DNA of 64,000 bases from Chlamydiota bacterium (GTDB lineage Bacteria > Chlamydiota > Chlamydiia > Chlamydiales > Rhabdochlamydiaceae). The notes under the pieces were generated by a model. It was not told the DNA's origin. It worked only from the letters and a program-made list of their open reading frames with translations, and made no database searches. Below are positions 1-64,000 of this stretch, piece by piece. The stretch covers positions 16,154 to 80,153 of the forward strand of contig JABDAY010000002.1 of assembly GCA_013288895.1 (NCBI GenBank). The letters run 5' to 3'. The position numbers and the translations under genes were made by a program. How positions within the stretch are numbered: position 1 is the stretch's first letter; every line of letters begins with the position of its first letter.

Positions 1-8015: not shown

Positions 8016-8236
8016 TTGGATACTTAAGTATATCAACGCTTTTTTTATGATCAATATTAAAGCTTTCTTCAATACCTGTCAAAAGATACATTTTCTGAGA
8101 GCTGCTTGAGCTAGAGGGAGTTACGCTATTTATTTATTTGTTATTTTTTAAATTTATTTTTATTATATACTTTAATTATTATTAGAGTTATAATAATTTG
8201 AAAAGCAATTAATTTATTTATTTACGGAGATAAATT

Positions 8237-9325
8237 TTGGCAGCAGCTTATTTTACAAGTTTTTATAGATCAGTGGATCTTACGTGTAGTTTACATGAAA
8301 CGATTCAATCCTATCGAGTTGCAGATCAAGCAGTAAAAACCCTCATAGAAAGAGACGGCATTAAAACTGAAGAACCTTATAAAATAGGGGAAATTCCTCA
8401 ACTAAAAGCGTTAGGATGGCAACTTCTTTCTTCAGAATGCCTAAAGCATCCTGCTTTACTTGGTAAGTTTATCAAAATCGCTAATTCAGACTCTGGAAAT
8501 AAGTGTGTAGGCAATGGGAATCACAAGGCAAAACCAGCCCTGCGCGATAATCTACGTCGACCTTTTTATGCGCAAAAAATACGTGAATCTATGATACACC
8601 TAGGCATGCCTCCTAATGTCCCCCATAAATATATTGTTTCTATTAATAAAGACCGATTTGTGGTCGTGAGTGAAGCGATAGACATAATGTCTAAAGATGA
8701 AAATTTGGATCATTGGGAGAAGTTATATCACGAGGGAAAACTACAAGGGACGATTAAAAAAATATGCAAACTTATTAGGTCGACTGCCCTTGCAGATGCA
8801 AATATATCCAATGTCTGCTTCACAAAAAGTGGAGAAATTGCCGTGGTTGATACAGAGCCTATGGGTCTTTATACAGAAGATTTTCCAGAGGATCTTATAA
8901 GAAAGATCGATCGTTACATACAGCTAGGGCTAGAACAGCTTAAAGACTCTTTTGCTAAGCAGATGGGAATTAGAAAAGTAGATTACGAAACTTCCCTCTG
9001 GAGAAATGCAAAAATGAGAGGTGCGGAGTATAATCGTGAAGTATACGATAGAGAAGCAATGGACCCCTCTATTGCAAGATATCAGCCGATCATGGAAGCG
9101 TTCGCCCAAGCCGTAAATGAAGAGATTCAGCTTTATAATGACCTTCCTCAAGCAACAAGGGAAGCAGAAATACGAAATGGTACTGCAGTTAACACAAAAT
9201 GGAACTGGCCCCTACTCATATTCAGCATCTCTCTTTTTCCACCTTTGATTCTGGGGATTTATTCGTGTCTTATGACTTGCTGTTCTAAAAAGGAGCCTGA
9301 GGACAGACACCTCTGTACCAATTAA
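8237..9325 (+). CDS. Tail-anchored protein with APH/choline-kinase-like catalytic motifs (K4)
   Basis: TTG start 6 nt after GGAGA. Motifs are LGKFIKIAN, VVVSEAIDI and LADANISNVCFTKSGEIAVVDTEP (D-x4-N followed by a hhD-x-E motif). The C-terminal TM is WPLLIFSISLFPPLILGIYSCLMTCC. Confidence 0.45.
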   Translation: MAAAYFTSFYRSVDLTCSLHETIQSYRVADQAVKTLIERDGIKTEEPYKIGEIPQLKALGWQLLSSECLKHPALLGKFIKIANSDSGNKCVGNGNHKAKPALRDNLRRPFYAQKIRESMIHLGMPPNVPHKYIVSINKDRFVVVSEAIDIMSKDENLDHWEKLYHEGKLQGTIKKICKLIRSTALADANISNVCFTKSGEIAVVDTEPMGLYTEDFPEDLIRKIDRYIQLGLEQLKDSFAKQMGIRKVDYETSLWRNAKMRGAEYNREVYDREAMDPSIARYQPIMEAFAQAVNEEIQLYNDLPQATREAEIRNGTAVNTKWNWPLLIFSISLFPPLILGIYSCLMTCCSKKEPEDRHLCTN

Positions 9326-9376
9326 AAATTATTGACAACCCCAAAAAACACATCTAACCAAGAGAAAGTTTAAGAC

Positions 9377-10201
9377 TTATTCAATCGTAATTGTACGGCT
9401 TACGTCATTTAGTGGGCCGGGTACTTTAGCATTACCAGAGTCTAGAAGCTCGAGCCTGACCACATGTTTACCTGGCTTTAGGCCGTAAATAAAGTAGGGG
9501 GTTTGAGCGGTGAGGGTCCTCTTGTCTGTTTTATCTATAGTCAAGCGGAGTTTATATCCATCGCGCGAGAGCATCGCGTTAGTCACAATAAAATCTAGAA
9601 GAATAGGGGACTTGGCAGCGTACTTATAATTGCCTTGGGGTTCATTATAGGTGAGGTATGGCTGATTGATGTCATAGCGGTTAGGGTTTTTGTCTTCATC
9701 TAAATAATAAAAGATCCTAGTTGCGAATCCTTCATCTTTGAGACTTTCCCCAAAAGATCTTGCTGGGAAAATGCGGACTAAATGCTCCCCTTCATCAAGT
9801 TCAAAGGGGATGTCAAATTCAAGGGTTTGGTCGTAATATTCGTCACTGTCGTCGATAGCTGTGACAAATGCTTCATTTAGTTCGAAATAGGGGTTGTTGT
9901 CAATAATCACGTGAAGTGTTTGTCCATCGGGGTTATTATAGATCAATTTTCTTCTTGGGAAATTACTGTCTGTGCCTAGGGGCCATCCCGAAAGCTTTAC
10001 CTGAATAGCAATAGGGGTAGAGGTTTTTAGTTCTCCTTTTCGCGGAAAGATAATTTTTGTTTCTACGTGGTCAGGCTCGGGGGTGGCGTCGACGGTTACA
10101 ACTCTAACCCCTCTGGGATTCGCGGTTCCTTCTTCTAGTGCTGCAGCTTGGATGAGAAGTGGCAGTGTGAGTAACATTAGAATAGCTTTGTGCATAAGCA
10201 A
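9377..10201 (-). CDS. Secreted or periplasmic hypothetical protein
   Basis: 274-aa ORF with the signal peptide MHKAILMLLTLPLLIQAAA. No motif recognised. Confidence 0.55.
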   Translation of the reverse strand: MLMHKAILMLLTLPLLIQAAALEEGTANPRGVRVVTVDATPEPDHVETKIIFPRKGELKTSTPIAIQVKLSGWPLGTDSNFPRRKLIYNNPDGQTLHVIIDNNPYFELNEAFVTAIDDSDEYYDQTLEFDIPFELDEGEHLVRIFPARSFGESLKDEGFATRIFYYLDEDKNPNRYDINQPYLTYNEPQGNYKYAAKSPILLDFIVTNAMLSRDGYKLRLTIDKTDKRTLTAQTPYFIYGLKPGKHVVRLELLDSGNAKVPGPLNDVSRTITIE

Positions 10202-10269
10202 CCTCCATATATTTGTATATATACATTATTTGATTGATTCATTCAAGCCGATAATTTATTGATTAAATT

Positions 10270-11250
10270 ATGGAAGTGCTTTTAATCCTAATTGTTGTTT
10301 TTGGGCTTTTATTTGATTATACAAATGGCTTTCACGATGCGGCAAATGTCGTGTCTACTGTGATTGCTACGCGCGCGCTCAGACCCGTGATTGCTATTAC
10401 TCTGGCAGCGATTATTAATGCTGTGGGTGCCACACAAATCAGCGGTGTTGCGCAGACAATTTCATCTGGCCTTGTCGACCCTTTAAATACTACACAGCTC
10501 GCAGTGGTGTGCGCTCTTGTGGGCGCGATCCTTTGGAATATTATCACCTGGTATTTCGGTATTCCCAGCAGTTCTTCTTATGCCCTTATTGGTGGAATCA
10601 TCGGTGCCACATTTGCTCATGCAGGAGTGAAGGCAATTTTATGGCACGGGGTGATAGGAAAGGTCCTCATCCCCATGGTTTTTTCCCCACTAATTGGGTT
10701 TGGCTTGGCCTTTATCGTTATGAAAATCCTCTACCGAATGATCTCCCATCAAAAGAGAAGCCAAAAAATTTTCAGATACATCCAGATTCTTTCCTCTTGC
10801 TTGATGTCTCTCTCTCATGGATTAAATGACGCACAAAAAAGTATGGGTATTATCACGCTAGGTCTTTTTGCCTCCGGTTTTCTCATGACAACCGCCATCC
10901 CTCTCTGGGTGATCTTCTCGTGCGCGCTTATGATGGGCCTTGGAACAGCATCGGGGGGCTTTCGTATCATAAAAACTGTCGGCTTCCATATCACTAAAAT
11001 TGAGCCCATGCAAGGCTTTGCCTCTGACATTAGCTCTTCTACAGTGATTTTAGCTGCGAGCTTTATGGGTATGCCCCTTAGCTCTACGCATATTATCGTA
11101 GGGGCCGTCACGGGGATCGGCTCCGCAAAGGGAGTCGAACATGTCAAATGGAAAATCGCCAAAAAACTCATTCTAACATGGCTCCTAACCCTCCCAGGAG
11201 CGGCGGTAGTCTCCTTCGGAGCCTACAAAATGCTGACGCATTTTTTTTGA
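10270..11250 (+). CDS. pit: Inorganic phosphate transporter, PiT (PHO4) family
   Basis: DYTNGFHDAANVVSTVIATRAL near the N-terminus and the repeated motif SHGLNDAQKSMGII. Multi-pass membrane protein of 326 aa. Confidence 0.9.
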   Translation: MEVLLILIVVFGLLFDYTNGFHDAANVVSTVIATRALRPVIAITLAAIINAVGATQISGVAQTISSGLVDPLNTTQLAVVCALVGAILWNIITWYFGIPSSSSYALIGGIIGATFAHAGVKAILWHGVIGKVLIPMVFSPLIGFGLAFIVMKILYRMISHQKRSQKIFRYIQILSSCLMSLSHGLNDAQKSMGIITLGLFASGFLMTTAIPLWVIFSCALMMGLGTASGGFRIIKTVGFHITKIEPMQGFASDISSSTVILAASFMGMPLSSTHIIVGAVTGIGSAKGVEHVKWKIAKKLILTWLLTLPGAAVVSFGAYKMLTHFF

Positions 11251-11262
11251 AGAAGAAGAGAA

Positions 11263-11371
11263 GATCGGGCACGCACGCGGGCACGGGCACGGGCACGAAA
11301 GAAAGAAGAGGTTAAGGCTTCTTTTCTTTCCGGATTTCGTGCCCGTGCTCGTGCCCGCGTGCGTGCCCGAT
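11263..11371. repeat. PAL-A palindromic element: GATCGG-(GGGCAC)n-GAAAGAAAG-loop-mirror-CCGAT. Probable bidirectional terminator hairpin.
   Basis: GATCGGGCACGCACGCGGGCACGGGCACGGGCACGAAAGAAAG..CTTTCTTTCCGGATTTCGTGCCCGTGCTCGTGCCCGCGTGCGTGCCCGAT. It lies between the convergent genes pit and recF. Near-identical copies are at 20388 and 51072. Confidence 0.8.
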
Positions 11372-12403
11372 TTTTCCATTTTCGACGAAAATGGACACAG
11401 GGGCCCTCAACCTTTCTCCTCCTAGCGGTGATGTGATGAAGACTTGGCCTAGATGTTGGATTTGGTCCTGGAGGAGAGATTGTCTTGATTCATCGAGGTG
11501 CATCCCGAAGTCGTCGATGCTCATCAGGGGAGGGCTGCCTGTGAGATTTTTGAGATGCTCCCACTCTGCGAGGCGAAGTGCGCTAATAGCGCATCTTTTT
11601 TGTCCCTCACTGGAAAAGAGTTTGGCATTGTGGGTGTCAATGGTGATTTCTAGGTCGTCGCGATGGGGACCAAAAAGGGTGGTGCCTAAATGGAGTTCCC
11701 TTCTTCGCTCCAGAGCATAAATCTCGGCGCTGCATGGGCTGGGGAGGTAGTGGAGCTCTAAAACCTCTTTTTGCATGGATAGGTGCTCCATCCACTTTTT
11801 TAATGGGGCTTTTAGCTCCAAGACAGCCGTTTTTCTTTTTTCAGTAATGTAAGAGGCAGAGTGTGCAAGGGCGTGTTCCCAGGGTTCTATCCCATTCTCA
11901 CTTTTTTGGCGCAAAAGGCAATTGCGCTGTTTGAGAGCTTTATAAAAGCGGATAAGATGATGGATATATAGCTGATCTACTTGCGCAATATGAAGATCGA
12001 GAAAACGTCTGCGGATAGCAGGCGCTCCTAAAATGAGGGCGACATCCTGCGGCGTATACAAAACAGTGGGAAGCAACCCTAGAAGCTGGGAAAAATTCGA
12101 ATAAGTTGTTTGATTATGTTTAACCCTTTTCACCATTCCATCATAAAAAACGCTGACATCCTGAGGCACCCCTTCTTTTTCAAAATGGGCCTCTATGTAA
12201 AAATGGGGTTTCCCATGCTGGATAAGCTCCTGCAGATGGATCGTGCGAAATGACCTTCCCGTGCTCAAAAGGTAGATCGCTTCCAATAGATTGGTCTTGC
12301 CCTGGGCATTCAACCCATGAATTAAGTTAGACCCTGAACAAAACTCGATTTGAGCTTCTTCAAAATTGCGAAAATTCTTCAGCAGTAATTTTCTTAAAAA
12401 CAT
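11312..12403 (-). CDS. recF: DNA replication and repair protein RecF
   Basis: MFLRKLLLKNFRNFEEAQIEF..GLNAQGKTNLLEAIYLLSTGRSFRT (Walker A). The start is set at 12403, which has a better context than 12448. The last ~19 codons (GHARGHEHGHEIRKEKKP) are read out of the PAL-A element. Confidence 0.9.
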   Translation of the reverse strand: MFLRKLLLKNFRNFEEAQIEFCSGSNLIHGLNAQGKTNLLEAIYLLSTGRSFRTIHLQELIQHGKPHFYIEAHFEKEGVPQDVSVFYDGMVKRVKHNQTTYSNFSQLLGLLPTVLYTPQDVALILGAPAIRRRFLDLHIAQVDQLYIHHLIRFYKALKQRNCLLRQKSENGIEPWEHALAHSASYITEKRKTAVLELKAPLKKWMEHLSMQKEVLELHYLPSPCSAEIYALERRRELHLGTTLFGPHRDDLEITIDTHNAKLFSSEGQKRCAISALRLAEWEHLKNLTGSPPLMSIDDFGMHLDESRQSLLQDQIQHLGQVFITSPLGGERLRAPVSIFVENGKIGHARGHEHGHEIRKEKKP

Positions 12404-12417
12404 AATCTCCCTTTGGG

Positions 12418-12532
12418 AGAAACGCAAAACGCAAAACAAAAAACGCAAAACAGAAGAAATAAAGAGAGGCTAAAATTTTCTTTTTCTTCGTTTTCTTCTA
12501 TTTTGCGTTTTGCGATTTGCGATTTGCGTTTC
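12418..12532. repeat. PAL-B palindromic element: GAAACGCAAAACGCAAAAC..GA-rich..loop..mirror
   Basis: Both arms are visible (GAAACGCAAAACGCAAAACAAAAAACGCAAAAC / GTTTTGCGATTTGCGATTTGCGTTTC). It fills the dnaN-recF intergenic space and abuts the dnaN stop. Confidence 0.75.
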
Positions 12533-13630
12533 CTATTCTAGCCGCATCGGCATGAGGACGTAATTTGCGTTAGAACTATCGGTGATCAGCCCTGGGTTGT
12601 ACGAGTCACTGATATCGAAGTTCACCGTTTCGTCTTTGCTGTGCCTTAAGATATCTAAAAAATAATAAGGATTGAAGGCGATGTCGATTTTAGCGCCAGC
12701 GTAGTTAACCGGCATGCTAACTGTTCCTTCTCCTATTTCTCCATGTGCAGCACTCAAGTGGAGCGTTCCATCTGTAAAAGTGAACTTTACAGAGTTTTTC
12801 TCATCTGTAGTGAATAAAGAAACTTGGCGCAAAAGAGACATGAGCTCTTCCCTATGAAGGACAAGAGAGTTCTCTGATTTTTTAGGGATGATAGGGCTGA
12901 CATCGGGGTATTCACCTGAAAGGAGCTTAGAAATTAATGTTACAGAATCGGTTTCTAATGCAATTTTATCGGGCATTAAAATGAGTTTGCAGCTTTCTTC
13001 TTTCGACTCAAGGGTGCGGATCACCTCTTCGACAGCTTTTAAGGGGAGGATGTATGAGCTCGGTTCAGCTACAGAGTGTTCTACTTGGGTGTAAAGCTTG
13101 GCAAGGCGCTTCCCATCTGTTCCAATAAAAGTCACTTGATTTAGGTGTCTATATAGGAGCATTCCTGTAAATACGTGTCTACTCTCATCGCGCGCAACGG
13201 CAAACGAGGTGCGGGAAAGCATCTCTTTTAAAACAGTTGAAGAAAGATCAAAGCTGTCATCGTAAGAAAGCTCAGGAATAGGGGGGAACTCATTTTTATG
13301 CACCCCCTGGATTTTAAAGTGGGAGGAGCCGGCATTTAAGTAAGCAACCTCTGGTGAAATCGCATGGAGCTCCACTTGAGGAGCCGTAAGTTCTCTTACA
13401 AGCTGGAAAAATTTACGCGCAGGCAGAGTGATCGCTCCCTCTTCAGAAACCTTAGCAGGGGCGTATACACGCATACTCACCGTCAAATCCGTCGCTGAAA
13501 TCACAAGCTCGTCATCCTGCGCTTCAATTAAAATATTTGCGCAAATGGGCAATGAGGGCTTTAGCGGAACAATATTCTGAATTTTACCAATCAGCGCTAC
13601 CAGTTCCATCCTCGAAATAATGAACTTCAT
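12533..13630 (-). CDS. dnaN: DNA polymerase III beta sliding clamp
   Basis: 365 aa. MKFIISRMELVALIGKIQNIVPLKPSLPICANILIEA..LVISATDLTVSMRV is the typical DnaN N-terminus. It sits upstream of recF. Confidence 0.92.
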   Translation of the reverse strand: MKFIISRMELVALIGKIQNIVPLKPSLPICANILIEAQDDELVISATDLTVSMRVYAPAKVSEEGAITLPARKFFQLVRELTAPQVELHAISPEVAYLNAGSSHFKIQGVHKNEFPPIPELSYDDSFDLSSTVLKEMLSRTSFAVARDESRHVFTGMLLYRHLNQVTFIGTDGKRLAKLYTQVEHSVAEPSSYILPLKAVEEVIRTLESKEESCKLILMPDKIALETDSVTLISKLLSGEYPDVSPIIPKKSENSLVLHREELMSLLRQVSLFTTDEKNSVKFTFTDGTLHLSAAHGEIGEGTVSMPVNYAGAKIDIAFNPYYFLDILRHSKDETVNFDISDSYNPGLITDSSNANYVLMPMRLE

Positions 13631-13666
13631 CTTGCTTCCTCCAGTTTAATCCTTAGCCTAGCCTAT

Positions 13667-13746
13667 CGCAAAAAAAAACGCAAGAAGAGCGAAGAGCGCG
13701 CAGCCAATTATTTTTTACGTCTTTGCGCTTTTGCGCTTTTGCGTTA
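13667..13746. repeat. Degenerate PAL-B-like palindrome (unit GCGCAAAA)
   Basis: CGCAAAAAAAAACGCAAGAAGAGCGAAGAGCGCG..ACGTCTTTGCGCTTTTGCGCTTTTGCG. The arms are only loosely complementary. Confidence 0.4.
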
Positions 13747-13770
13747 ATATGCTTCAGAAAGGAGAATTTT

Positions 13771-14889
13771 ATGGCGAATCTAGTTCCTATAGCAGCCGCA
13801 ACGGCAGCAAGCCCTGCTGACTTTTCGGCTCTTGCCCTTCATAAATGTGTTTCTTGCCACAAAAGCGTGAGGGAATACCAGATAGAAAGATGTACGAGAT
13901 GCAAAGAGGTCATCTATTGTGGGGAAGAATGTCGGGAAAAGGATAGAAAAACCCATAAAACAGTGTGCAAAGAGCCAGTTGATACCATCACCCCCTATAC
14001 AACAGACAACGAAAAGATAAGGCGCAGCTTTTCCGAATTTGAAGCTCGATTTCTTAGAGGTAATATTCCAAAGGTTACCTATGAAAAATACAGCCATGTA
14101 TTACAGACGCAGCAAGCTATTCTAGAAGGAAGCGCTCATCTTAAACCAGATAGCTCAATTGTAGTGGTAGTGGGGGCCCAATTTTACGATGATAAATTTG
14201 TAGAACCTCTTCCCCAGCTCCTTGAGAAATGCAAAAAACTCATTCTTGTAGATGTAGATCCGGCTACTTTAAAAGTGTTACATACCATGCTCGGAACGAG
14301 CGAGAAAGTTTCTACGGTGGTTCTTGATCTAAGTTGCGCTTTAAAAGATCTCCGAGATTTTAATCATGATTTTTCACAATCTTCTCCGGATGTTTTCTCT
14401 GCTGGTGTCATTGATTTTTTGAGAAAAGTTACAGATGATACTGAAAAAAGAGAGGCTGGACTGCCTGAAGTGTTAGCTGAAGGAGAGTCTGCTGACTATG
14501 TTATTTCTTCTTTTGTTGCTACTCAGTTATCTTTAAAGTTGGTTGATGCTTTATGTTCTATGTTTAGAAAAAAATTCGGTGTAAATATGACATCGACTAT
14601 GCTGCCTCCCCTGCTTCAAAAGGGAGCTGCTGTGGTAGTAGAAAACATTCATACACAGGTAACAAAACATGCAAGAGATTTATGCGTATGGGCTGGAGAG
14701 AAGGGTCGAGTCTATTTAGCAGATGGTTGCTGGAATGATAATGATACTGAGTTTATGGATCAAAAAACAATAAACAAGTTGGGGCAAATTTTTAAAGAAC
14801 GAAAAGGATTCAAACAATTAACGAAAAAAGTATGGTACTGGCCAGGCCATGAAGGCACTGGTTGTAGCGTGACGGCTCTATTGTCTTAA
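13771..14889 (+). CDS. MYND-type zinc-finger protein with a C-terminal Rossmann-like (possible SAM-methyltransferase) domain (M1)
   Basis: Start at 13771 after AGGAGA. CVSCHKSVREYQIERCTRCKEVIYCGEECREKDRKTHKTVCK has C-x2-C-x10-C-x2-C-x5-C-x3-C-x7-H-x3-C spacing. It is followed by IVVVVGAQFYDD, LILVDVD, VVLDLS and ADYVISSFVATQLS. Confidence 0.7.
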   Translation: MANLVPIAAATAASPADFSALALHKCVSCHKSVREYQIERCTRCKEVIYCGEECREKDRKTHKTVCKEPVDTITPYTTDNEKIRRSFSEFEARFLRGNIPKVTYEKYSHVLQTQQAILEGSAHLKPDSSIVVVVGAQFYDDKFVEPLPQLLEKCKKLILVDVDPATLKVLHTMLGTSEKVSTVVLDLSCALKDLRDFNHDFSQSSPDVFSAGVIDFLRKVTDDTEKREAGLPEVLAEGESADYVISSFVATQLSLKLVDALCSMFRKKFGVNMTSTMLPPLLQKGAAVVVENIHTQVTKHARDLCVWAGEKGRVYLADGCWNDNDTEFMDQKTINKLGQIFKERKGFKQLTKKVWYWPGHEGTGCSVTALLS

Positions 14890-14914
14890 TATATACCTAA
14901 TAGGGAGGAATTTT

Positions 14915-16051
14915 ATGGCACTTCTGACACCAGTGGCAGCAGCACCTAGCGCAGGCAGCCCTGTTGATTTTTCAGTTCTTTCCCTTCATGAATGTGTTTC
15001 TTGCCACAAAAGTGTAAGGGAATACCAGATAGAAAGATGTACGAGATGCAAAGAGGTCATCTATTGTGGGCAAGAATGTCGGGCAAAAGATTGGGAAGCC
15101 CATAAACTAAGATGCAAGGACCTGGTTGTCGATACCACCACGTCCTACACCAAAGACAATGAAACGGTAAGGGAATTTTATTCCCATTTTGAAGCTACAA
15201 TTCTTAAAAGACCTAACTTGCCAGCGATTTACGACTACTTGAAAGATAAAAAATACAACCATGTTTTGCAAACACAGCAATCTATTCTAGAAGGAAGCGC
15301 CCATCTTAACCCAGAGAGCTCAATTGTAGTGGTAGTTGGAGCCCAATTTTACGATGATAAATTTGTAGAACCCCTTCCTCAGCTTCTTGAAAAATGCAAA
15401 AAACTCATTCTTATAGATATTGATCCGGTTACTTTGGGGAAGTTACATGCCATGCTCGGAAACAACCCCAAGGTTTTTACAGTGGTTCTTGATTTAACTT
15501 GTACCTTAGAAGATCTCCAGGCTTTTAATCGGGATTTTTCAAAATCTTCCCAGCTAGTTTTTTTTGCAGGCCTAGTGGATTTTCTAAATAAAGTCGCAGA
15601 AGATACTGAAAAAAGAGTGGCTGGGTTGCCTGGAGTTTTAGGTGAAGGGGAATCTGCTGACTATGTTATTTCCTCTCTTGTTGCTTCTCAATTATCCCGA
15701 AAATTAATAGAAGGTCTATTGTTCTTGTTTTTAAAAAAATTCGGTTTTAATATTTCCCCCGTTACGACACCTCAATTGAAGGATACATTAAATAAGGCAC
15801 GAGATGAAAGTTCTCATGCGCTGGCAACAAAGCATGCCAAAGATTTATGCGCATGGGCTGGAGAGAAGGGTCGGGTCTATTTAGCAGATACGTATAAATG
15901 GAATAAAGTTGTGTATATACACCAAAAAACATCAGACGAATTAATGCAAATCCTACGCAATAGAAAAGGAGCCCCCAAAGTGACACAAAAGGAATGGCAC
16001 TGGAGAACCAATTTCTGGAATGACTACAGCGTGACCTCTCTCTTGTCCTAA
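14915..16051 (+). CDS. MYND-type zinc-finger protein, tandem paralogue (M2)
   Basis: CVSCHKSVREYQIERCTRCKEVIYCGQECRAKDWEAHKLRCK. Long identical stretches with M1, for example VVVVGAQFYDDKFVEPLPQLLEKCKKLIL. Confidence 0.7.
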   Translation: MALLTPVAAAPSAGSPVDFSVLSLHECVSCHKSVREYQIERCTRCKEVIYCGQECRAKDWEAHKLRCKDLVVDTTTSYTKDNETVREFYSHFEATILKRPNLPAIYDYLKDKKYNHVLQTQQSILEGSAHLNPESSIVVVVGAQFYDDKFVEPLPQLLEKCKKLILIDIDPVTLGKLHAMLGNNPKVFTVVLDLTCTLEDLQAFNRDFSKSSQLVFFAGLVDFLNKVAEDTEKRVAGLPGVLGEGESADYVISSLVASQLSRKLIEGLLFLFLKKFGFNISPVTTPQLKDTLNKARDESSHALATKHAKDLCAWAGEKGRVYLADTYKWNKVVYIHQKTSDELMQILRNRKGAPKVTQKEWHWRTNFWNDYSVTSLLS

Positions 16052-16067
16052 TGGAACAATATGCGCG

Positions 16068-16115
16068 TCTTTTCTTTCTTCTGTTTTGCGTTTTTTGTTT
16101 TGCGATTTGCGTTTC
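16068..16115. repeat. PAL-B half element (right arm only)
   Basis: TCTTTTCTTTCTTCTGTTTTGCGTTTTTTGTTTTGCGATTTGCGTTTC ends exactly at the smpB stop codon (16116-16118). No left arm is present. Confidence 0.55.
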
Positions 16116-16574
16116 TTAAAAGTCTTCCCGTTCACGGAGTTGTTTCTTTTGGTCTTTTTCTTTGAGGGCGGCGCGCTTGTCGTGGGCTTTTTTTCCGCGG
16201 GCGGAGGCTATTTTGGCTTTGACGTGCCCTTTTTTAAGGTAAAGGGCCAGCGCGATGATGGTGAGCCCTTTTTCTTGGGTGATCTTTTTTAATTTGGCGA
16301 TCTCCCTTTTATGAAGAAGGAGCTTCCTGTCCCGTCTTTCCTCGTGATTGTATAAATTGCCAAATTTGTAGGGGGCGATCGAGCTATTTTTAAGCCAGGG
16401 CTCTCCTAAGTCGGAGATCATGATATAGGCGTCCTGGAGGCTTCCACCCCCGTCGCGCAAGGATTTAATTTCTGTGCCGAGAAGGACCAAGCCCGCTTCA
16501 AAGGTTTCCAGAATTTCATAGTTGTGGAAGGCTTTTCGATTGACTGTAAGGTCGCCTTCTCTTTTTTTAATCAT
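16116..16574 (-). CDS. smpB: SsrA-binding protein SmpB
   Basis: [29 protein letters not shown] and a basic C-terminal tail. 152 aa. Confidence 0.9.
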
Positions 16575-16582
16575 TCTTTATA

Positions 16583-17884
16583 TCACCTTCCAAAAAGGGT
16601 CTGTCCAAAAGGGGTCACACAAAAACACTCTTTGCCATCAATTGTAGCGGTAGCGGTGATTCCAGCCTCATATAACCAATCGAAGAGCACTGATTTAATA
16701 AAAAGTTGTTCTTCGTCTGTATATTCTGGAATGGTGTATTTCCACGTTCTACCCAGTTTTTTTAACATAATCGATGAGGTCTCATTTAGGGGGGCTAAAA
16801 CTCCTTTAAAAAACTCGTCAAAGGCAACCCATCCCTTGTTTAGTATCCTTATAATGCTTTTTTCGGCTTCTCGGATATTCTTTTCTGTGGCAAGGGGATG
16901 GATGAAGCGATTTAATGGGTGGCGATACACAAAGATAGCCCGATTTTCAAGAGGCATGTCTAGAAAGTCGTTTGCGGCATCTAATGCATAAAGCCTTCCA
17001 TCGACAATGTCAGCTAATTTTAAGAGGCGGAGTTTGTCAACAATTTTGCCAGTCATTGGGCTAGGAGTTTTTTTTACTTGGTTTAAAACAGCGCTCATTT
17101 CTTGAATGAAAGCAAAAGGTTTTGGATTCTCAATTTGCTTTGCAAAAGGTGACGGCTCTGTCTGTTTTAAAAATCTGAGGTATTCTCTGTACTCATGATA
17201 AGGGGTGACAACTTCTTTCCAAGTATTATTGATCTTTTCATAACCGAGACAGCACACAAAATTAAATTCTAAAACGAGAAGGTACTCTTCAAAACGCTCT
17301 CTTGTTAGTTGATATTTTTCAATAAGCACTTGAGAAGGGAGTTTAAGGTCTTCCGAATTGTAGACATCTTTTAGAATGGATGACATGACCGGCTCAGGAA
17401 ATTGAAGTTCCATGAGATAACGTTGAAAAATCTGGGGCGTGAGCAAATATTTTTCTACGAGAGATTCAAAGATGTTATTCGAAGTTCTCGGGATCGAATA
17501 CCATGTAGGCAGTATATGAATGGGCACTTTTTTCAGTAGATTCTGCAAAAAATCCATCCCGTTCTGATATTCCTCGTCGAACATGAGAATTTGCATTTCA
17601 TAATATTTGCGTCTATCCTTATCGACAGTGATCAGGTCCTCGTCGTAGGTGAGGAGGCCTGTTTTTGCAAATTTTTCCAAAATTGAAAAAAGTTCTGTCT
17701 CTTCAATATCGATATCTTTTGCGAGCTTTTTAACAGAAATACTGAGGGAACTATAAATGATCCCCTCAAGCACCTCTAAATCAATAATTGAAAACTGGGC
17801 TAAAAGGAGCCGATTTTCAATGTCCTTTCGATAATCGTAGTCAGAAAGTGTAATTTTATTTTTTCGAATTGTCGATTCAGCCAT
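16583..17884 (-). CDS. Hypothetical protein with repeated winged-helix-like segments
   Basis: Start chosen at MAESTIRKNK (17884); the longer track ORF would overlap leuS. No catalytic motif recognised. Confidence 0.55.
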   Translation of the reverse strand: MAESTIRKNKITLSDYDYRKDIENRLLLAQFSIIDLEVLEGIIYSSLSISVKKLAKDIDIEETELFSILEKFAKTGLLTYDEDLITVDKDRRKYYEMQILMFDEEYQNGMDFLQNLLKKVPIHILPTWYSIPRTSNNIFESLVEKYLLTPQIFQRYLMELQFPEPVMSSILKDVYNSEDLKLPSQVLIEKYQLTRERFEEYLLVLEFNFVCCLGYEKINNTWKEVVTPYHEYREYLRFLKQTEPSPFAKQIENPKPFAFIQEMSAVLNQVKKTPSPMTGKIVDKLRLLKLADIVDGRLYALDAANDFLDMPLENRAIFVYRHPLNRFIHPLATEKNIREAEKSIIRILNKGWVAFDEFFKGVLAPLNETSSIMLKKLGRTWKYTIPEYTDEEQLFIKSVLFDWLYEAGITATATIDGKECFCVTPFGQTLFGR

Positions 17885-17950
17885 GGGGAAAAATATAACA
17901 AAAAAAATGATATTTGTCTTCCATTTAACATTTTGGTATCCTGTTAGCGT

Positions 17951-20380
17951 ATGAAATACGATCACCAACATATAGAAGAAAAGTGGCAAAAGTATTGGGA
18001 AGATCACCAAACCTATAAGGTTGAGGTGGATAGATCTAAACCTAAATATTATATACTCGACATGTTTCCCTATCCTTCGGGAGCGGGGCTACACGTAGGG
18101 CATGTGACAGGCTATACAGCGACTGACATCATGTCCAGGTACAAACGACAAAAGGGGTTTAATGTCCTCCACCCCATGGGATGGGATAGCTTTGGCCTCC
18201 CTGCAGAGCAATATGCTATTCGGACAGGGACCCATCCGGCGGTTACGACCCAAAAAAATATTACTACATACAGAAGGCAACTAAAATCTCTTGGTTTTAG
18301 CTATGATTGGTCGCGCGAAATTGCTACAAGCGATCCCACATACTACAAGTGGACACAATGGATCTTCACGAAGCTCTATGAGAAAGGGCTTGCCTATGAA
18401 GCTGAGGTTCTTGTCAATTATTGCCCGGCGCTCGGCACTGTTTTATCTAACGAAGAAGTGGATATGGGCAGATCCAAAGAGGGGGGATACCCCATAGAAA
18501 GGCGCCCGCTGCGCCAATGGATGTTTAAAATCACCGCTTATGCAGATAGGCTGATTGAGGATCTGAATTTGATCGACTGGCCAGATCACTTAAAGAAGGC
18601 TCAAATCAATTGGATTGGAAGAAGTGAAGGGGCAAAGATCGATTTTGCAGAGGAAAAAACGGGCAATAAAATCACCGTTTTTACTACTTGCGCACACACC
18701 CTGCCTGGCGTGACCTTTCTAGTGCTCTCTCCTGAACATCCGCTTGTTTCTGAGTTGACCACTCCCGAGCAAAAAAAAGCTGTCACTGCGTATAAAAAGG
18801 AAGTAGCGGCAAAAAGCGATATGGAAAGGACCGACCTTGCTAAAGAAAAGACAGGTGTATGGACAGGATCTTATGCCACTAACCCCCTCAATGAAGACAA
18901 AATACCTATCTGGATTGCTGATTATGTCCTTATGGGCTATGGCACAGGCGCCGTTATGGGGGTTCCCGCGCACGATGAGCGGGATGAAGTATTTGCAAAA
19001 CTCTTTGATCTACCCATTATATCGGTTATTGATGAAAAAATGGATATTGAACAAACAAAAAATGAAGTGACAGATTGGCTCGAAAAGCATCAAAAAGGGG
19101 AGAGGTGTGTAAACTACAAGCTTAGAGACTGGCTTTTTTCTCGCCAACGTTACTGGGGAGAACCCTTTCCCATTTTGCATTTTGCTGACGGAACAAAACG
19201 GGTTTTAGATATTGACGAGCTTCCCCTTTGCCCGCCTAAACTAGACGATTTTAAACCCTCTGAATCAGGCGAGAGCCCTCTTGCTAAGGTCAAAGAGTGG
19301 GTGGAGATTGTCGATTTAAAAACAGGCCACAACGCCAAAAGAGAAACAAACACCATGCCCCAATGGGCAGGCTCTTGCTGGTACTATTTGCGCTTCTGCG
19401 ATCCTAAAAACGTCCAAGCTGCCTGGGGACAAGAGGCTGAAAACTACTGGATGCCGGTTGATCTCTATGTAGGAGGGATCGAGCACGCCGTGCTCCATCT
19501 CCTCTATGCGCGCTTTTGGCATAAGGTCCTTTTTGATTGCGGCCTAGTAACAACCAGCGAACCCTTTCAAACGCTGCGCAACCAAGGGCTTCTTGTATCC
19601 CGTTCTTTCCAAAGGGCAAATGGGGGCTATGTTCCACCTGAAGAAGTGGAAGAAAAAGGTGGGCGCTACTTCCAAATAGGGACAAACGACCCCCTTCTTT
19701 CTCAAATAGAAAAGATGTCAAAATCAAAACTCAACGGGATCACCCCCGATGAGATGATCGAAGAGTTTGGCGCAGATTCCTTGCGCTTATATGAAATGTT
19801 CATGGGTCCTTTTGATAAAGAGAAAGTATGGAATACCGATGCGGTAGCCGGCTGCAAGCGTTTCTTAAACAGGTTTTATGAGATGATCACCTCAGAAAAA
19901 GTGACAGATGAGGATGAAGGCGAAGCTTTAAAGCTAGGCCATAGACTTGTCCACGTCGTTGAAAAAGACATTGAGGCGATGAGCTTTAACACAGCCATAG
20001 CAAAAATGATGGAATTTATGAACGATTTCACCCCTCTTGAGAAATACCCCAAAAAAGTTCTCAAGATGGTCACGCAAGTGCTCTCTCCTTTTGCCCCTCA
20101 CATCGCTGAAGAGGCCTGGGAGATTTTGGGGGAGAGCCCCAGCATCACGAGCGTTCCTTTCCCCACAGTAGACCCAGCTTATCTCATCGATGAAACAATC
20201 CTCTACGTTGTGCAGGTTAACGGTAGGCTGCGCGGCAAATGGATGCTCCCCAAAGACAAAACCAAAGAAGAGCTTCTCGCTTTCATCAAACAGCAACCCC
20301 AAATTGCTCGTCACATCACTGGCGAAATTGAAAAGACAGTGTATGTCCCAAATAAGCTCCTCAATCTGGTAATCCCATGA
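17951..20380 (+). CDS. leuS: Leucyl-tRNA synthetase
   Basis: 809 aa with PYPSGAGLHVGHVTGY (HIGH) and KMSKSKLNG (KMSKS). Confidence 0.95.
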   Translation: MKYDHQHIEEKWQKYWEDHQTYKVEVDRSKPKYYILDMFPYPSGAGLHVGHVTGYTATDIMSRYKRQKGFNVLHPMGWDSFGLPAEQYAIRTGTHPAVTTQKNITTYRRQLKSLGFSYDWSREIATSDPTYYKWTQWIFTKLYEKGLAYEAEVLVNYCPALGTVLSNEEVDMGRSKEGGYPIERRPLRQWMFKITAYADRLIEDLNLIDWPDHLKKAQINWIGRSEGAKIDFAEEKTGNKITVFTTCAHTLPGVTFLVLSPEHPLVSELTTPEQKKAVTAYKKEVAAKSDMERTDLAKEKTGVWTGSYATNPLNEDKIPIWIADYVLMGYGTGAVMGVPAHDERDEVFAKLFDLPIISVIDEKMDIEQTKNEVTDWLEKHQKGERCVNYKLRDWLFSRQRYWGEPFPILHFADGTKRVLDIDELPLCPPKLDDFKPSESGESPLAKVKEWVEIVDLKTGHNAKRETNTMPQWAGSCWYYLRFCDPKNVQAAWGQEAENYWMPVDLYVGGIEHAVLHLLYARFWHKVLFDCGLVTTSEPFQTLRNQGLLVSRSFQRANGGYVPPEEVEEKGGRYFQIGTNDPLLSQIEKMSKSKLNGITPDEMIEEFGADSLRLYEMFMGPFDKEKVWNTDAVAGCKRFLNRFYEMITSEKVTDEDEGEALKLGHRLVHVVEKDIEAMSFNTAIAKMMEFMNDFTPLEKYPKKVLKMVTQVLSPFAPHIAEEAWEILGESPSITSVPFPTVDPAYLIDETILYVVQVNGRLRGKWMLPKDKTKEELLAFIKQQPQIARHITGEIEKTVYVPNKLLNLVIP

Positions 20381-20387
20381 AGAAGAA

Positions 20388-20497
20388 GATCGGGCACGCA
20401 CGCGGGCACGGGCACGGGCACGAAAGAAAGAAAAACTTAAGGCTCTCTTTCTTTCCGGATTTCGTGCCCGTGCCCGTGCCCGCGTGCGTGCCCGATC
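20388..20497. repeat. PAL-A palindromic element, followed by a T-rich tail
   Basis: The arms GATCGGGCACGCACGCGGGCACGGGCACGGGCACGAAAGAAAG / CTTTCTTTCCGGATTTCGTGCCCGTGCCCGTGCCCGCGTGCGTGCCCGATC are followed by TTTTTCTTT. It lies 7 nt after the leuS stop and 21 nt before the waaA ATG. Confidence 0.8.
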
Positions 20498-20518
20498 TTT
20501 TTCTTTGCAAGAGGATTT

Positions 20519-21766
20519 ATGATCTTTAGCTTATTCTATGATCTTATCCTACTATTGATTGGGCTTGTTGCATTACCCAAGCTGCTTTGGCAGTGTTTTC
20601 GTTTGGGGAAATATCGCAGCAGTTTTAAGGCGCGCTTTGGCCTTGGACTTCCCCCTATCGAGAATGTCGATATTTGGATCCATACCATCTCAGTAGGGGA
20701 GACAAGGGCCGCCCTTCCCTTATTTAAAGAGCTTAAAAAAAACTACCCGCAAGCAAAAATCATTATCTCGAATATCACAGAAACAGGTCATGCGGAGGCC
20801 AAAAGGAGCATGAAAGATGCAGACGCCCATTTCTTTTTGCCCCTCGATTTTTCTTTCATTATAAAAAAAGCGATAAAAAAGTTCCGCCCCAAACTCCTCA
20901 TTCTAGTTGAGAGTGATTTTTGGTATAACCTCCTCAAATCCACAAAAAAATCAGGGGCGAAAATTGCCCTAGTTAATGGAAAAATCTCTGAGCGCTCGTT
21001 TAAACGGTTCATGCTTCTCCCTTTCTTTCGCCATCCTTTATTTTCTTTAATCGATTGTTTTTGCCTCCAAAGTGAAACTTACGCCGAGCGGTTTTTAAAA
21101 ATGGGCATCCCACAGGAGAAAATCCACGTCACAGGCAACATGAAATTCGACATCCCCGTCAAAAAACTCACCCTCGAGGAAATCTCCACTTGGAAAGCCG
21201 ATCTAGGCATTACCCCAGAAGACCGGGTGATTGTCATAGGCTCTACCCATGACCCAGAAGAAGAGTGGCTCCTAGCCGCCCTTAAAGAAATCCCCAAATT
21301 AAAAATTATTCTTGTCCCTCGCCACCCAGAACGATTCTCTAAAATCCGAACCATGTCCGACCTTGCCTATTCCGAAAGAGCCCATAAAACAGGCAAAGAG
21401 AGGGTAATCCTCATAGATGCGATGGGGCACCTAAACTCCCTCTACCAACTCGCAGACATCGCCATAGTGGCCGGGAGCTTTGTGACCCACATTGGAGGCC
21501 ATAACGTCTTTGAACCGGCGAATTTTGGCATCCCAGTCCTCTTTGGGCCTCATATGTTTACCCAAACCGACCTTACAACAGCAGTCCTAACCTGCGGAGC
21601 TGGCCTCCAAGTCACCCTAGAAACCCTCCCTTCCACCGTCAAAGATCTCCTTTCCGATCCCCAAAAAAGACAAGCCATGCACCTCGCCGGCTTAAAACTC
21701 GCCGACTCTTCCCGCGGATCCTCCCATAAAACTTTTGAAACCATTAAAACTCTTGTGAATAAATAA
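20519..21766 (+). CDS. waaA: 3-deoxy-D-manno-octulosonic acid (Kdo) transferase
   Basis: IWIHTISVGETRAALPLFKELKK..; 415 aa. GT30 N-terminal signature with a membrane anchor. Confidence 0.88.
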   Translation: MIFSLFYDLILLLIGLVALPKLLWQCFRLGKYRSSFKARFGLGLPPIENVDIWIHTISVGETRAALPLFKELKKNYPQAKIIISNITETGHAEAKRSMKDADAHFFLPLDFSFIIKKAIKKFRPKLLILVESDFWYNLLKSTKKSGAKIALVNGKISERSFKRFMLLPFFRHPLFSLIDCFCLQSETYAERFLKMGIPQEKIHVTGNMKFDIPVKKLTLEEISTWKADLGITPEDRVIVIGSTHDPEEEWLLAALKEIPKLKIILVPRHPERFSKIRTMSDLAYSERAHKTGKERVILIDAMGHLNSLYQLADIAIVAGSFVTHIGGHNVFEPANFGIPVLFGPHMFTQTDLTTAVLTCGAGLQVTLETLPSTVKDLLSDPQKRQAMHLAGLKLADSSRGSSHKTFETIKTLVNK

Positions 21767-21806
21767 CTCATTGGTTAACATCCTACTGATTTTAAGCCAC
21801 ATTTAT

Positions 21807-21879
21807 CGCGGGGTGGAGCAGTGGTTAGCTCGTTGGGCTCATAACCCAAAGGCCGGAGGTTCGAATCCTTCCCCCGCTA
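21807..21879 (+). tRNA. Initiator tRNA-fMet (anticodon CAU)
   Basis: CGCGGGGTGGAGCAG..TTGGGCTCATAACCCAA..GGAGGTTCGAATCCTTC CCCCGCT A. It has a 1:72 mismatch and three G:C pairs closing the anticodon stem. No CCA is encoded. Confidence 0.85.
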
Positions 21880-21898
21880 ATTTCTCACGATTTTCCGC

Positions 21899-21972
21899 GG
21901 CGGCATAGCTCAGTTGGTTAGAGCATCGGAATCATAATCCGCAGGTCGTTGGTTCAAATCCGACTGCCGCTA
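21899..21972 (+). tRNA. tRNA with anticodon CAU (elongator Met or lysidine-modified Ile2)
   Basis: GGCGGCATAGCTCAGTTGGTTAGAGCATCGGAATCATAATCCGCAGGTCGTTGGTTCAAATCCGACTGCCGCTA folds as a cloverleaf by hand. Confidence 0.8.
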
Positions 21973-21990
21973 TTCCCAAAACAAATAACA

Positions 21991-22095
21991 AATATGTATT
22001 TAATCGTTATCACGTTAGGGATTATGGTTTATAGCCAGGGATGAAATCCTTGGAATTGGATCATAATTCATCATGCGCCCCAGAGGGACGCAGCT
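21991..22095 (+). repeat. R element copy 1: a ~100 bp structured repeat with core GTTAGGGATTATGGTTTATAGCCAGGGATGAAATCCYTGGAATTGGATCATAATTCAT
   Basis: Directly repeated at 25629-25735 and 26436-26540 in the same orientation. Contains the hairpin CCAGGGA-TGAAA-TCCCTGG. Confidence 0.6.
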
Positions 22096-22204
22096 TTTGT
22101 GCTTTATTATAAAAAAATTTACAATAAACTAAAATATTAACTAGTATTTACATTTTAATTAGAATTTGTTATAATTACTGTTAATTTTAAAAATTGGAGT
22201 AATT

Positions 22205-23170
22205 ATGGCTGCAGCAGCGTCTTCGTTTTCATCCTCGTCTCTTGTTCCTATATATGCAGGGGAAGGGGCAGATCCAATTTGCGTAGACGCAATGGAAAGC
22301 GCACTAAATAAGATTTTAGATGATCGATATCATCGTACTTGTCATATTACCTCCTTTTGGCCTGGCCAAGAGAGGATCTGGTCAGATCCAAAATCAATAG
22401 GCGCGTTGGTTGCTCCGGGCGGTCATCTGCCCCCCATTGCGTATGAGGTGGCTTCCCAGAAAACCTCGGAGGTGTATAAGCTCAGCAATAATGATTTTAA
22501 TGCAGTCATCGTAGCCTGTGGTCAAGAGTTGGGAAAATTACTTGCTCAATATGAAATTCCTACTTATGCCAGCTGCGCAGGAGCGTTAATGACCTCTGCA
22601 AGATTTAAAGAAGCAGCTATTCCAGTACTAGAAGTTCCCATAAAAGAATCCCCCTATTTTTCTTTATTTCCAGGATTAATGTTTGCCCCATTATTTCAAT
22701 TTAAACAGAAAACCACCCATGCTCACGTTTTTCAGGTACGCAAGATTAAAATCTTAAAAACAGGGACTTCTATTTCTTGTGCTCATATTAATGGCCCTGG
22801 ATTTATTGACGTTAAAGATATACCTGGAGCAGAAATTCTCTCTGAACATGCTGAACATGAAGACTTGTCACTCATCTGGGATTTGATACGTGAAGACAGT
22901 ACGGGCGATCTTCGTTGGGTACGTATCCATCCTAGTCGTATTGCTGATAGTGTATTTTATAAAGCAAAAGATGGCGCTCCCATGGTACTCACCGGAACTC
23001 ATTTAGAAATCGATTCAAAGTCTGTTCGCAGCAAAGAATTTCGAGATGCCATGAAGATAACAGCAGAAGAGCAAAAGGATCTTGCAGCCCAGCTAGAGCC
23101 TGATGATGAAAACCGTCAAGCGGCGATGAAAAGCCATCTTGTGAGCCTTGGGCTTCGCTGTAAACCTTAA
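22205..23170 (+). CDS. Hypothetical protein, possibly class I glutamine-amidotransferase-like (BPL_N-type) fold
   Basis: LVAPGGH, YASCAGALM (nucleophile-elbow-like) and LTGTHLE. The assignment is weak. Confidence 0.4.
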   Translation: MAAAASSFSSSSLVPIYAGEGADPICVDAMESALNKILDDRYHRTCHITSFWPGQERIWSDPKSIGALVAPGGHLPPIAYEVASQKTSEVYKLSNNDFNAVIVACGQELGKLLAQYEIPTYASCAGALMTSARFKEAAIPVLEVPIKESPYFSLFPGLMFAPLFQFKQKTTHAHVFQVRKIKILKTGTSISCAHINGPGFIDVKDIPGAEILSEHAEHEDLSLIWDLIREDSTGDLRWVRIHPSRIADSVFYKAKDGAPMVLTGTHLEIDSKSVRSKEFRDAMKITAEEQKDLAAQLEPDDENRQAAMKSHLVSLGLRCKP

Positions 23171-23403
23171 TTCCAGGGATGAAATCCCTGTCTACATGGA
23201 GAAACCTCCGTCTACATTCAGTATATTTTATATTAAGCATTTACATGAATAAAAAAGTTTCGTATCAGTACTATAGAGTTTCTTTTTTTGTAAATATTAT
23301 TTGACTTTATTCTATTTTTTAACTATAAATAAGTAAAAGGGCTTTAAACATAGAAGCTGTGATAGCGTCGTTATTTTTAGAAATATAAAACCGGGGGTTT
23401 TCA

Positions 23404-23811
23404 GTGAATAAACAACACCAAATAGTAAAAGGGTATTTAGATGCGGTATCGAAAATGGACTTCGATAATTTAATGAAACTTTGTACACCTCATGCGAAAA
23501 TTCATTCTCCCCATTTTGGAACGCTTGAAATTTCTGTTCATTATCAAAAGCTATTTGCCTCTGCAAAAAGTGTAAAAATGCGGCTAAAAGACACCTTTGT
23601 AGGGACAGAAAATAAGGACGCCGTCATTGGAGATTATGTGTCAAATTGGACAATGAAAGATGGACAATCAACAGGCGAACTTGAGTTGCTCTGCCTTTTT
23701 GCGCTTAGTCCCGACGGCAAGATAGCAGAAGTGAAGATGTATTATAACAGCCCTCACGCACAAGAAGCTTTTAATCTTAGCCATCAACCCATGAGACGGA
23801 CAGGAACCTAG
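23404..23811 (+). CDS. SnoaL/NTF2-like small protein
   Basis: 135 aa with a GTG start. IVKGYLDAVSKMDFDNLMKLCTPHAKIHSP is the typical N-terminal helix pattern of SnoaL-like proteins. Confidence 0.4.
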   Translation: MNKQHQIVKGYLDAVSKMDFDNLMKLCTPHAKIHSPHFGTLEISVHYQKLFASAKSVKMRLKDTFVGTENKDAVIGDYVSNWTMKDGQSTGELELLCLFALSPDGKIAEVKMYYNSPHAQEAFNLSHQPMRRTGT

Positions 23812-23869
23812 AAAATCTTCAACTTAATTAGGTTTAATGTTATCCTCTTGCTTAGAGGGACTTATAACC

Positions 23870-24985
23870 ATGAGTGAAGAAAAGCGCGTTATTAAATTAG
23901 AGCCGCCGTTGATCAATGAAGGAACTGTTTTAAGGAGAATCACAGGTACCCGCCCCGTGAGGGAAGGGACTTTTAATATATCCCTGGACGATTCGTGTAC
24001 TGGCAAGATGATTGTGAATTGTTATGGGCATGGGGGAGCAGGTTGGACCACCTTATTCGGGTCTGTCAATAGAGCGATCGAACTTTTTCGAACTGAAACG
24101 GATCAGAGTGTTCCTCTTCGGGTTATTGGAGCCGGCTGTATGGGGCTGACCATGGCCATCGAACTAGCCCGCCAGGGATTTAAGGTGGCTGGCATCACGA
24201 CTTTGGCGCTCTACGATACCGCTTCTTGGCGAGCGGGGGGCTATTGCGCCCTTCAATCTTTAAAAACAGCGCCGGAAGAACAAGAAAATGTCAATCAGAT
24301 TTGCGCAGAAACATTTAAAGTGTATCAACAGATCGATCTTGGCGATCATCCCTACATTACCAAAGAGGCCGTAGCTTTCATGCCTGTATATTACAGTAAA
24401 AGCGCCTCCTCTGGGATCGAAGATTTTGAGGCGAAGGGTCTTGTCCCTCCTCCTGAGGATGTCATACTCGAGTTCGGAAGGGGAGTCAGGCATCCAAATT
24501 TTGTGAGAGGGATGACCTATTATATGAACACGACAAAGCTTATGCAGCAATTGCTAAGAGAAGTAGAAAGGCTTTCGATCCCTATTGAAATTGGAGAAAT
24601 TGTTGCTTATGAGGAGGTCAAAGAAGCAGTTATTTTTAATTGCAGCGGCGTCGGGGCAAGAAAATTGAACAGAGACCCTTTTTTAACCCCCGTGAGAGGG
24701 CATTTGGTTTTATTAAATCCAGCCGCAAGCGCCTCGCCTATTGACTACATGATTTTAACAAAAGTTCCCCAGGACGATACAGAAGAATATGTTTATATTA
24801 TGCCCAAAGACACCGTAGTCTTCTCTGAACACCCGCACGAAATAGACTGCCGAGCGGTATTAGGGGGCACCTTTATTCCTATCCCAGAAAATATATCGGC
24901 AAAAGAGCTTGAAGAACTCGACAGAATCGAGTTCAAAAAGCTCCTCGACCGCAACTCCCTCTTCTTCCACGGCGTTCCCTTTTAA
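23870..24985 (+). CDS. FAD-dependent D-amino-acid-oxidase (DAO) family protein with circularly permuted domain order
   Basis: The normally C-terminal segment (ITGTRPVR..IVNCYGHGGAGWTTLFGSVNRAIELF) precedes the dinucleotide-binding motif LRVIGAGCMGLTMAIELARQG. NCSGVGARKLNRDPFLTPVRGH and LGGTF follow. An alternative start is at 23837. Confidence 0.75.
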   Translation: MSEEKRVIKLEPPLINEGTVLRRITGTRPVREGTFNISLDDSCTGKMIVNCYGHGGAGWTTLFGSVNRAIELFRTETDQSVPLRVIGAGCMGLTMAIELARQGFKVAGITTLALYDTASWRAGGYCALQSLKTAPEEQENVNQICAETFKVYQQIDLGDHPYITKEAVAFMPVYYSKSASSGIEDFEAKGLVPPPEDVILEFGRGVRHPNFVRGMTYYMNTTKLMQQLLREVERLSIPIEIGEIVAYEEVKEAVIFNCSGVGARKLNRDPFLTPVRGHLVLLNPAASASPIDYMILTKVPQDDTEEYVYIMPKDTVVFSEHPHEIDCRAVLGGTFIPIPENISAKELEELDRIEFKKLLDRNSLFFHGVPF

Positions 24986-24995
24986 CGAGTAAAAG

Positions 24996-25517
24996 TTAGT
25001 TTGGCTTTACGGAGGAGCCTTTCTTCCCTGTTAGTGCTGCTGCTCCTAAACAACAACTAGTTAGGAGGATGATAAAACCTCCGCTAGCGCCAGCTCCAAA
25101 ATAGCCTATACCTACCTGTTTCATGGTCAAAATTCCTGCTATATTAAGAGCGCCAAGAGTGCAAATAACAGCGTAAACAAGGGCGGCAATGATAAAGATT
25201 GTTTTATTAAGCTTCCCGGTTTCTTTATCTTTAAAGGCGCCGCTAGCGGCATACAATAAGAAACCACTGCCAGCAAGAGCGACGACTGTTGGGCCAAACG
25301 CAACTACATTTGTAAACGAACCCTTTAGACCCGAGCACACAACACCAAGTAAAGCAATTCCCACAAGAGTTGCGATACATAGTGCGAGACCTCTTAGACA
25401 ACTAGCTCCTCTAGCCACTTGACTTGGTGTATACTTTGCGGCGGCAGCAGAACTCCCATATGCTTCAGGGCTGGCGCTCCTGTATGCTTCAGGGCTGACA
25501 CTGATTTCGGATGACAT
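24996..25517 (-). CDS. Small four-segment hydrophobic membrane protein (Inc-like), copy 1
   Basis: 173 aa: MSSEISVSPEAYRSASPEAY.., then two paired hydrophobic lobes. Paralogue of 25806-26324. Confidence 0.55.
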   Translation of the reverse strand: MSSEISVSPEAYRSASPEAYGSSAAAAKYTPSQVARGASCLRGLALCIATLVGIALLGVVCSGLKGSFTNVVAFGPTVVALAGSGFLLYAASGAFKDKETGKLNKTIFIIAALVYAVICTLGALNIAGILTMKQVGIGYFGAGASGGFIILLTSCCLGAAALTGKKGSSVKPN

Positions 25518-25628
25518 TTTTTCCTCCTTTGTGTTTAAAAAATTTTTTCTTTAACGACAGGATCCATTATAACAACACACCCATTAAGAAAAAAACACAA
25601 AGATTTTCTATTATATGATTAAAATTAG

Positions 25629-25735
25629 AAATATATTTAATCTTTATCCTGTTAGGGATTATGGTTTATAGCCAGGGATGAAATCCCTGGAATTGGATCA
25701 TAATTCATGGTGCGCCCAAGCGGGGCATACGCATC
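25629..25735 (+). repeat. R element copy 2
   Basis: See 21991-22095. It lies ~110-220 nt upstream (minus sense) of the ORF at 24996-25517. Confidence 0.6.
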
Positions 25736-25805
25736 AACTAAGCTCGCTAACGCTCGCAATTCCCTCCTCTTCCACGGCGTGCCCTTTTAACGAGTAAAAG
25801 TTAGT

Positions 25806-26324
25806 TTAGCTTTGCGAGGCGGCTTTATTCTTTGCTTCTTTTACTTTCTTCAATGCTTCTCCCATTGTTCCGTCTAGATAGCTACCAATGCAGAAGACAG
25901 GCACCGAGCTGCCCATAGCTCCGAAATAGCCTATACCTACCTGTTTCATGGTCAAAATTCCTGCTATATTAAGAGCACCCAAGGTACAAACAACAGCAGC
26001 AAAAATGGCGCAAATTATAAACACTGTTTTATTATTTCTAAAGTTACCGCCAGCGGCACTCAACAGAAAACCAGCACCAGCAAGAACGACGACTGTAAGA
26101 CCAAATGCAGCTACATTTGTAAACGAACCTGTTAGACCCGAGCACACAACAGCAAATAAGGCGACTCCCGCAAGACATGCGATACATTTTGCAAGACCTC
26201 TTAGACAACTAGCTCCTCTAGGCACTTGACTTGGTGTATGCTTTGCGGGGGCAGTAGGGTTCTTGTATGCTTCAAGGCTGGCGCTCCTGTATGCTTCAGG
26301 GCTGACACTGATTTCGGATGACAT
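25806..26324 (-). CDS. Small hydrophobic membrane protein (Inc-like), copy 2
   Basis: 172 aa. The N-terminus MSSEISVSPEAYRSASLEAY is identical in pattern to copy 1. Part of a ~805 bp tandem duplication. Confidence 0.55.
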   Translation of the reverse strand: MSSEISVSPEAYRSASLEAYKNPTAPAKHTPSQVPRGASCLRGLAKCIACLAGVALFAVVCSGLTGSFTNVAAFGLTVVVLAGAGFLLSAAGGNFRNNKTVFIICAIFAAVVCTLGALNIAGILTMKQVGIGYFGAMGSSVPVFCIGSYLDGTMGEALKKVKEAKNKAASQS

Positions 26325-26435
26325 TTTTTCCTCCTTTGTGTTTAAAAAGTTTTTTCTTTAACGACAGGATCTATTGTAACAACACACCCATTAAGAAAAA
26401 AACACAAAGATTTTCTATTATATGATTAAAATTAG

Positions 26436-26540
26436 AAATATATTTAATCTTTATCCCGTTAGGGATTATGGTTTATAGCCAGGGATGAAATCCCTGGAAT
26501 TGGATCAATTCATGATGAGACCCAGCGGGGGCGCTACCTT
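26436..26540 (+). repeat. R element copy 3
   Basis: See 21991-22095. It abuts the stop of the Pro-rich ORF. Confidence 0.6.
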
Positions 26541-27046
26541 TCGTGAACGTTTGCGTTTGCGTATCTGGCTTCCAGACGCAGATAAGTGAGGAATAAATAA
26601 TTGTTTCCACTTTCTACTTCAGGAGACAGAGGAACAAAAGACAGGGGAACTTCCGCAGCTGAAGCAGAAGCAGCGGGAGGGGAGTCCGACATGTCGTAGG
26701 CAGCTTCTGTTCTATCTGGGCTAGCAGGTGCTTGTTGAGATAATTCTGCAAGCATTCTTGCGTCCTCATCTAAGGGCTCATCAAAAAAAAGAGTCCCTGG
26801 TATATTAGTAGGGGGAAGCGGAGGCAAAGGAAGGGGAGGTTTAACAAAGGGAAAAGCAGGAAGAGGGAGGAGTGGAACATAAGGATTCCCGATTCTATTA
26901 TTAACAGAAGAAATAAAAGGGGGAGGTTGTGGAACATAAGGAAGGATATTAAAAAGGCCAGGAGGAGCAAAAGCTGGCGGAATGGGCCTTATCGGAATGG
27001 GTCTTATGGCAGCTGCAGGTTGTTCTGTTGTTAAGGAACTTGTCAT
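26534..27046 (-). CDS. Proline-rich protein (possible host-interaction effector)
   Basis: 170 aa: IRPIPIRPIPPAFAPPGLFNILPYVPQPPPF..PLLPLPAFPFVKPPLPLPPLPP. The C-terminal half is acidic. Confidence 0.5.
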   Translation of the reverse strand: MTSSLTTEQPAAAIRPIPIRPIPPAFAPPGLFNILPYVPQPPPFISSVNNRIGNPYVPLLPLPAFPFVKPPLPLPPLPPTNIPGTLFFDEPLDEDARMLAELSQQAPASPDRTEAAYDMSDSPPAASASAAEVPLSFVPLSPEVESGNNYLFLTYLRLEARYANANVHER

Positions 27047-27219
27047 ATTTCTCCTTTTGGGTTGTTTCTGCCTTCCATTGTAGGTAGTAAATCATTAAAA
27101 GTCAAGAGATTATTTCCTTAAGCTGCTCTTGCTACAACTCATTAATAATCATCAGAATAACATACATATACCAATTAAAGGCTTGATTTTTGGATGGGGT
27201 CTTGTTATTTTCTTTGGGT

Positions 27220-27861
27220 ATGCAAGAGCTAAAAATTTTATTTCAGAATAACGAGGAATGGGCTGAAGCTAAGACCAAGCAGGACCCAGAGTATTTTAAA
27301 AGGCTGGCGAAAAACCAAAAGCCTCTTTATCTGTGGATTGGGTGTTCTGATAGCCGAGTTCCTGCCAATGAGATTGTAGGGCTAGGCGGGGATGAGCTCC
27401 TGGTTCACCGCAATGTTGCTAATATCTTTCCTCATACCGACTTTAACTGCCTTTCTGTCTTAGAATTCGCTGTGAATATTCTCAAGGTAAAGCATGTGAT
27501 TGTCTGCGGCCATTACGGGTGCAACGGGGTAAAGGCCGCAATGGAGGACCACCACCTAGGTCTTGTCGATAATTGGCTAAGGCATATCAGAGATGTCTAT
27601 GCGCGCCATAAAGAAGAATTAGAAAAGATCGATGATCAGCACACTCGCCATAACCGCCTTGTGGAATTGCACGTGCTCCAGCAGGTCTTAAACGTCTGCC
27701 ACACCACCATTGTCCAAGATGCCTGGTTTCATAAGCAGCCCCTTTATGTCCATGGCTGGGTCTATGACATGGAGACTGGCAGGTTGAAGGACATGAACTG
27801 TTGCCTATCAGCCATCGATCAATTAGAGTCTATCTACCGAGTCCTCCCACCCAATAAATAA
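27220..27861 (+). CDS. Beta-class carbonic anhydrase
   Basis: LWIGCSDSRVPANEI, LLVHRNVANI and VIVCGHYGCNGVKAA (Cys/His/Cys Zn ligands). ATG at 27220 preferred over TTG at 27190. Confidence 0.88.
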   Translation: MQELKILFQNNEEWAEAKTKQDPEYFKRLAKNQKPLYLWIGCSDSRVPANEIVGLGGDELLVHRNVANIFPHTDFNCLSVLEFAVNILKVKHVIVCGHYGCNGVKAAMEDHHLGLVDNWLRHIRDVYARHKEELEKIDDQHTRHNRLVELHVLQQVLNVCHTTIVQDAWFHKQPLYVHGWVYDMETGRLKDMNCCLSAIDQLESIYRVLPPNK

Positions 27862-27914
27862 ATCTCTTGAATAATTTAGTTTAATATGCCAAACTAAAAT
27901 TAGGCGAGGTATTT

Positions 27915-28133
27915 ATGTTAATTGAGATTTTTTTGGGTATAATTGCTGGTTCTTTTCTGATTTTGGCTATATATCTGATTGTCATTGGCTGCACCCTAAA
28001 AAAGACACTTACCGATGCCGATGAGTTGATTCGGGATCTAAAGCATAAATCAAAATCGATAGACCCCCTTTTTCATATTGCGCAGTGGGTGAATGAGGGG
28101 CTGAAAATCGTTAAAAATTTAAAGGACAGGTAA
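27915..28133 (+). CDS. Small membrane protein (DUF948-like)
   Basis: 72 aa with an N-terminal TM followed by an amphipathic helix. First gene of a tight three-gene set. Confidence 0.45.
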   Translation: MLIEIFLGIIAGSFLILAIYLIVIGCTLKKTLTDADELIRDLKHKSKSIDPLFHIAQWVNEGLKIVKNLKDR

Positions 28134-28137
28134 AAAC

Positions 28138-28434
28138 ATGGATTATGATAAAGACCAGGTCAATATCATTCTCACTGGGGCTGTTATAGGCGGAATTTTA
28201 GGGGTAGGGGTAGCCTATTTAATGCAGTCATCGGAAAAACCCACTGTTTTTTGTTCTTTTGGGAGAATTATCAGACATTTGGGCGATGCCGTAGAGAAGG
28301 GGACAGAAAAAGGAGAGCATTTCGTCCATAACGCAGAACAAAAGATTAAAAAAGAAGAGCCTCTACTTGCCAATATTATTGTCATTGCAGCAGCAGGAGT
28401 AGAGCTTTGGAAAACACTAAAAAAGGGAGGATAA
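28138..28434 (+). CDS. YtxH-like small stress protein
   Basis: The Gly-zipper TM LTGAVIGGILGVGVAYLM is followed by a charged helix. Confidence 0.45.
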   Translation: MDYDKDQVNIILTGAVIGGILGVGVAYLMQSSEKPTVFCSFGRIIRHLGDAVEKGTEKGEHFVHNAEQKIKKEEPLLANIIVIAAAGVELWKTLKKGG

Positions 28435-28435
28435 T

Positions 28436-28639
28436 ATGGCTGGCAAAGGATTCTTGACAGGAGCAGCTTTAGGCGCAGCGGTTGCCTACTTGTTCAACAC
28501 TAAAAAAGGGAAAAAAATCCGTCACGATTTGAAAAAACGGGGCGTTGTTCGCAAAGCGGTCTCAGTATTTAAAAAAACCACTAAACTTGCTAGGCGCAAA
28601 AAACATCATCGTTTGGTAAAGCGAAGACGCGCTGCTTAA
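28436..28639 (+). CDS. YtxH-like small basic protein
   Basis: MAGKGFLTGAALGAAVAYLFNTKKGKKIRHDLKKRG. It starts 1 nt after the preceding stop. Confidence 0.5.
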   Translation: MAGKGFLTGAALGAAVAYLFNTKKGKKIRHDLKKRGVVRKAVSVFKKTTKLARRKKHHRLVKRRRAA

Positions 28640-28861
28640 TAGAGGTCTTATGAAGAAGATTTCCTATTAATTGCCATTTTTAAATTTAAATGCCACTCGA
28701 AAAGAAGCTTGACCCATAAATTATAAGTCATTGCGGCTTAATGGTTTTTATCTAATATCATAACAATTATTTCTATTAATACAATTAATGCATATTTTAC
28801 TTGTTTATAATTCTAACTTATAATAAAATTTATATAAAGAAACCAAAAAAGGAGAAAAATT

Positions 28862-29839
28862 ATGAGTGGTTCAACACCATCATCAGCTTTACTAGGACTC
28901 CCAACCCCTCCGAAAACCCCTCAAGGGCCGCCTGTACCTAACTTATCCTCGAGCAAAAACGAGCGTTTCCATATCGCCAATGTGCATCCTTTAGATGGTG
29001 TAGATGGTGAAGGTGCTTCATTGGATGATCCGTACAAAGGGAAGCTGCCAAAAAGAAGTGGCTGGACCTGGGTAGCCGGTCTTGTTTTAGTACTAGGCAT
29101 TGCCACACTTGTAGGCAGCCTTTCTCTCGGTCTGTCGTCAAACAGTCTCACAAAACCTCTTCTTGGTCTATCAACCTCTGAATTTATTGCTATCCCCGTT
29201 GCTGGAGGAGTTGCAGCACTGGCTGGTGGCGCAGCGCTATTGATTCTCAATAGGCACCATAAAGTTGCCGATGCTAACCAAAGGCTAGTTCTTGATCAGA
29301 TCGTGGGCCATGTCGCACTACCAGATGACGTACAACTGCGCAGAAGACGCGGGCGCAATCTCGATCACGTTCGATTCACTGTCCCCGGTCAGCCTCAATC
29401 TTCTCCATCTCCAGCCCCAAAGGAGGGCAATGACAAGAATAGACTAAGTGCAATCTACCCTAGAACGAGAGAACAGCCATCTGCGCCCGTCACACGCCGC
29501 TTGACGCTTGAAGAACAGCACGCCGCTTGGAAGGCTTCCTTTACGGCTAATATAGGCAGCCTTCAGGCTGGTATGAACAAGCTTCAGGCTGGTATAGACA
29601 CCGTTCGGGCTGATATACACAGAGATTGGGCTACCTTAACCCACCTTCAAGCTAGTGCTAGCACAGAGCCTGATATAAGTGGCGACAAGGTCGCGAGAAT
29701 AGACGAACTACCCACCCCGGTTTCCGAAGACGAAGCAGGGGACCCCTCTCAGCCTCTCATCCCAGGACAGTCACCTAGAAGTGCTTCACCGGAAGTCGAG
29801 ATCCCGGGACTACAAGAAGTCTTTCTGAATGGAGAATAG
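28862..29839 (+). CDS. Inc-like protein: Pro-rich N-terminus, bilobed hydrophobic domain, long C-terminal tail
   Basis: WTWVAGLVLVLGIATLVGSLSLGL - 15 aa - FIAIPVAGGVAALAGGAALLIL. Strong RBS AAAGGAGAAAAATT-ATG. Confidence 0.5.
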   Translation: MSGSTPSSALLGLPTPPKTPQGPPVPNLSSSKNERFHIANVHPLDGVDGEGASLDDPYKGKLPKRSGWTWVAGLVLVLGIATLVGSLSLGLSSNSLTKPLLGLSTSEFIAIPVAGGVAALAGGAALLILNRHHKVADANQRLVLDQIVGHVALPDDVQLRRRRGRNLDHVRFTVPGQPQSSPSPAPKEGNDKNRLSAIYPRTREQPSAPVTRRLTLEEQHAAWKASFTANIGSLQAGMNKLQAGIDTVRADIHRDWATLTHLQASASTEPDISGDKVARIDELPTPVSEDEAGDPSQPLIPGQSPRSASPEVEIPGLQEVFLNGE

Positions 29840-30101
29840 GCACCAGCCGCACAAAGCAGCGCTGCTGATGGCGAAAAAAAAGATCCTGCTTAATGACACG
29901 AACTTTCCCATAGCCCAACGGGCTAAAACTACGTAGCCTGGGGCATCGCCCCAGGAGAATGATGCTACAAAAATGCAGCCTGTAGGGCTGCAAGAAAGCA
30001 TGAAAATATTTAATTTATAATAATTTCTATTTTAGGTGAATGGAATTCTTTCCCCATAGTAAAATGTACACATTAGAAATACCCTATCAAGGAGAAAAGT
30101 T

Positions 30102-30698
30102 ATGAGTACCTCATTACAGGCGTCACTGCCGTCACTACCATTACAGCCGCCACCATCGTCATTGCCGTCCAGCCCCCCAGCAGCGCACACACGCGCCCGT
30201 CTCCATGAGAATCCTATAAGTTCACCAGACCCTGCAATGACGCCAGCTGCAGGCCTTCGTGGCAGAGCAGTCCCCACTACCTCACTAAGGACACATCTTG
30301 ACTGGATCCATTCACTATCACAGCCACAACGAGCCGCCGGAGTTCAACATACTGTTTCTGATGAATATGAATGCAAATATGATCCTCCTCCTTCACTTAG
30401 TCCCGACGGTGAACGAGCCGCAGAGGAATTAGTAGGAGTGCCTTTTCCACTTCCTCCACCAATAACACCTGGGGGGACTGGAACAGATAAATGCCCTAAA
30501 TGGCTCTATGTGGCTCTCGCTGCATTGATCGTAGGGCTGGCAGCAATAGCCTTAGGAGTTGCATGCGCTTACAATGCGAACCTTCCTAGCATCCTTCTGC
30601 AACAAAAAGTTTGGATCCCCTTAGTTGCCGGCGGCGGAGCGCTAGTACTAGCTTCTTTTGCTTACCCAGTAGTTCGCTGCCTCAGAAAGCACAGCTAA
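30102..30698 (+). CDS. Inc-like protein: Pro/Ser-rich N-terminus, C-terminal bilobed hydrophobic domain
   Basis: WLYVALAALIVGLAAIALGVACAY - 12 aa - VWIPLVAGGGALVLASFAYPVV. Confidence 0.5.
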   Translation: MSTSLQASLPSLPLQPPPSSLPSSPPAAHTRARLHENPISSPDPAMTPAAGLRGRAVPTTSLRTHLDWIHSLSQPQRAAGVQHTVSDEYECKYDPPPSLSPDGERAAEELVGVPFPLPPPITPGGTGTDKCPKWLYVALAALIVGLAAIALGVACAYNANLPSILLQQKVWIPLVAGGGALVLASFAYPVVRCLRKHS

Positions 30699-32200
30699 GG
30701 TTCTTTGGCGGGTTCGGCTTCAGGCTCGGGGGCAGGGGGAGTAGAGAAGGAGAACTGCTTGTTGAGGGAGCGGACGGATAAGATCCAGAAGAGGACTGTG
30801 CAGGCGACAACTGGTATGAGAAAATGGGTGATCGATAGAACTGAACCGGTGCCTGCGATTTGGATGAGAATGATTTGAAGCCAGGCGGCGCCCGATTTTC
30901 CGAGGCGTGAGCCGACAACGTCAATCGCAGCTTTCCCTTTAACCTTTGATTCTGGATCTAATGGGATAAACGCCATCTCTTTTGTCTGGTCGAAAAATGT
31001 GTATTTCATGATCTTGCTAATCCCGTTTTGAAATGCTCCAAAAAGAACAATCGCTACAAGAGAGCCTGGGCCTAAACTGTCCCGGAAAAGGAAGAGGAAC
31101 AAAAAGAGAAGGCTTGCAAAACCGATAAAAATAGGGGGCAGCTGAGCGGAAAAATGCCAGCCCATGCGCCGGAAAACGATGCCAGAACAAAACAGGGAAA
31201 CAAGGAAGGTGCAGACTCCAACCCAAGAGGTGATACCTGCCATGAACGTTTGATATGAGGCGGTGTCGGGGTAGACCATTTTTACGTTGGCTTTCCAGGT
31301 GACCTCAATAAGATTAAGTGTCAGGCCATAGGCTATGACGATAATGGCGATGTATCTGAGGGGTTTTGAGCGGTAAATAAATTTTATACTTTCTTTCAGG
31401 CTAAGCTTAGTTTTTTGTTCAATTTCCGCGTCTTTACGTTCAGGTTGAAAGAGACGGGGATCTTTGACAATAGAACGGGTAAGTCTCCAGTGGAGGATGA
31501 GGATTGCAGCTCCGAAACACAAAATACAAAGAATGATATGACGGAGCGAGGTCTCAAAATCGGCCCCTAGATGACCTTTTGTGAAATAAATCACAATCGG
31601 GCCTGTAAAAACCATCGCCAAATCGCCGCCGGCCAAGAAAATATTATAGCTTCTTTTAGCTTCATTCAGGTTGCAGATATGGTTTACAAACCCCCAAAAC
31701 AGGAGAAAAAAGGCGATCTGCCCCCACAGCTCAGAAACGACGAAGAAGAGAGACTGGATCCAATTGCGGTAGATAGAGATCCAATGGCTGTTTTCTTGGC
31801 CTAAATAGCCCAGAAGCTTATCTGCGCTCGCGTGCGGGGATAGGGTCTCCAAGTTGGGGTATAGGACAAACCCGTAAAGAAAGAAAAACATCATAAAAAA
31901 TATGATAATGCCATAGAACAGGGTGGAGCGCTTAAAAATATTAGTTAGCTTTGAATAAAGGAGGGCAGTGAGCATAAAGACGGGCAGGACAATCCACCCC
32001 TTTAAAACGGGGATCACCTCAGCCCCGCCCCCTCGAGCGGTAACGACAGAAGCATCCTTCATTGTCGTGACAAACCCGTAGACCATTGCAATAAAAAATT
32101 TGATAAAAAAGAGGGGCGCGATCTTCTTAAGCTCAAACCGTTGGATCGGCCAAAACTGTTCTCTCCATCTGCGCAGTAAAGATTTTCCTTTCTCTTGCAT
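30695..32200 (-). CDS. Nucleotide transporter, NTT/Tlc (ATP:ADP antiporter) family
   Basis: 501 aa, ~12 TM. The N-terminus RFELKKIAPLFFIKFFIAMVYGFVTTMKDASVV is characteristic of chlamydial and rickettsial Npt/Tlc proteins. Confidence 0.88.
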   Translation of the reverse strand: MQEKGKSLLRRWREQFWPIQRFELKKIAPLFFIKFFIAMVYGFVTTMKDASVVTARGGGAEVIPVLKGWIVLPVFMLTALLYSKLTNIFKRSTLFYGIIIFFMMFFFLYGFVLYPNLETLSPHASADKLLGYLGQENSHWISIYRNWIQSLFFVVSELWGQIAFFLLFWGFVNHICNLNEAKRSYNIFLAGGDLAMVFTGPIVIYFTKGHLGADFETSLRHIILCILCFGAAILILHWRLTRSIVKDPRLFQPERKDAEIEQKTKLSLKESIKFIYRSKPLRYIAIIVIAYGLTLNLIEVTWKANVKMVYPDTASYQTFMAGITSWVGVCTFLVSLFCSGIVFRRMGWHFSAQLPPIFIGFASLLFLFLFLFRDSLGPGSLVAIVLFGAFQNGISKIMKYTFFDQTKEMAFIPLDPESKVKGKAAIDVVGSRLGKSGAAWLQIILIQIAGTGSVLSITHFLIPVVACTVLFWILSVRSLNKQFSFSTPPAPEPEAEPAKEP

Positions 32201-32215
32201 TCAGCCAATAGTACC

Positions 32216-32239
32216 AGCACTAGCATAAAAATGCTAGTG
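32216..32239. terminator. Perfect 10-bp hairpin GCACTAGCAT-AAAA-ATGCTAGTGC between dsbB and the NTT gene
   Basis: Read directly. It lies 16 nt upstream of the NTT start codon (minus sense). Confidence 0.4.
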
Positions 32240-32245
32240 CGAAAA

Positions 32246-32332
32246 GGATGAACGATGAACATAAGAGGGAAAGAAGAAGAGAACTTAAGTCTCTTTCTTT
32301 CTTCCGCTCATTACTCATTACTCATCGTTCAT
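32246..32332. repeat. PAL-E imperfect palindrome: GATGAACGATGA..GA-rich..loop..mirror, with CATTACT units
   Basis: GATGAACGATGAACATAAGAGGGAAAGAAGAAGAGAACTT / AAGTCTCTTTCTTTCTTCCGCTCATTACTCATTACTCATCGTTCATC. It starts 8 nt after the dsbB stop. Confidence 0.55.
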
Positions 32333-32340
32333 CACTTCCC

Positions 32341-32871
32341 TTATGGTTGCGGCCAGGGGACATCTTTACAGAAGCCCAGCGCGCATTCATCAAAGGTAGT
32401 AATAAAATTTAAAAGTGTTAGAATAAATACGAGCGCGAAAGCGCCGTGCTCGAACCAGTTCATTTTAGATGTATCCTTGTCGCTTTGGGCCTCGAGAAAA
32501 AGGAGGAGAATAATGCCAATGATGGAGGAGCAAAAAGTGAGGAAAGCCCATGTGTAGAGACTGAGGCCCAATACTGGGTAACCAAAGACGGGAGAGCCTG
32601 GGCAAAGGTGGAGGAGAAGTTGGCGTATAGAGACAGATCCTCCAACAAAAGCAGACAAGAGGGAGAAGGCATAATGGGCAGGCTGTATTCCAAAACGGAG
32701 GTTAAGGAGCGCTCCAGTAGCGACACCGATCATCCCCAGTCTTTGCAACAAGCAAAGAGGGCAGGGAGTTTCATGCCTGGAGTACTGTTGGAAATAGGCG
32801 GCTAAAATACTTCCCATCAGAATGAGAGCCATGAGAGCATTTAATGTTCTGCTAAGTCTTATTTTTGTCAT
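32341..32871 (-). CDS. dsbB: Disulfide bond formation protein B
   Basis: Start at MTKIRLSR (32871). ETPCPLCLLQRLGMIG (the CxxC..QR motif), a second Cys pair in LCPGS..FCSS, and 4 TM segments. Confidence 0.75.
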   Translation of the reverse strand: MTKIRLSRTLNALMALILMGSILAAYFQQYSRHETPCPLCLLQRLGMIGVATGALLNLRFGIQPAHYAFSLLSAFVGGSVSIRQLLLHLCPGSPVFGYPVLGLSLYTWAFLTFCSSIIGIILLLFLEAQSDKDTSKMNWFEHGAFALVFILTLLNFITTFDECALGFCKDVPWPQP

Positions 32872-33027
32872 AAATTTATGTTGAGTGTGCTGGTTGCATG
32901 GTGAATAAACATGGCAATACAAAGGAGGATTGTGATTAATCCTAGGGTAATGGCGTAAGTTCTCCTGCCAAAAAAGGCAAAAAGTTGTGTTACGAGAAAG
33001 AGAAAAAACAATCCCACCATCATATAA

Positions 33028-33408
33028 TTACCTCTTTAGACTACAAGGGCCTGAACCAAAATACGCAATCAGTAGTGCTCCTCCGAGCATGGAGAGGTTC
33101 TTTAAAAAATGCACTTGCTGCATACTTGCCATCATTGGATCAGGGAGCCCCCAAAATTTATGCATTGTAAGTGTTACTGGGATCAAAAAAAGAACAATGA
33201 GACAAGCTCCTATTTTGGCCATATAACCGAGTAAAATGCTTAGTCCTCCTAAGATTGCTATCACTCCGGACAGCGGAACTAATAGATTTGCCATAGGCAA
33301 ACCCATAGTAGATGCATATTCGATTGTTTTAGAAGAAAAATGGCCGAATCCCGCCATAATAAATATTGCTGAATAAAATAACCTACCAAGAACAACTACA
33401 TATCTCAT
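33028..33408 (-). CDS. DoxX family membrane protein
   Basis: LGRLFYSAIFIMAGFGHF..AILGGLSILLGYMAKIGACLIVLFLIPVTLTMHKFW. 126 aa. Confidence 0.8.
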   Translation of the reverse strand: MRYVVVLGRLFYSAIFIMAGFGHFSSKTIEYASTMGLPMANLLVPLSGVIAILGGLSILLGYMAKIGACLIVLFLIPVTLTMHKFWGLPDPMMASMQQVHFLKNLSMLGGALLIAYFGSGPCSLKR

Positions 33409-33489
33409 AAGATCTCCCTTTTTTTTCTTAGATAACGGATGGGGGGAATTAAGACAAGAAAAGAAGAAGAAGAGGAAGAAGAAGAGGAA

Positions 33490-33549
33490 GATCGGTTACG
33501 CATACGGTTACGGGGGACTCAAGGCAATAACCCTCTTCCGTAACCGATC
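33490..33549. repeat. PAL-C element: GATCGGTTACGCATACGGTTACGGG..CCGTAACCGATC, framed by (GAA/GAG)n and (TTC)n
   Basis: The left arm is intact and the right arm shortened. It lies in the divergent DoxX/MFS intergenic region. Confidence 0.6.
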
Positions 33550-33589
33550 TTTTCTTCCCCTTTTTCTCCTATTAATGTATTAAGATCCT

Positions 33590-34843
33590 ATGACCCACGG
33601 AAAGACTCAGTCCCTCCGCTTTGCGATTGTGGCAACGGTCGTAGGCAACACGCTTGAATGGTTTGACTTGGCCCTTGTGGGGGTGCTTGCCCCTTTATTC
33701 GCACAATTGTTTTTCCCTCCCAATTCTTCTCCATCTTATCCCCTTTTGTTTTTTGCTCTAAGCGCCTTTGCGAGACCAATCGGGGGATTTGTTTTTGGGC
33801 GGCTCGGTGATAGGTCAGGCAGGAAAAATGCCTTAGTGAGAACTGTCATGTTAATGACGGTTCCGGTTTTTCTTTTGGCCCTCTTGCCCTCTTATAATGA
33901 GATAAAGGACCTGGCTATCGTCGTCCTTGCAATTGTTTGCTTGCTTCAAGGGTTTTCAATAGGAGGGGAGTTTCCAGGTTCGATTGTTTTTCTTGTAGAG
34001 ACAGCTCCTAAGAAATTACGAGGATACGTTGGAAGCTTTGCTTACTTTGGCGCCTTATTAGGAATGCTTATTTCCAGTTCTGATCTATACTTTATCGACA
34101 AAAATACTACAGGCTCTTATTTTGACATGTGGGGTTGGCGTTTTCCTTTTATTATTGGTACAGTGCTAGGCGTCATCGCTATCTTTTTTCGAATGGCGCT
34201 TAGGGAAACTCCTATTTTTAAAGAAGAAATGAAAACGGGCGCCATCATTAAAAGTCCTGTTTTAACTTCATTTAAACATAGCAAGCAGCTTATTTTAGGG
34301 TTGTGGATTTTCATGCTAGATGCGGTGGGATTTAATTTGATCATCATCTTTTCTTCCCACTACTTCACAACGGTTTTAGGACTCACCCTGAGACAGGCAT
34401 TCTTGATAAACGCCTTCACAGTATCGTGCGCCTTGATTGCCATTCCCATTGCCGGCAAGCTTTCAAATCACTGGGGCGCTTATAAACTCAGTAGGTGGGC
34501 AGCATCTGCAATGGTTGTGCTAGTATTTCCTCTTTATCTAATGATGAATCCTCAAACACTTTGGACCATTTATTTTGCGCAAGGAGTCCTTGCAGTCCTT
34601 TTATCGCTATATCTAGCCAATCTTCCAGCGATCGTCGCCGATCTCTTTCCCCCGCCTGTCCGTTATTCCTCAGCCGCGATTGTCACAAACTTTTCCGTAG
34701 CTCTCTTTGGCGGCACAGCGCCCCTGCTCGTTGCCTATCTCATTGACCATACCAAATTCCACCCACTTCCAGCCCTCTATATCATCGCAGGCGCCCTCAT
34801 CTCACTCTTCGCTCTCCGCAAACAGGCTCTCCTTTTCCGATAG
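33590..34843 (+). CDS. MFS transporter, metabolite:H+ symporter (ProP-like) family
   Basis: VGNTLEWFDLALVGVLAPLFAQLFFP and GRLGDRSGRKNAL. 417 aa, ~12 TM. Confidence 0.8.
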   Translation: MTHGKTQSLRFAIVATVVGNTLEWFDLALVGVLAPLFAQLFFPPNSSPSYPLLFFALSAFARPIGGFVFGRLGDRSGRKNALVRTVMLMTVPVFLLALLPSYNEIKDLAIVVLAIVCLLQGFSIGGEFPGSIVFLVETAPKKLRGYVGSFAYFGALLGMLISSSDLYFIDKNTTGSYFDMWGWRFPFIIGTVLGVIAIFFRMALRETPIFKEEMKTGAIIKSPVLTSFKHSKQLILGLWIFMLDAVGFNLIIIFSSHYFTTVLGLTLRQAFLINAFTVSCALIAIPIAGKLSNHWGAYKLSRWAASAMVVLVFPLYLMMNPQTLWTIYFAQGVLAVLLSLYLANLPAIVADLFPPPVRYSSAAIVTNFSVALFGGTAPLLVAYLIDHTKFHPLPALYIIAGALISLFALRKQALLFR

Positions 34844-35554
34844 CTTGAGATATTTATAGAAAGCTGTGTGGGCGTTATAGCTTGAAATGATGTAGCCCTC
34901 TTTCCCACCTAAAAAACCCCTTTTTAGAACATAGCTTTTAAAGAAGGCGAACTTCGAGTGGAGGATCGCCTTTAGGAGGGAGCTTTTCCCTTTTTTGTGC
35001 TGGGCAAAGAGGGTGGTGTAGGCCTGCATCTTGTGGAGAAAGTCGTTCATTTCCCGATAAGGGACATGGATCATCGAGTTTTTAAGAGCTATGACTTTAA
35101 GCCCATTAATTAAAATTTTTTCGTGGACCATCGCATCATTAAACTTAGTTTGTTTCCTATGATATAAGCGAGCTACCCAATCTGGATGCCATCCGCCGCA
35201 CCATTTAATATGTTTGCCGTTGAAGTAGTTGTGGCGTTGTATGGAGTAAACAGCTTTTGTGGAAAGGGAAAGGGATTGGATCTCTTCAATGAGGGGCGGA
35301 GATAATATCTCATCGCTGTCAATCGAGAGGATCCAGTCGTTTTTTGCAAGGGAGGTAGCGAGGTTGTGCGATGGCCCAAAGCCTATAAAAGGGGAGTGGT
35401 GGATGGTAACATTGGGAAAGCTTTTAGCCACCTCTAATGTATCGTCGGTTGATCCTGTGTCTAAAATAATCACTTCGTCAAATGAACTGGCCGACTCGAG
35501 CGTCCTACCCAAGCAGCGGCCACAGTTCTTTGTCAATATCGTCACCGAAATCAT
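34802..35554 (-). CDS. Glycosyltransferase family 2
   Basis: ISVTILTKNCGRCLGRTLESASSFDEVIILDTGSTDDT..ILSIDSDEIL. 250 aa. Confidence 0.8.
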   Translation of the reverse strand: MISVTILTKNCGRCLGRTLESASSFDEVIILDTGSTDDTLEVAKSFPNVTIHHSPFIGFGPSHNLATSLAKNDWILSIDSDEILSPPLIEEIQSLSLSTKAVYSIQRHNYFNGKHIKWCGGWHPDWVARLYHRKQTKFNDAMVHEKILINGLKVIALKNSMIHVPYREMNDFLHKMQAYTTLFAQHKKGKSSLLKAILHSKFAFFKSYVLKRGFLGGKEGYIISSYNAHTAFYKYLKLSEKESLFAESEE

Positions 35555-35579
35555 AAGGTCATGATCTCATACAAACAAA

Positions 35580-35816
35580 TTGATGGCAATAGCCTTTTTG
35601 GGTATCATGTTTGAAAACGAAATTATTCTCGAATTAAAATCTGTTGAGTCAATTCTTCCAATCCATGAAGCGCAGCTTTTAACCTATTTGCGCCTAACAG
35701 GCAAACAAGTAGGCCTTCTTATTAACTTTAATGTTACGTGGCTCAAAAATGGAATTCACCGCCGTGTTTTAAATGCCAATGAAATTGACTACTCAGCTTG
35801 TATTACTAAAAGCTAA
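35580..35816 (+). pseudogene. C-terminal fragment of a GxxExxY-family (PD-(D/E)xK-like) protein
   Basis: IILELKSVESILPIHEAQLLTYLRLTGKQVGLLINFNV matches the C-terminal half of that family. The N-terminal half, including the eponymous motif, is missing. The only start is a TTG. Confidence 0.5.
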
Positions 35817-35822
35817 AAATTC

Positions 35823-35938
35823 CATCAGCGCAGAGTGGGGACTGAGACGCAGAGGACGCAGAGAAAAAAATAAAAAAATATCTTTTTCTCTGCGACCTCT
35901 GCGTCTCAGTCCCCACTCTGCGCTGATGAAATTCGGCC
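35823..35938. repeat. PAL-D near-perfect ~50-bp-arm palindrome (CATCAGCGCAGAGTGGGGACTGAGACGCAGAGGACGCAGAGAAAAA..mirror) flanked by AAATTC direct repeats
   Basis: The arms differ at one position. AAATTC is at 35817-35822 and 35939-35944. Confidence 0.75.
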
Positions 35939-36021
35939 TTCACAAAATAGGAACGTGTCATAATGAAGCATAAACCTCACCAAAAAGAAAAAAAAGCCCT
36001 GTTTTATTCACCAGCTTGTTA

Positions 36022-38634
36022 CTAAAAACTGTATTCTAAATGGACGTCGCCCTTTTGGGTGGCGACCTGGCCGTTAAGCTCGGCGCTGTAGCGCGCTCCT
36101 AACGACAGGTTGTTCTCTAGTAGCAAGTCTAATTCAGCGCCAGGAGACACCATCGTGATAGACTTATTCCAGCTTCTTACCTTGAAGTCTCCCTCCTGAC
36201 CTACGAAAGAAGACTTGTAATGGGAAATGTTCAAATAGGATTCATTCACGCAGCTCACCCAAATGGTGGGAATAAATAGGGGACACCCAAATGCTCCAGA
36301 ATGGGACAAGCTCAATCCCGCTTCGCTGCGAAGCATGTTGGAATTTTTTGCATGCACATCTAAATCTAAGCTCAGGGCCCCTTTTTCTTTAAAACCATTC
36401 TGACGCAAATACAAATAGTCGACGCTGGCAAAAGGACCAAACTCATAGTCGCAATGCTCAAAGGCGTATCCGCCTGCTAGATGACCCGTAAAATCATATC
36501 CTTTTGAATCGTGTTTGGCGGTGCGATCTACGGTAGGAAAGTTAATGAAACGAGAAGCGTCATAAGCATTGATGCCGCCCACTGCCGCAGCTTCGACGTA
36601 ATAATGGGCTTGTATCCAATTACCATAAATGCCCAAATGACCGCTATTGATATTTCCTCTGCCCCGATGGTGCTTCCACTTGATATGCTCTTTATCGTAA
36701 CCGCCACCGATTCCTAAAAGGAAACCGTTTTGAAAGGTATAATCCAGGCCGCCTAAAATCCCTATAGCATCTGCACGGAAGCCCACTTGTTCTCCCACTC
36801 TGTCTTGTTCGATACAATAGCCAAAAGGCTCAAGCCAGGCATTGAGTTGATTGCACTCACAGCAAGGGTTAATATTCATGGGGCAATTTGTTGATAGACG
36901 ATGATTAAAGATCTTGGAACCCAAGCTGCTTGTGTTTGCATTTAATAACTCAAATGCTCCGAAAATAGCTGGATGCAATTGATCGAGGGCAGCTGTAGGG
37001 TCGCTTAATGTTGTAAGAACGGTGCCGACGCTTAGAAGGTCAGGATCAGAATCCAAGTCGGCTGCTAGCAAATAACTGAGAACTTGCTGGGGATTATAAT
37101 GATTTACTGAAGCTGTAAAAATAAGCCCTGCATTTAAATAAGTTAAAACCACGGAATCAGAAAGATAATCAATACCAAAATTTAGTAGATAGCCAGCAGG
37201 GTTGGTAACAACTATTGGTTCGAATTTCCCTATCACTTCTCCAGCAGTTAAAATGGTGTAGGTTGTGCCCTTAATGTATGTTCCAGGAGCAGGGATGATA
37301 TTTAACTCGCCCGCCAGGTTTGCGACTCCTGTAACTATAATCTGATCTGTTCCTCCTGCAGCATTGATTTCGTCTTGATAACCACCCGTTGCGTATTGGG
37401 TATACGTTCCTTCAACCGTTATTGATCCAATGCTATTTCCAGGAGCTATTGTTCCATAGTTTGCTACATTGCCAACATATCCGTAACCCCCTAACGTTCC
37501 GGTGGGGTCGATCGTTATCAGGGAGGATGAAGCAATCGAACCATCGACAATCAATGTGCCCCCAGTGTTAATAAACGTTGGCCCTGAGTAAGTTTGCATA
37601 TTTGTAAGAGTGCATTGTCCTTCTTGTATGGTAACTTCGCCTAAGGCCATATCGCTGATGACACCATCAAAAGTAGTGTTCGCGCCGTTAGATCCAATGA
37701 TGAGCACTCCTCCACCAAGAGTTACACTTCCATCTCCAGAAAGGCCTCCTATTATTTGAATAGTCCCATTCAAATCAAAGGTCGCCATACTCTCAATTTG
37801 AACAGTACCCACTGGCGGAATAGCATATGAAACCCCAGCCTGCAAAATTCCTGGAGAAACCACCGTTCCTCCTGTGTATGTATTGACCCCATTCAAAGTC
37901 AACATTCCCATTCCACTTACAGTAAGTTGTCCAGGTCCGCTCATCACTGTGGTGTCGGTTGTAACTGTCATACTGTTAGTCCCAATAGTGAGTCCTCCAG
38001 GTTCAAGAACAAAATTTCCTGGCGTGAAACCTGTAATAGAAGGGATGCCCATAGGAAACAATTGTAGAATCCCTCCATCGAAACTGGCGCTACCAGTTGT
38101 CGTTGTTGCGAGAAGAGCTGTAAGTAGTTGTCCCCCACTACTTATATTCAATGTCCCTGTACCACCACTAATCCCTAAACCAACTGCAATTGAGACTACA
38201 CCTCCTTCAGAACTAATTGTAAAATTGCCAATACCATTGTTGCCAATAAAGAGCGAGTTGGTTTCAAGCAGCCATTCAGAGCCTGCGCCGGTCACAGTTC
38301 CGTTTCCTGTGGTCCCGGATGAATAGCCAAAATATGCCTCGGCGTTACTAGTTAAAGAAGCTCCGTCTTGAATCGTGAACGAAGCATCAGTTGCAGTCGT
38401 GTTACCAACTATTACCTGTCCAACATTTAAAGATCCTGAACTAAGATTGCAGGGAGTATTGATGTCAATAGTTGCCGTGTCCGTAGACATACTCGGATAT
38501 CCTGGAGTATCCCAATTTCCTGTCGTAGTCCATTCATTACCTCCAGCACCATCCGTCCAATTGTAAGATGTAGCAAACCCGAATTGGGATGCAAGAATAC
38601 AAAGAATGCTTAATCTAATATGTGTTGTAACCAT
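36022..38634 (-). CDS. Autotransporter outer-membrane protein: Gly/Thr-rich beta-helical passenger with a C-terminal beta-barrel
   Basis: Start at MVTTHIRLSILCILASQFGFA (38634). Repeats such as GGTGTLNISSGGQLL and LTLNGVNTYTGGTVVSPGILQAG. The barrel domain ends ..DVHLEYSF. Confidence 0.8.
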   Translation of the reverse strand: MVTTHIRLSILCILASQFGFATSYNWTDGAGGNEWTTTGNWDTPGYPSMSTDTATIDINTPCNLSSGSLNVGQVIVGNTTATDASFTIQDGASLTSNAEAYFGYSSGTTGNGTVTGAGSEWLLETNSLFIGNNGIGNFTISSEGGVVSIAVGLGISGGTGTLNISSGGQLLTALLATTTTGSASFDGGILQLFPMGIPSITGFTPGNFVLEPGGLTIGTNSMTVTTDTTVMSGPGQLTVSGMGMLTLNGVNTYTGGTVVSPGILQAGVSYAIPPVGTVQIESMATFDLNGTIQIIGGLSGDGSVTLGGGVLIIGSNGANTTFDGVISDMALGEVTIQEGQCTLTNMQTYSGPTFINTGGTLIVDGSIASSSLITIDPTGTLGGYGYVGNVANYGTIAPGNSIGSITVEGTYTQYATGGYQDEINAAGGTDQIIVTGVANLAGELNIIPAPGTYIKGTTYTILTAGEVIGKFEPIVVTNPAGYLLNFGIDYLSDSVVLTYLNAGLIFTASVNHYNPQQVLSYLLAADLDSDPDLLSVGTVLTTLSDPTAALDQLHPAIFGAFELLNANTSSLGSKIFNHRLSTNCPMNINPCCECNQLNAWLEPFGYCIEQDRVGEQVGFRADAIGILGGLDYTFQNGFLLGIGGGYDKEHIKWKHHRGRGNINSGHLGIYGNWIQAHYYVEAAAVGGINAYDASRFINFPTVDRTAKHDSKGYDFTGHLAGGYAFEHCDYEFGPFASVDYLYLRQNGFKEKGALSLDLDVHAKNSNMLRSEAGLSLSHSGAFGCPLFIPTIWVSCVNESYLNISHYKSSFVGQEGDFKVRSWNKSITMVSPGAELDLLLENNLSLGARYSAELNGQVATQKGDVHLEYSF

Positions 38635-38735
38635 AGTTCTTCCAAGATAGTATTTTACAGTTGTACAGGGCTTTTTTTTTGCGGTCAATAGAATTTAGAT
38701 TTGCTTGAAAAGCGGGGAGTGATAGGCTGTGAAGT

Positions 38736-39734
38736 ATGAGAAAAGCTTATACTTTTGATGATGTGGCCCTCGTGCCCCAGTTTAATAATGTGCCGTCGCG
38801 GACAGAGCCATCGCTTGAGACATGGCTTACGAAGAATAGAAAAATCGGGATCCCCCTTGTTTGCTCTAACATGGATACGGCTATTGGCGAGGAGCTTGCC
38901 GATATTCTTTTGGCAGAAGGCTCGCTGCCGATTTTTCATCGGTTTAGTCAAAAAGACAATCAACTTAAGTGGGTGAAGAAATATGGGCAGAACACTTTCA
39001 TCTCTTGCGGTATTCAAAAGATAGAGGATACGCGTGAACTTTTGGATGCGGGCGCAGCAGGAGTGTGTATCGATGTGGCTCATGGGCATTCTGACAAGAT
39101 GTTTAAGTTTATTCAGGAACTGAAAAAGACCCACCCCGATAAAGAGGTGATTGCCGGCAATGTATGTACAGCTATGGCCTATCATGATTTGGTTAACGCG
39201 GGAGCGGATGCGGTAAAAGTGGGGGTAGGCCCCGGCTCTGCTTGTACAACGAGGATTGTTACCGGTTTTGGCATTCCCCAGTTCACAGCGATCTATGATT
39301 GCGCGCAGGTTGCAGAGAAACTACGCGTTCCGCTGATTGCTGATGGAGGGATCCGCAATAGCCGCGATGTTGTTTTGGCCCTCGCTGCCGGAGCGAGCAC
39401 TGTGATGCTCGGCAAATTGTTTGCCCTAACTAATGAGAGCGCCGCCCAAAAAAGGAAAGGGGAGAAAGGGCTCGAGGCTAAGTACCGGGGACAGGCCAGC
39501 CAAGATTTTCAGGAGGATTTTTACGGTGGTCTCAAAGAAAAAACCGTTGCCGAGGGGATTTCCTTCTGGGCCCCGGTATCTGGCAGCGCAAAGCAACTGA
39601 TCTCACAGCTTTTAGGAGGACTCCGGAGCGGCCTTACTTACGGCGGGGCACGGAGCATCAAAGAGCTGCAGAGGAAAGCCGAGTTTGTCGAGGTCTCTTA
39701 TGCCTACATGCCCGAAAGCTACACAAGATCATAA
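38736..39734 (+). CDS. IMP dehydrogenase / GMP reductase family protein without CBS domains (GMP-reductase-like)
   Basis: [29 protein letters not shown] (catalytic Cys loop) and IADGGIR. 332 aa. Confidence 0.8.
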
Positions 39735-39917
39735 GAAACGCAAAACGCAAAACAAAAATCGCAAAACGAACGAAAGAGGAAATATAACAGGATATTAGGA
39801 TAAGCAGGATAACAAGAGAAAAAAAATATTTATCGTGTCCATCCTAATATCCTGTTATATTCCCTCTTCCGTCTTCGTTTCTTTAGTTTTGCGTTTTTTG
39901 TTTTGCGTTTTGCGTTT
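39735..39917. repeat. PAL-B element with a second perfect 21-bp inverted repeat nested at its apex
   Basis: The outer arm GAAACGCAAAACGCAAAACAAAAATCGCAAAAC pairs with its mirror on the right side. The inner inverted repeat is AATATAACAGGATATTAGGAT (39781-39801) / ATCCTAATATCCTGTTATATT (39841-39861). The element starts at the nucleotide after the stop at 39734. Confidence 0.8.
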
Positions 39918-39985
39918 TTTCAATCTTTTCTTTACAAATTAAAATAATTGTTATACATCTGCCTAAAAAGGAGGAATCGTATTGT

Positions 39986-40405
39986 ATGACACCAGGTAAA
40001 CAAAGAGAAGAACTGGAATTAGAGAACCGCGCTGACATTCTTGAACTGAACAGGATGAAAGAGAAGATCGAAGAGAACGTCAAAAAGATTAACAACGAAA
40101 ACAATCAGATTCTCGAGCTCAAAAAAGAGGAGAAAATCCTTCAAAACCGGATTGAGAGTAGAATCTCTGAAGGAGAAGCAAAAGACTATCACGAAAAGAT
40201 CAGTCAAATCAAACAACATATGCAGCAGCTTGCAATCACAGCTTCTCAAGCCATGAGACATAACAACGAGCTTATTCAAAAGCGCAATGAACTTGTTGAG
40301 AGGATAAACATGCGCGATTATATCCTCCGCCAATCAGAAGCCTCTCTGATGCGCGTCCCAGTCAAAAAAGTGAAACAACCCCGTTACATTTCTGAGGAAC
40401 CTTAG
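39986..40405 (+). CDS. Coiled-coil hypothetical protein
   Basis: 139 aa, charged and heptad-like. RBS AAAGGAGGA upstream. Confidence 0.5.
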   Translation: MTPGKQREELELENRADILELNRMKEKIEENVKKINNENNQILELKKEEKILQNRIESRISEGEAKDYHEKISQIKQHMQQLAITASQAMRHNNELIQKRNELVERINMRDYILRQSEASLMRVPVKKVKQPRYISEEP

Positions 40406-41964
40406 ACCAGAACATCCACAAGCTCGTGCTTGGGATTTTGCTTGATCGCGTATTGTTTATCCCAGGGGTTATTGAAAAGGGCCATGGAATTGCCTTGCTT
40501 GTCTTGCACTAAGGCAGCAGTTGAGGGTTTAACAAAGGTTTTCATGTCGCCGAGGATCCAGGCGCTGCATTGATAGGGGAGCATCGAAAGCCCGGTGTCT
40601 ACGCCGTATTCATCTCTAAGACGATATTGCATCACCTCAAACTGGAGTTGCCCTACCGCTGCGAAAATGACATCCCCTTCTCTTTCAATGGAGCGGAGAA
40701 GCTGGATCGCTCCTTCATTTGTGAGTTGTTCTATCCCTTTATCGAAGGCCTTACGTTTGCCCACATCTTTGGGATGAAGGCGGGCAAAAATTTCCGGCTG
40801 AAATTGAGGGAGGGGCTTAAAGTTAAAGCCTCCTGTAAGGGAAAGGGTGTCTCCAATGGCAAATGCGCCTGGGTTAATCACTCCTATAACATCGCCTGGA
40901 AAGGCAATGTCAAGCGTGCTCCGCTCTCCGGCTACCATCCCGTGTGGACGGGAGAGGCGGATCTCTTTTCCGAGGCGATGGTTTTTTACGATGAGATCTC
41001 TCTCAAACATGCCAGAGCAGATCCGTATGAACGCCATGCTGTCTCGGTGGCGTCTATCCATGTTCGCTTGCAACTTGAAGACATAGCCGCTAAAGGGGGT
41101 TTTAACGGGATCGATCTCAACCTCAGTTCCGTCGAGTTTATTTGCTATCCGGCCGTGAGGGCAGGGGGCTAGGTGAATAAATGCATCAAAGAAGGGTTCC
41201 ACACCAAAGTTTGTGAGGGCTGAGGCAAAAAATACAGGGGTGACCATCCCTTCTAGAAATTCTTCTTTGGAAAACACATTGCCAGCCATATCCAGAAGTT
41301 CAAGTTCGCTAAGGATTTCTGGAGGGATCTCTTTGACCCTTTTTATGTCAGCCTTTTGCGCGCCCCCAGTTGAGGTTTTGGTAAAATAGACCGATTCCTT
41401 TGCCTCTCTATCGTAAACACCCCGAAATTCTTTCCCCGTTCCAATAGGCCAGTTCATGGCGTAGGAATGGATTTGGAGGGTATTTTCTACTTCATTCATC
41501 AAGTCTAGAGGGTCTTTTGTGGGCATATCCATTTTGTTAATAAAGGTTAGCACGGGGATTTTACGGAAACGGCACACTTCGAAAAGTTTTAATGTTTGCT
41601 TTTCTACCCCTTTAGAAGCATCGATCACCATGATCGCGCAGTCAGCCGCGGTAAGGGTGCGGTAAGTGTCTTCAGAAAAATCTTCGTGGCCTGGGGTATC
41701 GAGCACGTTGATAATGGTGTCTTTGTAGGTGAATTGCATTGCCGAAGAGGTGATAGAGATCCCCCTTTCTTGCTCCATGGCCATCCAGTCAGACGCAGCT
41801 GCTTTCCTCCCTTTTCTCCCCTTTACCATTCCGGCGGTTTGGATCATGCCAGAGTAAAGTAAAAGTTTTTCTGTGAGGGTAGTTTTTCCAGCATCAGGGT
41901 GACTAATGATGGCAAATGTACGTCTTTTTTTGACTGCTTCTTGAATCAATTGTTCTTTATCCAT
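40402..41964 (-). CDS. prfC: Peptide chain release factor 3
   Basis: RRTFAIISHPDAGKTTLTEKLLL..DWMAMEQERGISITSS..LDTPGHEDF. 520 aa. Confidence 0.92.
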   Translation of the reverse strand: MDKEQLIQEAVKKRRTFAIISHPDAGKTTLTEKLLLYSGMIQTAGMVKGRKGRKAAASDWMAMEQERGISITSSAMQFTYKDTIINVLDTPGHEDFSEDTYRTLTAADCAIMVIDASKGVEKQTLKLFEVCRFRKIPVLTFINKMDMPTKDPLDLMNEVENTLQIHSYAMNWPIGTGKEFRGVYDREAKESVYFTKTSTGGAQKADIKRVKEIPPEILSELELLDMAGNVFSKEEFLEGMVTPVFFASALTNFGVEPFFDAFIHLAPCPHGRIANKLDGTEVEIDPVKTPFSGYVFKLQANMDRRHRDSMAFIRICSGMFERDLIVKNHRLGKEIRLSRPHGMVAGERSTLDIAFPGDVIGVINPGAFAIGDTLSLTGGFNFKPLPQFQPEIFARLHPKDVGKRKAFDKGIEQLTNEGAIQLLRSIEREGDVIFAAVGQLQFEVMQYRLRDEYGVDTGLSMLPYQCSAWILGDMKTFVKPSTAALVQDKQGNSMALFNNPWDKQYAIKQNPKHELVDVLV

Positions 41965-41981
41965 ATACTGGTGCGCATTAT

Positions 41982-43274
41982 ATGGTTTGGACTAAGATAG
42001 TTTCTATAGGTAAAAGTTTTTTGAGCCTTTCTACCATCGAAAGATGGTTTGTATTTTGCGCTATGGGGTGTGGCTTTTGCATCACCATGGACTATGCAAT
42101 CGTCAGGCCAGTCGGCAATTCCCTATTCATCCATGCTTATGGTGCCAAACTGTTCCCTTACGCCTGGCTCGCAGTTTTGCCCCTAAACGCCCTTATCATT
42201 TCCCTCTATAATTATTTTTTGCCCCGTTTAGGGTGTTATAAAATGTTTCTTTCCATTGTCCTAACCGTCATGGGAATAAATGTGTTTTGCGGCCTTTTTC
42301 TACAAAAACTTTTCTTCCTTCCCTTTATTTTTTATTGCTGGAAAGAAATTTATATTATGTTGATGTTCCAGCAGCTTTGGTCGGTGATCCATAGTACGAT
42401 TAACACTGACAAAGCCAAATATCTTTATGGCCTCTTTTTTGCGATGGGGGGATTAGGGGGCATGCTAGGAAGTATCCTCCCTGGTTTTTGTGCTGTCATG
42501 ATGGGCTCTGAGAGTCTGTTATTTGTTTCGATCCCGGTTTATATGACCTTGGCAGTTCTTTTTTATAACGTCGTTAAAAAAAGTGAGAAGGTGAGGGGAG
42601 AGGCGCATTTTACAGAAAACAGTAAAAAGCAAAAAACTTCGATTCTCGATGGGATGAAGATGATTAAATCCTCTCCACTTTTGAAGTTTATTCTATGCAT
42701 TGTGGTATTCATGCAGCTGATCGCCACAATTGTCGATTACCAGTTCAATGAGGCCTTGCAGTATGCTGTCAGCGATAAGGATCTGCGTACCGAATATGCA
42801 GGGAGGATACTCGGCATTGTGAATATGGCAACCGTGGTCTTCCAATTTGTTGGGGCGTTCCTTCTTGTCCATATCATGGGGCTGAAGAGGAGTCATTTCT
42901 TTGTTCCGGCGGTGCTCGGTGTATGTGTGATGGGTTCTCTCATGTTTCCTGTTTTTGGCCTGTTTGCCTTTTCCTACATTGCCGTAAAATCGTTCGACTT
43001 TTCCCTCTTTGGGGTGATCAAAGAGATGCTCTATATTCCTTGCGGGGTGGATCAAAAGTTCCGCGCAAAATCTGTGATTGATGTCTTTGCTTACAGAACG
43101 GCCAAAGCTCTTGGTTCAGCGATTATCCTCTTCTTTCAGTTTGTCCTCGCATCCAGTATTATCCCCGTCCTTACCTGGACCCTCGTGGTCATCTTTGCCA
43201 TGTGGCTTATCGCCGTCGCCCGCATGTTCAAAAGCTACGATGCAGCTTTTGTACCCTCCTCAGAATCTGTTTGA
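41982..43274 (+). CDS. Multi-pass membrane protein, distant NTT/Tlc-like or MFS-type transporter
   Basis: 430 aa, ~11-12 TM. The N-terminal pattern IERWFVFCAMGCGFCITMDYAIVRPVGNSLFI parallels that of the NTT at 30695-32200. The assignment is tentative. Confidence 0.45.
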   Translation: MVWTKIVSIGKSFLSLSTIERWFVFCAMGCGFCITMDYAIVRPVGNSLFIHAYGAKLFPYAWLAVLPLNALIISLYNYFLPRLGCYKMFLSIVLTVMGINVFCGLFLQKLFFLPFIFYCWKEIYIMLMFQQLWSVIHSTINTDKAKYLYGLFFAMGGLGGMLGSILPGFCAVMMGSESLLFVSIPVYMTLAVLFYNVVKKSEKVRGEAHFTENSKKQKTSILDGMKMIKSSPLLKFILCIVVFMQLIATIVDYQFNEALQYAVSDKDLRTEYAGRILGIVNMATVVFQFVGAFLLVHIMGLKRSHFFVPAVLGVCVMGSLMFPVFGLFAFSYIAVKSFDFSLFGVIKEMLYIPCGVDQKFRAKSVIDVFAYRTAKALGSAIILFFQFVLASSIIPVLTWTLVVIFAMWLIAVARMFKSYDAAFVPSSESV

Positions 43275-43293
43275 AATCTTTATAAAAATTTAA

Positions 43294-43366
43294 GATCGGT
43301 TAAGGTTATGGATTTTCGAGGCAGCATTTCGTAACCGTAACCGTATGCGTAACCGATTTTTTCTTA
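43294..43366. repeat. PAL-C element: left arm decayed, right arm CGTAACCGTAACCGTATGCGTAACCGAT intact
   Basis: Lies between convergent genes. The T-rich flank runs into the stop at 43369. Confidence 0.55.
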
Positions 43367-43368
43367 TC

Positions 43369-45387
43369 TTAAGGAATCACTGCATTGTAGGGGATGCCGA
43401 CAGAGGTGCCCGTTGCACTGACAGAATATAAGATATAAGTGAATGTACCACTGGTTCCCGGCAGTGAGGTGTCTATAAAAGTTTGATCTTCGATACAAGT
43501 GCCTTGCCACATGGGAACGTTGAGCCAATTATTGATTTGGTAATACAAAACTGGGTATGGATCAGCTGGCGAGTCCCAGGTTAGTGTAATTTGTGTTTTA
43601 TCAGCAGAATAAGTTGATTGAATATTGATTGGTGGTTGACAGCCGATAGAAGCAATATTGCATTGTCTACTGCCTTGGCTCACTCCACATCCCGTGTTGT
43701 TAATCATATTCGAAATACTCGAGCTACCATTGCCATTTAGCCAAAAACCTATGACGTGTGCCACTGAAACGCCTGCATTGGGTGGAATAGAAATAGCCGT
43801 ACTTAAAGTGACATCATTGTTAAAATTAGAATAAGAACCCATGCCAATAGCTGTATGATTTAAGACGTTGCTAGCGACTTGATATTGGGGATATCCGTTC
43901 GCTGACCCATCCATCCATGCCTGTTGGTTAGGAACATCATAGGGGGCTTCATTTTGGAACTCATACACGGAACCATTATTCCCATTCCATAAAACATTGA
44001 CCTGTTGAAAATGCTCGACCTGGAGATTATAAGCAGTGACATTATTACCATTGACGATGAGGCCATTATTTGCCGTGTTTACAGTCCAGCCCACGTTAGA
44101 GCCGTGGTCTGCACGCCAGATCCAGCTGTTGTCTAACACAACATCATTACTGTTGATTGTGATACAGCTGACTGCTTTACTTTGATAGTTATTCGGTCCG
44201 CCCACGCGGCAAAAGATATCATATAAAAAAACAGGATTCGTATGTGTATTCGTATTTGTTGCAGGACCCACTTGTAATAAAGTTGGTGCCGGTACTGCTC
44301 CACCGTCAATTAAAAGCCCCGCTACTTGAACACCTTCCACATCACTAATCAGCAAGGTAGGTAATCCAGTGTCAGATACAAGGGTAGGAAAGCCAAGTCC
44401 AAACAGGAGCGTATTTGCATTTGTTACACGAATAGTATCTGTTAAATGGTAAACGCCCGGCGTGAAGAGGATGTTTTGACCTTTCTGAAGTGCTGCATTG
44501 ATCGTAGCCGCTGTATCACTGCCGCTAGTAATATAAAAATCAGAGAGGGGGATCTGGGTGCCTGCTGCTGCAATATCTAGCCCCTTCATGTTTGTATTTA
44601 AGGGACGGGCATTCACGACAAATTGATTGGTGGTGGTGTTAAACTCGAGAAAGGGTTTCTCTTGAATAATAGGGGTTTCATCAATAATAGAATAAGCTGG
44701 ACTGGGCCAGCTGCCGCATGGAATAGAGCCAATATCACCAAGGAAAACCATGTTCCAGTTACTCCCATTCCAATTTCCAAAAACTGTGTTGCGAGTCAAA
44801 TATTGTTGTTGGGTTCCAGAATAGATCGTTCCATTAATCATCGAATTTGCGATAAAACCTCCGCTAGAATAGCCCACGTCATATAGGCGTAAGGAGCCAT
44901 TCATGATATGCACCCGTCGTAGGGGACATCCTTGAGAACAAGCCCATACGTTCTGGTCAAGGGGGACGTTGGAGCCCGCTGTTAAAGAGCCTAAGGTGGG
45001 TATGATGGAAAGGTTTTCAATGCTACGCCAAAAAGTTTCTGTTGCGCCAGCTCCCCCTGGCCTATCCTGTGTTCTCACAGCACCCTGAATGATCACATCT
45101 TCGGGTGTTTGGCCTACACCTAACACTTGTGTATAAAAACCCACGCGCACGTCAATATTTGTTGTTTTGCCGTAAGTCCCTGGCATAAAAATAAAGGCAT
45201 AACGCTGATCGCCAAAATCATTATAAATCTGTTGTGCATAGATGGTTTGTATAGTCGCGTTGATAGTACTTGGGGCCATAGTCGGATCAAATATGATCAC
45301 ATTAGATCCAAAAGGATTTACCGTAGCAAAGGCATACAGCGGAAAAAAAAGTAAAAATAAAATAAAATTTTTAGCCATGCTTTTCAT
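43369..45387 (-). CDS. Secreted protein with a probable right-handed beta-helix (pectate-lyase-like) body and a C-terminal FN3-like domain
   Basis: Signal peptide FILFLLFFPLYAFA. N-terminal pattern FDPTM..INATIQTIYAQQ..FGDQRYAFIFMPGTY..VGFYTQVLGVG..FWRSIENLSI. C-terminus ITLTWDSP..YYQI..YILYSVSATGTSVG. Confidence 0.55.
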   Translation of the reverse strand: MKSMAKNFILFLLFFPLYAFATVNPFGSNVIIFDPTMAPSTINATIQTIYAQQIYNDFGDQRYAFIFMPGTYGKTTNIDVRVGFYTQVLGVGQTPEDVIIQGAVRTQDRPGGAGATETFWRSIENLSIIPTLGSLTAGSNVPLDQNVWACSQGCPLRRVHIMNGSLRLYDVGYSSGGFIANSMINGTIYSGTQQQYLTRNTVFGNWNGSNWNMVFLGDIGSIPCGSWPSPAYSIIDETPIIQEKPFLEFNTTTNQFVVNARPLNTNMKGLDIAAAGTQIPLSDFYITSGSDTAATINAALQKGQNILFTPGVYHLTDTIRVTNANTLLFGLGFPTLVSDTGLPTLLISDVEGVQVAGLLIDGGAVPAPTLLQVGPATNTNTHTNPVFLYDIFCRVGGPNNYQSKAVSCITINSNDVVLDNSWIWRADHGSNVGWTVNTANNGLIVNGNNVTAYNLQVEHFQQVNVLWNGNNGSVYEFQNEAPYDVPNQQAWMDGSANGYPQYQVASNVLNHTAIGMGSYSNFNNDVTLSTAISIPPNAGVSVAHVIGFWLNGNGSSSISNMINNTGCGVSQGSRQCNIASIGCQPPINIQSTYSADKTQITLTWDSPADPYPVLYYQINNWLNVPMWQGTCIEDQTFIDTSLPGTSGTFTYILYSVSATGTSVGIPYNAVIP

Positions 45388-45619
45388 GAAACTCCTTTTT
45401 TTATTCGCTTATATTCTTTAAACCTTATTTTGACCAGAGGATTTTTGTTGTGACAGCAGCTCCCGCTAGGCGCAGGAGCTATGGTGATTTGAGACTAAAC
45501 ATGGCCAAAGCAGACATAAGGCATCGACACTCACTTTACAAGTCTGGGGAGACAGCAGGCGCTGAAACAAAAGCTTGGTCATAGCTTTTGTCCCTGCGCC
45601 CGCTAATAAAAATTCTGTT

Positions 45620-47197
45620 TTATGATTTTAAAATTTTAGCGTATTGGAATATAGATTTAATAGTCTTTTCGTCCTCAGCAGTTAAAGCAGTTCTGACTTT
45701 AATCCGGGTGATATTATTGCGTGTTTGCAAAGGCAGTGTTCCAAGAGAGGGGAGATCTGTTTCTAGAGATTCAATCACAATCGTATTCAATCTTGGGCAA
45801 AAAGGAGTGAGATTACTAAGATCCTCACCCGTACTTTCAGGATCTATTGCTTTAGAAATTTTTTGCAAAATTGATAGGGGGATAAATTTATTTTTCTCAA
45901 GGCAATCAAAGGTAAGATTATGAGGGCGTTTATGAAGCAAATAATGTAGTCCTTGAAAGGTGAAATTTTCTGGATCACATACAGAAATATGCATTTGGAC
46001 ATGAGATAATTGGTGCATTCTTGAAAAACGATCTGCAATATTTTGCAAGTCAGCATCATTAGGTGCGATTAGAGATAAATTCAATTTTTTAAGATTTAGA
46101 AGTTTAAGTTGAGTAAAGTCCTGAGATAAATACTCAAGATCTGATACAAGAATAATTTGCGGAAATCGCGCAGTGAATTCCTGAACTTGATCTAGAAGCT
46201 TCGCAGGAAATAATATTGGGGGGGGTATTGGCCCTGGATGCGCTGCTGCTGCATGATTCGAAGCTTGATTCGGAACTTTCAATGTAAAGGCTAAATGTCT
46301 GAGTCGCTGGAAATAAGAAGTTATCGATCTCATGGGGTTTTCATCCCTCCCGCCTTGCGTGATTCGGAGAAGAAAATAATTTGCAGCTCCAAGTAGAACC
46401 ATCTCTGTTGGTCCCTCAGCACAGAGATCAAATGTAATATTAGGATTCTCTTCAGAACACCAGAAAAATTCAGATAGAAAATTATTCCTAAACGGTTGTT
46501 GCAAAATTCTGTCCTCATTAAATTGAGCAAAAGTAATCCGTTCCAATTTAGTTTCTCTAATTCCAATGTGAGGAGGAAGGGGATGATTTGCCTGCTCAAA
46601 AATAAGTTCTTTGAGATTTGGTAATATTGAAAGAAATATCCTTACCTCTTCTTTAGACGGGGAAGTATTAGAATGAAAATACAGAGATGTGATTTCATCC
46701 CTTATGGAAGGATTCAAAGATTGAACTTGGCAGGCAGCGGTTACGCTTTGAAAACTTCCATCATCAAAGATACTAAGTTTAGTCAAGCACTTTACGTGCT
46801 GCTGTGTTAATACACTACAATTAGAATGCTCAGTTGCACCATAAAATTTAGCAAGATCCTTCAATTCAAATAAAGACATCGCAATTTGTTTTCCTGCTAG
46901 TATTTGGACCGCCAGAACAGCTTGGTTGTAAAGATGACGACTCGTACGTCTAATAAAATTAAATTCATTTCGTGATAAAAGCCCTCTAAATTGGTCAAAT
47001 ATCACATTTGGCACTCTAGAAAATCGATCCACATCTCCAGGAGAACCAGCAGGAAAGCGCTGAGGCTGAGGGGGTAATACAAGTACTCCCTGATTGTTTG
47101 CTAAAACCAAAGAAGACGGCACAGACATAATATAATTCTCCGCAGTGTTATTTAACTTTACAAGAAACTTATCAGAACTAATACTATAATTCAACAT
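45620..47197 (-). CDS. Leucine-rich-repeat (RNI-like) protein, possibly with an F-box-like N-terminal motif
   Basis: Repeated L..L..L.L patterns (LPNLKELIF, LKLLNLKKLNLSL, LSNLTPFCPRLNTIVIESL). N-terminal VIFDQFRGLLSRNEFNFIRRTSRHLYNQAV. Confidence 0.45.
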   Translation of the reverse strand: MLNYSISSDKFLVKLNNTAENYIMSVPSSLVLANNQGVLVLPPQPQRFPAGSPGDVDRFSRVPNVIFDQFRGLLSRNEFNFIRRTSRHLYNQAVLAVQILAGKQIAMSLFELKDLAKFYGATEHSNCSVLTQQHVKCLTKLSIFDDGSFQSVTAACQVQSLNPSIRDEITSLYFHSNTSPSKEEVRIFLSILPNLKELIFEQANHPLPPHIGIRETKLERITFAQFNEDRILQQPFRNNFLSEFFWCSEENPNITFDLCAEGPTEMVLLGAANYFLLRITQGGRDENPMRSITSYFQRLRHLAFTLKVPNQASNHAAAAHPGPIPPPILFPAKLLDQVQEFTARFPQIILVSDLEYLSQDFTQLKLLNLKKLNLSLIAPNDADLQNIADRFSRMHQLSHVQMHISVCDPENFTFQGLHYLLHKRPHNLTFDCLEKNKFIPLSILQKISKAIDPESTGEDLSNLTPFCPRLNTIVIESLETDLPSLGTLPLQTRNNITRIKVRTALTAEDEKTIKSIFQYAKILKS

Positions 47198-47251
47198 TAA
47201 AATATTTATTACTATAGCGGGCCATTTTTACGTTGCCAAAAGCTTTTCCGC

Positions 47252-47280
47252 TTGACAAATTAAAGTAATTTTTATATATG
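47252..47280 (+). promoter_or_regulatory. Candidate sigma70-like promoter (TTGACA-N17-TATATG) upstream of the malic enzyme gene
   Basis: Read directly, ~80 nt upstream of the ATG at 47362. Confidence 0.3.
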
Positions 47281-47361
47281 CGCGTGAATGAGGCCAACTT
47301 ATTGGTTTCCAAAAGACACTGAAAAAGGATATACTATGGAACAAAAAATTAGACCGAGCGT

Positions 47362-48933
47362 ATGGCAAAGCATAAAAAATTCAGCCCTGATCAGCTTCTC
47401 AACAATCCTCTTTTAAATAAAGGCTCGGCCTTTACACAAAAAGAGAGAGATGCGTTTGGCTTAAATGGTTTATTGCCCTACCAGGTTTCTACAATGGAGC
47501 AGCAGCTCCAGAGACGTTACGCAAATTTCTCTGCACAAAAAGGGGCTCTAGCAAAGTATACCTTTTTAAGCGCATTGCAAAATCGCAATGAGGTGCTTTT
47601 TTACCGTTTGGTGCAAGAGCATATCGATGAGATGATGCCTCTTGTTTATACTCCAACAGTCGGGGAGGTGTCGCTCCACTTCAGCGTTCTCTATAAGGAG
47701 CATCGAGGCGTTTACATCTCCTATCCTCACAAAGATAAAATGCATGAAATCATCCGCGGCCTTAAGAAAGAGGTGGATGTGATTGTTGTCACAGATGGGG
47801 AAAGGATTTTAGGTCTGGGGGATTTAGGGGTTGGAGGTATGACAATCCCCCTTGGCAAACTGGTTCTTTATACGATTTTTGGGGGGATTAATCCTGCTAA
47901 AACGCTCCCCGTTTTTTTAGATGTGGGAACCAATAATGAAACCCTACTTGACGACCCTCTTTATATGGGATGGCGAAACAAGAGAATTAGCGGAAAAGAA
48001 TATGACAATTTTATTCATCAGTTTGTCAAGGAGATCAAAAAGAAATATCCCAATGTCCTTTTGCAATGGGAAGATTTTGCTAAGCCTCATGCAAAGCCCT
48101 TATTAGAAAAATACAGGGAAAAGATCTGCTCCTTTAACGATGATATTCAAGGAACTGCTGCGGTTGTTCTCTCTGCGATCCTTGCCGGGGTTAAGGCTAA
48201 AAAAGAAAGTCTTGAAGAACAAAGGGTGGTGATTTTCGGTGGGGGAGGTGCAGGCTTAGGGATTGCCCGTTACATTGCGGCCTATTCGAAGCATATTTAT
48301 GTGGTAGATAGGCACGGGCTGATCACTACCAAACTAAAAGAGGCCGATAAAGAACAAAAAAAGTTCGCTCAAAGCTGGGACCACAAAGACACCTCTTTAT
48401 TAAATGTGATTCGGCAGGTGCGCCCACACATCCTCATCGGGGTTTCAGGACAGGCCGGCAGCTTTACTGAGGAGATGATCAAAGAGATGGCAAAGCAGGT
48501 AGAAAAACCCCTTATTTTCCCTCTTTCAAACCCCAATAGCTGCTGCGAGGCAAAACCTGCGGATTTAATGGAATGGACACAAGGAAAAGCTATTATTGCT
48601 ACCGGAAGCCCTTTTGAGGGGATCGCTCAATGCAATAACGTCTATATTTTCCCAGGTGTGGGCCTAGGAGTGCTCGCAAGCGGAGCCAAAACCGTACCCG
48701 ACTCTCTTTTTTATAAAGCAGCTGAGGTATTAAGCTCCTATTCCCCCATGCTTAAATCAGGCGGGGCTCTCTTTCCTCGTTTCAAAGAGCTCCACGACAT
48801 CTCTAAACATATAGCCGTAGCTGTTGCTCAAAAAGCACAGGAAGAAGGGATCGCTAAAAAGATGACCCCCGAAGAGACCATGCTCGCCGTCGAAAAGACG
48901 ATGTGGCAACCCGAATACGAATCCCTATATTAA
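47362..48933 (+). CDS. maeA: NAD(P)-dependent malic enzyme
   Basis: LLNKGSAFTQKERDAFGLNGLLP, FNDDIQGTAAV and GGGGAGLGIA. 523 aa. Confidence 0.9.
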   Translation: MAKHKKFSPDQLLNNPLLNKGSAFTQKERDAFGLNGLLPYQVSTMEQQLQRRYANFSAQKGALAKYTFLSALQNRNEVLFYRLVQEHIDEMMPLVYTPTVGEVSLHFSVLYKEHRGVYISYPHKDKMHEIIRGLKKEVDVIVVTDGERILGLGDLGVGGMTIPLGKLVLYTIFGGINPAKTLPVFLDVGTNNETLLDDPLYMGWRNKRISGKEYDNFIHQFVKEIKKKYPNVLLQWEDFAKPHAKPLLEKYREKICSFNDDIQGTAAVVLSAILAGVKAKKESLEEQRVVIFGGGGAGLGIARYIAAYSKHIYVVDRHGLITTKLKEADKEQKKFAQSWDHKDTSLLNVIRQVRPHILIGVSGQAGSFTEEMIKEMAKQVEKPLIFPLSNPNSCCEAKPADLMEWTQGKAIIATGSPFEGIAQCNNVYIFPGVGLGVLASGAKTVPDSLFYKAAEVLSSYSPMLKSGGALFPRFKELHDISKHIAVAVAQKAQEEGIAKKMTPEETMLAVEKTMWQPEYESLY

Positions 48934-49021
48934 AAACAATATAATTAATATTTTAATTGAATTTAAATCCACTTTTATATTAAAATTGTTCATGTAAGGA
49001 AATTTTAACAAGAGGAAATTT

Positions 49022-49288
49022 ATGTCAGTAATAAAACCACCCCCGGCCCCACAATATCCAGATATATTCGCCATAAATGGTATTAACGGTAGGACTCAAC
49101 CGACTAGGACTCAACCGACACCGTGGCCATTTAGCTACGGACCGAACCCAGATGTCTGCAGTAAACCCCACCCCACAACCTCACTAGGAAACATCTCAGA
49201 AAGAGAGACACCACAGCTCCGTGTTGAGGAGATGCAAAAAGAAATGAAAGCTGTACAACAAGTCGGCGATAAGATTTATAAAAGATAG
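49022..49288 (+). CDS. Small Pro/Thr-rich hypothetical protein
   Basis: 88-aa ORF preceded by AAGAGGAAATTT-ATG. No homology recognised. Confidence 0.35.
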   Translation: MSVIKPPPAPQYPDIFAINGINGRTQPTRTQPTPWPFSYGPNPDVCSKPHPTTSLGNISERETPQLRVEEMQKEMKAVQQVGDKIYKR

Positions 49289-49366
49289 GAAAATATGGCC
49301 CGATGATATTTTCTGTCTGCCTCGTAACGCCTACTAACCCGGCTTAAAAATTTTAATCGCAGCACG

Positions 49367-49870
49367 CTAGAGTGTGAGAGCATTAATGGCGCTGTCGTAG
49401 TCGGGTTCGTGGACGATTTCGCCCACTTGCTCGGTGTAGAGGATTTTGTTGTTTTCATCTAGAACGACAACTGCACGGGAGCAAATGCCCGCAAGCGGCC
49501 CATCTATCATCAGGACTCCATAGTCTTTTGCGAAATCGCGCGTGCGGAGCATAGAAAGTGTGATAATAAAAGTGCACTTTTCTGCATCGCAAAATCGTTT
49601 TTGCGCAAAAGGCAAATCTGCCGAAACAACAAGAACCGCAACGTTAGATAATTTTCCTGTCAGCTCATTGAATTTTTTAGCTGATGTTGAACAGGTATCA
49701 GTGTCTAGACTAGGCACAACGGAGAGGATCTTTTTCTTGCCGGCATAGTCTTTTAGCGAATGATCGTTAAATTTTCCGTCGGTGAGCAAAAAGTCGGGTG
49801 CAATGGAACCCACTTTAGGCAGCTTTCCGATGGTATGTATGGGCTGCCCTCTAAATTTTATTTCTGTCAT
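49367..49870 (-). CDS. tpx: Thiol peroxidase (atypical 2-Cys peroxiredoxin)
   Basis: VGSIAPDFLLTD..KKILSVVPSLDTDTCSTSAKKFNE. 167 aa. ATGA start/stop overlap with the upstream methyltransferase. Confidence 0.88.
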   Translation of the reverse strand: MTEIKFRGQPIHTIGKLPKVGSIAPDFLLTDGKFNDHSLKDYAGKKKILSVVPSLDTDTCSTSAKKFNELTGKLSNVAVLVVSADLPFAQKRFCDAEKCTFIITLSMLRTRDFAKDYGVLMIDGPLAGICSRAVVVLDENNKILYTEQVGEIVHEPDYDSAINALTL

Positions 49871-50607
49871 ATCGTCCCCTTTGTAGCATAGCCCAAGTAA
49901 CCTGTAGTTAACGAGCGAGTAAATGAGAAGCTGAATTTTTCACTAACAGTACGGGTAAAAACCATTTTCCAAAAGGGAAAAGTGAAAACATTTGGTTTTA
50001 ATCCAAGTTGTTTTTGGATTGAGAGATTATGTTTGGTAAGGAGGTCTTGAAGCTCACTCGGTTTAATAAAAAGGTGGTAAACATGGAGATCAGGAGGGGA
50101 GTTTTTTACAAACCATGAAATCCCTTTTATGGCCAAAAGATAGCTAAAGAAGTTTCGATTAAAAGTATGGAAAAAGAAAAGACCTCCCGGTTTTAAAATC
50201 CGAGAAGCTTCCCTTATTAAGGCTTCCGGGTTTTCAACGTGTTCGAGGATATCCATGGCGCATACCACATCAAAGCTACTTCCATCAAATGGAAGGGAAG
50301 TCGCATCAGCTTGGGTGTAGATAACTGATTTAGTAGAGTCGTTAACCGTTGCCACTTCAAGGCTTTTGGACGAAAGATCAATGCCGTGAACCTTATAGCC
50401 GTTTTTTGCCAGGTAGTTTGTAAGAAACCCCGCCCCACAACCTATGTCTAGGATGGAAGCATTTGCAGGGATGTTTTCTTTGATCCAGGGATTTCTCGTT
50501 CTATTTTCAGCGCGCAAAAGTGCAATGGGATGGTCTTCTGCCTCATACCACTCTGCATTCAATGTGTCGTAAAATTCATTGTTTATTTTCTTGCGGGACA
50601 TAGACAA
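49867..50607 (-). CDS. Class I SAM-dependent methyltransferase (UbiG-like)
   Basis: ILDIGCGAGFLTNYLAKNGYKVHGIDLS..FDVVCAMDILEHVENPEALIREASRILKPGGLFFF. Confidence 0.8.
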   Translation of the reverse strand: MSMSRKKINNEFYDTLNAEWYEAEDHPIALLRAENRTRNPWIKENIPANASILDIGCGAGFLTNYLAKNGYKVHGIDLSSKSLEVATVNDSTKSVIYTQADATSLPFDGSSFDVVCAMDILEHVENPEALIREASRILKPGGLFFFHTFNRNFFSYLLAIKGISWFVKNSPPDLHVYHLFIKPSELQDLLTKHNLSIQKQLGLKPNVFTFPFWKMVFTRTVSEKFSFSFTRSLTTGYLGYATKGTI

Positions 50608-51028
50608 AATTCCAGTAGATGATTTGATAAAGGCAAAAAAGGGAAATCATGACGAGCTGCGAAATAATAAATGGAGTATAGAGGCTCTGATACCATAGAA
50701 GGCCAAGCGCAGCGAGGATTATGGGATGATTAATAAAAAGGAGGGCATGCAGCCAATGTTCCATAGCCGGGCAGTGGTGCTTGTGGACAAACTCATCTTT
50801 TGTCACCAGAATGCAGGAGAGGAAGGCAAGGCCGATATAGTAGTAGAGGGCTTCGCGGGTGTAAGGGATGGTGAGAACAAAGACAAAACAAGCAATGACA
50901 GAGAGTGTGTCGATGGGATGGCCAATCCGCTCCCATTTGGGAAGCCCCCGCTTCACATGAAACACCATCTCATCTAAGCCAATCGCGACCGCCTGAATCA
51001 AAAACGGTATTGTTAATAGTACCCACAT
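50576..51028 (-). CDS. Small 4-5 TM membrane protein with duplicated DE-x-V-x-H motifs
   Basis: Start at MWVLLTIPF (51028); the longer track ORF begins inside the PAL-A repeat. GLDEMVFHVKR, TKDEFVHKHH and EHWLHALLF. Confidence 0.55.
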   Translation of the reverse strand: MWVLLTIPFLIQAVAIGLDEMVFHVKRGLPKWERIGHPIDTLSVIACFVFVLTIPYTREALYYYIGLAFLSCILVTKDEFVHKHHCPAMEHWLHALLFINHPIILAALGLLWYQSLYTPFIISQLVMISLFCLYQIIYWNFVYVPQENKQ

Positions 51029-51071
51029 GCTTCGAGAGTCTACAAGATATGCGAAAAGAAGAAAAGAAGAA

Positions 51072-51198
51072 GATCGGGCACGCACGCGGGCACGGGCACG
51101 GGCACGAAAGAAAGAAAGAAAGAAAGAAAGAAACGTCTAAACTCTCTTCTTCTCTCTCTCTTTCGTGCCCGTGCCCGTGCCCGCGTGCGTGCCCGATC
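51072..51198. repeat. PAL-A palindromic element with expanded (GAAA)7 inner tract
   Basis: The outer arms are identical to 20388-20497. The inner tract is GAAAGAAAGAAAGAAAGAAAGAAAGAAA. It lies between the type III PKS stop and the next gene. Confidence 0.8.
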
Positions 51199-51207
51199 TT
51201 CTCTCTA

Positions 51208-52200
51208 CTACTTCACAAGTTTGAAGAGGGCGCCGCACAAAGTTAATCCCGGACCGAACGCTAAGCTAATCACATTACTTCCACTCGGGAGCTCTCCAAG
51301 CATCTTTTCCCAGATGTGGGGGAGGGTGGCAGACGACATGTTGCCAAACGTTTTCATCACCTCAACGCTATGAGCTATTTGCTCATCTTCTAGTTTAAGA
51401 ATATCTCTGATCTGCTCGATGATTTTGGGGCCGCCGGGGTGGATCGCATAAAAAACCTCTCCCTTGGGATTTAGTTTTTTAATAAATTCAGGCAAAGCTC
51501 TTGCAATCACGACGGGGACAGCTTTGGAAAGGGTCATCTCCATTCCCCATTCAGCAATCCTCCAGCTCATGTCTGCAATAGAATCTGGCAGAATCTTTTC
51601 TTCTAAGGCTAACACTTCGAAATGGGGCTCATTTGTCTCTTTCACAACAGAATATTTGATAAAACCGTCAGCAAAAAGGGTTTGGACAACGAGCTGCTCA
51701 GATCTGTGGAAATTAGGGTTTAAATGGATTGTGCAAAGCTCAGTATGGACAATATCTCCACTTTGTCCTCTGAGCATCCGGATCGCAGGGATCGATCCAT
51801 AACACCCCATATGATAAGCATTGGTCACAGAAGTGTCTGAGCGCCTCTTAGAGACAATCTTTTGTGCAGGGGAGGGGGAGATGTAACCTGTACAGCTAAC
51901 ATGTACAATATGGGCCGGCAAAGGGGCATTTTCATAGAACTGCTCAAAAACGCCGCTTGCTCCCTCGTCAAACGCTTTCATGCGGGAACCCATCTGCTCC
52001 AATCCTGCAAGCTGATCAAGAGTAAGGTGGGTGCCGCGCGTAGCAATTTTATTGCTCCCAATCCCCATTTTTACTAGCCGCCCCTTGATCTCAGAATAAT
52101 CAGCCCCAGCTTTAGCATGACACACAGCCAAAAATTCCAAAATAGTTTCCTGAGAATAAATATTTGCAGGGCGAATATGAGAAAAATGAGCAAGTAACAT
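51208..52200 (-). CDS. Type III polyketide synthase (chalcone/stilbene synthase family)
   Basis: Cys in HVSCTGYISPSPAQKIV, His in AIHPGGPKII and Asn in FGNMSSATLPHIW. ATG at 52200 preferred over TTG at 52209. Confidence 0.85.
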   Translation of the reverse strand: MLLAHFSHIRPANIYSQETILEFLAVCHAKAGADYSEIKGRLVKMGIGSNKIATRGTHLTLDQLAGLEQMGSRMKAFDEGASGVFEQFYENAPLPAHIVHVSCTGYISPSPAQKIVSKRRSDTSVTNAYHMGCYGSIPAIRMLRGQSGDIVHTELCTIHLNPNFHRSEQLVVQTLFADGFIKYSVVKETNEPHFEVLALEEKILPDSIADMSWRIAEWGMEMTLSKAVPVVIARALPEFIKKLNPKGEVFYAIHPGGPKIIEQIRDILKLEDEQIAHSVEVMKTFGNMSSATLPHIWEKMLGELPSGSNVISLAFGPGLTLCGALFKLVK

Positions 52201-52303
52201 ACCACCCAAGCTTATCAGGTGATATCTTTATCCTCTAAAGAAAAAGATGGTTAAATTAAACGATTACAGATATATACATATCAAAAACTAAGGAGAGCCT
52301 CCG

Positions 52304-53569
52304 ATGAAACGTTTTCAGCTTTTTAGCATTTTAACTTCTTTTTTTCTCACTGCAGCCGCACTGCAGGCAGGGCCGACAGATGCATACGTAGCAAATTCTG
52401 TCAGTCACAACGTAAGCGTTATCGACACTTCTACAAATGTGGTGACAGAAACTGTGGCTTTGCTTCTAGGCTCAGGCCCCGAAGGGATTGCTATAACACC
52501 AAATGGTTCATTTGTTTATGTAGCAGATTTTAGCGCTGGCACCGTAAGCGTCATCAACACTTCTACAAATTCCGTAACAGCAACTGTAGCTGTAAACTTA
52601 GACGCCTATGGAGTTGCTATAACGCCAAATGGCTTATTTGCTTATGTATCTAGTGGAATCTCAAATAATACTGGCACCGCAAGTGTTATCAACACTTCTA
52701 CTAATTCCGTAACAGCAACTGTAACTGTGGGAATAAACCCACGTGCAGTTGCCATAACACCAAATGGCCTATTTGCTTATGTAACAAATATTGGCATTAT
52801 CACTACTAATCCTGCCACCATAAGCGTCATTAACACTTCAACAAATACAGTAATAGCAACTGTAACTGTGGGCCCCGAAGCTTCAGGAGTTGCCATAACA
52901 CCAAACGGCTCATTTGCTTATGTAACAAACGCTAATCTCTCTGGCACCGTGAGCGTCATCAACACTTCTACAAATACAGTAACAGCAACTATAGCTGTGG
53001 GCGCAGATCCTCACGGAGTTGCTATAACACCAAACGGCTCATTTGCTTATGTGATAAACACTAATCTCTCTGGCACCGTGAGCGTCATCAACACTTCTAC
53101 AAATTCCGTAATAGCAACTGTACCCGTGGGCTCAGAGCCCCTTGGGGTTGCTATAGCACCAAATGGCTCATTTGTTTATGTAGCAAATAATAGCAACCCT
53201 GGCACCGTGAGCGTCATCAACACTTCTACAAATTCAGTAACAGCAACTGTCACTGTGGGCGCAGGCCCGGGGGCAATTGCCACGGCTTGGTCCCCCCAAC
53301 CGCCGCCATGCATTAGTGGATTCCAAAAGAAAGACCGGTTTTTGACTCAAACCGACCTGTATAATACCATTAAATGGTGCCCAAGCCCCTCGGTTTTCGC
53401 GACGTCATATAACATCTATCGCAATGGGACCCTTATTGGATCAGTCCCAGCAACGCAGCTTACATTTGAAGATCACAACAGAAGGAAAGGGGAGAAATAC
53501 CTCTACGGCGTTACAGCCGTAAGCAGCGGAGGCGCAATAGGCATCCCCACAACCATCACACTGCCTTAA
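52304..53569 (+). CDS. Secreted YVTN-type beta-propeller repeat protein with a C-terminal FN3-like domain
   Basis: Signal peptide MKRFQLFSILTSFFLTAAALQA. About 8 repeats of ..YV(A/T)N..G TVSVINTSTN(S/T)VTATV.VG..P.GVAITPNG.FAYV. C-terminus YNIYRNGTLIGSV..YLYGVTAVSSGG. Confidence 0.8.
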   Translation: MKRFQLFSILTSFFLTAAALQAGPTDAYVANSVSHNVSVIDTSTNVVTETVALLLGSGPEGIAITPNGSFVYVADFSAGTVSVINTSTNSVTATVAVNLDAYGVAITPNGLFAYVSSGISNNTGTASVINTSTNSVTATVTVGINPRAVAITPNGLFAYVTNIGIITTNPATISVINTSTNTVIATVTVGPEASGVAITPNGSFAYVTNANLSGTVSVINTSTNTVTATIAVGADPHGVAITPNGSFAYVINTNLSGTVSVINTSTNSVIATVPVGSEPLGVAIAPNGSFVYVANNSNPGTVSVINTSTNSVTATVTVGAGPGAIATAWSPQPPPCISGFQKKDRFLTQTDLYNTIKWCPSPSVFATSYNIYRNGTLIGSVPATQLTFEDHNRRKGEKYLYGVTAVSSGGAIGIPTTITLP

Positions 53570-53582
53570 AGGGGAGCCTGCG

Positions 53583-64000: not shown

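Follow-up and report, generated by a model that had tools for sequence, protein, structure and literature searches.

A D-amino-acid oxidase-like gene with circularly permuted block order in a Chlamydiota bacterium

At the locus studied here, in a window of 64,000 nucleotides (the whole stretch of DNA that was analysed), the longest open reading frame (ORF) spans 23837..24985 on the + strand and encodes 382 amino acids. The ORF is intact and closes with a TAA stop codon at 24983-24985; the end of the protein reads ...DRNSLFFHGVPF. The Pfam DAO profile (PF01266) matches the protein in two stretches, at 71.8 bits against a cutoff of 27.9 (E = 1e-19). The features of the gene are listed below, with residues numbered from the first codon of the ORF and D-amino-acid oxidase abbreviated as DAAO.

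23855..23859, + strand: GAGGG, a putative Shine-Dalgarno-like element read off the sequence, 10 nt upstream of the ATG at 23870
23870..24985, + strand: probable true coding sequence, 371 aa, starting at Met12
23894..24091, + strand: relocated segment (residues 20-85), the homologue of the last ~65 residues in canonical DAAO
23942..23962, + strand: TGTRPVR motif, in which R39 is the counterpart of human DAAO Arg283, the residue that binds the substrate alpha-carboxylate
24023..24043, + strand: YGHGGAG motif, in which G67 corresponds to human DAAO Gly313
24092..24115, + strand: linker TETDQSVP (residues 86-93, ~8 residues), made of variable alignment columns and forming the unaligned gap between the two hhalign pieces
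24116..24958, + strand: main body (residues 94-374), collinear with canonical DAAO
24128..24145, + strand: GAGCMG, the GxGxxG dinucleotide-binding motif (residues 98-103), found within the first ~12 residues of canonical DAAO
24794..24796, + strand: codon of Tyr320, which corresponds to the active-site tyrosine Tyr228 of human DAAO and is invariant in a 42-sequence family alignment
24950..24985, + strand: final 36 nt of the gene, which fall in copy A of a tandem duplication of ~800 bp and play no part in the permutation

Judged from the sequence around the two candidate starts, translation more likely begins at 23870 (Met12) than at 23837, because the former has GAGGG 10 nt upstream and the latter is preceded, 3 codons away, by an in-frame stop. 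Homologues without a signal peptide begin 2 to 3 residues ahead of a conserved VKLxPP. The window protein itself has no signal peptide, while about two thirds of its homologues do. Most chlamydial relatives have such a peptide; as the window copy has none, it is probably cytoplasmic.

The earlier note, which had been made from the letters alone, described the protein as a DAO homologue with inverted block order, and comparisons by phmmer, Pfam, a family profile and hhalign bore this out. In canonical DAAOs, GxGxxG stands at the extreme N-terminus and the blocks are collinear, with GxRPxR and H-x-Y-G-H-G-G closing the protein. In the window protein the order is swapped, and a C-terminal-type block stands ahead of GxGxxG. 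The peptides quoted in support were located at residues 36-42 (TGTRPVR), 62-70 (CYGHGGAGW) and 95-103 (RVIGAGCMG). The relocated segment comprises the strand with the arginine for the substrate carboxylate, two more strands, and the GHGG loop, which contacts FAD, together with its helix. The main body spans the N-terminal Rossmann beta-alpha-beta unit through the helix that precedes the relocated segment in canonical DAAO, and the protein ends, as had been claimed, where the relocated piece would normally start. The linker joins the C-terminal helix of canonical enzymes (model helix 69-85) to Rossmann beta-1 (strand 94-97).

In the Pfam comparison, residues 96-346 aligned to DAO profile positions 4-271 and the N-terminal segment alone matched positions 291-345, giving DAO-family hits in swapped order. 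The homology of the N-terminal segment to the DAO C-terminus was also recovered by three further comparisons. A phmmer search of the PDB aligned residues 20-85 to human DAAO 265-331, residues 96-109 to 5-18 and residues 202-325 to 117-233. A profile built from 42 family sequences matched DAAO (7ct4) with profile positions 38-98 on residues 320-380 (domain i-E-value 1e-5). With hhalign and a template of 36 canonical-order bacterial DAAO-like proteins, residues 24-85 aligned to template positions 231-286 (probability 96.7%, E = 4e-10) and residues 93-374 to positions 4-227 (probability 99%, E = 9e-18). The two hhalign pieces abut without overlap, with the break at template positions 227/231. When the order was restored in silico, a single contiguous Pfam DAO match was obtained over residues 8-357 (profile positions 4-345 of 353). 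Two swapped, abutting blocks that form one collinear alignment once the reference order is restored identify the protein as a circular permutant, and the swapped order is far beyond chance.

An upstream exon or ORF that would restore the normal order was considered and rejected: the reading frame is closed by a stop 3 codons ahead of the ORF, and the preceding gene encodes an unrelated protein of SnoaL-like type. No GxGxxG-containing ORF is present upstream, and a six-frame motif scan of the 64-kb window detected no other DAO-like fragment or second GHGG segment.

Conservation was assessed in the alignment of 42 family sequences. In the relocated segment R39, P40 and R42 are invariant, as are G64, G66, G67, G69, T72, L73, G75 and S76; in the main body the three glycines of GxGxxG (G98, G100 and G103) are invariant. 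The phmmer alignment supplied equivalents of human DAAO Arg283, Tyr228 and Gly313, namely R39, Y320 and G67, and because these residues are invariant the protein is likely an FAD-dependent amino-acid oxidase. The lid tyrosine of human DAAO, Tyr224, is not conserved and aligns to E316; the nearly invariant Y318 lies two residues away, and the Tyr224 alignment may therefore be shifted. The acidic residue that usually ends Rossmann beta-2 is also replaced, with ITTK in the family versus ARD or ARE in canonical relatives. Because of these two differences, the active site and FAD contacts may differ from those of canonical DAAO. Most probably the enzyme would use FAD to oxidise an alpha-amino acid, either a D-amino acid or a substrate of the glycine type, yielding the imino or keto acid. 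For every member of the family, FAD binding, substrate and oxidase-versus-dehydrogenase chemistry are predictions from sequence.

The PROSITE signature of DAAO, which we take to be [LIVM](2)-H-[NHA]-Y-G-x-[GSA](2)-x-G-x5-G-x-A, matched none of the 120 chlamydial-type proteins listed (which read IVNCYGHGGAGW...G.V) and none of the 36 canonical actinobacterial proteins. Unlike the chlamydial clade, the second permuted clade described below (xanthomonad-type) matched it in 108 of the 120 proteins listed. Since it misses all 36 canonical actinobacterial proteins and accepts most of the listed xanthomonad-type permuted ones, the strict pattern is a poor criterion.

The AlphaFold (AF2) model of the window protein is confident (pLDDT 90.9, pTM 0.89), and the N-terminal block is modelled at pLDDT 82-97. 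Comparison with solved structures placed DAAO and D-aspartate oxidase nearest: the top 33 Foldseek matches in the PDB are all one or the other (E = 3e-10 to 6e-8). By model and Foldseek alike, the predicted fold is closest to that of DAAO. The TM score of ~0.5 against DAAO comes from Foldseek, which aligns sequentially only, and we attribute the low value to the use of a sequential aligner on a permutant. On the basis of homology, secondary-structure order and the confident model, the N-terminal block is predicted to occupy the position that the C-terminal part takes in the three-dimensional structure of DAAO.

Full-length homologues of the window protein are 51-59% identical to it. All 120 homologues listed, mostly from Chlamydiota, have the permuted order, with GHGG ~35 residues before GxGxxG. 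A search that gave 3067 hits yielded 160 clusters (50% identity) at E <= 1e-30; among the best 149 of these, 94 proteins are explicitly permuted and 0 have the canonical order. The permuted homologues come from many independent assemblies, including chromosome-level metagenome-assembled genomes, and the order occurs across Chlamydiota families, Babeliales and Proteobacteria. The relocated block is kept across phyla at 25-38% overall identity. Most chlamydial-type relatives carry export signals, which are Sec-like. When neighbouring genes were BLASTed against 44 loci and clustered all against all, no conserved gene neighbourhood was found, the only recurrent group being a generic ABC-ATPase cluster at 7 loci; because the neighbourhoods are not conserved, genomic context gives no clue to function.

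The same permuted order, cut point, short linker and predicted DAAO fold are found in xanthomonad-type proteins, whose members occur in Xanthomonas campestris, X. euvesicatoria, Stenotrophomonas, Luteimonas and Phreatobacter. At least 3582 clusters (90% identity) were matched in this clade; all 120 proteins listed are permuted, and 117 of those 120 have an RRxFL Tat motif. Across the junction, the alignment between the two clades is collinear (probability 99.8%, E = 8e-30). Xanthomonad-type proteins differ from the window family in having a twin-arginine signal peptide and only ~27% identity to it. By reading of the consensus, they also do not conserve the Tyr228 equivalent, which is invariant in the chlamydial clade. 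A model of one member is confident, and its first structural match is DAAO. Their annotations read "D-amino-acid oxidase" or "FAD-dependent oxidoreductase", labels that make no mention of the rearrangement.

Few flavoenzymes have been studied as much as DAAO, which is a model system for flavin catalysis and also a drug target and biocatalyst. The predicted fold of the window protein is that of DAAO and D-aspartate oxidase (EC 1.4.3.3 and 1.4.3.1; PF01266; 2du8, 1c0k, 7ct4, 6rkf and 9vpf), and all of the DAAO motifs are present: GxGxxG, an AAGxW-like motif, PVRG(Q/H), GxRPxR and YGHGGxG. Unlike DAAO, it has the C-terminal ~65 residues first, does not conserve Tyr224 and carries no peroxisomal signal, and most of its relatives have Sec-like or Tat export signals. 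The HCYGHGGxG signature is shared with canonical-order DAAO-like proteins of Actinomycetota (Kribbella, Nocardioides and Micromonospora; loci L045-L080), a group that presumably includes the characterised bacterial DAAOs of Arthrobacter, Streptomyces and Rubrobacter. These proteins are ~308 aa long, with GxGxxG at ~5, GHGG at ~284 and no signal peptide, and they are ~25% identical to the window family over the whole length after order correction. Glycine oxidase ThiO, sarcosine oxidase and D-arginine dehydrogenase belong to the same PF01266 superfamily and share its FAD-binding mode; ThiO and the other PF01266 enzymes have the canonical order and are weaker structural matches than DAAO.

Natural circular permutations are known from concanavalin A versus favin, swaposins, DNA methyltransferases and transaldolases. 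The window protein resembles these in its conserved fold, relocated termini and old termini joined by a short linker; their folds differ from that of DAAO. A search of full-text literature found no description of circular permutation in DAAO or the PF01266 family, and there are no curated NCBIfam models for either permuted clade.

These results together suggest that the gene product is functional and is an FAD-dependent oxidoreductase of the DAAO branch in which circular permutation has occurred naturally, a reading to which we assign a probability of about 0.88. The block equivalent to the last ~65 residues of canonical DAAO, containing the GHGG loop and the helix that would pack on the flavin, is encoded first. 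A linker of ~8 residues would then lead into the Rossmann beta-alpha-beta unit, which is the first element of the canonical protein, and the chain would terminate in the helix that canonically precedes the relocated block. Because relocated block, linker and main body only reconnect the chain, the three-dimensional fold and active-site geometry are expected to be as in DAAO, with chain connectivity alone altered. The permutation is real and ancient, an inherited family trait common to thousands of bacterial proteins, among them the Tat-signal-bearing xanthomonad-type clade, which is very large and spans Xanthomonadaceae and other Proteobacteria.

There is about an even chance that the gene represents something broader, a large, ancient and unrecognised branch of the DAAO superfamily that is circularly permuted and mostly extracytoplasmic, within which the window gene would have lost its signal peptide and be cytoplasmic. 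In such a branch export would run through Tat in Xanthomonadaceae, other Proteobacteria and Gemmatimonadota and through Sec-type signals in Chlamydiota and Babeliales. Its members could, with similar odds, be periplasmic or secreted (possibly D-)amino-acid oxidases that take part in the turnover of D-amino acids from the cell wall or in interaction with a host. Most members carry export signals, which suggests a class of DAAO-like oxidases that are periplasmic or secreted. A conserved natural permutant implies that the C-terminal FAD- and substrate-contacting block can be encoded first with the fold kept. It amounts to a natural experiment for folding studies and for protein engineers, who could use the new termini for fusions or immobilisation. 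Annotation and phylogenies are affected as well: in thousands of proteins, among them those of the plant pathogen Xanthomonas, the catalytic arginine and the GHGG loop will be misaligned or lost by standard collinear alignment.

The permutation could be real and the enzyme nevertheless not a D-amino-acid oxidase, acting instead on another substrate, such as glycine, sarcosine, an opine, a D-2-hydroxy acid or a D-amino compound derived from the cell wall, or working as a dehydrogenase. This is quite possible, if a little short of an even chance. Sequence identity to characterised DAAO is only 17-20%, Tyr224 is not conserved, and the xanthomonad-type clade lacks the Tyr228 equivalent. No NCBIfam equivalog covers the protein, which is also not assigned to glycine oxidase by the ThiO model (TIGR02352; 37 bits against a cutoff of 250.8). 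To our knowledge, characterised DAAOs are cytosolic or peroxisomal, unlike the mostly exported relatives of the window protein. Activity on a typical DAAO substrate is favoured, in turn, by the invariance in the chlamydial clade of the carboxylate-binding arginine, the active-site tyrosine and the Gly313 equivalent, and by structural matches that are closer to DAAO and D-aspartate oxidase than to glycine oxidase, sarcosine oxidase or dehydrogenases.

The permuted order long predates the window locus, because it is common to Chlamydiota families, Babeliales and Proteobacteria, and the existence of a second permuted clade likewise supports an old origin. Whether chlamydial-type and xanthomonad-type proteins acquired it independently was weighed, and more than one origin appears unlikely. 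The low identity between the clades and their different export signals, Sec-like versus Tat, would fit separate events, but the cut point and short linker are identical in both. In addition, the inter-clade collinear alignment (E = 8e-30) is stronger than that between the chlamydial proteins and canonical relatives (E = 9e-18 plus 4e-10).

As for how the order arose, the earlier note had proposed duplication followed by double truncation. Tandem duplication and subsequent trimming is the textbook route and would be plausible here, but 80 genome loci and 149 cluster representatives yielded no intermediate between unpermuted and permuted forms, and among the same loci and representatives there were no proteins with two GHGG segments and no fused tandem DAOs. 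Proteins of ~540 aa at four loci (L037, L038, L039 and L041) were examined as duplication intermediates and rejected, their extra length being an insertion with no second copy. A tandem pair at one locus (L016) consists of two already-permuted paralogues, one visibly degenerate. Residual overlap of the termini was also considered: the C-terminal ...RNSLFF and the N-terminal ...KLEPPL both fit the canonical (R/E)L(E/V)PxL, but no overlap is claimed because a match over so few residues has no statistical meaning.

It is very improbable that the N-terminal block is a dead paralogue remnant fused to a C-terminally truncated DAO and fails to rejoin the fold, and hardly more credible that the protein is, as would follow, crippled or non-flavin. 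The missing acidic residue of Rossmann beta-2 in the chlamydial clade, the unconserved Tyr224 and the degenerate tandem paralogue could be read as signs of decay. However, few parts of the family are as conserved as the N-terminal block, whose invariant residues run from R39 to S76. Since it is also modelled confidently and retained across phyla, it does not appear to be a decaying remnant.

With the inherited permutation as the preferred reading, a mis-join or frameshift that put the 3' portion of a DAO gene ahead of a 3'-truncated copy, whether as an assembly or sequencing artefact or a pseudogene, is of negligible probability: the last 36 nt of the gene do fall in a repeated region, and a short contig from a second assembly source ends ~140 nt past the gene, as if assemblers struggle immediately downstream, but the disputed junction (residues 86-93) lies inside an intact ORF and away from the repeat, the catalytic residues of both parts are invariant, the AF2 model is confident and the order recurs in all 120 homologues listed, from many assemblies. 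That second-source contig carries an identical protein and the same two upstream genes, which, together with the lack of any other DAO-like fragment in the window, makes an artefact unlikely and answers the concern about sequencing or assembly error.

The repeat itself has a different explanation from the one first offered. The earlier note had reported the last ~40 nt of the gene as duplicated at 25750-25789 and had argued from this that the locus is recombinogenic. The repeat is real, but the coordinates were off: it is 62 nt long and 92% identical, between 24950-25011 and 25755-25816. The argument drawn from it was wrong, and a recent rearrangement at the window locus was rejected on the same ground, as the repeat belongs to a duplication in the neighbouring gene. 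The 62 nt lie at the left boundary of a tandem duplication of ~800 bp (24950-25745 versus 25755-26550) that covers the neighbouring, convergent membrane-protein gene on the minus strand.

Relative to canonical D-amino-acid oxidase (DAAO), the block order of the protein encoded at window 23837-24985 is inverted. The gene and the two that precede it are as follows:

22205-23170, + strand, 321-aa protein with a biotin-protein-ligase N-terminal (BPL_N) domain
23404-23811, + strand, 135-aa SnoaL-like protein
23837-24985, + strand, DAAO-like ORF, intact, 382 aa

The BPL_N and SnoaL-like genes adjoin the oxidase gene in none of the 44 related loci examined, and no conservation of its gene neighborhood was found among related loci. 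An in-frame stop three codons before 23837 and a GAGGG element 10 nt upstream of the second ATG (23870) suggest that the true product is probably a 371-aa protein starting at Met12, the start used on first reading. Residues are numbered here on the 382-aa ORF.

The inverted order was claimed in an earlier note on this sequence, and five independent comparisons agree with it. phmmer against the PDB aligned residues 20-85 with human DAAO residues 265-331 (RLEPTL...TGFRPVR...HNYGHGGYG...AAKLF), residues 96-109 with 5-18 (the GxGxxG motif), and residues 202-325 with 117-233. A family profile was made from A1, an alignment of 42 members of the chlamydial-type permuted clade, and run against the PDB. 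Its best single stretch against Rasamsonia DAAO (7ct4) paired profile positions 38-98 with residues 320-380 (domain i-E 1e-5), while positions 98-144 and 270-331 matched residues 23-75 and 210-268. When A1 was compared by hhalign with 36 canonical-order bacterial DAAO-like proteins from Actinomycetota genome loci, query 93-374 aligned to template 4-227 (probability 99%, E 9e-18) and query 24-85 to template 231-286 (96.7%, E 4e-10). These two pieces do not overlap: in the template, one stops at column 227 and the other starts at column 231, with no loss and no duplication. The alignment to DAO-family HMMs proposed in the earlier note gave a Pfam DAO (PF01266) match of 71.8 bits (cutoff, 27.9) in two stretches. 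Residues 96-346 correspond to profile positions 4-271 of 353, and the N-terminal segment alone corresponds to positions 291-345, in the C-terminal part of the profile. In-silico un-permutation, in which residues 13-88 were placed after 89-382, yielded one contiguous match spanning profile positions 4-345 (of 353). In a six-frame motif scan, the 64-kb window held a single GxRPxR-plus-GHGG block, at the 5′ end of the oxidase gene; thus, no normal C terminus is concealed downstream.

An artefactual origin of this order is ruled out by full-length homologues of the same order from many taxa and by a second assembly source. Each of the 120 top database homologues is a full-length protein (90 to 100% query coverage, 51 to 59% identity, 344 to 441 aa) with a GHGG-type motif about 35 residues before GxGxxG. 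Their loci lie in Rhabdochlamydiaceae, Simkaniaceae, Parachlamydiales, and other Chlamydiota MAGs, chromosome-level assemblies among them. Further permuted relatives come from a Babeliales genome (35% identity) and from a "Pseudomonadota" MAG (38%). When 1.84 billion cluster representatives were searched exhaustively, 160 clusters matched at E<=1e-30 and 1138 clusters at E<=1e-10; explicit permuted motif order was seen in 94 of the 149 top new representatives and canonical order in none, the remainder being fragments or motif variants. A second assembly source supplied a contig that encodes an identical protein preceded by the same two genes.

An AlphaFold2 model generated with A1 as the alignment was confident (mean pLDDT 90.9, pTM 0.89). 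In the model, the relocated block forms strands 31-42, 47-51, and 58-63 and then helix 69-85, and an 8-residue loop separates it from the Rossmann unit (strand 94-97, helix 101-112, strand 117-122). The C-terminal end consists of strand 340-348 followed by a long helix, 355-378. Comparison with known structures, likewise proposed earlier, placed DAAO and D-aspartate oxidase closest: they account for the top 33 Foldseek PDB matches (E 3e-10 to 6e-8), and amadoriases, proline and glycerol-3-phosphate dehydrogenases, and sarcosine oxidase rank below them. TM-scores were about 0.5, roughly the value to expect when a sequential aligner, limited to one of the two blocks, is applied to a permutant.

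Every DAAO sequence block is present in the permuted chlamydial protein, and the motifs AAG(Y/W) and PVRGH are conserved in the family alignment. The dinucleotide-binding glycines G98, G100, and G103 are invariant across the 42 aligned members, as are R39, G67, and Y320, which correspond to human DAAO Arg283, Gly313, and Tyr228. Judged from these residues, the protein would bind FAD and oxidize an alpha-amino-acid-like substrate as DAAO does. DAAO/D-aspartate oxidase is the closest known family, and on present evidence the permuted protein appears to work like its members. Human DAAO Tyr224, however, aligns to E316, and Rossmann strand beta-2 ends in ITTK in the chlamydial family, whereas canonical and xanthomonad-type proteins have an acidic ARD or ARE. 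Given these differences and an identity to characterized enzymes of <20%, the substrate may not be a standard D-amino acid.

Permuted proteins were also found among distant genome matches, in Luteimonas, Caulobacterales, Gemmatimonadaceae, Myxococcota, Hoeflea, and Verrucomicrobiota. With the Luteimonas kalidii protein as query, at least 3582 clusters at 90% identity were recovered, of which the best 120 (xanthomonad-type clade, P0121-P0240; loci L040, L042, L043, and L044) were all permuted. Members include Xanthomonas campestris, X. euvesicatoria, X. vesicatoria, Stenotrophomonas, and Phreatobacter proteins, labeled simply "D-amino-acid oxidase" or "FAD-dependent oxidoreductase" at source; a PROSITE-like DAAO signature lies near the N terminus in 108 of these 120. 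The AlphaFold2 model of the Luteimonas protein (pLDDT 83.9) was confident outside the signal peptide, and DAAO and D-aspartate oxidase again came first among structure matches (E about 1e-13). A1 and A2, the alignment of the xanthomonad-type clade, are collinear through relocated block, linker, and Rossmann unit (probability 99.8%, E 8e-30) and score better against each other than A1 does against canonical relatives. This score, the shared cut point, and the short linker argue for one old permutation event behind both clades. A third permuted group, of about 540 aa, from Alphaproteobacteria, Myxococcota, Hoeflea, and Verrucomicrobiota, shares this N-terminal arrangement and carries an insert of about 170 residues between its PxxGHL strand and the GGT strand, which is the last conserved one:

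L037, 5809-7449, third-group permuted protein
L038, 5965-7572, third-group permuted protein
L039, 5812-7464, third-group permuted protein
L041, 5620-7521, third-group permuted protein

One Chlamydiae MAG (locus L016) carries two tandem, overlapping permuted paralogues (4823-5989 and 5986-7146), the upstream one degenerate, with GHGSKG for GHGGSG and the Tyr320 and GGT equivalents lost. Genome OY969554.1 has two unlinked permuted copies (L006 and L029).

The permuted protein lacks two architectural features of canonical DAAO: a Rossmann unit at the N terminus and collinear sequence blocks. Neither permuted clade is covered by an NCBIfam model, the best match being glycine oxidase ThiO (37 bits against a cutoff of 250.8), and full-text literature searches turned up no account of permutation in a DAAO or PF01266 protein. 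The family thus represents a genuine circular permutation, apparently undescribed so far, of a classic flavoenzyme fold; it is widespread and not unique to the window. The biology is not of a new kind; the family is of interest for how proteins evolve and how they are annotated, and its tie to protein export is intriguing. Sec-like signal peptides with AxA-type end sites (e.g., ...FALQA|NEPQIVK) are present in 81 of 120 chlamydial-type homologues (P0002-P0120) and also in the Babeliales and "Pseudomonadota" copies (L028 and L030), in all cases without a twin arginine. Among the best 120 xanthomonad-type proteins, 117 have an RRxFL twin-arginine (Tat) motif near the N terminus, and R12 and R13 are invariant in A2. 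The window copy and a few other chlamydial-type homologues have no signal peptide, which suggests that the window copy is probably cytoplasmic. A Sec-exported enzyme would have to acquire its FAD outside the cytoplasm.

The standard model for circular permutation is a tandem duplication that is later trimmed at each end. No duplication intermediate of the permuted DAAO-like family turned up among 80 genome loci and 149 cluster representatives, so it is from this model that we infer such an origin here. The one part of the earlier permutation argument that did not hold was its appeal to a recombinogenic locus, based on duplication of the last ~40 nt of the gene. The repeat is real (24950-25011 versus 25755-25816, 92% identical), but flank alignment showed it to be the edge of an ~800-bp tandem duplication of a neighboring membrane-protein gene (copy A, 24950-25745; copy B, 25755-26550), whose left edge takes in the last 36 nt of the DAO-like gene. 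It is irrelevant to the permutation, because the permutation predates chlamydial family divergence and is common to Proteobacteria too. The genes beyond the oxidase gene are as follows:

24996-25517, - strand, membrane-protein paralogue, 173 aa (copy A)
25806-26324, - strand, membrane-protein paralogue, 172 aa (copy B)
26534-27046, - strand, 170-aa proline-rich ORF (PIRPIPPAFAPPG..., LPLPPLPP)
30695-32200, - strand, TLC ATP/ADP translocase
36022-38688, - strand, 888-aa autotransporter
54866-63811, - strand, 2981-aa ORF, sole Pfam match DUF3638

The duplicated membrane-protein genes are 85 to 86% identical in their coding regions and nearly identical in their upstream (promoter) regions, and paired hydrophobic segments in both proteins resemble those of chlamydial inclusion-membrane (Inc) proteins. 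The proline-rich ORF directly beyond them has no Pfam match and could be a secreted effector. The translocase, autotransporter, and DUF3638 ORF are gene content typical of an obligate intracellular chlamydia-like organism.
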